DNA of 64,000 nt, taken from assembly GCF_013122565.1 (NCBI RefSeq), contig NZ_CP053258.1; one strand, given 5' to 3'. Position numbers and translations under genes: made by a program. The DNA is from Escherichia coli (GTDB lineage Bacteria > Pseudomonadota > Gammaproteobacteria > Enterobacterales > Enterobacteriaceae). Positions 1-64,000 of the stretch are shown piece by piece. Every line of letters begins with the position of its first letter. Positions within the stretch are counted from its first letter, which is position 1. The notes under the pieces were generated by a model. It was not told where the DNA came from and searched no databases. It saw only the letters and a program-made list of their open reading frames with translations.

Positions 1-10104: not shown

Positions 10105-11448
10105 TTATCCCGCGTAAGGACCAAGATGGAATGTTGCAGCGATAAATTTCAGAACTTCACAAATAGCCGGCCATACGGTTGCCCAGTCAAATATTCCTGT
10201 CCAGCCAACGCCATTTTCAGCAAGCCCGGTTAACGGAATTGCCCACACCGTACCGAAGGTCTGAATAATACCCAGCAAGAACGTACAGATAATTACGGAG
10301 CGGTATCCACCCATGCGGTTTGCTAATACGCCAATCGGGCCGCCTGAGAAAAATAACGGTACAAAGCCTGGCAATACCATAATGGGGCTGTGGATCAGCA
10401 ATAAGATACCCATCGAGAAAATGGTGCCAAAAGTACAGAAGACAAAACCTAACGTTGCGGCATTGGGTGAAAAAGGCAACAGCGCGGCGACATCGACGGC
10501 GGGAATAGCGTTAGGTATAAAGCGATCCTGCCAGCCTTTAAACGAACCGTTAATTTCACCGACCATCATGCGCACGCCCTGCAGCAGAATGACCATGTAC
10601 ATGGAGAACTGTAAGCCCAGGTTGATGATATAGATGTACCAGGGCTTGCCTTTCGCCATTAACTGGACATTATCGATACCCGTTGAGAGCAGGAAGCCAC
10701 CAACAAACAGCGTCATCACAATGGCGATAGCCGTTACGTTGTGGTTAAAAATCGCCAGCCAGCCGGGGAGTTTCAGGTTTTCAGCATCGTGTTTTTCCGG
10801 GTCGCCAAATTTATGCGCGAATTTGGAGAAAAACCACAATCCCAACATCTGGTTATGGGCAATGGTAAAACCGGCATCTTTAGTCACTTTGGCAATGGGT
10901 TTAACAATGAGCGTGGTGGAGAAAGCCCAGAATATCCCCGTTAATACCCCGGCGATAATAATCGATGTAGTCCAGCTAAATCCTAACCAAAAAACGATTA
11001 ACCATAATACTGCCTGAGAATGTGACACCCCGGTATTACCGGTCAGGAATATTCCTTTGGCACCGGTATAGCGACCAAACAGCACCAGTAAGAGGTTGGT
11101 AAAAAACGCCAGAACAAATACATACCCTACATAACCAAAATTATCCCCCAACGCAATTTGCGTTGCGGCTTTCATGGCGTAGGAATCCATTAAATAACCG
11201 TGAACGCCATAGGCTTTACTTACCGCTTCCGCCACCGGTTTAAAGGTTGCGGAAAACTGAAAACCACCAAATAACACCATCATTAATCCCACCATGGCGC
11301 TGACCATGCCGGTGATTATTTTGATGGGTGATTTCTTATCAAGGGCATAACCAATGCCCACCAGCAAACCAATTAATATTGCCGGTTCGGTTAAAAACGT
11401 TTGAATAACATCTATGAATTTGGCAAACATCGTCGGAACGCCCTCCAT
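10105..11448 (-). CDS. PTS system IIC permease (SgaT/UlaA family-like)
   Basis: 447-aa polytopic membrane ORF resembling UlaA-type IIC; exact start uncertain. Confidence 0.75.
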   Translation of the reverse strand: MEGVPTMFAKFIDVIQTFLTEPAILIGLLVGIGYALDKKSPIKIITGMVSAMVGLMMVLFGGFQFSATFKPVAEAVSKAYGVHGYLMDSYAMKAATQIALGDNFGYVGYVFVLAFFTNLLLVLFGRYTGAKGIFLTGNTGVSHSQAVLWLIVFWLGFSWTTSIIIAGVLTGIFWAFSTTLIVKPIAKVTKDAGFTIAHNQMLGLWFFSKFAHKFGDPEKHDAENLKLPGWLAIFNHNVTAIAIVMTLFVGGFLLSTGIDNVQLMAKGKPWYIYIINLGLQFSMYMVILLQGVRMMVGEINGSFKGWQDRFIPNAIPAVDVAALLPFSPNAATLGFVFCTFGTIFSMGILLLIHSPIMVLPGFVPLFFSGGPIGVLANRMGGYRSVIICTFLLGIIQTFGTVWAIPLTGLAENGVGWTGIFDWATVWPAICEVLKFIAATFHLGPYAG

Positions 11449-11634
11449 AAGCGTACATTTCCGTTGTCAATGCATGAACCTTCTGCTGACGTTAATAATG
11501 CTTCAGGAAATTTTTATGTTTCGTTAAGCGATGCCTCTGCATGTATTCGGTAAATGCACTGTAGTAATCAAAACAGTTCAATTAAAGATCTAATTTGATT
11601 ATTTGTGATTTGATTTGCAAAAATAGAGCAATAT

Positions 11635-11680
11635 ATAACCGTGATCGATCGGTTATTATTAATCGATCGATCACGGTTAT
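11635..11680. promoter_or_regulatory. perfect 17-bp inverted repeat (ataaccgtgatcgatcg / cgatcgatcacggttat) with 12-bp AT spacer
   Basis: Seen directly; lies between PTS operon start and rlmC 3' end; could be an operator or rlmC terminator hairpin. Confidence 0.5.
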
Positions 11681-11728
11681 TATTTGGAATGGATGTATGC
11701 CGAAGTGATATTGATTTGAGTGATGTAT

Positions 11729-12856
11729 TTACATTTTTACCAGCAGCGTCAGCACTTCATAGTGCGCTGTGTGCGGGAACATATCAAAAAGCTGTACCCG
11801 TTCGATGCGGTAACCTAGCAGTTCGCGGATATCTTTCGCCATGGTTTGGGCGTTACAGCTGGAGTAGATAATAAAACGCGGTGCCATCGTTGAGAGATAA
11901 TCACACAGCGGTTTACCAATGCCGCGGCGCGGCGGGTTAACCAGCACCAGCTCCGGCACCTCCCCCTGAGCGGTGGCAAACTGAGTGGAGTCCAGCGCCT
12001 GAAATTGCAAACGCGTTAAGCCCAGTTCAGCGGCTGACTGCTTTGCACAGGCAATGGCCTCTGGCGCAATTTCGATCCCGGTTAACTGCATGTCAGGCGT
12101 CGCGCAGTGTAAACCAAAGCCACCCACACCGCAGAACAGATCCCACATATGTTTAACCGGCAGCTGTCGTACCCAGTCGCGCGCGGTGGCGTACAGCTGG
12201 CTGGCGACCGCCGGATTCGTCTGGAAGAAACTTTGCGGACGGATCCACAGCGGTACGTCATTAAAACGCTCTGCCAGCGCCTGATGTTCGGTCAGGTAGA
12301 TCTCCGTCTCCCCTTCCATAATCGCCATATGTACCGGCTGAATATTGACGGTAATAACTTTCAGCTGCGGTAGTTGCTCGTGTAACCACGGCAGCGCCTT
12401 ACGCAGTTGCGCCAGCTTGGTATCAGAACGCAGTACAAAGCGCAGCATCATGCCGCCATCGCTCTGGCTTTCGGTCAGCAGAATGTATTTCAGTTCGCCA
12501 CGCTTACGCGCCACGTTGTAGGGCGTTAACCCCGCTCGGGCGATAAACGGTTTTAGCGCCGCAAAAACGGGCGCAAATGAGGCAGGATAAAGCGGGCAGT
12601 CACAAAGGTCTTCCGGTGTGCCGTCGCGATGCAGCATACCGAGCAGTGGTTTTTCAACGCTACCACTCACCACCATTTTGGCTTTATTACGAAACCCTTG
12701 TTCCGGGCCTGACACCGGCGCGCACCATTCCTCAACCGGAAAGTCGGCGAGCAGATTTTTAAGATCGGCGGTTTTAGCGGAGAGTTGCTCTGGAATCGGC
12801 TGCGTTATCCACTGACAGGAACGACAGCGACCCGCGTCGTAAAGTGCGCACTGCAT
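11729..12856 (-). CDS. rlmC: 23S rRNA (uracil747-C5)-methyltransferase RlmC
   Basis: 375-aa [19 protein letters not shown]... Fe-S Cys cluster plus SAM MTase motifs; matches RlmC. Confidence 0.9.
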
Positions 12857-12896
12857 ACATTGACCTTCACATCATCAGGGGCGACGATTATACACA

Positions 12897-13385
12897 TTAT
12901 TGCAACTGGAAGAACCGCCGACTGGTCGAGGGAACGAACAGCAGCATCAAGATGAGCATATCCGGCAACTTCTGCAGCATCAGACTATGGAAGATTTCAC
13001 GTTTTGATTCACCGGGAATGCTGAACAGCTCCGGATAACCATACCCCAGCGAAGCCGCCCACAAATAACTTGCGGCCGTGATTTGTGTCAGCAGATATAG
13101 CCAGCGCGCCCAGCGACGCCCTTTCACCAGTGAAAACGCACACCAGATCTCAATGAAAACCAGCACCAGACTGCTTAAAAAGACCAGCGTTAAGCTCCAG
13201 GTTTGTACGCTGCGATGAATGAACTCACCAATACCGCGCACGCCCAGCGTATTGAAAATCATCAGCACGTCGAGGCCACGGATCATAATAATGGCGAGCG
13301 CCGCTACCTGCACCAGCGCAGGCACATTCAGGCGAGCATGAGATGAAGATGTTTTCTTAAAAAATCCCAACGTTTCGTCTTCCAT
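12897..13385 (-). CDS. ybjO: inner membrane protein YbjO
   Basis: 162-aa membrane ORF, synteny. Confidence 0.85.
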   Translation of the reverse strand: MEDETLGFFKKTSSSHARLNVPALVQVAALAIIMIRGLDVLMIFNTLGVRGIGEFIHRSVQTWSLTLVFLSSLVLVFIEIWCAFSLVKGRRWARWLYLLTQITAASYLWAASLGYGYPELFSIPGESKREIFHSLMLQKLPDMLILMLLFVPSTSRRFFQLQ

Positions 13386-13444
13386 GAAAACAATGCCGCG
13401 ACATGCGCGGCATTATGTAGCCAGGTTGGCAAATTTTAGTGTCT

Positions 13445-14290
13445 TCAGCCACGTCTTGCACGCTGGATATCGCGTATCCGCTGTTTTTCTGCGCGAGCCA
13501 TCAGATACCAGGCGATAAATCCGACAATTCCGACCGCGCCGAGGATTAATGTTGCCAGGGCGTTGATTTCCGGATTCACCCCCATCCGCACGCTGGAAAA
13601 AACCAGCATCGGTAACGTGGTGGCTCCCGGCCCGGAAACAAAGCTGGCGATCACCAGATCATCAAGCGACAAAGTAAAAGCCAGTAACCAGCCAGAAATG
13701 ATCGCGGGCATGATCATCGGTAGCGTAATGACGAAAAACACTTTCAGCGGCGTCGCACCGAGATCCATCGCTGCTTCTTCTATCGAGCGATCCAGTTCCC
13801 GCAGACGCGACGAAATAACGACTGCCACATAAGCCGTACAGAAAGTGACATGCGCCAGCCAGATGGTGAGCATACCGCGGTCCGCAGGCCAGCCAATGGC
13901 ATGAGCAAGCGCGACGAATAATAACAACAGCGACAAGCCCGTGATGACATCTGGCATTACCAGCGGCGCGGTGATCATAAAGGCAAAGCCATTTGATCCG
14001 CGAAACCTGCCAAAGCGCACCAGCACCACCGCCGCAATAGTCCCGAGGATCGCCGCCGCCGTTGCCGCACAGGCAGCAATTGTCAGGCTTAAACCAACCG
14101 CACTCATCATCGCGTCATCGCGCAATAACTCACCATACCAGCGCGTTGACCAGCCGGCCCACACCGTCACCAGCTTCGAGCTGTTAAACGAATAGATAAC
14201 CAGCATCAGCATTGGCGCGTAGAGAAAGGTGAAGCCCAGCAGCAAAATCACAATCCGCCAGGGCGAACGAACAACCGGTAAATTATTCAT
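13445..14290 (-). CDS. potI: putrescine ABC transporter permease PotI
   Basis: MNNLPVVRSPWRIVILLLGF...; start at Met15 of ORF, overlapping potH stop. Confidence 0.9.
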   Translation of the reverse strand: MNNLPVVRSPWRIVILLLGFTFLYAPMLMLVIYSFNSSKLVTVWAGWSTRWYGELLRDDAMMSAVGLSLTIAACAATAAAILGTIAAVVLVRFGRFRGSNGFAFMITAPLVMPDVITGLSLLLLFVALAHAIGWPADRGMLTIWLAHVTFCTAYVAVVISSRLRELDRSIEEAAMDLGATPLKVFFVITLPMIMPAIISGWLLAFTLSLDDLVIASFVSGPGATTLPMLVFSSVRMGVNPEINALATLILGAVGIVGFIAWYLMARAEKQRIRDIQRARRG

Positions 14291-15240
14291 CCGTGTTCTC
14301 CCACGCTTTTTTGCTGGTGTTTGTGAAACCACATTATCGGCACAATTAGCAGCAGCAACATGATGATCGCTACCGCCGAGGCCACCGGCCAGTCGCGGTT
14401 ATTGAAAAACTCTTGCCATAGCACGCGCCCGATCATGATGCTGTCCGGGCCACCGAGCAGTTCCGGGATCACAAACTCGCCCACAGCCGGGATAAACACC
14501 AGCATCGATCCGGCAATAATCCCGCCTTTGGTCAGCGGCACGATCACAGTAAAGAACGTTTTCAGCGGTCGAGCGCCGAGATCCAGTGCTGCTTCCACCA
14601 GCGAATAATCAATACGAATCAACGCGGTATAAATCGGCAGTACCATAAACGGCACGTAAGCGTAAACAATGCCGATATAAACGGCCAGATTGGTATGCAG
14701 AATGGTCAGCGGTTGATCGATAACCCCCAGCCACAGCAGAAAATTATTCAGCACACCGTTGTTTTTTAATATTCCCATCCAGGCGTAGACACGAATCAGA
14801 AACGAGGTCCACGACGGCAGGATCACCAGTAGTAATAAGATATTACGGGTCGAAGGCTTACTGTGCGCCACCGCCCACGCCAGCGGATAGCCGATCAGTA
14901 AACAGCAAATAGTCGAAATCGCCGCCACCTGTAACGACTGGAGATAAGCATCAAAATAGAGCGGATCGTCGGTCAGTTGCAGAAAATTACCGAGATTAAG
15001 AGTGATGGAAAGTTGCCCGTCAGCCCACTCCATCAGTTCGGTATAAGGTGGAATAGCGCGCGCCATCTCTGCCAGGCTTATTTTAAAGACAATCAGAAAT
15101 GGCAGCAGAAACAGCAAGATCAACCAGATATACGGCAACGCAATGACCAGTTTGCGCCCATGCTTCATTTGCAGCTGCGACAACCACAGCTTAAATCCGC
15201 CCGGCGGTTTCGACTGGGCAGCAGGTTCAAGTGTACTCAT
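14287..15240 (-). CDS. potH: putrescine ABC transporter permease PotH
   Basis: 317-aa membrane ORF; pot operon order. Confidence 0.9.
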   Translation of the reverse strand: MSTLEPAAQSKPPGGFKLWLSQLQMKHGRKLVIALPYIWLILLFLLPFLIVFKISLAEMARAIPPYTELMEWADGQLSITLNLGNFLQLTDDPLYFDAYLQSLQVAAISTICCLLIGYPLAWAVAHSKPSTRNILLLLVILPSWTSFLIRVYAWMGILKNNGVLNNFLLWLGVIDQPLTILHTNLAVYIGIVYAYVPFMVLPIYTALIRIDYSLVEAALDLGARPLKTFFTVIVPLTKGGIIAGSMLVFIPAVGEFVIPELLGGPDSIMIGRVLWQEFFNNRDWPVASAVAIIMLLLLIVPIMWFHKHQQKSVGEHG

Positions 15241-15249
15241 CTTTGCTCC

Positions 15250-16383
15250 TTAAACCGTCAGCACCACACAGCTGTCCACTTCCCAGCACAAACGCACTTC
15301 GTCGCCCCAGGTGGGTAACCCTTTACGATGACGATGGGCGTTTTGTAGCTGGGCGCTAATCATCTGCCCACTTTTCAGACGAACGTGATACACCGAAAGA
15401 TCGCCGAGATAGGCAATGTGTATCACCTCCCCCACCGCGAAGTTACAACCATTGGCGGGCGGCTCTTCGCAAAGCATGATTTTTTCCGGACGCAGCGCTA
15501 CGTGTACCGGCACGTTATCGACCACTGAAGCATCCGCATCGACTTTCAATGGATGCACCAGTCCCGGCGAATAAAGCACCAGACCATCATCCTGACGCTC
15601 TTTGAGTACACCTTCAAAGACATTAACCGAACCGATAAATTCAGCGCTGTAGCGGGTGGTCGGATGCTCGTAGATCTCTTCCGGTTCGCCAATCTGGACA
15701 AATTTCCCACGATTCATAATGGCGATACGCCCCGCCATGGTCATCGCCTCTTCCTGATCGTGAGTAACCATCACGCAGGTCACACCGACGCGCTCCAGAA
15801 TATCCACCACTTCAAGCTGCATCCGGTCACGCAGCTTTTTATCCAGCGCGCCCATCGGCTCATCGAGCAGTAATAGTTTCGGGCGCTTGGCAAGGCTTCT
15901 GGCCAGGGCCACACGCTGTCGCTGACCACCGGAAAGCTGATGCGGTTTGCGTTTGGCGAACTCCTGCATATGCACCAGCCCGAGCATCTCATTGACCCGG
16001 CTGGCAATTTCCGCTTTCGGTAGTTTGTCCTGTTTCAGGCCAAAAGCGATGTTCTGTTCCACGGTCATATGCGGAAACAGCGCGTAAGACTGAAACATCA
16101 TATTGATGGGGCGCAGGTAAGGCGGCACCTGTGACAAATCGACGCCATCGAGCATTATCTGCCCGGCAGAAGGTTGTTCAAAACCTGCCAGCATACGCAG
16201 CAGCGTGGACTTGCCACAGCCGGATGCGCCCAGCAGCGCGAATATTTCGCCTTTATAGATGGTCAGGCTGACATCATCCACCGCATGTTGACCATCGTAG
16301 GATTTAGTCAGATTACGGATTTCTAAAAGCGGCGTCAGCGCCTTACGGGTTTTCGCCTGCGGGCGAGGGATAGCGTCATTCAC
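15250..16383 (-). CDS. potG: putrescine ABC transporter ATP-binding protein PotG
   Basis: ABC ATPase motifs (GASGCGKST, LSGGQRQR); probable GTG start giving 377 aa (..NDAIPRPQ..). Confidence 0.88.
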   Translation of the reverse strand: MNDAIPRPQAKTRKALTPLLEIRNLTKSYDGQHAVDDVSLTIYKGEIFALLGASGCGKSTLLRMLAGFEQPSAGQIMLDGVDLSQVPPYLRPINMMFQSYALFPHMTVEQNIAFGLKQDKLPKAEIASRVNEMLGLVHMQEFAKRKPHQLSGGQRQRVALARSLAKRPKLLLLDEPMGALDKKLRDRMQLEVVDILERVGVTCVMVTHDQEEAMTMAGRIAIMNRGKFVQIGEPEEIYEHPTTRYSAEFIGSVNVFEGVLKERQDDGLVLYSPGLVHPLKVDADASVVDNVPVHVALRPEKIMLCEEPPANGCNFAVGEVIHIAYLGDLSVYHVRLKSGQMISAQLQNAHRHRKGLPTWGDEVRLCWEVDSCVVLTV

Positions 16384-16477
16384 GGCTGCTCTCCGGCATT
16401 GAATGTGTGCAAGCGCACCATGATGGTGCGAATTGCCGGCGGGTGTGGTGCACCCGTCCAGCATCTACGACTGCGGA

Positions 16478-17590
16478 TTATTTTCCGCTCTTCACTTTGG
16501 TCCACGCGCGGGTGCGCACACGGTCGATTTTCGGGTCCTGCACTTTCAGAGTGAACATCTTCGCACGGACATCCGCAGGCGGATAAATACCCGGGTTCTC
16601 ACGGACTTCCGCACTCACCAGCGGCGTGGCTGCTTTATTGGCGTTAGCATAGAACACATGGTCAGAGATATGTGCCACCACATCCGGACGCAGCAGGTAA
16701 TTCAGGAACTGATAGGCTTCGTCTTTATTTTTGGCATCGGCAGGCATGGCGAATACATCAAAGAACGCCATCGCCCCTTCTTTTGGAATCGAGAACGAGA
16801 CATTCACGCCATTCTTCGCTTCCTTCGCGCGGTTTGACGCCTGCCAGACATCACCTGCCCAACCGATAGCGACGCAAATATCGCCGTTTGCCAGGTCGTT
16901 AATGTATTGAGATGAATGGAAATAACGAATGTTCGGGCGCAGCTTTAACAGCAGATCGGTTGCCGGTCCGGTGTAATCATCTGCTTTAGTGCTGTTGGGA
17001 TCTTTGCCGAGATAATTCAGCACGGTAGCAAAAACTTCTTCAGGCGCATCGAGGAAAGAGACGCCACAGCTTTTCAGTTTTTCCAGATTTTCAGGCTTGA
17101 GGATCAAGTCCCAGCTATCGACGGGCGCGTTTTCGCCCAGCACCGCTTTAACTTTATCGACGTTATAGCCAATCCCGGTCGTCGCCCACATATAGGGCAT
17201 AGCAAATTTATTGTCGGGATCGTGTTTGGCGACCAACTTCAGAAGCTCCGGATCGAGATTCTTCCACTCCGGCAATTTGCTTTTGTCCAGCGGCTGGAAA
17301 ACTCCCGCTGTCAGCTGGCGTTCAAGAAAGCTTGCTGACGGCACTACCAGGTCAAAGCCGGTGCTACCCGCCATTAATTTGCCTTCCAGTACTTCGTTAG
17401 AGTCGAAAACATCGTAGACGACTTTAATACCGGTTTCTTTTTCAAAATTGGCCACCGTGTCCGGGGCGATATAATCAGACCAGTTATAAATGTGGAGTGT
17501 TTTTTGTTCAGCCGCGAGCGTGCTGACAGAGACGGCCATCAGAGCACCCGCAACCAGACCCGATAGCCATTTTTTATTTAAGGCGGTCAT
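16478..17590 (-). CDS. potF: putrescine-binding periplasmic protein PotF
   Basis: MTALNKKWLSGLVAGALMAVSVSTLAAEQ...; start at Met51 of ORF. Confidence 0.9.
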   Translation of the reverse strand: MTALNKKWLSGLVAGALMAVSVSTLAAEQKTLHIYNWSDYIAPDTVANFEKETGIKVVYDVFDSNEVLEGKLMAGSTGFDLVVPSASFLERQLTAGVFQPLDKSKLPEWKNLDPELLKLVAKHDPDNKFAMPYMWATTGIGYNVDKVKAVLGENAPVDSWDLILKPENLEKLKSCGVSFLDAPEEVFATVLNYLGKDPNSTKADDYTGPATDLLLKLRPNIRYFHSSQYINDLANGDICVAIGWAGDVWQASNRAKEAKNGVNVSFSIPKEGAMAFFDVFAMPADAKNKDEAYQFLNYLLRPDVVAHISDHVFYANANKAATPLVSAEVRENPGIYPPADVRAKMFTLKVQDPKIDRVRTRAWTKVKSGK

Positions 17591-17940
17591 ATCTCTTTCC
17601 TTCTGAAAGTTCGTTAACAAACGAACAAAAGTTGTCACACTGAAAGATATGCAATAAACGTGCATATTTTTTATCGGCGCGGTGTAAGAAAAGAGAACTC
17701 TCTCCCGGCCAGCACTGCTCGCTATATAAAAGCATCGCAAGAATAACTTTAGCCAGGGTTTGAGACTATAGCTCGGATTAAAAAACGGTATTTAACAAAT
17801 TTTTATGCGTATTTGCTCTATGTGATAAAGCCAAATCGACACAAGAGAAGTGAAATAATCTTTAAGAAAAGGTTAAAAACAGCAGATAATTTTGCAGCGC
17901 GCAGTCACTGCGGCAGCGACTGCGTGCTCGAAAGGAGTTA

Positions 17941-18417
17941 TCAGTGGAGAAAATAGTTTTCGGTAACGTTGTTTTGCCCTTCATCGTCAGTCGGTAACAG
18001 CAGTTGATGGGCATTAGCTTCAAGAATAACCATCGAAATCTGCTCTTCGCTCTGACGCACGAACCATGCAAACTGCTCATAGGTTACGCCCTGCATAACG
18101 GATAAAGACTGGCAAACCACCAGCTTTGGCAGATTATCATCCTGCATATCAAGAAATGCTTTCACAGTCAGCGAACTGGCATTGATGGCAGATAAATCCG
18201 CCGCCAGCGGCAATACGGCTGAAGGTCGGACTTCAGCCATGGCAGAAAACAGGATCGTGTTATCGATCAGATCGATTTTGGCATCAAAGACACCGTCGAA
18301 ATTCTGCATATGGGGCAGATGCAGAGCCTGACAGTTATCACATTCAAAAAAACTCATCCCCAGGTCATCGAGCCATTGACGCAACGTATCCAGACCAGGA
18401 ACGACCAGCGATGTCAT
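17941..18417 (-). CDS. ybjN: YbjN (putative sensory transduction regulator family)
   Basis: MTSLVVPGLDTLRQWLDD... matches YbjN; start at internal Met. Confidence 0.88.
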   Translation of the reverse strand: MTSLVVPGLDTLRQWLDDLGMSFFECDNCQALHLPHMQNFDGVFDAKIDLIDNTILFSAMAEVRPSAVLPLAADLSAINASSLTVKAFLDMQDDNLPKLVVCQSLSVMQGVTYEQFAWFVRQSEEQISMVILEANAHQLLLPTDDEGQNNVTENYFLH

Positions 18418-18504
18418 AATTTTGTACAACCTCTTCCGATAAAAAGACCGGCACAGCTTACGCAAAAAGCGCAGGCAAAACCATGATCAGTAATGTGATT
18501 GCGA

Positions 18505-19407
18505 CTAACCACCCGTTTTCAGGCAATATTCTGTCGTAGCGTGGCGTTCGATCCAGCGGATCATTTTACCCGCGATGTCGATACCGGTGGTTTTTTCTAT
18601 TCCTTCCAGCCCCGGCGACGCATTCACCTCCATCACCAACGGCCCGCGATTAGCACGCAGAATATCCACACCAGCAACGTCCAGCGCCATCGTTCGCGCG
18701 GCTTTTATCGCGATTTCACGCTCCTGTGGTGTGATACTGGCGACGCTTGCCGCGCCGCCACGATGCAAATTGGAACGAAAATCGCCCTCTTTCGCCCGTC
18801 GTTCAATCGCAGCGACCACTTCATCGCCAACAACCAGACAGCGGATATCGCACCCTTGCGCCTCTTTGATATATTCCTGCACCAGAATATGCGCGTTCAG
18901 ACCGCGAAAAGCGTCAATCACGCTTTCGGCCGCCTGACGCGTCTCCGCCAGCACGACGCCAATTCCCTGCGTGCCTTCAACCAACTTGACCACCAGCGGC
19001 GCACCACCGACCATGTCGATTAAATCGCTGGTATCATCCGGCGAATGCGCAATGCCCGTGACAGGCAGGTCGATGCCCTGACGCGCCAGCAGTTGCATGG
19101 AACGCAATTTGTCACGCGCCCGGGCAATGGCGACCGACTCATTGAGCGGATAGCTCCCCAGCATCTCGAACTGGCGCAGTGCCGCCGTCCCATAAAAGGT
19201 AATGGCGGTGCCAATACGCGGGATCACTGCGTCAAAATGGGGTAACTTGCGGCCTTTGTAGTGAATAGAAGACGCCGCAGGATTTATGTTCATGTAGCAA
19301 GAAAGCGGATCAAGAATTTCAACCAGGTGACCGCGCTGTATAGCGGCTTCACGCAGCCGCTTACACGAATAGAGCGTTCCATCCCGGGACAATATGGCAA
19401 TTTTCAC
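18505..19407 (-). CDS. rimK: ribosomal protein S6 glutamate ligase RimK
   Basis: 300-aa ATP-grasp [21 protein letters not shown]... Confidence 0.92.
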
Positions 19408-19467
19408 CCTGCACCTCTCTGTCAGACCTGGTCAAAAGCCCGCGTATCATACATCGACGTGGCGGTT

Positions 19468-20190
19468 TTAGCGCGTCGCCCAACCCTGTTTGTGCAAATA
19501 ATCCAGAATAAATGGGCGGCTTTCTTTAATGATTGTTCGGCGGATATGATCGCTCCAGGTATCCCGGCGATTATTGCTGCCACGTGTGAGGTAATATTCC
19601 GCCAGTTGCTCGTCATACTGCGCCAGTTCGTCTTTATCCAGCGGTTGATAGCTGTTTTCATGCACCAAAATGGAGGCCGGTAAACGCGGCTTAAGATCTG
19701 GATTATCCGCAGGCCAGCCAAGGCACAGCCCAAACAGCGGCAGAACATGCTGCGGTAATTTCAGCAGTTCCGTCACCGCTTCAATATTATTGCGCAGGCC
19801 GCCGATATATACCCCGCCCAATCCCAGCGATTCCGCTGCGGTTAATGCATTCTGCGCCATCATTGCCGTATCAACGACACCGAGCAACAGTTGTTCCGCC
19901 AGGCCGAGCTGAGCATCCGGACAGATCTGTAAATGGCGGTTAAAGTCGGCACAGAACACCCAAAACTCCGCCGCTTGCGCTACGTGTTTTTGCCCGCCGG
20001 TCAGCGTCACCAGTTCTTCACGTAACGCTTTGTCGGTAATGCGAATAATGCTACTGCACTGCAAAAAACTGGAACTGGACGTCGCACGGGCGCTGTTAAT
20101 AATCGCCTCACGCTGCGCTTCGGAAATGGGTTCATCAGTGAAATGGCGAATGGAGCGATGGCCACAAATAAGTTCAATGGTTGGCGTCAT
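19468..20190 (-). CDS. nfsA: oxygen-insensitive NADPH nitroreductase NfsA
   Basis: 240-aa ORF MTPTIELICGHRSIRHFTDEPISEAQ... Confidence 0.92.
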   Translation of the reverse strand: MTPTIELICGHRSIRHFTDEPISEAQREAIINSARATSSSSFLQCSSIIRITDKALREELVTLTGGQKHVAQAAEFWVFCADFNRHLQICPDAQLGLAEQLLLGVVDTAMMAQNALTAAESLGLGGVYIGGLRNNIEAVTELLKLPQHVLPLFGLCLGWPADNPDLKPRLPASILVHENSYQPLDKDELAQYDEQLAEYYLTRGSNNRRDTWSDHIRRTIIKESRPFILDYLHKQGWATR

Positions 20191-20461
20191 TATCTTTTTC
20201 TCTTTCTGAACGTGAATATTGCGTTGGGCGGTTCATCAGCTGTGGGGCAAGACGTTTTGCCACCTGAAGAATAACCACCACCGCAGCGGGAAGCATGAGC
20301 AAAACACCGAGAAAAATCATCAGAATCTGCACTTCTGGCCGAGAAAATGGCTCAGGCAGCGACAGGGAGTCGCTTACCGACAGCAGCGCCACCGCCAGCA
20401 ACATCATTCCGATCAATTCCAGTATCAACACGCTTTTAGGCAATTTACCGATCGCGCGCAT
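20174..20461 (-). CDS. ybjC: small membrane protein YbjC
   Basis: 95-aa ORF upstream of and overlapping nfsA; synteny. Confidence 0.85.
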   Translation of the reverse strand: MRAIGKLPKSVLILELIGMMLLAVALLSVSDSLSLPEPFSRPEVQILMIFLGVLLMLPAAVVVILQVAKRLAPQLMNRPTQYSRSEREKDNDANH

Positions 20462-20620
20462 ACGCTTCCCTCTGCAAAGTGAGCCTTCAGTCTAAAACTT
20501 TTCACTGTATTGTGTTTAACAGTTATAGCTTTTAGCAATTAATGCAACAGGTTAAACCTACTTTCAGCGAATACATTTTAGCGTGATCATTACAGGCATA
20601 AATCTATGAGGAGAGAAATA

Positions 20621-20878
20621 ATGCAAACCGTTATTTTTGGTCGTTCGGGTTGCCCTTACTGTGTGCGTGCAAAAGATCTGGCTGAGAAATTGAGCAATGA
20701 ACGCGATGATTTTCAGTATCAGTATGTAGATATTCGTGCGGAAGGGATCACTAAAGAAGATCTACAACAAAAGGCAGGTAAACCCGTAGAAACCGTGCCG
20801 CAGATTTTTGTCGATCAGCAACATATCGGCGGCTATACCGATTTTGCTGCATGGGTGAAAGAAAATCTGGACGCCTGA
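20621..20878 (+). CDS. grxA: glutaredoxin 1
   Basis: MQTVIFGRSGCPYCVRAKDLA... CPYC active site; 85 aa. Confidence 0.92.
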   Translation: MQTVIFGRSGCPYCVRAKDLAEKLSNERDDFQYQYVDIRAEGITKEDLQQKAGKPVETVPQIFVDQQHIGGYTDFAAWVKENLDA

Positions 20879-20883
20879 TCGTC

Positions 20884-20926
20884 TGACAAGCCCTCGCGTT
20901 GAGGGCTTTACTGATTTTTTCTGTGC
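20884..20926. terminator. bidirectional rho-independent terminator between grxA and ybjM
   Basis: hairpin aagccctcgcgttgagggctt followed by T-run; convergent genes on both sides. Confidence 0.65.
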
Positions 20927-21285
20927 TGTGGTTTAAACAAGCTGCTGATAAATAAGAAACACAGTGCCCCCAGCGCACACCAGAACACCGCGCTTAGTAA
21001 CCATGCCAGCTCTTGCCAGAATGAGCGGGTCGGTGAAAAAAACAGCCGCATAATAAGCATTGAACAGGGTGCCGCCAGCATTGCGCCAAACAGAGGTTTC
21101 AGGACTTCTCTACGCTGTGAAAAGAAACTGGCAACTGCTCCAGGAAGAATGAAAAACAGCAAGCCGATTTCAGGATGCCCGGCAGCCCGAAAAGCGCCTT
21201 TCATGTGCGTCGCCAGAAAAAGGCACACCACAATGAAGAGGACAAAACAGCAGATTGCCCCCGCCCAACGTTGTTTATGTTTCAC
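20908..21285 (-). CDS. ybjM: inner membrane protein YbjM
   Basis: 125-aa membrane ORF, synteny. Confidence 0.85.
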   Translation of the reverse strand: MKHKQRWAGAICCFVLFIVVCLFLATHMKGAFRAAGHPEIGLLFFILPGAVASFFSQRREVLKPLFGAMLAAPCSMLIMRLFFSPTRSFWQELAWLLSAVFWCALGALCFLFISSLFKPQHRKNQ

Positions 21286-21554
21286 TCGTTCCTCCTGACA
21301 CTGCGTCTATCGAACACATTTTTCGCCAGTGTGGCGTTCAGTAAGATAAAGCCGCTTCGCATTCCATGCTAATATAGGCCAACGCAATTCATATAGCCGT
21401 TGATACCTAATGTGATTACACTAGTAAAATATATTGTTACTTTACTATCGTTTAGGTGCGCTGAATGAATCTGCGCCCTGAATTCTGGTAAAAAACATTA
21501 TCGTAAATTACCATTTCTTTCAACAGCTTACTAGTAAACAAGAAGTTAGCCTCC

Positions 21555-23240
21555 GTGAATATAAACGTCGCCGAATTGTTAAATGGGAATTACATTCTGT
21601 TATTATTTGTGGTCCTCGCGCTTGGGCTATGTCTCGGAAAGTTACGACTTGGTTCGATCCAACTGGGTAATTCCATTGGCGTTTTAGTCGTATCGCTGTT
21701 ATTAGGCCAACAACATTTCAGCATTAACACCGACGCGCTTAATCTTGGCTTTATGCTGTTTATTTTCTGCGTCGGGGTCGAAGCCGGACCGAACTTTTTT
21801 TCCATTTTTTTTCGCGATGGGAAAAATTACCTAATGTTAGCACTGGTGATGGTTGGCAGTGCGCTGGTGATCGCCTTAGGGTTAGGTAAGCTGTTTGGCT
21901 GGGATATTGGCCTGACGGCCGGTATGTTAGCCGGCTCTATGACGTCGACACCGGTTCTGGTCGGTGCTGGCGATACACTGCGTCATTCCGGCATGGAAAG
22001 CAGGCAGCTCTCACTGGCGCTGGATAATCTGAGCCTCGGCTATGCCTTAACCTATTTAATCGGTCTGGTGAGTTTGATTGTTGGTGCGCGTTACTTGCCG
22101 AAATTGCAGCATCAGGACTTACAGACCAGCGCCCAGCAAATCGCCCGCGAACGTGGCCTGGACACTGATGCCAACCGTAAGGTTTATTTACCGGTGATCC
22201 GCGCCTATCGCGTCGGCCCGGAGCTGGTGGCCTGGACCGACGGCAAAAATCTGCGTGAACTGGGTATTTATCGACAAACCGGCTGCTACATTGAACGTAT
22301 TCGACGTAACGGGATTCTGGCAAATCCAGACGGTGATGCCGTGCTACAAATGGGCGATGAAATAGCGTTAGTAGGCTATCCCGACGCCCATGCCCGACTC
22401 GATCCCAGCTTCCGTAACGGTAAAGAAGTTTTCGATCGTGACCTTCTCGACATGCGTATCGTCACTGAAGAAGTGGTCGTTAAAAACCATAACGCTGTAG
22501 GTAAACGTCTCGCACAACTGAAGTTGACCGATCACGGTTGCTTCCTTAACCGCGTCATTCGTAGCCAGATTGAGATGCCGATAGATGACAACGTCGTGCT
22601 TAACAAAGGTGACGTTTTACAAGTCAGCGGCGATGCCCGCCGCGTAAAAACCATCGCCGATCGCATCGGCTTTATCTCGATTCACAGCCAGGTCACTGAC
22701 CTGCTGGCATTCTGCGCCTTCTTTGTTATTGGGCTGATGATCGGGATGATCACCTTCCAGTTCAGCACATTCAGTTTCGGCATGGGGAACGCTGCCGGGT
22801 TGTTATTCGCCGGAATTATGCTGGGCTTTATGCGTGCTAACCACCCGACCTTCGGTTACATTCCGCAAGGTGCATTAAGCATGGTGAAAGAGTTCGGCTT
22901 GATGGTGTTTATGGCAGGCGTTGGTCTGAGCGCCGGTAGCGGTATTAATAACGGCCTGGGCGCGATTGGCGGTCAAATGTTGATTGCCGGATTGATTGTC
23001 AGTCTGGTGCCCGTGGTTATCTGTTTCTTGTTCGGTGCTTATGTATTGCGAATGAACCGCGCACTGTTGTTCGGCGCAATGATGGGCGCACGCACCTGCG
23101 CGCCGGCAATGGAGATCATCAGTGATACAGCTCGCAGTAACATCCCGGCGCTGGGCTATGCGGGCACCTACGCAATCGCCAACGTCCTGCTGACGCTGGC
23201 AGGGACAATCATCGTCATGGTATGGCCAGGATTAGGATAA
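21555..23240 (+). CDS. ybjL: putative transport protein YbjL (AAE family, TrkA-C domains)
   Basis: 561-aa ORF (V/M)[19 protein letters not shown]..., probable GTG start. Confidence 0.9.
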
Positions 23241-23384
23241 AACTGAAGTTGCCCTGAAAATGAAATTTTTTTGCACAACCGCAGAACTTTTCCGCAGGGC
23301 ATCAGTCTTAATTAGTGCCACTGCTTTTCTTTGATGTCCCCATTTTGTGGAGCCCATCAACCCCGCCATTTCGGTTCAAGGTTG

Positions 23385-23411
23385 GTGGGTTTTTTGTTGC
23401 CTGAAATTTAT
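23385..23411. repeat. attL core direct repeat gtgggttttttgttgcctgaaatttat
   Basis: 26/27 identical to copy at 58558..58584. Confidence 0.75.
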
Positions 23412-23475
23412 GCCTTTTAAAATCATGATGTTAGAAGCACTGTTTTTTAACGATGGCGACAAAATGGCGGCAGCG

Positions 23476-23694
23476 TCAAAGAGAGAGCGCCACCTGTCCT
23501 GATTTCATTGGATGCGGCTGAACCGGATTTGACTCTTTTGGCGTTGCAATCGAACGAACAAAAGTTTCATGGGTAACAAAAGTATGGCTGCAGTTAATGT
23601 TCTGGCACTGGTTGTAACGCTCTTTGGTCAATGAAGATACCTGAAAACTGCTGCGAGTATGGGCGGCACTTCCACACAGTGGGCAAATCATCAT
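23476..23694 (-). CDS. ogr: Ogr-family zinc-finger late transcription activator
   Basis: MMICPLCGSAAHTRSS...CQNINCSHTF Cys4 pattern like P2 Ogr. Confidence 0.85.
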   Translation of the reverse strand: MMICPLCGSAAHTRSSFQVSSLTKERYNQCQNINCSHTFVTHETFVRSIATPKESNPVQPHPMKSGQVALSL

Positions 23695-23784
23695 TTTTCG
23701 AGTTCTCCCCATTTTTGCTAAATTCACAATAATGATACCGCATTATTCCATTTTGCAAACTTAAAAGTTCTCCATTGCGAAGAA

Positions 23785-24885
23785 TCATTCCATTTCGAAA
23801 TCATCAATCCTCACTTCGAGCTCCAGACTGGTTGTAAAACCGTTATCGGGGCTGACGGTATGCGTCAGAGTCGTAATGGTCCATTCCGCATCATCTATCG
23901 GCTGTTTAAAGCCACTGACCTTCACAGGCATTTCTGTGTAGAGATCTGCCCGCCCTTCCGCCAGTTGTAGCGAGAATGATGCAACGCCGCGTTGCAGGCG
24001 TTCCCACTGCATTTTCGCTGCCCGTTCAGCGTTGCTCCGGTTGGCATAAGTGCGATTAAGTACCAGCACGTTTTCATCCGTACCCACCAGGTAATCGCCC
24101 TGCTTCGCTTCCGGCTCTTTCTTCTGCTTTGCGGTCCTGCGCTTACGCTTCACCGTGGTGCTTTCTTTCTTCGCGGGTTCGCGGGTATGCAACCAACTGG
24201 CAATTACGCCCGTATAGGCTCCGCGATCTGCCAGGGTAAAGCGGTGACTGTCGCCGTCCTTGCGTGTGATAGTGATCACCGGCAGAGGTTTACCGCTGGC
24301 GCTTTTGCCCTGTCCCTGCCGGATGAATAACAGATTGCCATTTTTCACCGACGCAATAGCACCGTACTGGCGCGCCAGCCGCATCAGAAAACTGCCGTCA
24401 CTCTCATTGGTCTGGTCTATATGTTCCACGGGCTTATCCGACAGGTCTTTACCCAGTGCCATCTTCAGCTTGTGCCGCGCGGCTATTTCCTTCACCACTT
24501 CCCCGACAGTGGTCTTGTGCCACGATTTTTCACGGCGGGTATTCAGCGTTTCCCTAAAATCAGCACTTCGCGCCCGGATAGTCAGGCGATCCGGTGCGCC
24601 AGTGTGTTCAATCTCGTCCACCGTGAATGCCCCTTTCGGGAAAAGCGGCTGCCCCTTCCAGCCCAGCGCCAGCGTGATGACCGCACCACGGCGCGGCAGC
24701 ACGATTTTTCCGTCGGCGTCGTCCAGCTCCAGATCAAGCTGGTCTGCTTCAAAGCCCCGATTGTCCGTCAACGTCAGACTCATCAGGCGGTTATCCAGCA
24801 CAGTGGTGATATCCTTCCCCTCAATACTGATGCTGAATGCGGGAGTTTTGTTGCATTTGTTAAGCAGTTCAGAGCTGAAATTCAC
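23785..24885 (-). CDS. D: tail protein D (late control gene D)
   Basis: 366-aa ORF at P2 gene D position; remembered similarity. Confidence 0.8.
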   Translation of the reverse strand: MNFSSELLNKCNKTPAFSISIEGKDITTVLDNRLMSLTLTDNRGFEADQLDLELDDADGKIVLPRRGAVITLALGWKGQPLFPKGAFTVDEIEHTGAPDRLTIRARSADFRETLNTRREKSWHKTTVGEVVKEIAARHKLKMALGKDLSDKPVEHIDQTNESDGSFLMRLARQYGAIASVKNGNLLFIRQGQGKSASGKPLPVITITRKDGDSHRFTLADRGAYTGVIASWLHTREPAKKESTTVKRKRRTAKQKKEPEAKQGDYLVGTDENVLVLNRTYANRSNAERAAKMQWERLQRGVASFSLQLAEGRADLYTEMPVKVSGFKQPIDDAEWTITTLTHTVSPDNGFTTSLELEVRIDDFEME

Positions 24886-25367
24886 GACAGCAGCCCTCCC
24901 ACCGTTTTACTGATATCGCTTAAGGCAGACGTTGCCGTATCCTGCAAATTATTCAGTTGAGTACTGAGATCACCGAACATATCGGACAGGGATTCATCCA
25001 CCCGTTTGAGCGACAGGGTAAACTCAATCCGGCGCGGCATACCATCGCGGAAAAACTCCGTTTTAGTCTGATTCAGTCCCTCAATCACATACATGCCGTA
25101 AATCGTGCCGCTGCCTTCAATCAGGGGCCATGCTTTTCCCTGTTCTGCCATCTGCTCCAGAGCCAGCAACGACAGCCTGCCGCCCGTTATCTCCGGCATA
25201 AGAACACCAGAAAGCGTCAGCATGTCGTTGTCCGGTCCCAGAAACTGCGTGGACGGACGACGGTTTACCCGGCTGTTTGCCGCATGTCGCCAGCTGCGTT
25301 GATACTGCAGTTCCTGATACGGAACGGTGCGCAGCATAAACGCGTACAATCCCAGCACCATCATCAT
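24882..25367 (-). CDS. U: tail protein U
   Basis: 161-aa ORF at P2 gene U position. Confidence 0.8.
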   Translation of the reverse strand: MMMVLGLYAFMLRTVPYQELQYQRSWRHAANSRVNRRPSTQFLGPDNDMLTLSGVLMPEITGGRLSLLALEQMAEQGKAWPLIEGSGTIYGMYVIEGLNQTKTEFFRDGMPRRIEFTLSLKRVDESLSDMFGDLSTQLNNLQDTATSALSDISKTVGGLLS

Positions 25368-28300
25368 GCGTCGTATCCCCCCTGATCGCTGTAGTTACTC
25401 CTGGCTTTTGCCTTCAGCCTGCGTTCACGTTCATCAAGCTGGCGTGCCACCTCCCGCGCAATATCCTGCGCACTTTGTCCTGGCTGCGTCTGAATGATGA
25501 TCTGCGTCGGTGCCTCAATCCGGTGAACGGGCGGCACAGTGGCTGCACGACTCACCATCGCTTCGCCGCCTTTCGCGGGAAGTGCCAAAGGATGCAACGG
25601 TGGAAGTTCTGCAGGCGCGGCAGCAACGCCCATCATTCCGGCAACAACGGCAGCCAGTGCAGCTGTATTTCTCCGGCTGGTCACATTTGCCGGGCCGTTA
25701 ACAATTTCCGGCCCGTTTTCACCGACGATGCCAAACTGCCCGCGCGGGATATAGCCGCCGCTGTCATACATCCCCGCAAAGCCATATCCCCATGACGGAA
25801 AACCACCCGATGGCATCATCACTTTACCGTCTGCATTCACCGTCGCAGGTTGCTGACGCGTCACTCTTTCCGGCAGTTTCGCCTTTGCAGCCTCTTTACT
25901 GACAATGCCGAGTTTCTCCAGCAACCAGGAAACGCCGGATTTCAGGGAGTCCAGCGGATGCATGACCATATTCAGCCCTTCCGCCAGTGCCTCCCCGAAT
26001 CGTCGCCCCATTGCCGCTGCGCTCTGCAGTTCGGCAGAGGTCGACTTAACGGGCGTCAGCAGATCAGTAAACCAGCCCCACAACGCCTGCACTTTGTCGC
26101 CAATCCACTGAAACACAGGCTTAAGTGGTTCGAATGCTGCACTGATGGGACCTGCCGCCGCTTTGAATCCTTCCACCACACCAGCGAGAAATGCGGTGAT
26201 GGGTTGCCAGTATTTCCAGACAACCAGCGCCACGCCCGCCAGTGCAGTAACCACAAGACCTATCGGACTGAGCAGAGCACCTAACAGACCAGATATGGCA
26301 TACAGGGCAACGCGCAGCATCGCCAGCGGACCGGATGCCAGTACTCGCAGCACCGAGCCTGCGGCAGCCAGTCCACCGCGTAGTGCTGCCAGTGGATTCA
26401 TAAACATCACAGCAACAGCACGTAAACCGGATAATCCAGACCGCAACAGTGCAACCGGCACACCTGCTACAGTTTTCAGGACATTCCCCGTCAGTGATGC
26501 CGTGCGGCGCAAAGACGACAACGGCGCAGTAAGTAAACCCGCTGCGTTGCCCGATGAAGCAAGCCCGCGTCGCAGCAGTGCCAGTGGAGCGCCAGCTAAC
26601 CAGGACAACGCGCTGCTGGTTCGTGTTACTGCTGCCGTAACGGAAGATAACGTTTTGATACCCAGCACAGAGAATCCCAGACGGATGACTGCCAGCGGCC
26701 CCAGCACTGCAGCCAGCGCCACCGCTAAGGTGCCGAGGCCTACGGTAACCGCAGCCACAACAGCAGCTACTTTCATCAGTGTGCCTGTCAGTTCCGGGTT
26801 AGCTTCCACCCAGCGGCGCAACGCCCCCGTGATGCTTTTCACCGTGTACAGAATATCCATCAGCGGCTGGCGCAGCATTTCGCCCAGGCTGCTGAAGGTG
26901 TTCTGCGCTCCGGTTTTGACCAGCAACCACTGAGCGGAAAGTGAGTCCTTGTTAATGTCGGATTCTTTCTGCATGGAACCGAGCGCATCATTGCCCGCTG
27001 TCAGTTTTAGCTGGCGCTGCAGTTCCGGAAGGTTGTTTGCCAGTTTCGCCGCATCATCACCAAACTCTTTACCAAACAACATGGTCATGGCAGACAGACG
27101 CTTGTCCTGCGGCAGTGCGTTCACCTTCTCCAGCACACGCTGGATAGTTCCCATCGCATCCTTCGTCATCTGCTTTTCAATCACTTCAGGATTGAGTTTC
27201 AGCAGATTCATCCCTTCAAAGAAACTCTTGCTTTGCATGGTGGCAATGGACAATTCACGCACCATCGCGTTTGCTGCACTGGCTGCAACCTCCGGCGCAG
27301 CGCCCAGTGTCAGAAAGGTGGAACCCAGTGCCGCCGCTTTACGATAATCCAGACGGTCAGCCACACCGCCCAGACGTTGCATCACATCAATGATGTCCGC
27401 CCCTTTCGACATGGCGTTATCATCCAGATAGTTCAGCGCATCGCCGAGCTGTTCAATATTGCGGGTTGGTATTTTGTAGAGCTGGGCGATTTTCCCCAGA
27501 CTTTCTGACAGTTCATCCGCTGGCAGCTCAAAGGCTGTTGCCGCCTTTGCTGCCGTACTGGCGAAGGCCAGCAGGTCACGTTTCTGGTCTTCCCAGCTGT
27601 CGTCAGGGTTTGCGACGTTCATGCGCGCACCACCTTCAACCAGTGCAGCGAAGTCCACCGCACCGTTTTCCATCGGCAACTGTTCGCTGGCAGCCTTGAT
27701 GGCATCCTGCATTTCATAAAAACGTGCAGTGCGGTTGCCATTATCGTCACGCAGACCATTGACCTGCTTTGCCACACCTTTCATGGCATCTTCCATGCTG
27801 GTATAGCTTTTTACTGCCGCCATCACTGGCGCACCCATTGCCAGCCCTGCAGCCGTGGTAGTGGCTCCGGCTCCTGCGATGCGATCGCGCACTTCAAGCC
27901 GTCTTGAGTATTGTTCTCTGGCAGCGTTCATCCGTGCCTGTTGTTCACCCAGACGTTTAAGTGCTTTTTGCTGGCCCTCCAGTGCCTGCCTTGTTTCTTC
28001 AGCATTTTTCTTAAGTTCTCGCTGGGCACTACTGAGTTGTCTGGTATCAATCCCTGATTCTTTAAGTGCCTGACGTTGTCTCTGGACCGCCCCCAACAAG
28101 CCGTTATAGGTCTGCTGAAGTTCCTGTACTCGTGTTTTGGCCTGACTGAATAACTTTGCCTGCGCGGCGGTTGGCCTGTTAGTGGCAGCAAATTGTGTGG
28201 CGAGTTTTGCCGCCTCTTCGCGGGCTGCGTTCAGGTTGTTGGCTGTTATGGCTAGTTGCGAGCGCGTCTTGCGAAATTCATCAATTCTGCCAGCCTGCTT

Positions 28301-28441
28301 ATTCAGTTCTTTGAGGCTGTTTCGGGTATTCTGAATTGCGCCAGCCAGCTCTTTCGAACTGGCCTGTGCAGCACGGAATGGGCGGGTGAGTTTGTCAACC
28401 GCATTAAGAATGACCTGCAGGCGCAGGTTATTATCACTCAT
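25364..28441 (-). CDS. T: tail tape measure protein T
   Basis: 1025-aa Ala-rich, coiled-coil and repeat-rich ORF; position between E' and U. Confidence 0.85.
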   Translation of the reverse strand: MSDNNLRLQVILNAVDKLTRPFRAAQASSKELAGAIQNTRNSLKELNKQAGRIDEFRKTRSQLAITANNLNAAREEAAKLATQFAATNRPTAAQAKLFSQAKTRVQELQQTYNGLLGAVQRQRQALKESGIDTRQLSSAQRELKKNAEETRQALEGQQKALKRLGEQQARMNAAREQYSRRLEVRDRIAGAGATTTAAGLAMGAPVMAAVKSYTSMEDAMKGVAKQVNGLRDDNGNRTARFYEMQDAIKAASEQLPMENGAVDFAALVEGGARMNVANPDDSWEDQKRDLLAFASTAAKAATAFELPADELSESLGKIAQLYKIPTRNIEQLGDALNYLDDNAMSKGADIIDVMQRLGGVADRLDYRKAAALGSTFLTLGAAPEVAASAANAMVRELSIATMQSKSFFEGMNLLKLNPEVIEKQMTKDAMGTIQRVLEKVNALPQDKRLSAMTMLFGKEFGDDAAKLANNLPELQRQLKLTAGNDALGSMQKESDINKDSLSAQWLLVKTGAQNTFSSLGEMLRQPLMDILYTVKSITGALRRWVEANPELTGTLMKVAAVVAAVTVGLGTLAVALAAVLGPLAVIRLGFSVLGIKTLSSVTAAVTRTSSALSWLAGAPLALLRRGLASSGNAAGLLTAPLSSLRRTASLTGNVLKTVAGVPVALLRSGLSGLRAVAVMFMNPLAALRGGLAAAGSVLRVLASGPLAMLRVALYAISGLLGALLSPIGLVVTALAGVALVVWKYWQPITAFLAGVVEGFKAAAGPISAAFEPLKPVFQWIGDKVQALWGWFTDLLTPVKSTSAELQSAAAMGRRFGEALAEGLNMVMHPLDSLKSGVSWLLEKLGIVSKEAAKAKLPERVTRQQPATVNADGKVMMPSGGFPSWGYGFAGMYDSGGYIPRGQFGIVGENGPEIVNGPANVTSRRNTAALAAVVAGMMGVAAAPAELPPLHPLALPAKGGEAMVSRAATVPPVHRIEAPTQIIIQTQPGQSAQDIAREVARQLDERERRLKAKARSNYSDQGGYDA

Positions 28442-28870
28442 CGTTGGCCCCGCTTCTCTGAATCGCTTTATACCGCCATTCCAGCACTTCGGTCAGCGGC
28501 ATAACGTCAGTAACGGATGGCGGCCAATGAAAGATGGTGGCGATATCAGCCACCAGATCGTCAACCGTCAGGCTGTCGGTAAACCGGCAAGTACCGACTT
28601 CTTCAACAAAAAAGTGACAACCTCAACCGACATAGCGGTGAGATCTGCCGGGTCCATCTCTGCAATTTCCTGTGCAGTCAGTGCCGGGCTGGAGATGCGG
28701 GGGATCACGGTCATCATCGCGTTCACATCCATATCCATAATAGCCTGCAGGCGTGTACCGCGCAGTGCACCGGACTGCGGTTTACGCAGCACAATTTCGG
28801 TGATTTCCGTTTTACCGCGCTTGATAGGGGTATCCAGTTGAATAGTCTTTTCAGTCTGCTTATCGCTCAT
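28434..28870 (-). CDS. E+E': E+E' fusion product via programmed -1 ribosomal frameshift (predicted)
   Basis: Slippery heptamer T_TTT_TTG (minus strand 28613..28607) in E frame; -1 frame stays open about 57 codons to TGA overlapping T start (gATGAGTGA). Confidence 0.6.
28568..28870 (-). CDS. E: tail assembly chaperone E
   Basis: 100-aa ORF ending ..VVTFLLKKSVLAGLPTA; contains slippery TTTTTTG. Confidence 0.8.
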   Translation of the reverse strand: MSDKQTEKTIQLDTPIKRGKTEITEIVLRKPQSGALRGTRLQAIMDMDVNAMMTVIPRISSPALTAQEIAEMDPADLTAMSVEVVTFLLKKSVLAGLPTA

Positions 28871-28924
28871 TTTTCTGTCCTGTAAATTGGGTTCTGGCGC
28901 GGAATCCCGCGCTGCTCAGATACA

Positions 28925-29440
28925 TCAAAGGCCGAGGGCGTTGCGGTGCGCTTCCATCAGGTCCACGCCGTCCACAATTTCCACCATGTTGATAAGGTCC
29001 ACTTCATAGAGCACCTCACCATTGATAGTCAGCTTCGCGTAGCTGTTGGTACTGGTCACTTTGGTGGTGTTGCTTTCGCCCGTCTTCCACTCGCCGGAAT
29101 CCACTTCTTTGTGACGTCCACGCACCACAAGCTCCACGGCCTGCACTTCTCCGGTATCGTCACGCTGGATAGAGCCGGTAAAGCGCAACTGGATGCCATC
29201 CACCGTGGCTTTGCCCATCTGCTTAAACAGCAGCAGTTCAGTACCACCAATGGAAAATTCTGTGTCCAGCGCACTGTCATCAAGCCCCAGATCCACATCA
29301 ACTGCACCAGGCATTCCGCCGCCGCGATACTTCTCATATTTGCGGGTGAATTTCGGCAGCGTCAGCGACTCTACGATCCCCTGCCAGTTGTTCCCGTCGT
29401 TAAACAGGTTCAGATGTTTTAATTTGCGTGGTAAAGCCAT
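28925..29440 (-). CDS. FII: tail tube protein FII
   Basis: 171-aa ORF at P2 FII position. Confidence 0.85.
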   Translation of the reverse strand: MALPRKLKHLNLFNDGNNWQGIVESLTLPKFTRKYEKYRGGGMPGAVDVDLGLDDSALDTEFSIGGTELLLFKQMGKATVDGIQLRFTGSIQRDDTGEVQAVELVVRGRHKEVDSGEWKTGESNTTKVTSTNSYAKLTINGEVLYEVDLINMVEIVDGVDLMEAHRNALGL

Positions 29441-29449
29441 GTTATCCCC

Positions 29450-30622
29450 TTACGCGCTGACCTGGCTGGCGAAATTCACCAGGTACTGATCGGTGATGCG
29501 CTGGCGCAGCATCAGATTTTCAAGTGGTGGCACTGGCGTGTAGTCATAGTCGATGGTGAGTTTTCCGGCTTTCAGCGTGTCTTTGTCGTTCACTGACTCG
29601 TCCAGCCAGCAATCACCACCAATGAGATAGCCCTGACTGACCAGGCTGCGCATTTTGGCGCGGATGCCCTCGATAATGTCGCGCGCCAGCGACGGGTTCA
29701 GCGGTTTGTCCACCGCCCACATGTGCGCTTCTGCCATTGTGTCCGTCAGCACCTGCGCCGTGCGGGTGTAGTTTTCGAAGGCAAAAAGCGGATCATCGCT
29801 CAGACAGCGGGAACCCCAGAAGCGGAAACCATCCTTGCGCACAAGCGTGGTGACGTCGTTCTGGTTAAGCAGTCCCGCATCGGTTGCCGGGTCCTGCAGA
29901 TCCCAGAACACATCAGCAGAAATTCCGGTGACACCGTTCACGCCCACGTTGGACAGGCTTTTGTGCCACCCGGTCTGCTCATCAATTTTGGCGCGCAGAC
30001 CGAGCGCACGAGCGGTGGCATATGCCGTTGCTTCGGCATTCAGCACCGTGTCCCAGCCAGTAAAGTCAGGCCAGATCAGCATCCCTTCGCGCTGGCTGAA
30101 GTTTTCGCGGTAAGTGATCGCCTCCTGCACTGTCTTGCAGCCATACGCTGACAGGTAAGCAAACCCACGCAGGCTTTGCGCCACTCTCAGCAACTCAGTC
30201 GCAACGGCTTTGTTATCGTGGCCTGGCACGCCGAGAATGCGCGGTTTAACGCCGAGCTGTAACTGGGCAGATAACAGAGCTTTCATGCCTGTTTTTTTAC
30301 CTTCAGCAGTCACTGCGCCGATGATATTGGTCGTGGTTTCTTCTTCCGTTTCCCCCTGCGGCACACGCACAACAACGGTCACGGGTTTTGCCTGGTCAGC
30401 GATGGCATCCAGCGAACGGGCCAGCGTGCCGGACTCACCCGCTTTACCGCTGGCAGTCAGCACATCAGTGATCAGCACGGGTTTATTAAGAGGAAACATT
30501 TTTGCATCGGCATCATCGCCCGTGCAGACCATACCCACGATGGCGGTGCTCACCGTGGTAATGGATCGGGTGCCTTCGTTGACTTCAACAACGCGCACTC
30601 CGTGGTGGTAATCCTGAGCCAT
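29450..30622 (-). CDS. FI: tail sheath protein FI
   Basis: 390-aa ORF at P2 FI position. Confidence 0.85.
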
Positions 30623-30698
30623 AGTGGCGAACCTCCTGATTGGATTAGGCTTCGCCCTATGTTGAAGTGATTGTGCCTGACAAACAGCTAAGCGCAGT

Positions 30699-30716
30699 TG
30701 TGTCGTTATTCACACA
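30699..30716 (-). promoter_or_regulatory. Ogr-type late promoter dyad TGT-N12-ACA upstream of FI operon
   Basis: tgtgtcgttattcacaca about 80 bp upstream of FI start. Confidence 0.5.
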
Positions 30717-30764
30717 AAATAACGGTATTTGTCCGCTTACAGGAAAAATCAAAATAATGCTGAC

Positions 30765-31336
30765 TCAGGGCGATTCATTGTTCTCATTCGCCAGAAATTT
30801 TCTATAAATGGTAGAAACGCCCACATCAAAAATCAGTGCAATACGCTGTCTTGATTCTCCGGCCTCGAGTAAACGTCCAATCTGTGCCCACTGTTCGGTA
30901 GTCAACTTAGGACGGCGTCCACCTACTCTGCCTTTAGCACGAGCTGCAGCCAGCCCTTCCCTGGTACGTTCAACTATCAGTTCGCGTTCCATTTCAGCCA
31001 GGGCACCCATGACATGAAAAAAGAAACGGCCCATTGGGGTACTGGTATCAATACTGTCAGTCAGACTTCTGAAATTCACGCCGCGCTGGCGCAACTCTTC
31101 TATCAGAGTAACAAGATGCGCATACTGCGCCCCAACCTGTCCAGCTTCCAGACAACCAGTGTGTCACCTGCCGATAGTGTCCTGAGCAGCTTTTTCAGCC
31201 CTGGTCTGTCGGACTTGGTGCCACTGATTTTATCCTCAAAAATCCGCTCACATCCCGCGCAGTTCAGTGCATTACGTTGCAAATCGGTGTTCTGGTCATT
31301 TGTTGACACGCGTACATAGCCAATAAGCATGATCAT
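30765..31336 (-). pseudogene. Hin/Gin/Pin-family serine DNA invertase, disrupted by frameshift
   Basis: N-terminal 77-aa ORF (MIMLIGYVRVSTNDQ.. catalytic Ser) ends at in-frame TGA; C-terminal 109 aa continue in another frame; about 1-nt indel near 31117. Confidence 0.7.
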
Positions 31337-31387
31337 CCCTCTGAATAAAAACCGGAGATGATGCCAGTTAGCCGTAATCTCTGCATT

Positions 31388-31412
31388 TTCATAAACGTTG
31401 GTTTGGGAGAAG
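31388..31412. repeat. invertase crossover site (gix/cix-like), right copy
   Basis: ttcataaacgttggtttgggagaag; 15-bp perfect inverted repeat of the site at 33216..33240. Confidence 0.65.
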
Positions 31413-31756
31413 CGGCGAAAAGGGATGTGGGCACAGGAGATAATCAGATACCGGATATGGGAGCATTCGCTTCTGGTTCGGGATGGTTCAGGCTACCAGG
31501 TGGATATATTGTTCAGTTTGGCACTTTTTCAGGAAACACGACCCGCTTTATCAGTGGACACTTCCCTATACCATTCCCTAATCAGCCGATGGTTTCAGTC
31601 AGTGTTATGTCTGATGCCGTTCAGTCAGACCCGTCGATTCCTGCCCCGCAGGTTTTGTCTGTAAATTTTGAACATATCAGTAATTCAGCGTGGCGTGTGG
31701 CAACCAGTGATATCTCACAGCAATACAGATTCAGTTATATTTCGATAGGACGGTAG
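31413..31756 (+). CDS. alternative tail-fibre C-terminal variable segment (silent in this orientation)
   Basis: Plus-strand frame shares ..GLGE.. junction with H at the crossover site; no independent start. Confidence 0.5.
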
Positions 31757-31758
31757 AA

Positions 31759-32199
31759 ATGCAGAAATATATTTTCAGTGCCGATAAAAATGCGTTTTTC
31801 CCTGTGGAGCTTAAAATCGCTTATCAGGAATCCGGCGAATGGCCCGATGATGGAATCGAAATTGACGACACTGTTGCCGCCGAATTTATGAAGGAAGCAC
31901 CAGAAGGAAAATACAGAGGTGTCATCGACGGAATGCCTGCATGGATTGATATTCCACCGCCAACTCATGAGGAACAAATTGCCGCAGCCGAATTGGAAAA
32001 GCAGCAATTGATTAATCAGGTCAACGAATACATAAACAGTAAGCAATGGCCTGGTAAAGCGGCGATTGGTCGCCTGAAAGGTGAGGAACTGGCGCAATAT
32101 AATTTGTGGCTGGATTATCTGGACACACTGGAACTGGTCGATACTTCCGGTGCGCCAGATATTGAATGGCCTACGCCTCCGGCAGTTCAGGCCAGATGA
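31759..32199 (+). CDS. tail fibre assembly protein (alternative, Tfa')
   Basis: 146-aa ORF with conserved Tfa C-terminal pattern (..WPTPP..). Confidence 0.7.
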   Translation: MQKYIFSADKNAFFPVELKIAYQESGEWPDDGIEIDDTVAAEFMKEAPEGKYRGVIDGMPAWIDIPPPTHEEQIAAAELEKQQLINQVNEYINSKQWPGKAAIGRLKGEELAQYNLWLDYLDTLELVDTSGAPDIEWPTPPAVQAR

Positions 32200-32764
32200 C
32201 ATCCGGCGCAGTGCTGGTATCTGTTACCGTCACCGCGTCAATATAATCCAGCACGGCGTTAAGTCGGGTTGTTTCTGCCTGCGTCAGCTTCCGCCCGGCC
32301 TGTAATTTCAGTTGAATCAGACTGATGGAAGCCATTGCAGCATCGATCAGCGACTGGCGCTGTGCTTCTGCCGCGTCTACTGCGGCACTATGCTGTGCCT
32401 CAGTATCTGTCACCCATTTCTCACCATCCCATTTATCGTATGGCGTTAACGGTGAAAGCGTGACATAACCGTCTTTGATGGCACCGATATAATCCACTGT
32501 AACAGCTGCGCCATTTTCTGTTGAGTAAACAGTCTCATTGCGATGGTCTTCTTCATGGCTCCATCCCTTACCCGTAAATACTGCCACTCTTCCCGGAATG
32601 TATTCGCCCGGGTCAATACCAGTGGAACAGGCGGGCATACTTACGCCAGTATTAATATATTCATCAGACCAGCCAGTATATTCATACGTAACTGCCTCAT
32701 AATAAAAACAACGCATATTACCAGGTACTGTAGCCAGCCCATTTTCATCAAAAACAGGTTTCAT
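32171..32764 (-). CDS. G: tail fibre assembly protein G
   Basis: 197-aa ORF directly downstream of H; Tfa-like C-terminus (..VIWPELPEA). Confidence 0.75.
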   Translation of the reverse strand: MKPVFDENGLATVPGNMRCFYYEAVTYEYTGWSDEYINTGVSMPACSTGIDPGEYIPGRVAVFTGKGWSHEEDHRNETVYSTENGAAVTVDYIGAIKDGYVTLSPLTPYDKWDGEKWVTDTEAQHSAAVDAAEAQRQSLIDAAMASISLIQLKLQAGRKLTQAETTRLNAVLDYIDAVTVTDTSTAPDVIWPELPEA

Positions 32765-34278
32765 TATGCAGCCCTCACAATATAATTAAAGGCGATGTTA
32801 CGTGGACGGTTTTCATTAGCTGTTGGCACGACACGAGAGGCGTCGAATCCAAGGTCATCGGTTTTGCCTATAGCAGTTGTGTTATTCGCCATTGTCGCTG
32901 ATCGTGTTCCTGCATCGTAAAAAGCCCCTCTGATTGCATCAAAAGACATGCCGATCCCGCCATCTGCGAATCCCTCAATATTTCTTATTGCATCCCCCTG
33001 TGAAGATAATAATTGTCGCCCGGCATCCACTCCACGTCCGTCATCCCAGCCACGAATAAATTCACCGCGTAAATCAGGCAATTTATTTGTCGGATAAACC
33101 TTTGCCAGTTCCGGGTATTCTTCAGCAGAAAAAGCCGCACCATTGCATTTTAGCCAGCCTGTTGGCGGAGTGGCGGAAGGCCACGGGACAGGCACACCAA
33201 CGGGTAATGCCGAACCTTCTCCCAAACCAAGGTATGCGAGAAGACCAGCCACATCCTTTCCACTCAAATTGGTAAGCGTATTGTCCAGCGGTTGTTTACC
33301 TGCCAGCGCATTAAGCATTGTCGTGGCAAAGTTCGGATCATTCCCCAGTGCCGCCGCCAGTTCGTTCAGTGTATCCAGTGCCGCGGGTGCAGAACCCACC
33401 ATTGCTGCAATCGCTGATTTCACAAAAGCCGTAGTGGCAATCTGTGTATTGTTGACCGACTGCGCCGCCGTGGGGGCTGTTGGCGTTCCGGTGAGTGCCG
33501 GACTCGATAGCGGCGCTTTCAGTGCCAGCGCATTGTTAATGGTGGTACTGAATTTCGGATCATTGTTAATGGCTACAGCTATTTCTTTCAGCGTGTCCAG
33601 CGTGGCTGGCGCACCATTAATAAGAGCCGTCAGTGCCGCCTGAACAAACTCGGTGGTCGCAACCTGCGTGGTGTTATTCCCCGCCGCTGGCGTTGGCGCT
33701 TTGGGTGTCCCGGTAAACGTAGGACTTTCTTTCTGTGCATACTGTGAATGCGGGTCCGGTGCGGCAAGATGTTTTGCCATCTGATCATCTGCGTACACCT
33801 TCAGCTCCAGTACCTTATCATCCACATACTTGCGGGTTGCCAGCACTACGGCAGGGTCGATTTTCAGGGTGATATTGTCCGTGCTGCTGGTAATCAACAC
33901 CATACGCACGGTCTGGGTACGCCCGCTGCCTTCAGCCAGTTGCGGCTTATAACTTTCCGGGCAGTTGCCCACGGCAATCAATGCCCCGGACTCATCAAAC
34001 AGGCCCACTTCACGTATCCACCAACCGCCCTCGTTTTCAGGGATCACCTGTTCAGCAATAATCTGGCTGCTGTTCTGCGGGTCGATATAGAGCATATTCA
34101 GCGCAGCCCGGCGTTTCTCATTTACCAATGCTGTCTGCTTTGCGTCCGGCGTTGGCAATGTTCCACCGCCATCGCCGACCGCCATATGGGTAATTTTTAA
34201 AGGCACACCGAGCGCGGCGGCGCTGGCAAGGTTCGCCGCGCCAATATCCGTCAGCAGGGTATAAAATTTTGTGCTCAT
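32764..34278 (-). CDS. H: tail fibre protein H
   Basis: 504-aa ORF, Ala/Thr-rich repeats; P2 H position. Confidence 0.8.
   Translation of the reverse strand: MSTKFYTLLTDIGAANLASAAALGVPLKITHMAVGDGGGTLPTPDAKQTALVNEKRRAALNMLYIDPQNSSQIIAEQVIPENEGGWWIREVGLFDESGALIAVGNCPESYKPQLAEGSGRTQTVRMVLITSSTDNITLKIDPAVVLATRKYVDDKVLELKVYADDQMAKHLAAPDPHSQYAQKESPTFTGTPKAPTPAAGNNTTQVATTEFVQAALTALINGAPATLDTLKEIAVAINNDPKFSTTINNALALKAPLSSPALTGTPTAPTAAQSVNNTQIATTAFVKSAIAAMVGSAPAALDTLNELAAALGNDPNFATTMLNALAGKQPLDNTLTNLSGKDVAGLLAYLGLGEGSALPVGVPVPWPSATPPTGWLKCNGAAFSAEEYPELAKVYPTNKLPDLRGEFIRGWDDGRGVDAGRQLLSSQGDAIRNIEGFADGGIGMSFDAIRGAFYDAGTRSATMANNTTAIGKTDDLGFDASRVVPTANENRPRNIAFNYIVRAA
33216..33240. repeat. invertase crossover site, left copy inside H
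   Basis: cttctcccaaaccaaggtatgcgag; inverted copy of site at 31388..31412. Confidence 0.65.
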
Positions 34279-34880
34279 GGATTCACTCTCATTGTGTCAA
34301 TAACATGGACCGCCCCACCTTCATGCGCGGTGCCGCCGGAAATAATTGTTTCGTTGATATACGGATAGATCGTGATTTCTTCGCCAAGATAGCTGGCGGC
34401 TCCCACCCAATGCGGGCCGCTGGTCTGCAGGTTGATGGACATGCCGATCATGTGACGGCTACATGGTTTGGCATCGCTTATCAGTCGCTCAAGTTCCAGA
34501 TAGGTATCTTCAGTGATGCCCTGGTCCTGCACGCCGATATCCAGACGAAACGTGCCCGGTGCCTCTCCGGTCTGCCACCACTCAATAATGCGGATCAGAA
34601 AACCGAACGGCTCCACCACCCGCCGCACGGCACTGGTGGTCCCTTTATGCTGATGAATATAAAAAGCATCCTTCACCACCTGGCGCTTGACGCTTTCTGT
34701 CCAGCCCTCGTCCCAGCGATCCACAGAGAACGCCCAGGCGAGATAAGGCAGGAAACTGATCGGACAGGTTGCCGGATTCCACAAGTCACGCAGCGGCACC
34801 TGCAGATCAGAAATCCCGCTACAGGTCTGCGCCAGTCGGCGCTCCAGTGAAGTTGAACCCGGTGGCAGCAGACTATTCAT
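34275..34880 (-). CDS. I: baseplate assembly protein I
   Basis: 201-aa ORF at P2 I position. Confidence 0.8.
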   Translation of the reverse strand: MNSLLPPGSTSLERRLAQTCSGISDLQVPLRDLWNPATCPISFLPYLAWAFSVDRWDEGWTESVKRQVVKDAFYIHQHKGTTSAVRRVVEPFGFLIRIIEWWQTGEAPGTFRLDIGVQDQGITEDTYLELERLISDAKPCSRHMIGMSINLQTSGPHWVGAASYLGEEITIYPYINETIISGGTAHEGGAVHVIDTMRVNP

Positions 34881-35781
34881 CCGTTCCTCCGTTGGTCACG
34901 CTCCACTGCGTACATGATGCCGCCTGCGTTTTGTTCAGAACCACATCCGCCAGCGGAGAAGCCAGTTCCACACGTTGAACACCTTCAACATGCAGCGCGG
35001 CAAAAATAGCACTACGGCGAATATCCCGACCGAGCCGCGTCTGACTGGCGATGTACCTCTGCAGGCTGACTTTTGCCGCTGCCATTACCGGCTCTGCTTC
35101 CGGTCCCGGATAAAGAAAAATGGTGGCTTCCACACGGTACGGGATGATTTCTGCGCTGCGAACCGTCAGACGGTCAGCCACCGGGCGGACGTTCTCACTG
35201 TTCAGGGCTTTCTCCACCACGTCCAGTAAGTCTTTTTCTGCAGTTCCGTCGCCTTCGCGACTCAGGACAGTCAGCACCACCTCTGCAGGTGCCGGACTGG
35301 TTGCACTGGCATCCGCCACCCGACCGTCGGCGCTTCGGGCATGAAATTCATAAGCTGCAGTTGGCCCCGCAACTGAAAGTCCTTCAAAGGCTGCAGGCAC
35401 ACGCAGGCGTAACGCTTCATCACTTTCCATCACAGCCGCAACAGGCGGTACAGCGTCATCATCAGCAGGTGTCACCGTCAGGCGTTTCACGTTGTAGTTG
35501 GCAGCAATTTGGTCAAGGTCTCCGCCCATCGCGTAAGCCACCATCACCGCCTGCGCGGCTTCGTTAATGCGCTGGCGCAGAAGCAATTCACGGTAAGCGT
35601 TCTCCTGCAACAATTTGGTGACGGGTTCAGATTCAAGCTCCAGCGTACGCATCACTGCTTCCTGCTCATCTTTCGGATGAAGCGCCACAAATTCGGCCTT
35701 GCGTTCGGAAAGCAGCGTCTCAAAGTCCGGCACATCCACAATCTGCGGCGCAGGTAACTGCGAAAGGTCAATCACTGCCAT
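34873..35781 (-). CDS. J: baseplate assembly protein J
   Basis: about 302-aa ORF (start at internal Met), P2 J position. Confidence 0.8.
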   Translation of the reverse strand: MAVIDLSQLPAPQIVDVPDFETLLSERKAEFVALHPKDEQEAVMRTLELESEPVTKLLQENAYRELLLRQRINEAAQAVMVAYAMGGDLDQIAANYNVKRLTVTPADDDAVPPVAAVMESDEALRLRVPAAFEGLSVAGPTAAYEFHARSADGRVADASATSPAPAEVVLTVLSREGDGTAEKDLLDVVEKALNSENVRPVADRLTVRSAEIIPYRVEATIFLYPGPEAEPVMAAAKVSLQRYIASQTRLGRDIRRSAIFAALHVEGVQRVELASPLADVVLNKTQAASCTQWSVTNGGTDE

Positions 35782-36127
35782 TCTCTGCTCCTGTTGATAC
35801 GGAAAGGGAAACAGGCACACCGTTATTCCGCCGCCCGGTCAGCTCCACCACCATTGAACCGTCAAAATTGCTGTTGATGGTGATGGAATCCAGCGTCATC
35901 CTTGGCTCCCAGCGACTCAGCGCCACATACACTGCCGACATGACCTGCAGGTGTAATGCCGGATTTTGTGGCTGGTCTATCAGTGCCGACAGCAGGGAAC
36001 CATATTCCCGACGGGCAATGCGGCTACCCTGCGGCGTCAGCAAAATGTCCCGCACCGACTGGCGCAGATGGTCCGTGTCTGTAATAGTTTTTCCGTTGTT
36101 CTGACTCATGCCGATATACAGCGTCAT
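35768..36127 (-). CDS. W: baseplate protein W
   Basis: 119-aa ORF at P2 W position. Confidence 0.8.
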   Translation of the reverse strand: MTLYIGMSQNNGKTITDTDHLRQSVRDILLTPQGSRIARREYGSLLSALIDQPQNPALHLQVMSAVYVALSRWEPRMTLDSITINSNFDGSMVVELTGRRNNGVPVSLSVSTGAENGSD

Positions 36128-36702
36128 ACCGGGCCTCCGGTTGTATCGCCGCCTTTCAGGACGCCAGTATGCTGATGCGCATCAACCACGATCCCGTTAG
36201 AACTCATCGCTCCGCCGCCCTGGGTAACGCCACCATTGATCACAACTTCGCTGTTAATGCGCGTGCGGTCAGCCTCCAGTACAAACTCACTGGTTTTCAG
36301 GGTGATATTGTCAGCGGCCTCAATGACCATGGATTTGATGCCCCTGACATACCAGCGCCCGGTGGCGGGTTCGTATTCAAACCAGCCACCGTCTGGGTAC
36401 TCAACCACGTTGCCGTCCTCAGAGTCTGAAGGTGGTGGAAACTGATTTGAGTAGACAGCAGGCAGGGCAAACGCGGTTTCCAGATTGCCACCCAGGCTGA
36501 ACAGCACAACCTGCTCGCCCACAGACGGTTTCCACCAGGTGCGCGATTTGCCCGCGCGCAGTGTCAGCCAGTTAATCCAGTTGGTTTCGAGGTCGCCCGT
36601 TTTCACCCGACACAGCCAGTTTTCCCGGTCCACTTCGGTGACTACACCTGTGCGAATCAGATTGGTGATAAGGCGCATGATTTCGGTTAGTTGTGCATTC
36701 AT
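36124..36702 (-). CDS. V: baseplate spike protein V
   Basis: 192-aa ORF at P2 V position. Confidence 0.8.
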   Translation of the reverse strand: MNAQLTEIMRLITNLIRTGVVTEVDRENWLCRVKTGDLETNWINWLTLRAGKSRTWWKPSVGEQVVLFSLGGNLETAFALPAVYSNQFPPPSDSEDGNVVEYPDGGWFEYEPATGRWYVRGIKSMVIEAADNITLKTSEFVLEADRTRINSEVVINGGVTQGGGAMSSNGIVVDAHQHTGVLKGGDTTGGPV

Positions 36703-36750
36703 GTCGACGATATTTGCACAAACATATATTGTGGGACATTGAGTCAGAAA

Positions 36751-36768
36751 TGTATGACTTACTACACA
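36751..36768 (-). promoter_or_regulatory. Ogr-type late promoter dyad TGT-N12-ACA upstream of V operon
   Basis: tgtatgacttactacaca about 50 bp upstream of V start. Confidence 0.5.
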
Positions 36769-36795
36769 ATGTTTATCCGCGCAAAGGAGTTACAG

Positions 36796-37701
36796 ATGAC
36801 ACAAATCGGTATCTATGGATATTGCTTCACGAAAGAATTTACTTTTAAAGGAGGGACACTGATACCTCGTTACAAATCCTTTAAGGAACTAAAAGAGAAT
36901 AAATGCGATGGAAGCGAATATGTATTAAGTGGATTTTTCTCTCCCGCACATGCTTCTGAAAACACCGTCACTCAAATAATTTATGATCTTTCAGCTGTTT
37001 TAAGTTTCATTGAACAAAAAAATGTAATCATATCAAACTTCCTAGAGGAACATGAAACACCTGAAAAGTTAGATAATAATTTCCCACTAAAATTGAAGTC
37101 AAAAAGAAAGTCATCACTAGGAATAATTGTTGAAGATTACTTCTCTGAAAAGAGTCGCTCAGCGTTCATTGAGCTTGCGATGGATAAACTTCATAGAAAT
37201 ATTAATTCTCATCAAAACCCTTTTAGAACTGCGTTCTATAAGTCTATATTTTCTTTTAGGGAAAGAATGGACTATGTAGATGTTAAATACTTCCTTAATT
37301 TCTCAGCATTAGAATCCCTGTGCAGATATATCGATAACGAGTCGACATCTAGTTATACACCACAAATAATTACAAAGGTTTTAAAAGATTATGGTTTTAA
37401 TGTATCTAAAGAAGGCAACCCTGTACCACAAAGAAACGTGATTCACTATTGCACGCTTCGAAACTCTCTATTCCACAATGGAAATTATATTGGATACATT
37501 AAGAAAGATGATCCAAGCAGTATCATTAAATTAAGTGATTATTATTCAAATCTAAATTTACTTTTACCTTTAGTATTAATGAAATATATAGGATTCGATG
37601 ATGGATTAATTAACTGGGACTCATGGATAGACTATGAACCATTTCTCGCCCTCAGGCCTAAAAACTTAACTCCATCGAATGGTAAACAATCAATTAGATA
37701 G
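36796..37701 (+). CDS. hypothetical moron protein with Rx4H (HEPN-like) motif
   Basis: 301-aa ORF (MTQIGIYGYCF...), RBS aggag upstream, about 33% GC, opposite strand to flanking tail genes; ..CTLRNSLFHNG.. motif. Confidence 0.6.
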   Translation: MTQIGIYGYCFTKEFTFKGGTLIPRYKSFKELKENKCDGSEYVLSGFFSPAHASENTVTQIIYDLSAVLSFIEQKNVIISNFLEEHETPEKLDNNFPLKLKSKRKSSLGIIVEDYFSEKSRSAFIELAMDKLHRNINSHQNPFRTAFYKSIFSFRERMDYVDVKYFLNFSALESLCRYIDNESTSSYTPQIITKVLKDYGFNVSKEGNPVPQRNVIHYCTLRNSLFHNGNYIGYIKKDDPSSIIKLSDYYSNLNLLLPLVLMKYIGFDDGLINWDSWIDYEPFLALRPKNLTPSNGKQSIR

Positions 37702-38136
37702 CCAGCGCAATAATACATCGTGGGTTAAGGATTCTACGTCATCATTAATACCTAACAAACGACGCTCTGCGTAACGGACCTCCGGTCCTTTGCGACTAAC
37801 GCGATCACGCAGGCCGTAATGGTGAACACGGGCAATACGCTGCACCTTGCCTTCAAACTGTACGCTGGCAGAGTCGGCGCTGGCGGCAGTTTTCAGGTAT
37901 TTTGTGGTGCGCAGCTTTGCAAACATCTGACGTTTGATGCGCCCCTTCTTGCTACGTGCTGTTACCCTGCGCGGTTCATAACTGCTGCCATCTGGATTGC
38001 GCTGCATCCTGATATTCTGCTGCTGTGTCCGGCGCAGTTCCTGCGCCAGCTGGCGCATCATGCGGCTTCTCGTGGCTGGTTCCAGATTCGCCAGCAAGGC
38101 ACTCAGCCAGTCGTCCACCTTCTGCAGTTCAGCCAC
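37690..38136 (-). CDS. S: tail completion protein S
   Basis: 148-aa ORF at P2 S position. Confidence 0.8.
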   Translation of the reverse strand: MAELQKVDDWLSALLANLEPATRSRMMRQLAQELRRTQQQNIRMQRNPDGSSYEPRRVTARSKKGRIKRQMFAKLRTTKYLKTAASADSASVQFEGKVQRIARVHHYGLRDRVSRKGPEVRYAERRLLGINDDVESLTHDVLLRWLSN

Positions 38137-38581
38137 GTTTCACCGTCCACATTTCTTCAGGTGCATCAGGTTCCGCTACAGCTTCAACGCTCGACACACT
38201 GCCGTCAGTGCTGACCAGCACACGCTCCGTCAGTTGCAGGTTCAGGCTGATATCACAGACATCGTTGCGCAGAATATCCACCTCAAAGGTGAATAGCTTT
38301 TCCCGTAACGCCAGGTTATTGATAGCATCGGGCTGGTTATCCCTCAGCCACAGCAAAACCGGGGCCATCAGCAGATTCTGGTCGCCGCTGAAATCCTCAA
38401 TCACCACGTTCAGGGTGTAACGGTACTCCCATGACATGGAGCTGGCCCCCGTGGCAACCAGCGAACCGTTATCCACAAACAGATGCAGTTTGTCCGGGTT
38501 ATTGCGGACATAAGGCACCGCTTTATTGAGGGCGTGGCGCAGGGATTGTGGTTTGTTCACTGTTTCGCTCCTGACACGCAA
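38129..38581 (-). CDS. R: tail completion protein R
   Basis: about 150-aa ORF at P2 R position; start uncertain. Confidence 0.75.
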   Translation of the reverse strand: MRVRSETVNKPQSLRHALNKAVPYVRNNPDKLHLFVDNGSLVATGASSMSWEYRYTLNVVIEDFSGDQNLLMAPVLLWLRDNQPDAINNLALREKLFTFEVDILRNDVCDISLNLQLTERVLVSTDGSVSSVEAVAEPDAPEEMWTVKRG

Positions 38582-38813
38582 TAATCATGTCCACTTTGTC
38601 TGCACAGACCGCCCAGGCGGCCTCCGTTTCATCCAGCAACGCGTTCAGATTACCGTTAGTGCGCGGCGTTGCCTGATCCAGCCGACACGGCGTCACTCGC
38701 GGACAACCACTGACGGTAAGCTGCACCTCCGGTGAGTGTCGGACGTTCCCGCAGCCGGATAATGTCAGCAGGCAAAGGAGTATCAGCCCAGCGGCGTAAA
38801 TCCTCGTTCTCAC
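38523..38813 (-). CDS. lysC: o-spanin lipoprotein (LysC/Rz1-like)
   Basis: 96-aa ORF with lipobox LTLSGC, Pro-rich, overlapping lysB in another frame. Confidence 0.65.
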   Translation of the reverse strand: MRTRIYAAGLILLCLLTLSGCGNVRHSPEVQLTVSGCPRVTPCRLDQATPRTNGNLNALLDETEAAWAVCADKVDMIIACQERNSEQTTIPAPRPQ

Positions 38814-39084
38814 GTTTCAGTTCCTCAATCCGATGTTGTCGTTGTCTCAGCAGTGCACTGGTCTGTTCTGCTTCGGCGTAGAGCCGCGCCTGCTCCCGGT
38901 TGTTGGTTTCAGCCAGAATGGACAGACTGATCAGCTGGCTATTTTTCTTCGTTAGTTCGTGCGCTTTACTTTTCAGCGCCGCGCGCTGCGTTTCGATGGT
39001 ATGGCTGGCGCTGTTAAGCCGCCACGACTGCCAGCCCAGCGCAACGAGTGCCAGCGCCGCCACTACCGCCAGCGCACGTGTCAT
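38656..39084 (-). CDS. lysB: i-spanin (LysB/Rz-like)
   Basis: 142-aa ORF with N-terminal TM and coiled-coil. Confidence 0.75.
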   Translation of the reverse strand: MTRALAVVAALALVALGWQSWRLNSASHTIETQRAALKSKAHELTKKNSQLISLSILAETNNREQARLYAEAEQTSALLRQRQHRIEELKRENEDLRRWADTPLPADIIRLRERPTLTGGAAYRQWLSASDAVSAGSGNAAH

Positions 39085-39596
39085 AGTCCAGCTCCTTTAA
39101 GGCACCAGGCCATCTCCCGCGCACGGCGGTTATCCAGCCCCTGATTAAACACACCTTTTACATACACCCAGCGCGGCAACTGTCGGCACGCATCCGCCCA
39201 GCGCCGCTGATTGAGCAATTTCACCAGCGTGGAACTACAGGCATTGCCCGTCCCCACGTTGAAGGCAAACGACACCGTAGCGTCATACACCTTCTGCGGT
39301 GGCTGTTGCTTCACACACCTTTCCAGCGCCCGCTCCACACGCAGCACGTTGGAGATCAGCCCTTCTGCTGCCTGTCGCTCCGTGATTGTTTTGCCGGGAA
39401 TGACGCCCGATGTATTACCAATGCCGTCGGTCCAGACACCCGCGCTGCACTGATACGGCTGCAGACGACAGCCTTCGTAATCGGCGATCAGTTTCAGTCC
39501 CTCCACGGAGGTGTGAAGCTGCTGAAAACCCGGCAGCGTGGCAGCAATAGCCAGCACAGCCCCGACAAGGCAGCGTTTAACGATTGATGGATTCAT
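39081..39596 (-). CDS. K: endolysin (lysozyme family, N-terminal signal-anchor-release-like segment)
   Basis: 171-aa ORF with hydrophobic N-terminus (CLVGAVLAIAATL) followed by lysozyme-like domain. Confidence 0.8.
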   Translation of the reverse strand: MNPSIVKRCLVGAVLAIAATLPGFQQLHTSVEGLKLIADYEGCRLQPYQCSAGVWTDGIGNTSGVIPGKTITERQAAEGLISNVLRVERALERCVKQQPPQKVYDATVSFAFNVGTGNACSSTLVKLLNQRRWADACRQLPRWVYVKGVFNQGLDNRRAREMAWCLKGAGL

Positions 39597-39792
39597 AGTC
39601 CTCCCGCGAGATCTGCCCGTCGCGCAGAAGCTGGTAGGCTTTGTGTTTGTAGTACCAGTTGATAGCCAGCATCAGCACACCGATCATCAGGCCGCCCAGC
39701 GTTGAGGCATCCTTGATGGACAAATCACCCAGCCAGGCCAGCACAACGGCGATGCAATACGTGATAAAGGCGCTGATTCGCTCAAGCGTCAT
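39577..39792 (-). CDS. holin (two-TM, pinholin-like)
   Basis: 71-aa ORF with two hydrophobic helices and charged C-terminus, directly upstream of endolysin. Confidence 0.7.
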   Translation of the reverse strand: MTLERISAFITYCIAVVLAWLGDLSIKDASTLGGLMIGVLMLAINWYYKHKAYQLLRDGQISREDYESINR

Positions 39793-39795
39793 AAT

Positions 39796-39999
39796 TCAGT
39801 CCCATAGCTGGACGGTCTGCACGGTGGTGGTGGTCGGAATGTCCGGCAGCTCCACCTGCAGCCCGTGAGGTAAAAAGGGGCCAAATTCGGCAAGCCCCGG
39901 ATTTGCCTTCAGTACCTGCTCCGTGACACCCTGCGTGCGCCCGTAATGACGCCAGCAAAGCGCGTCCACCGTGTCATACTGATGCGCACGCACTTTCAT
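39796..39999 (-). CDS. X: tail protein X
   Basis: 67-aa ORF at P2 X position. Confidence 0.8.
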   Translation of the reverse strand: MKVRAHQYDTVDALCWRHYGRTQGVTEQVLKANPGLAEFGPFLPHGLQVELPDIPTTTTVQTVQLWD

Positions 40000-40526
40000 C
40001 AGATAAGCTCCACTGTGCAGTGCGGCGCATCCTGTACCCGGCAGATGGCCCAGCGGGCGTCACGCCACAAATCACCGCTGGCTTCTGCCAGTTCCTCGCC
40101 CCGCTTCACACCGGATGCCGTGGCGTCATAGTCCTGGTAACGTTCGTTGAGCATGGCGCGAGCCCAGCAGTAAACCGCGTTGAAATAGTGCTGAATTCGC
40201 TCGCTTTTCCCGTCCAGCTGTTCCGCCGGAACCTCTGCCAGCGAGGCATATCCCAGCATCTGCTGGCGTCTGCGAAACTCATACAGCTCTGCGTTGACCT
40301 CCGAAATTGCCGACAGCGCAACCTGCTTTAAACGCGGCTGCGTCACCGTGCCGTCAGTGCGCATCACACTGCGAAACTCCGACAGGTCCACATCAGGCCA
40401 GAACGGCGTATTTCTGATGATTTCCGCCTGTTCCGGTGCCTGTTCTGGCGCAACAAACTTCATGCTGCTTTCTCCTGAAATAGAGGGCGGTGGACGGGGT
40501 TTTGATGTGGCAGTGCCTTTCGCCAC
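39999..40526 (-). CDS. L: head completion protein L
   Basis: 175-aa ORF at P2 L position. Confidence 0.8.
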   Translation of the reverse strand: MAKGTATSKPRPPPSISGESSMKFVAPEQAPEQAEIIRNTPFWPDVDLSEFRSVMRTDGTVTQPRLKQVALSAISEVNAELYEFRRRQQMLGYASLAEVPAEQLDGKSERIQHYFNAVYCWARAMLNERYQDYDATASGVKRGEELAEASGDLWRDARWAICRVQDAPHCTVELI

Positions 40527-40558
40527 CCCGTGCCGCCCGTGCGCGGGGGCACGTTCTG

Positions 40559-41209
40559 TCAGCGGCTGTCATTGCGCAGTCTGCGCTCCAGCTGCTGTTT
40601 GTCTTTTTTCACGCCACAGCGGGGATCGAGCTGTAACGCATGGTTGAGATGATTAAGGGCGGAAGCCGGATTGCTTTCACTCAGGACAGCGCCAATCGCT
40701 TTATGCAGACGCGCCCGTGACTGGTCCGGCATATCCAGACCGTCTGTCAGCTCCAGCGTCTGCAGCAACAGATCGGCATCAAAGCCGGTGGCGGCAAGCA
40801 TTGCGCTCTGCGCGGCGTCTGCCATTTCCTCTGCCAGCACGGTCTGCACGTTGCGGTTACCCAGCGGCATCACCCAGCCATGACGCAGGGCATGACGCCC
40901 GATCTCCAGCGCCCCGGCATAATCTCCGGCATCAATACGCCACAGCATCACGTACATCAGCACGTCATCCTGTTGAGCGCCTCCGGCAGCCAGGACACCC
41001 TCTGCCCAGGCGGCGTACTTCGGCAGCAGCTCCACCTTGATTTCCGCTTTTTTGACCGTGGACTGAACGCCCTTGAGACGGCGGCGGTCTTCCGCCAGTT
41101 GCAGCAGCATCAGGTCATAGCCCGATGCGTGGCGAACACTGCCGCCCTCGCGGGCGGCCTGTTCAGCCTGAACGCGCAGGCGATGCTGCCGTGCGGGACT
41201 CAGGCTCAT
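40559..41209 (-). CDS. M: terminase small (endonuclease) subunit M
   Basis: 216-aa ORF at P2 M position. Confidence 0.8.
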   Translation of the reverse strand: MSLSPARQHRLRVQAEQAAREGGSVRHASGYDLMLLQLAEDRRRLKGVQSTVKKAEIKVELLPKYAAWAEGVLAAGGAQQDDVLMYVMLWRIDAGDYAGALEIGRHALRHGWVMPLGNRNVQTVLAEEMADAAQSAMLAATGFDADLLLQTLELTDGLDMPDQSRARLHKAIGAVLSESNPASALNHLNHALQLDPRCGVKKDKQQLERRLRNDSR

Positions 41210-41212
41210 GGA

Positions 41213-42271
41213 TTACGCTCCGGTTTCGGCTGCGGCGGCGCTGAAATCACCAATCTGGATATTTTCCACCAGTGCGGCGCAGCGGTAGTCCTCAACCACA
41301 TAGGCTTCGTTAACGGATTCAAAGTTTTCAATCCGGTCACGTTTCGGGTTGTCGATAACTGAACGGCGGCGGGTGTCTTCCTGCCAGTAGATGGACAGGT
41401 TATCCAGACGGGTGATCAGCAGCGCATTCGGCGGGAAGAACGGCGCACGCACGGCCTGCAGGCCACCCATGCGTTTCTGACTGATGATCATATCGGCAGC
41501 CAGTTTTTCACTGTTTTCCTGCTCTTTGTTGACCAGCGGGAAATACTTGTCAGACAGCAGTTCACGACCGCAAATCACCACCAGATCGTCATCGTCCTGG
41601 TAGACCACGTCGATAAGCTCATTGACGGCATCCATCACCACGGCGTCCAGGTTGGCATATTCGCCACCTTTCCCGACTTTCACTGCGCCCGGTGTGGTTT
41701 CACCGCCCGTGGTGGTGCTGCCCATGACGTGATCCGGTGCATCCTCACGGATTTTCTGCAGCCAGCCTTTATTCACATCCTGCAGTAGCGGGTTTTCGCT
41801 ACGGTTGGAGGTTTTCGCACGCTTCACGCCGTTAAAGCCGATCATGATGCGGTCCAGTGCCTGACGTTTCACGATGGCGTCACGGATACGCACCTGAAAA
41901 TCCTGAAACTTCGCCCACAGGTCCAGCTTCGCGTAGGTCAGCACCGTGTCAAAGTTGGTCTGCTCGCATTTATATTCCACATCGACCATCAGCGTCGGAT
42001 CGACAGGTTCACGCTCTTTCGCGGTGGTATCAGTGGTTCCGGCAATGGTGCTGCCAACTCCCAGCCCCAGCAGCTGACCGGACTGCTCAGTCACTGGCGT
42101 GACGTTAATCAGCGTCAGGAAAGCGGCGGACTGCTGGATCTGGTCTTCCAGCGTCTGCTGCACAGACGGCTCCACGGTGAATTTGCTGGACAGTTCTTCA
42201 ACTGCCACACCGTTCAGACGCGCCAGCTGCTGCAGGTAAGCGTTAAAAGCAAAGCGGGTATTCTTCTTCAT
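41213..42271 (-). CDS. N: major capsid protein N
   Basis: 352-aa ORF at P2 N position. Confidence 0.85.
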   Translation of the reverse strand: MKKNTRFAFNAYLQQLARLNGVAVEELSSKFTVEPSVQQTLEDQIQQSAAFLTLINVTPVTEQSGQLLGLGVGSTIAGTTDTTAKEREPVDPTLMVDVEYKCEQTNFDTVLTYAKLDLWAKFQDFQVRIRDAIVKRQALDRIMIGFNGVKRAKTSNRSENPLLQDVNKGWLQKIREDAPDHVMGSTTTGGETTPGAVKVGKGGEYANLDAVVMDAVNELIDVVYQDDDDLVVICGRELLSDKYFPLVNKEQENSEKLAADMIISQKRMGGLQAVRAPFFPPNALLITRLDNLSIYWQEDTRRRSVIDNPKRDRIENFESVNEAYVVEDYRCAALVENIQIGDFSAAAAETGA

Positions 42272-42287
42272 CGGGTTTTGTGCTCCA

Positions 42288-43121
42288 TCAGCAATTGGTC
42301 AGAGTGTCAGCGGGGGCGTTACCGCCTGTTGCACGCTGGCGGTAGTCCTGGCGGCTGTCTTCATGACTTAGCTTGTCCACCAGTTCGTTAAAGGCGGTCA
42401 GCTGTGCCTGCAGGGCAGTCTCCAGCTCAGACAGGCGTTCTTCCTGCTCAGACAGGGATTTTTCGGTGCGTGCGCTCAGGTTCTGCTGCTCAGTGGCGAC
42501 CAGCTCCACGGCCTTATGCACATCAGAGAACCGGGCGTCATCGGACTGCTCTTTTTTGGTAAACAGCGCCGTGACGCGGGCAAACAGGGACGGTTTGTCG
42601 TCTTGGATTTCTTCCAGTTCGATCACCGTTTCCTCTGCAGCGGTAAAGAGATTGGCAGGATTCTGCTTGCGGTTTGCCAGCGGGTTATGGGCTGCACTGG
42701 CGCTGAATGTCAGCATTTCCGTACCCAGACTGGCAGGGTCATCAGTGGCAGCCAGGCCGACCAGGTAGGCTTTGCCCGTATCAGCGAACTTCGGGCTGAC
42801 TTCCATAGAGGTGAATAATTTCTGGCCTTTTTTCACCAGTTCCACCAGGGACTCCGTTGGCTCAACGTCGGCATACAGCGCCATCTTGCCTGCCAGCGGA
42901 CCTTCCGTGATTTCTTCAGCAAACAGCGCCGTCACCTTGCCGTAGCGGTTAAAGGTGCTGTCCGGCAGATAAGACTTGATGTGCTCAAGGTTAATCAGCG
43001 CGGTATACACCGCCGGGTTGTAGCTGGCTGCCATCTGTTCCAGCCATTCACGCTGGATTTCGCGTCCGTCGGTGGTGGCACCTTCCACCCCGATGCGAAA
43101 ACGCTTTGCTTTCACTGTCAT
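42288..43121 (-). CDS. O: capsid scaffolding protein O
   Basis: 277-aa ORF, acidic coiled-coil, P2 O position. Confidence 0.8.
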   Translation of the reverse strand: MTVKAKRFRIGVEGATTDGREIQREWLEQMAASYNPAVYTALINLEHIKSYLPDSTFNRYGKVTALFAEEITEGPLAGKMALYADVEPTESLVELVKKGQKLFTSMEVSPKFADTGKAYLVGLAATDDPASLGTEMLTFSASAAHNPLANRKQNPANLFTAAEETVIELEEIQDDKPSLFARVTALFTKKEQSDDARFSDVHKAVELVATEQQNLSARTEKSLSEQEERLSELETALQAQLTAFNELVDKLSHEDSRQDYRQRATGGNAPADTLTNC

Positions 43122-43199
43122 GAGCCGTGCTCCGTTAGAAAAAACTTACTGGAGCCTTATGGTTGCGGTGATGGGGGCAGTGAAACAATGCGCGGTATT

Positions 43200-43217
43200 T
43201 GTACCGACAACCACACA
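43200..43217. promoter_or_regulatory. Ogr-type late promoter dyad TGT-N12-ACA in divergent O/P control region
   Basis: tgtaccgacaaccacaca between O and P starts. Confidence 0.5.
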
Positions 43218-43263
43218 AACCGCAGGCGGGGAAAGCCTTCATTCAAGGCTGTAGGTTTGTGCC

Positions 43264-45030
43264 ATGAACACCACACTGACACCCGCAGATCTCGATCCCC
43301 GTCGGCAGGCCATGCTGCTGTACTTTCAGGGATACCGCGTAGCCCGCATTGCTGAAATGCTGGGCGAGAAAGTTGCAACCGTTCACAGCTGGAAAAAACG
43401 CGACAAGTGGGGTGACTATGGGCCGCTGGATCAGATGCAGCTCACCACCGCCGCACGCTACTGCCAGCTCATCATGAAGGAGCACAAAGAAGGGAAAGAT
43501 TTCAAAGAGATTGACCTGCTGGCGCGCCAGTCTGAGCGCCACGCGCGGATCGGCAAGTTTAACAATGGCGGCAACGAATCCGACTTAAACCCTAACGTCG
43601 CCAACCGCAACAAAGGCCCACGCCGTCAGCCGGAAAAGAATGTTTTCACCGATGAGCAGATTGAGAAGCTGGAAGAAATCTTCCATTCCTCCATGTTCAA
43701 CTACCAGCGCCACTGGTGGGAAGCCGGAAAAACCAACCGCATCCGCAACCTGCTGAAGTCACGCCAGATCGGCGCGACCTTTTACTTTGCCCGTGAAGCC
43801 CTGATTGACGCCCTGCTGACCGGACGTAACCAGATTTTCCTTTCCGCCAGCAAGGCACAGGCCCACGTCTTTAAGCAGTACATCATCGACTTCGCCAAAG
43901 AAGTGGAGGTGGAGTTGAAAGGCGATCCGATGGTGCTTCCTAACGGGGCCACGCTTTACTTCCTCGGCACCAATGCCCGCACGGCCCAGAGTTATCACGG
44001 CAACCTGTATCTGGATGAATATTTCTGGATACCGAAATTCCAGGAGCTGCGCAAAGTGGCTTCCGGTATGGCTATTCACAAGAAATGGCGACAAACCTAT
44101 TTTTCCACGCCATCCAGCCTGACACACAGTGCTTATCCGTTCTGGTCCGGTGCGCTATTCAACCGTGGGCGCAACAAAGCCGATAAGGTGGACATCGACC
44201 TGTCCCACAGCAATCTGGCCCCCGGCCTGCTGTGCGCAGACGGGCAATACCGCCAGATTGTCACCGTGGAAGATGCAGTGCGCGGCGGATGTAACCTGTT
44301 CGACCTCGATCAGTTACGCATGGAGTACAGCCCGGACGAATACCAGAACCTGCTGATGTGCGAGTTTGTGGACGATCTCGCGTCTGTGTTCCCACTCAGC
44401 GAGCTGCAGGCGTGCATGGTGGACAGCTGGGAAGTCTGGACCGACTTTCATGCACTGGCACTGCGCCCATTTGGCTGGCGCGAAGTGTGGATCGGTTATG
44501 ACCCGGCGAAAGGTACGCAGAACGGCGACAGTGCCGGATGCGTGGTGGTGGCACCGCCAGCCGTGCCGGGCGGCAAGTTCCGCATTCTTGAGCGTTACCA
44601 GTGGCGCGGGATGGACTTTCGCGCCCAGGCTGACGCCATCAAAAAACTGACCGAACAGTACAACGTGACCTATATCGGCATCGACTCAACCGGCGTTGGT
44701 CACGGGGTTTATGAGAACGTGAAAGCGTTCTTTCCTGCCGTCCGGGAGTTTGTCTACAACCCCAACGTTAAAAACGCCCTGGTACTCAAGGCCTACGACA
44801 TTATCAGCCACCGCCGTCTGGAGTTTGACGCCGGGCACACCGACATTGCGCAGTCATTCATGGCAATCCGTCGCGCCACCACCGCCAGTGGCAACCGCCC
44901 GACCTATGAAGCCAGCCGCAGCGAAGAAGCCAGCCACGCCGATCTGGCCTGGGCAACGATGCACGCACTGTTTAACGAACCGCTGCAGGGCGAATCCGCC
45001 AATACCAGCAATATTGTGGAGATTTTTTGA
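43264..45030 (+). CDS. P: terminase large (ATPase) subunit P
   Basis: 588-aa ORF at P2 P position. Confidence 0.85.
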   Translation: MNTTLTPADLDPRRQAMLLYFQGYRVARIAEMLGEKVATVHSWKKRDKWGDYGPLDQMQLTTAARYCQLIMKEHKEGKDFKEIDLLARQSERHARIGKFNNGGNESDLNPNVANRNKGPRRQPEKNVFTDEQIEKLEEIFHSSMFNYQRHWWEAGKTNRIRNLLKSRQIGATFYFAREALIDALLTGRNQIFLSASKAQAHVFKQYIIDFAKEVEVELKGDPMVLPNGATLYFLGTNARTAQSYHGNLYLDEYFWIPKFQELRKVASGMAIHKKWRQTYFSTPSSLTHSAYPFWSGALFNRGRNKADKVDIDLSHSNLAPGLLCADGQYRQIVTVEDAVRGGCNLFDLDQLRMEYSPDEYQNLLMCEFVDDLASVFPLSELQACMVDSWEVWTDFHALALRPFGWREVWIGYDPAKGTQNGDSAGCVVVAPPAVPGGKFRILERYQWRGMDFRAQADAIKKLTEQYNVTYIGIDSTGVGHGVYENVKAFFPAVREFVYNPNVKNALVLKAYDIISHRRLEFDAGHTDIAQSFMAIRRATTASGNRPTYEASRSEEASHADLAWATMHALFNEPLQGESANTSNIVEIF

Positions 45031-46064
45031 TGGGAAAGAGTAAGAAGAACCGAGCTGCGGCGACGAAACAGATCCAGCTTAAAAGTCAAACTACAGCCGA
45101 AGCATTCAGCTTCGGCGATCCCGTTCCTGTTCTGGACCGCCGAGAATTACTGGACTATGTGGAATGCGTACAGATGGACCGTTGGTATGAGCCGCCCGTC
45201 AGCTTTGACGGACTGGCGCGCACCTTCCGCGCTGCAGTGCATCACAGTTCCCCGATTGCAGTAAAGTGCAACATTCTGACCAGTACCTACATCCCTCACC
45301 CGCTGCTCAGCCAGCAGGCTTTTTCACGTTTTGTGCAGGACTATCTGGTATTTGGTAACGCCTACCTGGAGAAACGCACGAACCGATTCGGTGAAGTTAT
45401 CGCCCTTGAGCCTGTGCTGGCAAAATACACCCGACGCGGGTTAGACCTGGATACCTACTGGTTTGTGCAATACGGCATGACTACACAGCCGTATCAGTTC
45501 ACGAAAGGCAGCATTTTTCACCTGATGGAACCGGATATCAACCAAGAGATCTACGGCCTGCCCGGTTATCTTTCTGCCATTCCGTCAGCCCTGCTCAACG
45601 AGTCCGCCACGCTGTTCCGCCGCAAGTATTACATTAACGGCAGCCACGCAGGCTTCATCATGTACATGACCGACGCCGCGCAGAACCAGGAGGATGTAAA
45701 CAACCTCCGTAACGCGATGAAAAGCGCCAAAGGACCAGGCAACTTCCGTAACCTGTTTATGTACTCGCCGAACGGCAAAAAGGACGGGCTTCAGATCATC
45801 CCATTGTCTGAAGTCGCGGCAAAGGATGAGTTTCTGAATATCAAAAATGTTAGTCGCGATGACATGATGGCGGCACACCGCGTGCCGCCGCAAATGATGG
45901 GGATTATGCCTAATAATGTTGGGGGGTTTGGGGATGTGGAGAAAGCGAGTATGGTATTTGTGAGGAATGAATTAATTCCTCTACAAAGGCGTTTAGAAGA
46001 GCTTAATTTGTGGCTAGAAGAGGAAGCCATAAAATTCAAACCATACAATTTATCAGATAATTAG
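45027..46064 (+). CDS. Q: portal protein Q
   Basis: 345-aa ORF overlapping P stop, P2 Q position. Confidence 0.85.
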   Translation: MMGKSKKNRAAATKQIQLKSQTTAEAFSFGDPVPVLDRRELLDYVECVQMDRWYEPPVSFDGLARTFRAAVHHSSPIAVKCNILTSTYIPHPLLSQQAFSRFVQDYLVFGNAYLEKRTNRFGEVIALEPVLAKYTRRGLDLDTYWFVQYGMTTQPYQFTKGSIFHLMEPDINQEIYGLPGYLSAIPSALLNESATLFRRKYYINGSHAGFIMYMTDAAQNQEDVNNLRNAMKSAKGPGNFRNLFMYSPNGKKDGLQIIPLSEVAAKDEFLNIKNVSRDDMMAAHRVPPQMMGIMPNNVGGFGDVEKASMVFVRNELIPLQRRLEELNLWLEEEAIKFKPYNLSDN

Positions 46065-46071
46065 AATCATG

Positions 46072-46108
46072 GCCCTAGTATATTATCATTTTCACTAGGG
46101 CTTTCTTT
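46072..46108. terminator. hairpin plus T-rich tract between convergent Q and retron RT
   Basis: gccctagt..actagggc stem followed by tttctttct. Confidence 0.5.
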
Positions 46109-47869
46109 CTATATGCTGCATATTTTTTTATAATGTTCAAAAACATCTTTAAAAGTGTTGAGTATTATTTCAAAACCACTAAAATCAACTTTTCGTTTTT
46201 TATCCCTAACTACTTTCACAGAGAAAACATGTTTCCCATATTCAGTTTTTGAGTCCCCATCGTTCTTTTTGTTAAATTTTTTACCACCAAGAATAGTTGA
46301 TAATACATCATGAGTAAAAAGATCTTCCATCGCAGTCTGCTCACCAGTAGCACTTAAAGGCGTTAGAATGATATAGAGATTTTTAAAGACATGGATAAAT
46401 CTCATTTTTCTCATTTTATTGGTATCATCGGGGCAGCTCTTAACATTATTTTTAAGGAAATTCAAAATCTCATTAGAACCAGAATCGTTGTCCAATACCA
46501 TGATAACCGGGTGCTTAGGAATGCTTCCATAGTAGCTTGAATATTCATCCATATATCTTTCGATGAATTTTTTAAGATCTGCGCTACCTCCAGACATATT
46601 AATAAAATAACTTGACTTCTCATCAGATTTAAAAATATTCAAGTTGATATCATTTCCTTTACCGTCTGTGCTTTTCTTGAGCAACTCAGGAAATTTGGCA
46701 GAAAGTGAACGAATAGCTGATTTTAAATATACTCGATCAGTTTTGCCTTCTGTCAAGATTGTCGGGGAAGCATGTCCATGAAAAAACTTGTAGTAAATAA
46801 ATTTACTATATGCCTTCTCTCGTACATTCAGCTTTAACCTGTAGTTTTTTAATGTAATATGAATAGGCGCATATTTTTCAGGCTGTTTACTTATTTTATC
46901 TTGTATGTTATTAAATTTATCAATCTGGTCAATAAACCCAAATCTTCCCTCTAGTTTTTCGATACTCCCCACGACTAGCTTACCATCTTCATCAGGTAGC
47001 TTATATTCTCCCTTACTATAAAGTGAATGAGCTAATGCTCTTGTTTTATTCGAATATTTCCTATCAACGTTAACAAATCTATTTATAGTAAGTCCCGTAA
47101 CTTCTTGTCTCGTGGATTTGTACGAGATCCTTGTTTTAGCATCATTAATATCAAAACCAGCACGTTTTATTTCACTGACAAGAATGCTCCCCAAGACAAC
47201 CCCCTCAGGAAGAGATATTGCCAAATCGGTAGGAAATTCTTTTTTATTAGTTGAAAACGTGATGTCATCGGCATAACGACTATATGAACAACCTAAACTC
47301 TTTGCTAATTTAGCTAATCTAATATCCATAATGCTACAAATTAAGTTTGTTATCACTGGAGAACACGGGCTACCCTGAGGCAAACTTCCCTTATAGCATG
47401 CGGCTTTAGCTAAAGTAGTGGCGACAATCGGATTTAATAAGAAATCCCTATTGGATAGGAAGTACCCTCTCACTCGCCCAAAATTAAAGCTTTTGAAAAA
47501 ATCCTTAAGATCAATATTGAGTATTATATTTTTCCCACGATGTCTGAAAGCATTGGAAATTATTGACTTATTTCTTTCAAAACCAAAGGAGTAATTGTTT
47601 TTAATTTTTTTAATTTTGAAAGTTTCATCTCTACACTCCATTAAAAGATCGGCTATTCGTCTTTGGAGATCTTTCAAACTATCTTCTGGCGCAGAAATCA
47701 ATCTGACTCCCTTACCTTTTTTTGGAATAGAGAAATCTTTATACTGATTATCAGTACCAATTCTGTAAAGAATATTCGTTAAAAACACCAACTTAACATC
47801 TAGCAATTTTGCCAAGTCAGCACGAGATGCTGCGACTTTCAAAAGTAGTAATTTAGAAGTTGCGACCAT
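46109..47869 (-). CDS. ret: retron-type reverse transcriptase with C-terminal Toprim-like domain (Ec67/Retron-Eco2-like)
   Basis: 586-aa ORF; RT motifs [12 protein letters not shown] and YADD; C-terminal ..ILTEGKTD.. and ..VLDNDSG.. resemble Toprim E and DxD motifs; about 33% GC. Confidence 0.8.
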
Positions 47870-47908
47870 AATTATATTTTATCGTAGAAGTTAGTAAGAG
47901 AGGAAGAA

Positions 47909-48037
47909 CGCATGTAGGCACTCCTTCGCACAGCACAACGGCCCTATAGCGACGAAACAAGGATGTCAGGGATGCGATTCCACCTGCCATTAAAATCACT
48001 GGTTGTGATACACAACCAACAAATCTGCCTACATGCG
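47909..48037 (-). ncRNA. msr-msd: putative retron msr-msd non-coding RNA
   Basis: 12-bp perfect inverted repeats cgcatgtaggca (47909..47920) and tgcctacatgcg (48026..48037) flank a 105-nt region 40 nt upstream of RT start; G follows a1; internal hairpin ggttgtg-ata-cacaacc. Confidence 0.5.
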
Positions 48038-48105
48038 CATAAATGAAACTACCATTTCAACGTCTTCATTTCCAGTAATATATTTCAAATATCTACACTG
48101 AGCGC

Positions 48106-48124
48106 GCGCTCGTATCCCCGCCAC
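48106..48124 (-). other. putative cos (cohesive-end) site
   Basis: Minus strand GGCGTGGCGGGGATACGAG; first 13 nt match the P2/186 cos 5' motif GGCG(A/T)GGCGGGGA as I remember it. Confidence 0.4.
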
Positions 48125-48158
48125 GCCTGCCCGCTTTATGTAGTGGTTTTCATGCAGG

Positions 48159-48228
48159 TGCATGATCTACGCAAAAGCCCGCCAGTTCTGGCGGGCCTTA
48201 GCAAAAACGATCCTCAAACGATCATGCA
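48159..48228. other. compound palindromic structure (9-bp outer IR enclosing a 9-bp GC hairpin)
   Basis: tgcatgatc...gcccgccag tt ctggcgggc...gatcatgca seen directly; function unknown. Confidence 0.4.
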
Positions 48229-48469
48229 ATCTCATGCAGCATAGACATGCACAGACGAGTAAAGCGAATCGGACCTTACGCAAGGTGAACTCCTCAGCGG
48301 GCATAATCAGTATGTCGGAAGATCTCTAAAAATAAATAATTCGGTTAACAGGTATGCTTACAAAAGCATATATTTGATTAAAAATCATGTAAGGGGGAGG
48401 ATCTCAAACTGAATCGCCACGGGTTTTACAAATTTCGATAGTCTCTCTAACGTTTCGGCTGAGGTCAAA

Positions 48470-48895
48470 ATGAAAAGCTTTTACGTATTAATTTTAATTC
48501 TGGTTGCAAGCTTTGTTAGCGTCCCAGTTCAGGCGGTAACAGCTAAAAACTATGAGAAAGGAACTAAAGCTCAACAGAAATCAATATCTTACCTTTCATG
48601 TGCATTCTATGGCAGTAGCACACAATTAGATCCTAGCTACACGGAGCAAGTACCTACAGCCGATATCAAGATATTACAGAAAGCAGCTTACCACGCTTAC
48701 AACGATGCGCTCTCATACTTTGGCTATGAGGAACCAGATCACGAACAACGCATAATTGATTATGCTGAATTTGTGGCGTCGCAAGAAGCTGTGTTATGGG
48801 ATAAGCCGGGAATGAATGGAAAGCAGGTAACACTAATTGCTCGTTCTCTCTACAATGAGAGTAACTGTAACTTGTTACTGGACTCAATTAAGTAG
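48470..48895 (+). CDS. hypothetical secreted protein (signal peptide)
   Basis: 141-aa ORF MKSFYVLILILVASFVSVPVQA...; AT-rich; opposite strand to neighbours. Confidence 0.6.
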   Translation: MKSFYVLILILVASFVSVPVQAVTAKNYEKGTKAQQKSISYLSCAFYGSSTQLDPSYTEQVPTADIKILQKAAYHAYNDALSYFGYEEPDHEQRIIDYAEFVASQEAVLWDKPGMNGKQVTLIARSLYNESNCNLLLDSIK

Positions 48896-49054
48896 GAAAA
48901 AGATGGTATTTTGCCCGTAGTTTCAACCTTAATCTCCGAACCTGTCGCAGAACGGGCGTTCACTCATCAAATAAACGCCACACCTAACGCCTCACTGTAC
49001 TCGTTGTTCAACCTTGCTGACGCCAGAACCAAGTTCAGACGCCAGCAACTTTTC

Positions 49055-49288
49055 TTAATGCAGCCAGCTGTCGTCTTCCCACACCTTCTGCATAATCTTC
49101 ATCACTTGTTTTCTTTCTTCGTCCAGTTGCAGTCCGGTCAGTTCCACACCGTTAGAGCTACCTTTGCGGATGCGAATTACCGTTTTGGGATACAGGGGGC
49201 GCAGATTGCGGTAAAGCTCGGATTCAAGGGCGTCCAGGGTAGACTGGCTAATCTTCTGCTCTTTATCGATCATTATTTCAATGCGCAT
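49055..49288 (-). CDS. DinI-like protein (Tum/antirepressor C-terminal-domain-like)
   Basis: 77-aa ORF MRIEIMIDKEQKISQSTLDALESEL...WEDDSWL resembling the DinI family; GAGGTGA RBS upstream. Confidence 0.7.
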   Translation of the reverse strand: MRIEIMIDKEQKISQSTLDALESELYRNLRPLYPKTVIRIRKGSSNGVELTGLQLDEERKQVMKIMQKVWEDDSWLH

Positions 49289-49298
49289 AAAGGTCACC

Positions 49299-49487
49299 TC
49301 AGCTGATGACATCCATTGAGCGGTTGTATTCGTGGGTTCTGATTTTTGCCATGAGTTCATCAGTCAATTCAGAAACCCACTGCAGAGCCAGCCCCTTCTC
49401 TTCATCACTACACTCACTAGCCGCTACAAGCTTAAGAAAAAAATCAATGCGCTGGAGCTTCAAAGACTCCAAAAAATAGTCCTGCAT
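49299..49487 (-). CDS. hypothetical small protein (first gene of LexA-box-associated operon)
   Basis: 62-aa ORF just upstream of the DinI-like gene. Confidence 0.5.
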   Translation of the reverse strand: MQDYFLESLKLQRIDFFLKLVAASECSDEEKGLALQWVSELTDELMAKIRTHEYNRSMDVIS

Positions 49488-49529
49488 CTTTCCTCCTATG
49501 ACACCAAAGCAATACTGTATATATAACCA

Positions 49530-49545
49530 CTGTTTATATTTACAG
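49530..49545. promoter_or_regulatory. LexA box (CTGT-N8-ACAG)
   Basis: ctgtttatatttacag 43 bp upstream of the 62-aa ORF start; adjacent half-site tactgtatatat. Confidence 0.7.
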
Positions 49546-49639
49546 TATATAATAATCTTACTGATGTAAAACGTTTTTTTACGTTCATCAGCCTGAAATG
49601 CCTGGTATTATTAAGAGCACGAATTGTTAACCCGCGTAA

Positions 49640-52054
49640 TTAATACAGGTTCCGCCACTTATCATCTTCCTGCAAACGCTGGTTCCGATAGAAGATACGC
49701 AGGCCTGCTCCTGACGGAATACTGCCGCCGCGAAGGAGTAAATCGACCTCTTTCTCGCTGCCATCAAATCCTCTGGACTTCAGTTCATAGACGAGCTGCT
49801 GTCGCTGATGGTCTGTAATTCGCTGTTTGTAGTCTTTACGCCGTTTCGGTTTCACCAGGCGTAACCTTGCAGCCAGTTCCCGGCGCTCTTTTTTGCTCAT
49901 ACTGTGCAGGTATTCGTGCAACTCCTTGTCATCCATGCGGGTAATGTCCGTTCTGGTATCCCCATCAGCTGATTTGTCTTTCCCTTGTTGGTTCAAATTT
50001 TCAGCAAGGGGACAGTTATTGCCACGAGTCCAAGGGGCGCAAGCGCCCTGGTCGGCTACCGCCTCCTGAACGTCAACGGCTTTACGAACCATTTTCCACT
50101 TCACTGCATGAGTGCAGATCTTGCCCTCTGCAATGGGTGACCAGATGCCATAAATACGAATGCCGTGATCGCCATAGGCGGTCGGCTCTTCGTTAATTTC
50201 ATAAGCAGTTCTGATGAGGTGATATTTGCGGGGAACCAGTACGCCGCCCTGCTTCATGATGTAAGTGGCAAAACAACCAGCATCAGCAGCAGCCAGGATT
50301 GCATCAAGGCGCGGGTTATCCAGTACCGGCGCACCTGCTTTTTTGTCCCCCTGTTGCCTTGCCGCCTGACCAGCCAACAATCGCAGTTCACGGTAAGCCT
50401 GACGCCCCGGAATGCCAAAGAAGCGGAATTGCTGAACACGATGCAAAGACGCCCAGGCATTCACGTATTCAGCGTTATCACGCAGAGATTTACCCGTTTC
50501 CTTGCTGATCTCGCCAGCCAGACCACGCCCGTCAATGTTCTTACTGATGTATTTCGCGATGTAGCTTGTTGGCGTACCTTTGCGCGGGTTTATCAGCTCA
50601 GACTTAAAGCGTGGTCCCGTGTTATTACCCAGCTCCTCGCGGTCTTCACGAATGGCAAACTTACGCAACAAAGCAGTAATGGCTCGGCGATCTTTTTTGC
50701 GCATAAAACACAACAGGTGCCAGTGCACTGTACCGTCATGATGCGGCTCAGCCACCCGCACGCCATACCAGCGCAATCCGGCTTTGTGCATCGCTTTACG
50801 AAATGCAGCAAACATGCCGACCAGATAATCACTGCTTTGTCTTACCGTCGCGTTTGTCCAGGTCGGGTTTGGTCTGCCGTTATTTAGCGTGGAATGGAAA
50901 CGTGACGGACAGGTGATGGTGTAGAAAACGGCGCAGTCACCGCGCATTTCCGCGATAAGCTCCAGACCTTTAACACAGGCCATCATCTCATTGCGGCGAT
51001 GCGCAGGGTTGCTGCTGCTGGCGTTTACCACGTCTTCCATATCCAGCGTGTCGCCGTCTTCGTTCACCAGTTCATGAGAACGAAAAAACTCCAGCGACTT
51101 ACGGCGCTGCTCACGTTTATGCATCACGGCTTCATAGCTGACATAGGGAGATGCTTTTTTGCTGACCAGGCAGACAGCGCGCAACTGCTCTTCCCGCCAT
51201 TCGCAACGCATCTTCCATAATTTCCGATACCACCAGTCGGCGCACAACATACGCGCCAGCGAACCCGGAATGAGTTCATAGGGCACGGGTTTACGGCGGT
51301 TTCTTTTCCGGCGGAGTTGCTCAAACGCAGGTGGGATGACATCCAGTCGCAGGGTTTCTGCTGCCACCCTTTCCCATGTCTTGCGGATTTCTTCTGGCTT
51401 AACGTCATCGGTGGCATACAAATCGCCACAAGCTGCATCAAGGCACATGCTCATATGCGCAGCTACCAGGGTGGACAGGCGTTTCACCTGATCCTGACTC
51501 ATTTCAGGCAGGATCAGCAGGCCGTCCAGCCCTTCCTGGCTCGCCATAAAGCGAAAAGCAGTGGATAGCTGACTGTCGCGTACATGCTCCAGCCGTTCCA
51601 GACATGGCTTAATCGTCTCACGCAAATAGCGGGAATAAGCCTTTGGCCTGCCCAGGCTGCTGAAGTATTCAATACGTTGCATCAGCGGCTTGCTGATATG
51701 GGAAGGCTGGGCGTTAACGTCCGCCAGAATGACCATGTCTGGATTAAAACGCTGCTGCTCATGCGCCAGCTTTGCCCGGCTAATGAGCTTATCCTGCTCT
51801 ATTTCGCGTTGGACAGGATCACGGGATTCATTAAAGAAATAACGCTCCCAGACCTGATCACTCAGAGCCTCGCGGCGCAGTTGTTCCTGCTCGTTATCGG
51901 CAGCGTACAGAGTGATCAGGTTTGAAAGCGCAGAAACCGGCGCAACTTCCGCCGGGTCCAGATAAGGGTTAATGGCCTTTTTCGGGCTGTTCCATGAGAA
52001 TGCTGCGGCGACCTCGTTAAAGCCGCTGCAGTTGTTCATATCATCATGGCTCAT
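49640..52054 (-). CDS. A: replication initiation protein A (rolling-circle nickase)
   Basis: 804-aa ORF at P2/186 gene A position. Confidence 0.85.
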
Positions 52055-52908
52055 GCACGCACTCCGTACATGGCAGAACTATCCACGCCACGCGAAGGAT
52101 CAAATCCCACCCAGCAGCGCGCCCCGGAAACAGCAATGATTTCTGTTGCAGATTTACTCTCGCCAGCCGACACGCCGATGCTGCGTTTTGCCTTGATGTA
52201 GTGGTGAGTGAAATTGCGATACAGCGAACGAATCAGGGATGTGTCACTGTTAGAAACAATGACCGGATGTCCTTCAGATGCTCGATGTTCAAGAACGGAT
52301 GCCAGGTGATACTGGTCATCTTCAGTGAAACCATCAGTGTGATAGCCGGAAAACGTACCGTCATACGGCGGATCGCAATACACCACATCCCCCGCCTTCA
52401 ACATCGCCAGCGTTTCATCAAAGCTGGCGCAGATAAACGTTGCCCGCTGGGCTTTTTCTGCAAATGCGCGAATTTCTTTTTCAGGGAAATACGGATTTTT
52501 ATAATTACCGTAGGGAATGTTGAAATGCCCGCTCTTGTTATAGCGACATAAACCACGGTAACCGTGACGATTGAGATACAGGAAATATACCGCTTTCATG
52601 AAATCAGTAATTTCAGTGGAGTAATTAAACTCCTGCCTTATGTTGTAATAAGCCACCTCCCTGTTTGCGATCTCAAATAAAACTCTGGCGCGAGATATAA
52701 ACGATTCACAATCAGCGGCAACCTTTTTATAGAGGTTGATTAAATCAAGATTAATATCCGCAACCAGATAGCTTGGATAATCCGTCTCCATCATCACAGC
52801 ACAGGAACCCGCGAAAGGTTCAACCAGTCGCGGGCCAGCAGGAAGGTGTTTTTTCAGTTCGGACATAATTGCGGTTTTATTTCCCGCCCATTTCAGGATG
52901 GTGCTCAT
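52051..52908 (-). CDS. DNA adenine methyltransferase (Dam-like, phage-encoded)
   Basis: [11 protein letters not shown]..., DPPY catalytic motif, [16 protein letters not shown]; resembles E. coli Dam. Confidence 0.85.
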
Positions 52909-53132
52909 ACAGCACCTCCGTTGTAATGTTTGCCTTTCAGCTCTGCGATTTCCTGACAGGTAATGCAAAGCTGCACTCCCGGAATGGCGCGGCGTCGTGC
53001 TGGCGGAATTGGCGCTTCACATTCAATGCAAAGTACGCGTGACACGCCCGGTGATTTGGCACGGGCTGCACGGATATGGCGCTGGCGTTCTTCTTCAACG
53101 CGCTGCTGTACGAGATCCATTGCATCAGCCAT
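52905..53132 (-). CDS. TraR/DksA-family C4 zinc-finger protein
   Basis: 75-aa ORF with CIECEAPI...CITCQ. Confidence 0.7.
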   Translation of the reverse strand: MADAMDLVQQRVEEERQRHIRAARAKSPGVSRVLCIECEAPIPPARRRAIPGVQLCITCQEIAELKGKHYNGGAV

Positions 53133-53371
53133 TAGTGGATCTCCTGCGCTTCGTTCTGGATTGCTTCAGCAGTGACACGCAGCAGTTCTGCCGCTTCGAC
53201 GTGGTTTAGCTGGCGGGATGTGATATGACACGCCAGGCTATCAAGGCGAGCTGCCATTGCTTCAGCCCTTGCCCGGCGCTCTTCCAGACGAGCCTCTGTC
53301 AGTAAAATATTAAGCCCTGCGTCATCCGGTCCGGTTTTAGTCGTGAGGGTTTCAATATTACGCATAATCAA
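53132..53371 (-). CDS. hypothetical phage early protein
   Basis: 79-aa ORF in early operon. Confidence 0.5.
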   Translation of the reverse strand: MIMRNIETLTTKTGPDDAGLNILLTEARLEERRARAEAMAARLDSLACHITSRQLNHVEAAELLRVTAEAIQNEAQEIH

Positions 53372-53432
53372 TTCTCCTGAATTTAGATAAAGGAATGCCC
53401 GGCGGGTTTACGCCATGAATTTCATTAGTTGG

Positions 53433-53774
53433 TTAATTCGGCATGGTTAGCCGTCTGGGAAATAAGCTCACCACTGCACGAAAATGATTCATTGCTTTAA
53501 TCAGCTCCCGCTTTTCGTCAGTGGTCAGCTCATTAATGCTGATGCTATGACGTTCAGCTGGAATTTTTGCCATAAAGAATATAGCAGCTAGTGCCCGTTT
53601 ATTTTGTTCATTATTGATATCCCGTGGATCACGCATATCTTTAATAAACCGCTCAAGCTCTGACTCAATATTCAGGCCAAAAACTTTCGCCCTTAATTCC
53701 GCTATGTGATTAAGTCCATTCAGGCGTTCACCGGGGCTTAATGGAACAGTCGCCGCAGCGCCATTAATTGCCAT
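53433..53774 (-). CDS. hypothetical phage early protein
   Basis: 113-aa ORF in early operon. Confidence 0.5.
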   Translation of the reverse strand: MAINGAAATVPLSPGERLNGLNHIAELRAKVFGLNIESELERFIKDMRDPRDINNEQNKRALAAIFFMAKIPAERHSISINELTTDEKRELIKAMNHFRAVVSLFPRRLTMPN

Positions 53775-53796
53775 AATTCATATCCCCAAAACGCAA

Positions 53797-54021
53797 CTAT
53801 CGTTCTTTGTTCTTACGGTAACGTTCAAGAGGAGATACATTTTTTCGTATCGTCTCTTTAACCTGCTCTCCCCGTAAAAACGTCCCATCCTTTAACGCGA
53901 AAAAGTAACTGCCATCGCCCGACAATGACGGATAGCAACAGAGCAAATCATCTTCAGGTACTGAATAACTCTCCCCTCTGTAACGAAACTGATAAACCAC
54001 TTCACTTTCTGCCGCATACAT
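53797..54021 (-). CDS. hypothetical phage early protein
   Basis: 74-aa ORF. Confidence 0.45.
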   Translation of the reverse strand: MYAAESEVVYQFRYRGESYSVPEDDLLCCYPSLSGDGSYFFALKDGTFLRGEQVKETIRKNVSPLERYRKNKER

Positions 54022-54188
54022 TTGGACTTTCTCCGTTTCCTCATGGTCAATTCAGACAGCAATTCATCTTGTGAATGACATGGATGCCAGCGTTTTCCAT
54101 CCTCACCCGTGATCCAGCCGTGACCGTAGTGCATTGCCGGGCTTTGTTTTACCAGCAGCGATGCAAATGATGGTTCTTTCGTCAGCAT
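53892..54188 (-). CDS. hypothetical protein (overlaps previous ORF in another frame; uncertain)
   Basis: 98-aa ORF with GAGGTG RBS. Confidence 0.3.
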   Translation of the reverse strand: MLTKEPSFASLLVKQSPAMHYGHGWITGEDGKRWHPCHSQDELLSELTMRKRRKSKCMRQKVKWFISFVTEGRVIQYLKMICSVAIRHCRAMAVTFSR

Positions 54189-54195
54189 AAGCACC

Positions 54196-54705
54196 TCACA
54201 GCAAACCGAATGAAGCACCGAGGCCAGTCACGGTATCAACTGCACTCGCCATCGCAGGGTTAGCCTGTAAACGGGCCTGCAATGAAACAGCAGCCAACGC
54301 CATCAGTCGTGTTACAGAGTTAATGCTGCTGATAGCATCACGACGACCTGCACTGGTTTTTACATCGCCAGATACCGCACCTGCAGCAACACGCCCGATC
54401 TCTGCGGTTGCACTCATGACGTAATGTGGCAGTTTCTCTTTTGCCACCTCATTAATCGGTACGCATGGCAGGCAGTGAATCTGAGCCAGAAAACCATCTA
54501 CCAGCGTTGAATCTTCAGTCAGATCGGTAAGCAGCCAGATTTCTGGTGCGGTTAATAAATGAGGTTGAGCCGGGTTCAGCTTGTTCCGCAGAATCTGCAC
54601 ATTCATGCCAGCACGTTCTGCCAGTTGCACCAGGTTGTGGCGCAGCGCGAATGCACGACAGGCTTCATCAAAATGTGGATGTTTGGAAACTTGGTAATCA
54701 AACAT
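54196..54705 (-). CDS. B: replication protein B-like
   Basis: [25 protein letters not shown]... at gene B position. Confidence 0.7.
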
Positions 54706-54737
54706 GGTCGACACCTCTGATGTATCCCAAAATGGAA

Positions 54738-54959
54738 CTAGTTGAATACAACATTGCAATCAGTAAGTGCATCAACGGTAAGAGCAGCAAGGTTGATCAT
54801 TACTTTTTCTCTTTTCTTGTCTTTACGAAGACGATGCCGAGGAATGCGACCATCCGCCAACATATCGTTGATTGTGTCGATTGAAAGACCAGTAAGTTCG
54901 CTATAACGCTCGATTGTGACGTGTGGCGTATTCAGAGTTATTGAAATGTTAGGGGTCAT
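54738..54959 (-). CDS. Apl/Cox-like excisionase and transcriptional regulator
   Basis: 73-aa ORF, first gene of lytic operon, divergent from cI. Confidence 0.6.
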
Positions 54960-55009
54960 GATGCAACATCTCCTATTGGCTTGTGGTGAGCCTGTAGTAA
55001 TCGCGACAA

Positions 55010-55025
55010 GTACCCAATTGGGTAC
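55010..55025. promoter_or_regulatory. perfect 16-bp palindrome GTACCCAATTGGGTAC in immunity switch region
   Basis: Between divergent apl/cox-like and cI starts; candidate operator. Confidence 0.5.
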
Positions 55026-55054
55026 AAAACTGATACTAGGATCGCAAAAGAGAT

Positions 55055-55651
55055 ATGTCAACATCAAAGTACCCAAGTGAGATCAAAATAAATCCCAATA
55101 AAGGTGGTAAGGCTGCGATTGAGCGATTAGTCGAAGCCTATGGCTTTACGACACGACAGGCTTTAGCTGATCACTTGGAAGTATCAAAAAGCACACTAGC
55201 GAACAGGTATTTGCGGGATACATTTCCTGCTGACTGGATAATCCAATGTGCTCTTGAAACAGGAACCTCCCTCAAATGGTTAACTACCGGACAAGGCCTT
55301 AAGCAAAGCTCGCTGACAGCAGCTACAGAAGAGCTTGTTAAGTTTCGCCTTGCCGCAGGCAAAATGATTGAAGACGGTTCATATGTCTTCGATTCATCAT
55401 TTCTTCCTGCAAACCTTTCATCACCAATTGTTATTCAGGATGGACTCGTCACATACATTTGTGATCAAAAATTTTCTGAAGTACTTGATGGAAACTGGTT
55501 AATCAATATCGACGGAACCTATTCCATTCGAAAAATCACAAGGCTTCCTAAAGGAATGATTAAAATTACAACAGCAGAGAATAGCTTTGAATGTGCATTT
55601 TCTGATATTGAAGTGGTTGCTTGTATAAGAAGTACAATAGTCTCGAATTAA
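55055..55651 (+). CDS. cI: CI-type immunity repressor (186-like)
   Basis: 198-aa ORF, HTH N-terminal region; divergent from lytic operon. Confidence 0.75.
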   Translation: MSTSKYPSEIKINPNKGGKAAIERLVEAYGFTTRQALADHLEVSKSTLANRYLRDTFPADWIIQCALETGTSLKWLTTGQGLKQSSLTAATEELVKFRLAAGKMIEDGSYVFDSSFLPANLSSPIVIQDGLVTYICDQKFSEVLDGNWLINIDGTYSIRKITRLPKGMIKITTAENSFECAFSDIEVVACIRSTIVSN

Positions 55652-55671
55652 TATAGTAAAAGGATTTTAAA

Positions 55672-57348
55672 ATGAATTCATTTGCCATCGTTATACTCTT
55701 ATTAGCATTTCTCGCCCCTGTTCTAGCTGTAATATTATTTAAACAAAGTAAAAAACACAAAGCGGCTATAGATAACCTGACAGCTAACAACATAGCCCTT
55801 TCTAACCAACTGATTGAAAATCAAGAAAAACTAGCACAGACCGTACGAGAATTATCAGATCTTGAAGGGCGAGCAGCACCATTGTGGCAATACGAAGAAT
55901 TGCACAGCGCAGTAATGGATGCAGAGAATAAGATAAAAAATGCGGACTCAATAGCCAAGCAAAAAATAGATGAAGCCCAAATTAAGGCGGCTAAAACAGT
56001 AAACGAAGCAAATTATCAAGCTCAGATAACAATAAGCAACGCTAATAGCGAAGCTATAGCAATCACCAAAGACGCTCGCGATGCACGCCTGAAAGCCAAA
56101 GAACGTCTTGATAATGCTAATAATAAAGCAAATGAGCTAATCTCAAATGCTAATGACAATGCAGTAAAAATTATTTCTGATGCAGAAGAAAGAGCAAAGG
56201 AGATTGCTGGTTCAGCATATGAAGCTAAAGAGTTTGCAGAAAAATATGAAGCAGTTGCAAAATCAATGAAAAATAAAATTGAAGGTTATGGTGATGAATG
56301 GATCATCCCTAACCGTAGTGTACTTGATGAGCTGGCAGAAAATTATGAATTTACAGATGCAGGCAAGGAATTACAAAAAGCCAGAGAGTTAACCAAATCA
56401 TTAATAAAAACTAATAAAGCTGCTTCGTGTGATTATGTTGAGCAAAACAGGCGTAATACTGCCATAAACTTTGTTTTGGATGCCTTCAATGGAAGAGTTG
56501 ACAGTATTTTATCAAAAGTCAAACACAACAATTTTGGAAAACTTTCCCAAGAAATAAAAGATGCATTTCAACTAGTAAATTACAATGGCTCTGCCTTTAG
56601 GTCCGCAAAAATAAGTGACATCTATCTTCAGGCAAGACTCAACGAGCTAAAATGGGGTGTAGCAGTTAATGAAATTATGCTCGAAGAAAAAGAAGAGCAA
56701 AGAAGGATTAAAGAACAGCTTCGTGAAGAGGAAAGAGCTCGTAGAGAATATGAAAAAGCGATAAAAGAAGCTGAAAAAGAAGAAAAAGCTATTCAGCAAG
56801 CTATAAATAAAGCAACGAAAGAACTTATGCTTGCAAATGAAGAACAACGCTTAGCTTTAGAGCAAAAAATAGCTGAACTACAGTTAAAATATGAAGAAGC
56901 TGAAGCTAAAAATCAACGAGCTATTTCTATGGCTCAACAAACCAGATCAGGCCACGTCTATATCATTAGTAATATTGGTTCATTTGGCGAAGATGTATAT
57001 AAAATTGGAATGACACGCCGCCTTGAACCACTTGATCGTGTTCGTGAACTCGGAGATGCTAGTGTTCCTTTTTCGTTCGATGTTCATGCGATGATTTATA
57101 GTGATGATGCACCATCATTAGAAAACCATCTGCATAAAGTTTTCAACGAAAAGCAGGTCAATAAAATTAACTCACGAAAAGAGTTTTTTAACGTAAATTT
57201 AAAAGAAATCAAATCAGTTATTGAAGACATGAACATCAACGCCCACTGGACAATGTTTGCAGAGGCGAAAGAATATAGAGAGTCTCTAGCTATTGAGCAG
57301 GAGCGCAAAGCAGCCACTTCCGCCAACGATGAACTACATGTTGCTTAG
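55672..57348 (+). CDS. membrane-anchored coiled-coil protein with C-terminal T5orf172/GIY-YIG-like domain
   Basis: 558-aa ORF; N-terminal TM; long coiled-coil repeats; C-terminal GHVYIISN...YKIGMTRR...RVRELG; about 37% GC; between cI and int. Confidence 0.65.
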   Translation: MNSFAIVILLLAFLAPVLAVILFKQSKKHKAAIDNLTANNIALSNQLIENQEKLAQTVRELSDLEGRAAPLWQYEELHSAVMDAENKIKNADSIAKQKIDEAQIKAAKTVNEANYQAQITISNANSEAIAITKDARDARLKAKERLDNANNKANELISNANDNAVKIISDAEERAKEIAGSAYEAKEFAEKYEAVAKSMKNKIEGYGDEWIIPNRSVLDELAENYEFTDAGKELQKARELTKSLIKTNKAASCDYVEQNRRNTAINFVLDAFNGRVDSILSKVKHNNFGKLSQEIKDAFQLVNYNGSAFRSAKISDIYLQARLNELKWGVAVNEIMLEEKEEQRRIKEQLREEERARREYEKAIKEAEKEEKAIQQAINKATKELMLANEEQRLALEQKIAELQLKYEEAEAKNQRAISMAQQTRSGHVYIISNIGSFGEDVYKIGMTRRLEPLDRVRELGDASVPFSFDVHAMIYSDDAPSLENHLHKVFNEKQVNKINSRKEFFNVNLKEIKSVIEDMNINAHWTMFAEAKEYRESLAIEQERKAATSANDELHVA

Positions 57349-57430
57349 CAATGTATGTTTCATAGTAATCACACATTGATTACTGGTTACATATACAGTT
57401 AAATTTAGCCCTCTGATATGAGGGCTTTTT

Positions 57431-58486
57431 ATGGCAGTACGAAAACTAACCACAGGGAAATGGCTTTGCGAATGTTACCCCGCCGGACGTAGCGGACGCC
57501 GTGTGCGTAAACAATTCGCCACCAAAGGCGAAGCACTGGCCTTCGAGCGATACACCATGGGGGAAATAGAAGCAAAGCCCTGGCTGGGCGAATCAGTGGA
57601 TCGTCGGACACTGAAAGATATGGTTGAGCTATGGTTCAAATTACATGGCAAATCTCTTACTGCCGGACAGCATGTCTACAACAAGCTGCTGTTGATGGTT
57701 GACGCCTTGGGAAATCCCCTTGCAACTGATCTCACCTCAAAAATGTTTGCTCACTATCGCGATAAACGCCTTACTGGTGAAATCTACTTCAGTGAAAAAT
57801 GGAAGAAAGGAGCAAGCCCAGTTACTGTTAACCTGGAGCAAAGCCATCTAAGCAGCGTTTTCAGAGAACTTTCCCGCCTGGGTGAATGGACACTTCCAAA
57901 CCCATTAGAGAAGATGCGCAAATTCACTATCGCAGAAAAGGAAATGGCATGGCTTACACATGAGCAGATTATCGAATTACTGTCTGACTGCAAACGTCAG
58001 AACCCAATTCTGGCACTGGTGGTAAAAATATGTCTAAGTACAGGCGCACGTTGGCGAGAAGCAATCAATCTTACCCGCTCACAGGTCACCAAGTACCGAA
58101 TCACCTTTGTGAGAACGAAGGGGAAGAAAAACAGAAGCATCCCTATCAGTAAAGAGCTTTATGAAGAGATCATGGCGCTCGATGGGTTCAATTTCTTCAC
58201 AGACTGCTATTTTCAATTTTTATCCGTGATGGAAAAAACGTCTATCGTTCTCCCTCGCGGTCAACTGACACACGTTCTGCGCCATACGTTTGCGGCGCAC
58301 TTCATGATGTCGGGTGGAAACATCTTGGCCTTACAAAAAATTCTCGGACACCACGATATAAAAATGACTATGCGTTATGCGCATCTGGCACCGGATCATT
58401 TGGAAACGGCGCTCCGTTTCAATCCACTGGCAACGTTACCAAATGGCGACAAAGTGGCGGCAGCGGTTGGCATTACCCCGCAATAA
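57431..58486 (+). CDS. int: tyrosine integrase (P2/186 family)
   Basis: 351-aa ORF with R..HxxR..Y catalytic pattern (TGARWREA...LRHTFAAHF...MRYAH). Confidence 0.85.
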   Translation: MAVRKLTTGKWLCECYPAGRSGRRVRKQFATKGEALAFERYTMGEIEAKPWLGESVDRRTLKDMVELWFKLHGKSLTAGQHVYNKLLLMVDALGNPLATDLTSKMFAHYRDKRLTGEIYFSEKWKKGASPVTVNLEQSHLSSVFRELSRLGEWTLPNPLEKMRKFTIAEKEMAWLTHEQIIELLSDCKRQNPILALVVKICLSTGARWREAINLTRSQVTKYRITFVRTKGKKNRSIPISKELYEEIMALDGFNFFTDCYFQFLSVMEKTSIVLPRGQLTHVLRHTFAAHFMMSGGNILALQKILGHHDIKMTMRYAHLAPDHLETALRFNPLATLPNGDKVAAAVGITPQ

Positions 58487-58557
58487 CCACCACTGACCAC
58501 CACATTAAGTTATTGTTTTTTATCTAACTTATTGTTTTTATTAACCCATTTAGATAA

Positions 58558-58584
58558 GTGGGTTTTTTGTTGCCTAAAATTTAT
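58558..58584. repeat. attR core direct repeat gtgggttttttgttgcctaaaatttat
   Basis: 26/27 identical to attL copy; 3 bp from rcdA stop. Confidence 0.75.
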
Positions 58585-58587
58585 CTA

Positions 58588-59124
58588 CTACCCTGCAACC
58601 CTCTCAACCATCCTCAAAATCTCCTCGCGCGATAGCGGCTTACGGTCGGTGACAAAATGCAGCGTCATCCCCTCAATAAACGCATCAAGCGCGCGGGCGG
58701 TTCCGGGTTCAAACCATTGTTCGAGCGTTTGCTGACTGCGCTGCATCCAGTTTTGCATTACCGTTTTTAATAGCGGTTTTCGGCTAGCCAGCGCGTAGAG
58801 CTGGTACATCAGCTCCATGTTATCCGGCGTTGCCACCTGTGAGCTGTAGATCATATCGGTGATAGCCTGGCATGCGCCTTGAGCATCACGAACATCGCTA
58901 AAAAATGCCTGATATTGCCGGGACATGATCTCAGTAAAACTGCTGAACGCCTCCAGCAACAACTCATCAATTCCTGAAAAATAGTAGGTCATCGATCCCA
59001 ACGGTACCCCGGCAAGGGTAGCAATTTTGCGGTGCGTAACAGCATGTATTCCGTAAAGTTTCACCGCCTCCAGCGTGGCCTGGATAATTTTTTCTCGCCG
59101 TTGCGGATCGTTAGCGCGACGCAT
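58588..59124 (-). CDS. rcdA: TetR-family regulator RcdA (YbjK)
   Basis: [25 protein letters not shown]... Confidence 0.88.
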
Positions 59125-59207
59125 GTCATTTCCTCTCTCTGCAATTGTGTACAAATGTACACAACCTTGCTAATGTTGTCTTCCCTCTTCTTATTTTGAC
59201 GTGATCT

Positions 59208-60416
59208 ATGACCGTAAATTCTTCACGTAATGCATTGAAACGCCGAACCTGGGCGCTGTTTATGTTCTTCTTTTTGCCAGGCCTGTTAATGGCGTCCTGG
59301 GCAACCCGTACGCCTGCTATCCGCGATATTCTCTCTGTCTCGATCGCTGAAATGGGCGGTGTTCTCTTTGGTCTGTCGATCGGTTCGATGAGCGGTATTC
59401 TCTGCTCGGCGTGGTTAGTGAAACGCTTTGGGACACGTAATGTCATCCTGGTCACGATGTCCTGCGCATTGATCGGGATGATGATATTAAGTCTGGCACT
59501 CTGGCTGACATCGCCCCTGCTCTTCGCGGTTGGTCTCGGTGTCTTTGGGGCAAGTTTTGGTTCTGCGGAAGTGGCGATAAACGTTGAAGGTGCCGCCGTT
59601 GAGCGAGAAATGAATAAAACGGTTTTGCCGATGATGCACGGTTTTTATAGCCTGGGCACGCTGGCAGGCGCTGGTGTCGGGATGGCACTGACGGCCTTTG
59701 GCGTTCCGGCAACGGTGCACATTTTATTGGCGGCGCTGGTGGGCATCGCGCCTATTTATATCGCCATTCAGGCAATCCCTGACGGTACGGGCAAAAATGC
59801 TGCCGATGGCACCCAGCATGGCGAAAAAGGCGTACCTTTTTATCGCGATATCCAGTTGCTGTTGATTGGTGTTGTAGTGCTGGCGATGGCCTTTGCCGAA
59901 GGTTCTGCCAACGACTGGTTACCCTTATTAATGGTTGACGGTCACGGTTTTAGCCCTACTTCCGGCTCGCTGATTTATGCCGGTTTTACCCTGGGGATGA
60001 CCGTTGGACGCTTCACCGGCGGTTGGTTCATCGACCGTTACAGTCGCGTTGCCGTGGTTCGTGCCAGTGCACTAATGGGGGCGTTGGGTATTGGGCTGAT
60101 TATTTTTGTCGATAGCGCCTGGGTCGCTGGGGTGTCTGTTGTACTCTGGGGACTGGGTGCCTCGCTGGGCTTCCCGCTGACCATTTCTGCCGCCAGCGAT
60201 ACCGGCCCCGATGCACCAACCCGCGTCAGTGTGGTAGCAACGACCGGTTATCTGGCTTTCCTCGTCGGGCCGCCGCTGCTGGGCTATCTCGGCGAACATT
60301 ATGGATTACGTAGTGCAATGCTGGTTGTACTGGCGCTGGTTATTCTCGCGGCTATTGTCGCGAAAGCCGTCGCCAAACCCGATACCAAAACGCAAACGGC
60401 GATGGAGAATAGTTGA
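59208..60416 (+). CDS. ybjJ: MFS transporter YbjJ
   Basis: 402-aa 12-TM ORF, synteny. Confidence 0.85.

Positions 60417-64000: not shown

Follow-up and report, generated by a model that had tools for sequence, protein, structure and literature searches.

What does the gene between the repressor and integrase genes of this Escherichia coli prophage encode, and would it protect the lysogen against other phages? The window, by which we mean the whole 64,000-nucleotide stretch of contig NZ_CP053258.1 that was analysed, contains the following features at this locus:

55055..55651, plus strand, cI repressor of the 186 type, 198 aa (PHROG transcriptional repressor; RefSeq 'phage repressor protein CI')
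55660-55664, plus strand, Shine-Dalgarno AAGGA of the SNIPE gene, 7 nt before the ATG, read off the sequence
55672..57348, plus strand, SNIPE / PD-λ-1 family gene, 558 aa, ATG start and TAG stop (PADLOC, Pfam and RefSeq name)
57407..57430, plus strand, terminator-like match, a 7-bp GC-rich hairpin AGCCCTC/GAGGGCT plus a 5-T run (the last T of the stem and TTTT) up to the int ATG
57431..58486, plus strand, tyrosine integrase, the last prophage gene before rcdA (PHROG integrase, 3e-75; RefSeq annotation)

A sequence-only reading had described an AT-rich gene of 558 codons between cI and int on their strand, and this holds. Its GC content is 0.369 and its GC3 0.268, against 0.475 and 0.491 for int and a GC content of 0.498 for the window. 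The gap from the cI stop to the SNIPE start is 20 nt, the interval from the SNIPE stop to int is 82 nt, and all three genes are on the plus strand. The ORF did not arise by chance: orthologues of 558 aa are found at 82-85% identity in several enterobacterial genera (Citrobacter, Salmonella, Klebsiella, Enterobacter, and others).

The opposite strand nearby encodes a Cox/Apl-like gene, cII, fil, a Dam methylase, and a P2-type replication endonuclease gpA (49640..52054), and the E. coli genes rcdA, ybjJ, and ybjI lie 3′ of int. Pfam places Phage_CI_repr and Phage_CI_C domains on the cI of orthologous loci; the integrase has NCBIfam tyrosine-recombinase matches, every one below its curated cut-off. 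Given the 186-type cI, the integrase, the P2-type genes on the opposite strand, and the rcdA-side flank, the element is a 186/P2-like (Peduoviridae) prophage with its lysogeny genes at the right end.

The protein matches the PADLOC PD-Lambda-1 profile PDLC03976 at E = 3e-120 (protein residues 116-550 against profile positions 37-481 of 491) and PDLC03977 at E = 1.4e-116, and the PD-Lambda-1 profiles together span residues ~106-551. PF13250 (DUF4041) is named 'SNIPE' in the Pfam release behind the contig annotations and is listed on the 558-aa orthologues. RefSeq names copies that are 99.8-99.9% identical 'SNIPE associated domain-containing protein' or 'DUF4041 domain-containing protein'. All parts of the family architecture are present (transmembrane helix, helical stalk, DUF4041/SNIPE, helical hairpin, and a GIY-YIG domain with an intact catalytic set). 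The system is a single-gene one, its neighbors cI and int being core phage functions in E. coli, Klebsiella, and Salmonella. Judged by these profile and name matches, the window gene is a member of the named SNIPE (PD-λ-1) anti-phage family; it is already known and is not a new defence system. The sequence-only reading had found no named system to which to match it, and that statement has to be withdrawn. Its broader proposal, that the gene is prophage-borne anti-phage cargo in the lysogeny-side transcription unit, is supported in general as a prediction.

The family was discovered as PD-λ-1 by functional selection in ECOR26 (RCP76574.1) (Vassallo et al. 2022, PMC9519451) and renamed SNIPE (Saxton et al. 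2025, bioRxiv 10.1101/2025.11.03.685801). The parts of the window protein are encoded as follows:

55681..55740, plus strand, single N-terminal transmembrane helix, residues 4-23, then basic KQSKKHK (the sole segment with a 19-residue Kyte-Doolittle mean above 1.6; maximum 3.16)
55741..56283, plus strand, helical stalk rich in Ala, Lys, Glu, and Asn, residues 24-204 (AlphaFold2 helices 3-179 and 181-204)
56284..56661, plus strand, globular region with DUF4041/SNIPE (PF13250, 3.1e-12; Pfam hit at residues 267-322 = 56470-56637)
56662..56946, plus strand, helical hairpin rich in Glu, Lys, and Arg that links DUF4041 to the nuclease, residues 331-425 (AlphaFold2 helices 316-387 and 390-425)
56947..57246, plus strand, GIY-YIG (T5orf172/MUG113) nuclease domain, residues 426-525 (catalytic Glu E484, codon 57121-57123)

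The AlphaFold2 model was built from 45 diverse homologues and has a mean pLDDT of 80, with values of 84-95 across residues 231-330. It is elongated: a long helix (3-179) and a shorter one (181-204) are followed by a globular part at ~225-330, the hairpin, an α/β domain at 427-520, and a C-terminal helix. One N-terminal membrane helix had been claimed from the sequence, and a single hydrophobic segment is indeed present at residues ~4-23; together with its basic flank it fits a predicted single-pass anchor with N-out/C-in topology. Long helices or coiled coils had been proposed as well, and the model contains them at 3-179, 181-204, and 316-425. The stalk has a significant hydrophobic periodicity, with a period of 3.60-3.63 (power 123 versus 36±13 in shuffled sequences), and is self-similar at an 11-residue offset. 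The central DUF4041/SNIPE domain had been missed in the sequence-only reading.

The C-terminal GIY-YIG-like nuclease noticed earlier is recovered by Pfam as T5orf172 (residues 427-520, 8e-17) and MUG113 (443-520, 2e-19). The model of this domain has the GIY-YIG fold, with a β-β-α-β-α core and conserved Tyr (GIY), Tyr/Gly (YIG), Arg, Glu, and Asn. The 45 homologues, which are 32-54% identical, show no change at Y430, G446, T448, E484, and N497 and hardly any at R449, R450, and R456. A profile search of PDB sequences with the nuclease domain gave nothing significant (best E 0.59).

How would such a protein act? We think it probable that this cargo gene of a 186/P2-like prophage encodes a SNIPE-family defence protein, held at the membrane and cutting the DNA of entering phages, with the lysogen surviving. 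The mechanism is modeled on the reference SNIPE, which is 50% identical to the window protein over the functional core. The reference protein is constitutively located at the inner membrane, with an experimentally determined N-out/C-in topology (10.1101/2025.11.03.685801). Its N-terminal region associates with ManYZ, and its DUF4041, which also binds DNA, binds the tape measure protein of siphoviruses (10.1101/2025.11.03.685801). It requires DUF4041 and the nuclease (E414A abolishes defence) and cuts phage DNA during injection, as seen with radiolabelled phage DNA (10.1101/2025.11.03.685801). By extension, the transmembrane helix of the window protein would tether the nuclease to the inner membrane and so keep it off the chromosome. 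On injection by a susceptible phage, the DUF4041 region would engage the tape measure protein and DNA, the GIY-YIG domain would cut the DNA as it enters, and the lysogen would survive, which would make this direct defence and not abortive infection.

The sequence-only reading had named an abortive-infection effector. On such a reading, a toxic nuclease would be freed or activated on infection, degrade host and phage DNA, and kill the lysogen. The nuclease is not intrinsically phage-specific, since SNIPE without its transmembrane helix is highly toxic and cleaves the chromosome (10.1101/2025.11.03.685801), and the divergent N-terminus leaves room for other regulation. The characterised reference, however, provides direct, non-abortive defence against λ: infected cells survive a high MOI, unlike those with the Abi control PD-λ-3 (10.1101/2025.11.03.685801). 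The window protein conserves both the membrane anchor and the functional core, and its sequence offers nothing that speaks for abortive infection. We therefore hold this alternative to be very unlikely.

The same reading had also suggested superinfection exclusion. One part of this agrees with the reference, which acts at the step of DNA entry; the other does not, as the published mechanism is cleavage of entering DNA and not a block of injection. In its strict form, exclusion without cleavage would have the protein block the injection channel, as HK97 gp15 or K139 Glo do, with the GIY-YIG domain merely binding DNA. In its favor, the gene lies in a temperate phage's lysogeny unit and encodes a single-pass membrane protein, and DNA binding is a frequent annotation of T5orf172 domains. 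Yet the GIY-YIG catalytic positions are all invariant across the family, and in the reference E414A kills defence and radiolabelled phage DNA is cleaved. We regard exclusion of this kind as highly improbable.

The preferred reading, SNIPE-type cleavage of entering DNA, also has to accommodate the phage that carries the gene. In the BASEL set the reference acts on siphoviruses and not on myoviruses or podoviruses, and it leaves λ prophage induction unaffected (10.1101/2025.11.03.685801). Because the reference ignores the tested myoviruses and does not disturb λ induction, the resident myovirus prophage may well be spared.

Is the gene likely to be expressed in the lysogen? Co-transcription with cI is plausible, because the two genes share a strand, are separated by only the 20-nt gap with no predicted terminator in it, and keep this spacing across genera, and because the SNIPE gene has its own Shine-Dalgarno. 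Transcription with cI from the lysogenic promoter would make the protein constitutive in lysogens. A consensus promoter scan found no plus-strand promoter for cI, only a divergent minus-strand site at 55061..55033, so it is from gene arrangement that we infer cI-SNIPE co-transcription. This minus-strand site is near consensus (TTGACA-17-TAGTAT) and overlaps the start of cI, which recalls the face-to-face pR/pL arrangement of phage 186. The interval from the cox/apl-like gene to cI also contains a perfect 16-bp palindrome, GTACCCAATTGGGTAC, at 55010-55025, a candidate operator.

The 82-nt spacer between SNIPE and int (57349-57430) folds at -30.3 kcal/mol (z = -4.75). A first hairpin lies at ~57352-57395 and a second at 57407-57426; the 3′ arm of the hairpin next to int contains the sole Shine-Dalgarno-like GAGGG for int. 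We considered that the hairpin arrived with the SNIPE cargo and rejected this, as it is kept, with pair-preserving changes, in relatives that carry other cargo. It therefore belongs to the int upstream region and its regulation, not to the cargo. It could be an attenuator or terminator, or a translational control, that limits Int production from the lysogenic transcript. A search of 45500-58800, which includes this spacer, found no known RNA family in Rfam at the gathering threshold.

The position of the gene is variable among related prophages. Integrases 88-98% identical to that of the window are common at the rcdA-side attachment site; the identity takes in the upstream spacer, and the similarity begins at ~57350-57373, just past the SNIPE stop. 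In the seven loci inspected, the cI-int interval holds SNIPE, a 483-aa KAP P-loop NTPase, or a 63-aa ORF. The KAP NTPase (E. coli strain 1409, L004:3050-4501) matches the PADLOC candidate PDC-S20 at E = 4e-82. The 63-aa ORF, annotated as 'YdcA family' or hypothetical (L003:4199-4390, with equivalents in L005-L008), is the most frequent occupant of the inspected loci and has no match in PADLOC. With conserved flanks and unrelated alternative contents, the stretch between cI and int acts as a slot for cargo in 186-like prophages of E. coli.

This is a known kind of locus, as a defence hotspot between cI and int had been described earlier for the K139-like P2-related phages of Vibrionaceae, in passages of Rousset et al. 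2022 (PMC9122126). According to those passages, the K139-like hotspot is the same repressor-integrase slot with known and candidate defence genes, in phages of another lineage and hosts of another clade. The hotspots that they stress for P2 in E. coli are not cI-int (PMC9122126). Vassallo et al. 2022 (PMC9519451) place the E. coli P2 hotspots in the replication endonuclease-portal interval and at Z/fun.

A second variable slot extends from int to the rcdA-side end of the prophage and is empty in the window (58487-58587). Its cargo elsewhere includes a DUF2971 protein (L005:5799-6551), a DUF4917 protein (L006:5688-6671), a Panacea-domain protein with a hypothetical protein (L007:5746-6974), and a 110-aa hypothetical protein (L008:5686-6018).

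When the cargo differs, so does the cI allele. Complete E. coli genomes with the whole 198-aa allele number 164 and those with the SNIPE gene 163-165 of 5426 (about 3%), and the two appear to be inherited together; the cI-SNIPE-int order recurs in about 164 of the 5426. In a few genomes just the 5′ half (~300 bp) of this cI is shared, and the drop in GC starts inside its second half, from ~55250. The near-equal genome counts, the sharing of 5′ sequence only, and the AT-rich 3′ part of cI suggest that a recombination breakpoint lies within cI and that the mobile module consists of the cI C-terminal domain and SNIPE.

Beyond E. coli, the order and spacing of cI (198 aa), SNIPE, and int are identical in the Klebsiella and Salmonella prophage loci inspected. 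The gene is also present in the phage records vB_EcoM-813R9 (ON470620.1, L015:2932-4608; 99.4%) and Klebsiella phage KP12 (OM835953.1; 97.8%). The wider homologous family comprises 3370 clusters at 50% identity with E ≤ 1e-3 and 1405 with E ≤ 1e-30.

The gene might have no role in defence. Possible roles would be that of a selfish or housekeeping nuclease, for instance of the homing-endonuclease type, or that of a membrane-tethered factor for processing or segregation of prophage DNA. Homing endonucleases include GIY-YIG domains, the vB_EcoM-813R9 and KP12 GenBank records call the product a 'chromosome segregation ATPase', and there are weak, sub-threshold NCBIfam coiled-coil matches to DivIVA and SMC. 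We detected no ATPase domain in the window protein with NCBIfam or Pfam, and the SMC and DivIVA matches are far under their cut-offs and confined to the coiled coil. The phage can do without the gene, because its place in relatives is taken by the 63-aa ORF or the KAP NTPase, and the PD-Lambda-1 match is very strong. Against this evidence a non-defence function seems exceedingly improbable. As candidates in their own right, the NCBIfam matches to DivIVA/Wag31, SMC, and V-ATPase E were rejected as compositional. We flag the 'chromosome segregation ATPase' label in the two phage records as a mis-annotation caused by the coiled coil.

Compared with the Klebsiella and Salmonella orthologues, pN is ~0.10 and pS ~0.77-0.80; only pN and pS are given because synonymous sites are saturated and dS is not estimable. 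pN peaks at 0.13-0.17 in the transmembrane helix and stalk and is at its lowest, 0.054-0.067, across DUF4041 and the nuclease, with 0.054-0.064 in the DUF4041 region. By this codon comparison, the SNIPE gene is under strong purifying selection.

Elsewhere in the prophage, a retron reverse transcriptase of type I-C (RT-Toprim, 586 aa) is encoded on the minus strand at 46109-47869 (PADLOC E = 1e-212). Its neighbors are the portal gene (45027..46064) on one side and gpA on the other, which places it in the classical defence hotspot of P2. No retron msr/msd beside it was matched by Rfam at the gathering threshold in 45500-58800. With this reverse transcriptase and SNIPE, the prophage carries at least two defence systems. 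A plus-strand ORF at 36691-37701 stands amid minus-strand tail and baseplate genes, roughly at the P2 Z/fun hotspot, and has no match in PADLOC; at the same position a related prophage encodes a 'DUF6216 family protein' (L009:19174-19980).

The discovery value of the locus is small, as PADLOC, Pfam, and RefSeq already cover the family and its mechanism, down to the annotation of the window gene itself. Its modest practical value is that a natural variant of SNIPE, differing in its N-terminal "adapter", resides in a prophage that is common in E. coli and also occurs in Klebsiella and Salmonella. The variant is a ready-made test of the published idea that the N-terminus and DUF4041 set phage specificity. 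The analysis also documents, in E. coli 186-like prophages, a cI-int cargo slot resembling that of the Vibrio K139-like phages.

How does the window protein compare with known systems? Zorya, Kiwa, and HK97 gp15 are inner-membrane systems that act at or near the injection step (discussed in 10.1101/2025.11.03.685801). Unlike SNIPE they are multi-gene or non-nuclease systems; no sequence relationship was detected, and the window protein has no PADLOC match to any of the three. The PADLOC candidate PDC-S57, a stand-alone T5orf172/GIY-YIG protein, shares the nuclease with the window protein (E = 4.5e-20, residues 424-546), and phage genes annotated 'GIY-YIG nuclease family protein' in E. coli prophages, for example phiP27, are ~55-60% identical over the nuclease core. 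Matches of both kinds cover the nuclease region of the window protein only.

The closest characterised relative is the reference SNIPE. We located a reference-type gene by distant blastn in E. coli genomes and tblastn against phages. The 500-aa protein was taken from a lambdoid prophage of E. coli MP1, and its numbering reproduces the published E414, E223, and W257; a copy 99% identical to it is found in phage PhiR26_1 as 'PD-lambda-1'. In MP1, a 515-aa HD-domain protein is encoded 3′ of the SNIPE gene in the ren-nin region (L002:8846-10393) and is absent from the PhiR26_1 locus. The best 120 matches of a large protein search with the window protein were all 558-aa orthologues, and the reference SNIPE was not among them.

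From DUF4041 to the C-terminus (residues 265-555), the window protein is 50% identical and 65% similar to the reference. Its DUF4041 aligns with reference residues 196-254 and its hairpin (331-425) with 261-355, and the catalytic Glu is common to both (E484 in the window, E414 in the reference). Residues 1-264, which include the transmembrane helix and stalk, give no significant BLASTP alignment with the reference. One transmembrane helix is found in 59% of SNIPE homologues, and the N-terminus of the family is divergent, of variable length, and read as an "adapter" (10.1101/2025.11.03.685801). The unalignable first ~264 residues fit such an adapter. An association with ManYZ cannot be assumed for an N-terminus that has no similarity to the reference, and so the membrane partner, ManYZ in the reference, and the phage range of the window variant may differ.

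The 558-aa subfamily may even be a functionally distinct SNIPE variant, with an entry factor or tail component other than ManYZ and the λ-type tape measure protein, another phage range, and a cI-linked module. We entertain this tentatively, and our doubts outweigh it. It is suggested by the unalignable N-terminus, the long Ala-rich stalk without heptads, and the altered specificity positions in DUF4041: S292 and K327 of the window protein stand at the sites of E223 and W257 in the reference. In the reference, E223K and W257R retargeted SNIPE to Bas14-18 (10.1101/2025.11.03.685801), and K327 is at the W257R site. If the variant is distinct, its phage range would be different and might include non-siphoviruses that compete with the 186/P2-like carrier, and the tight linkage to one cI allele would amount to an immunity-plus-defence module expressed from the lysogenic promoter.

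Taken by their architecture, the two proteins follow one plan with some differences. The window protein is 558 aa long and the reference 500 aa, and the stalk has a period of ~3.6 in the former, whereas that of the latter is 3.52, a plain heptad coiled coil. The reference has an equivalent N-terminal transmembrane helix (Kyte-Doolittle 3.37 versus 3.16). Domain order is the same in both (transmembrane helix, helical stalk, DUF4041, helical hairpin, GIY-YIG), and both are single-gene, prophage-borne systems. Their carriers differ: the window gene lies between cI and int of a 186/P2-like myovirus prophage, and the reference gene between ren and Rha/nin-side genes of a lambdoid prophage.
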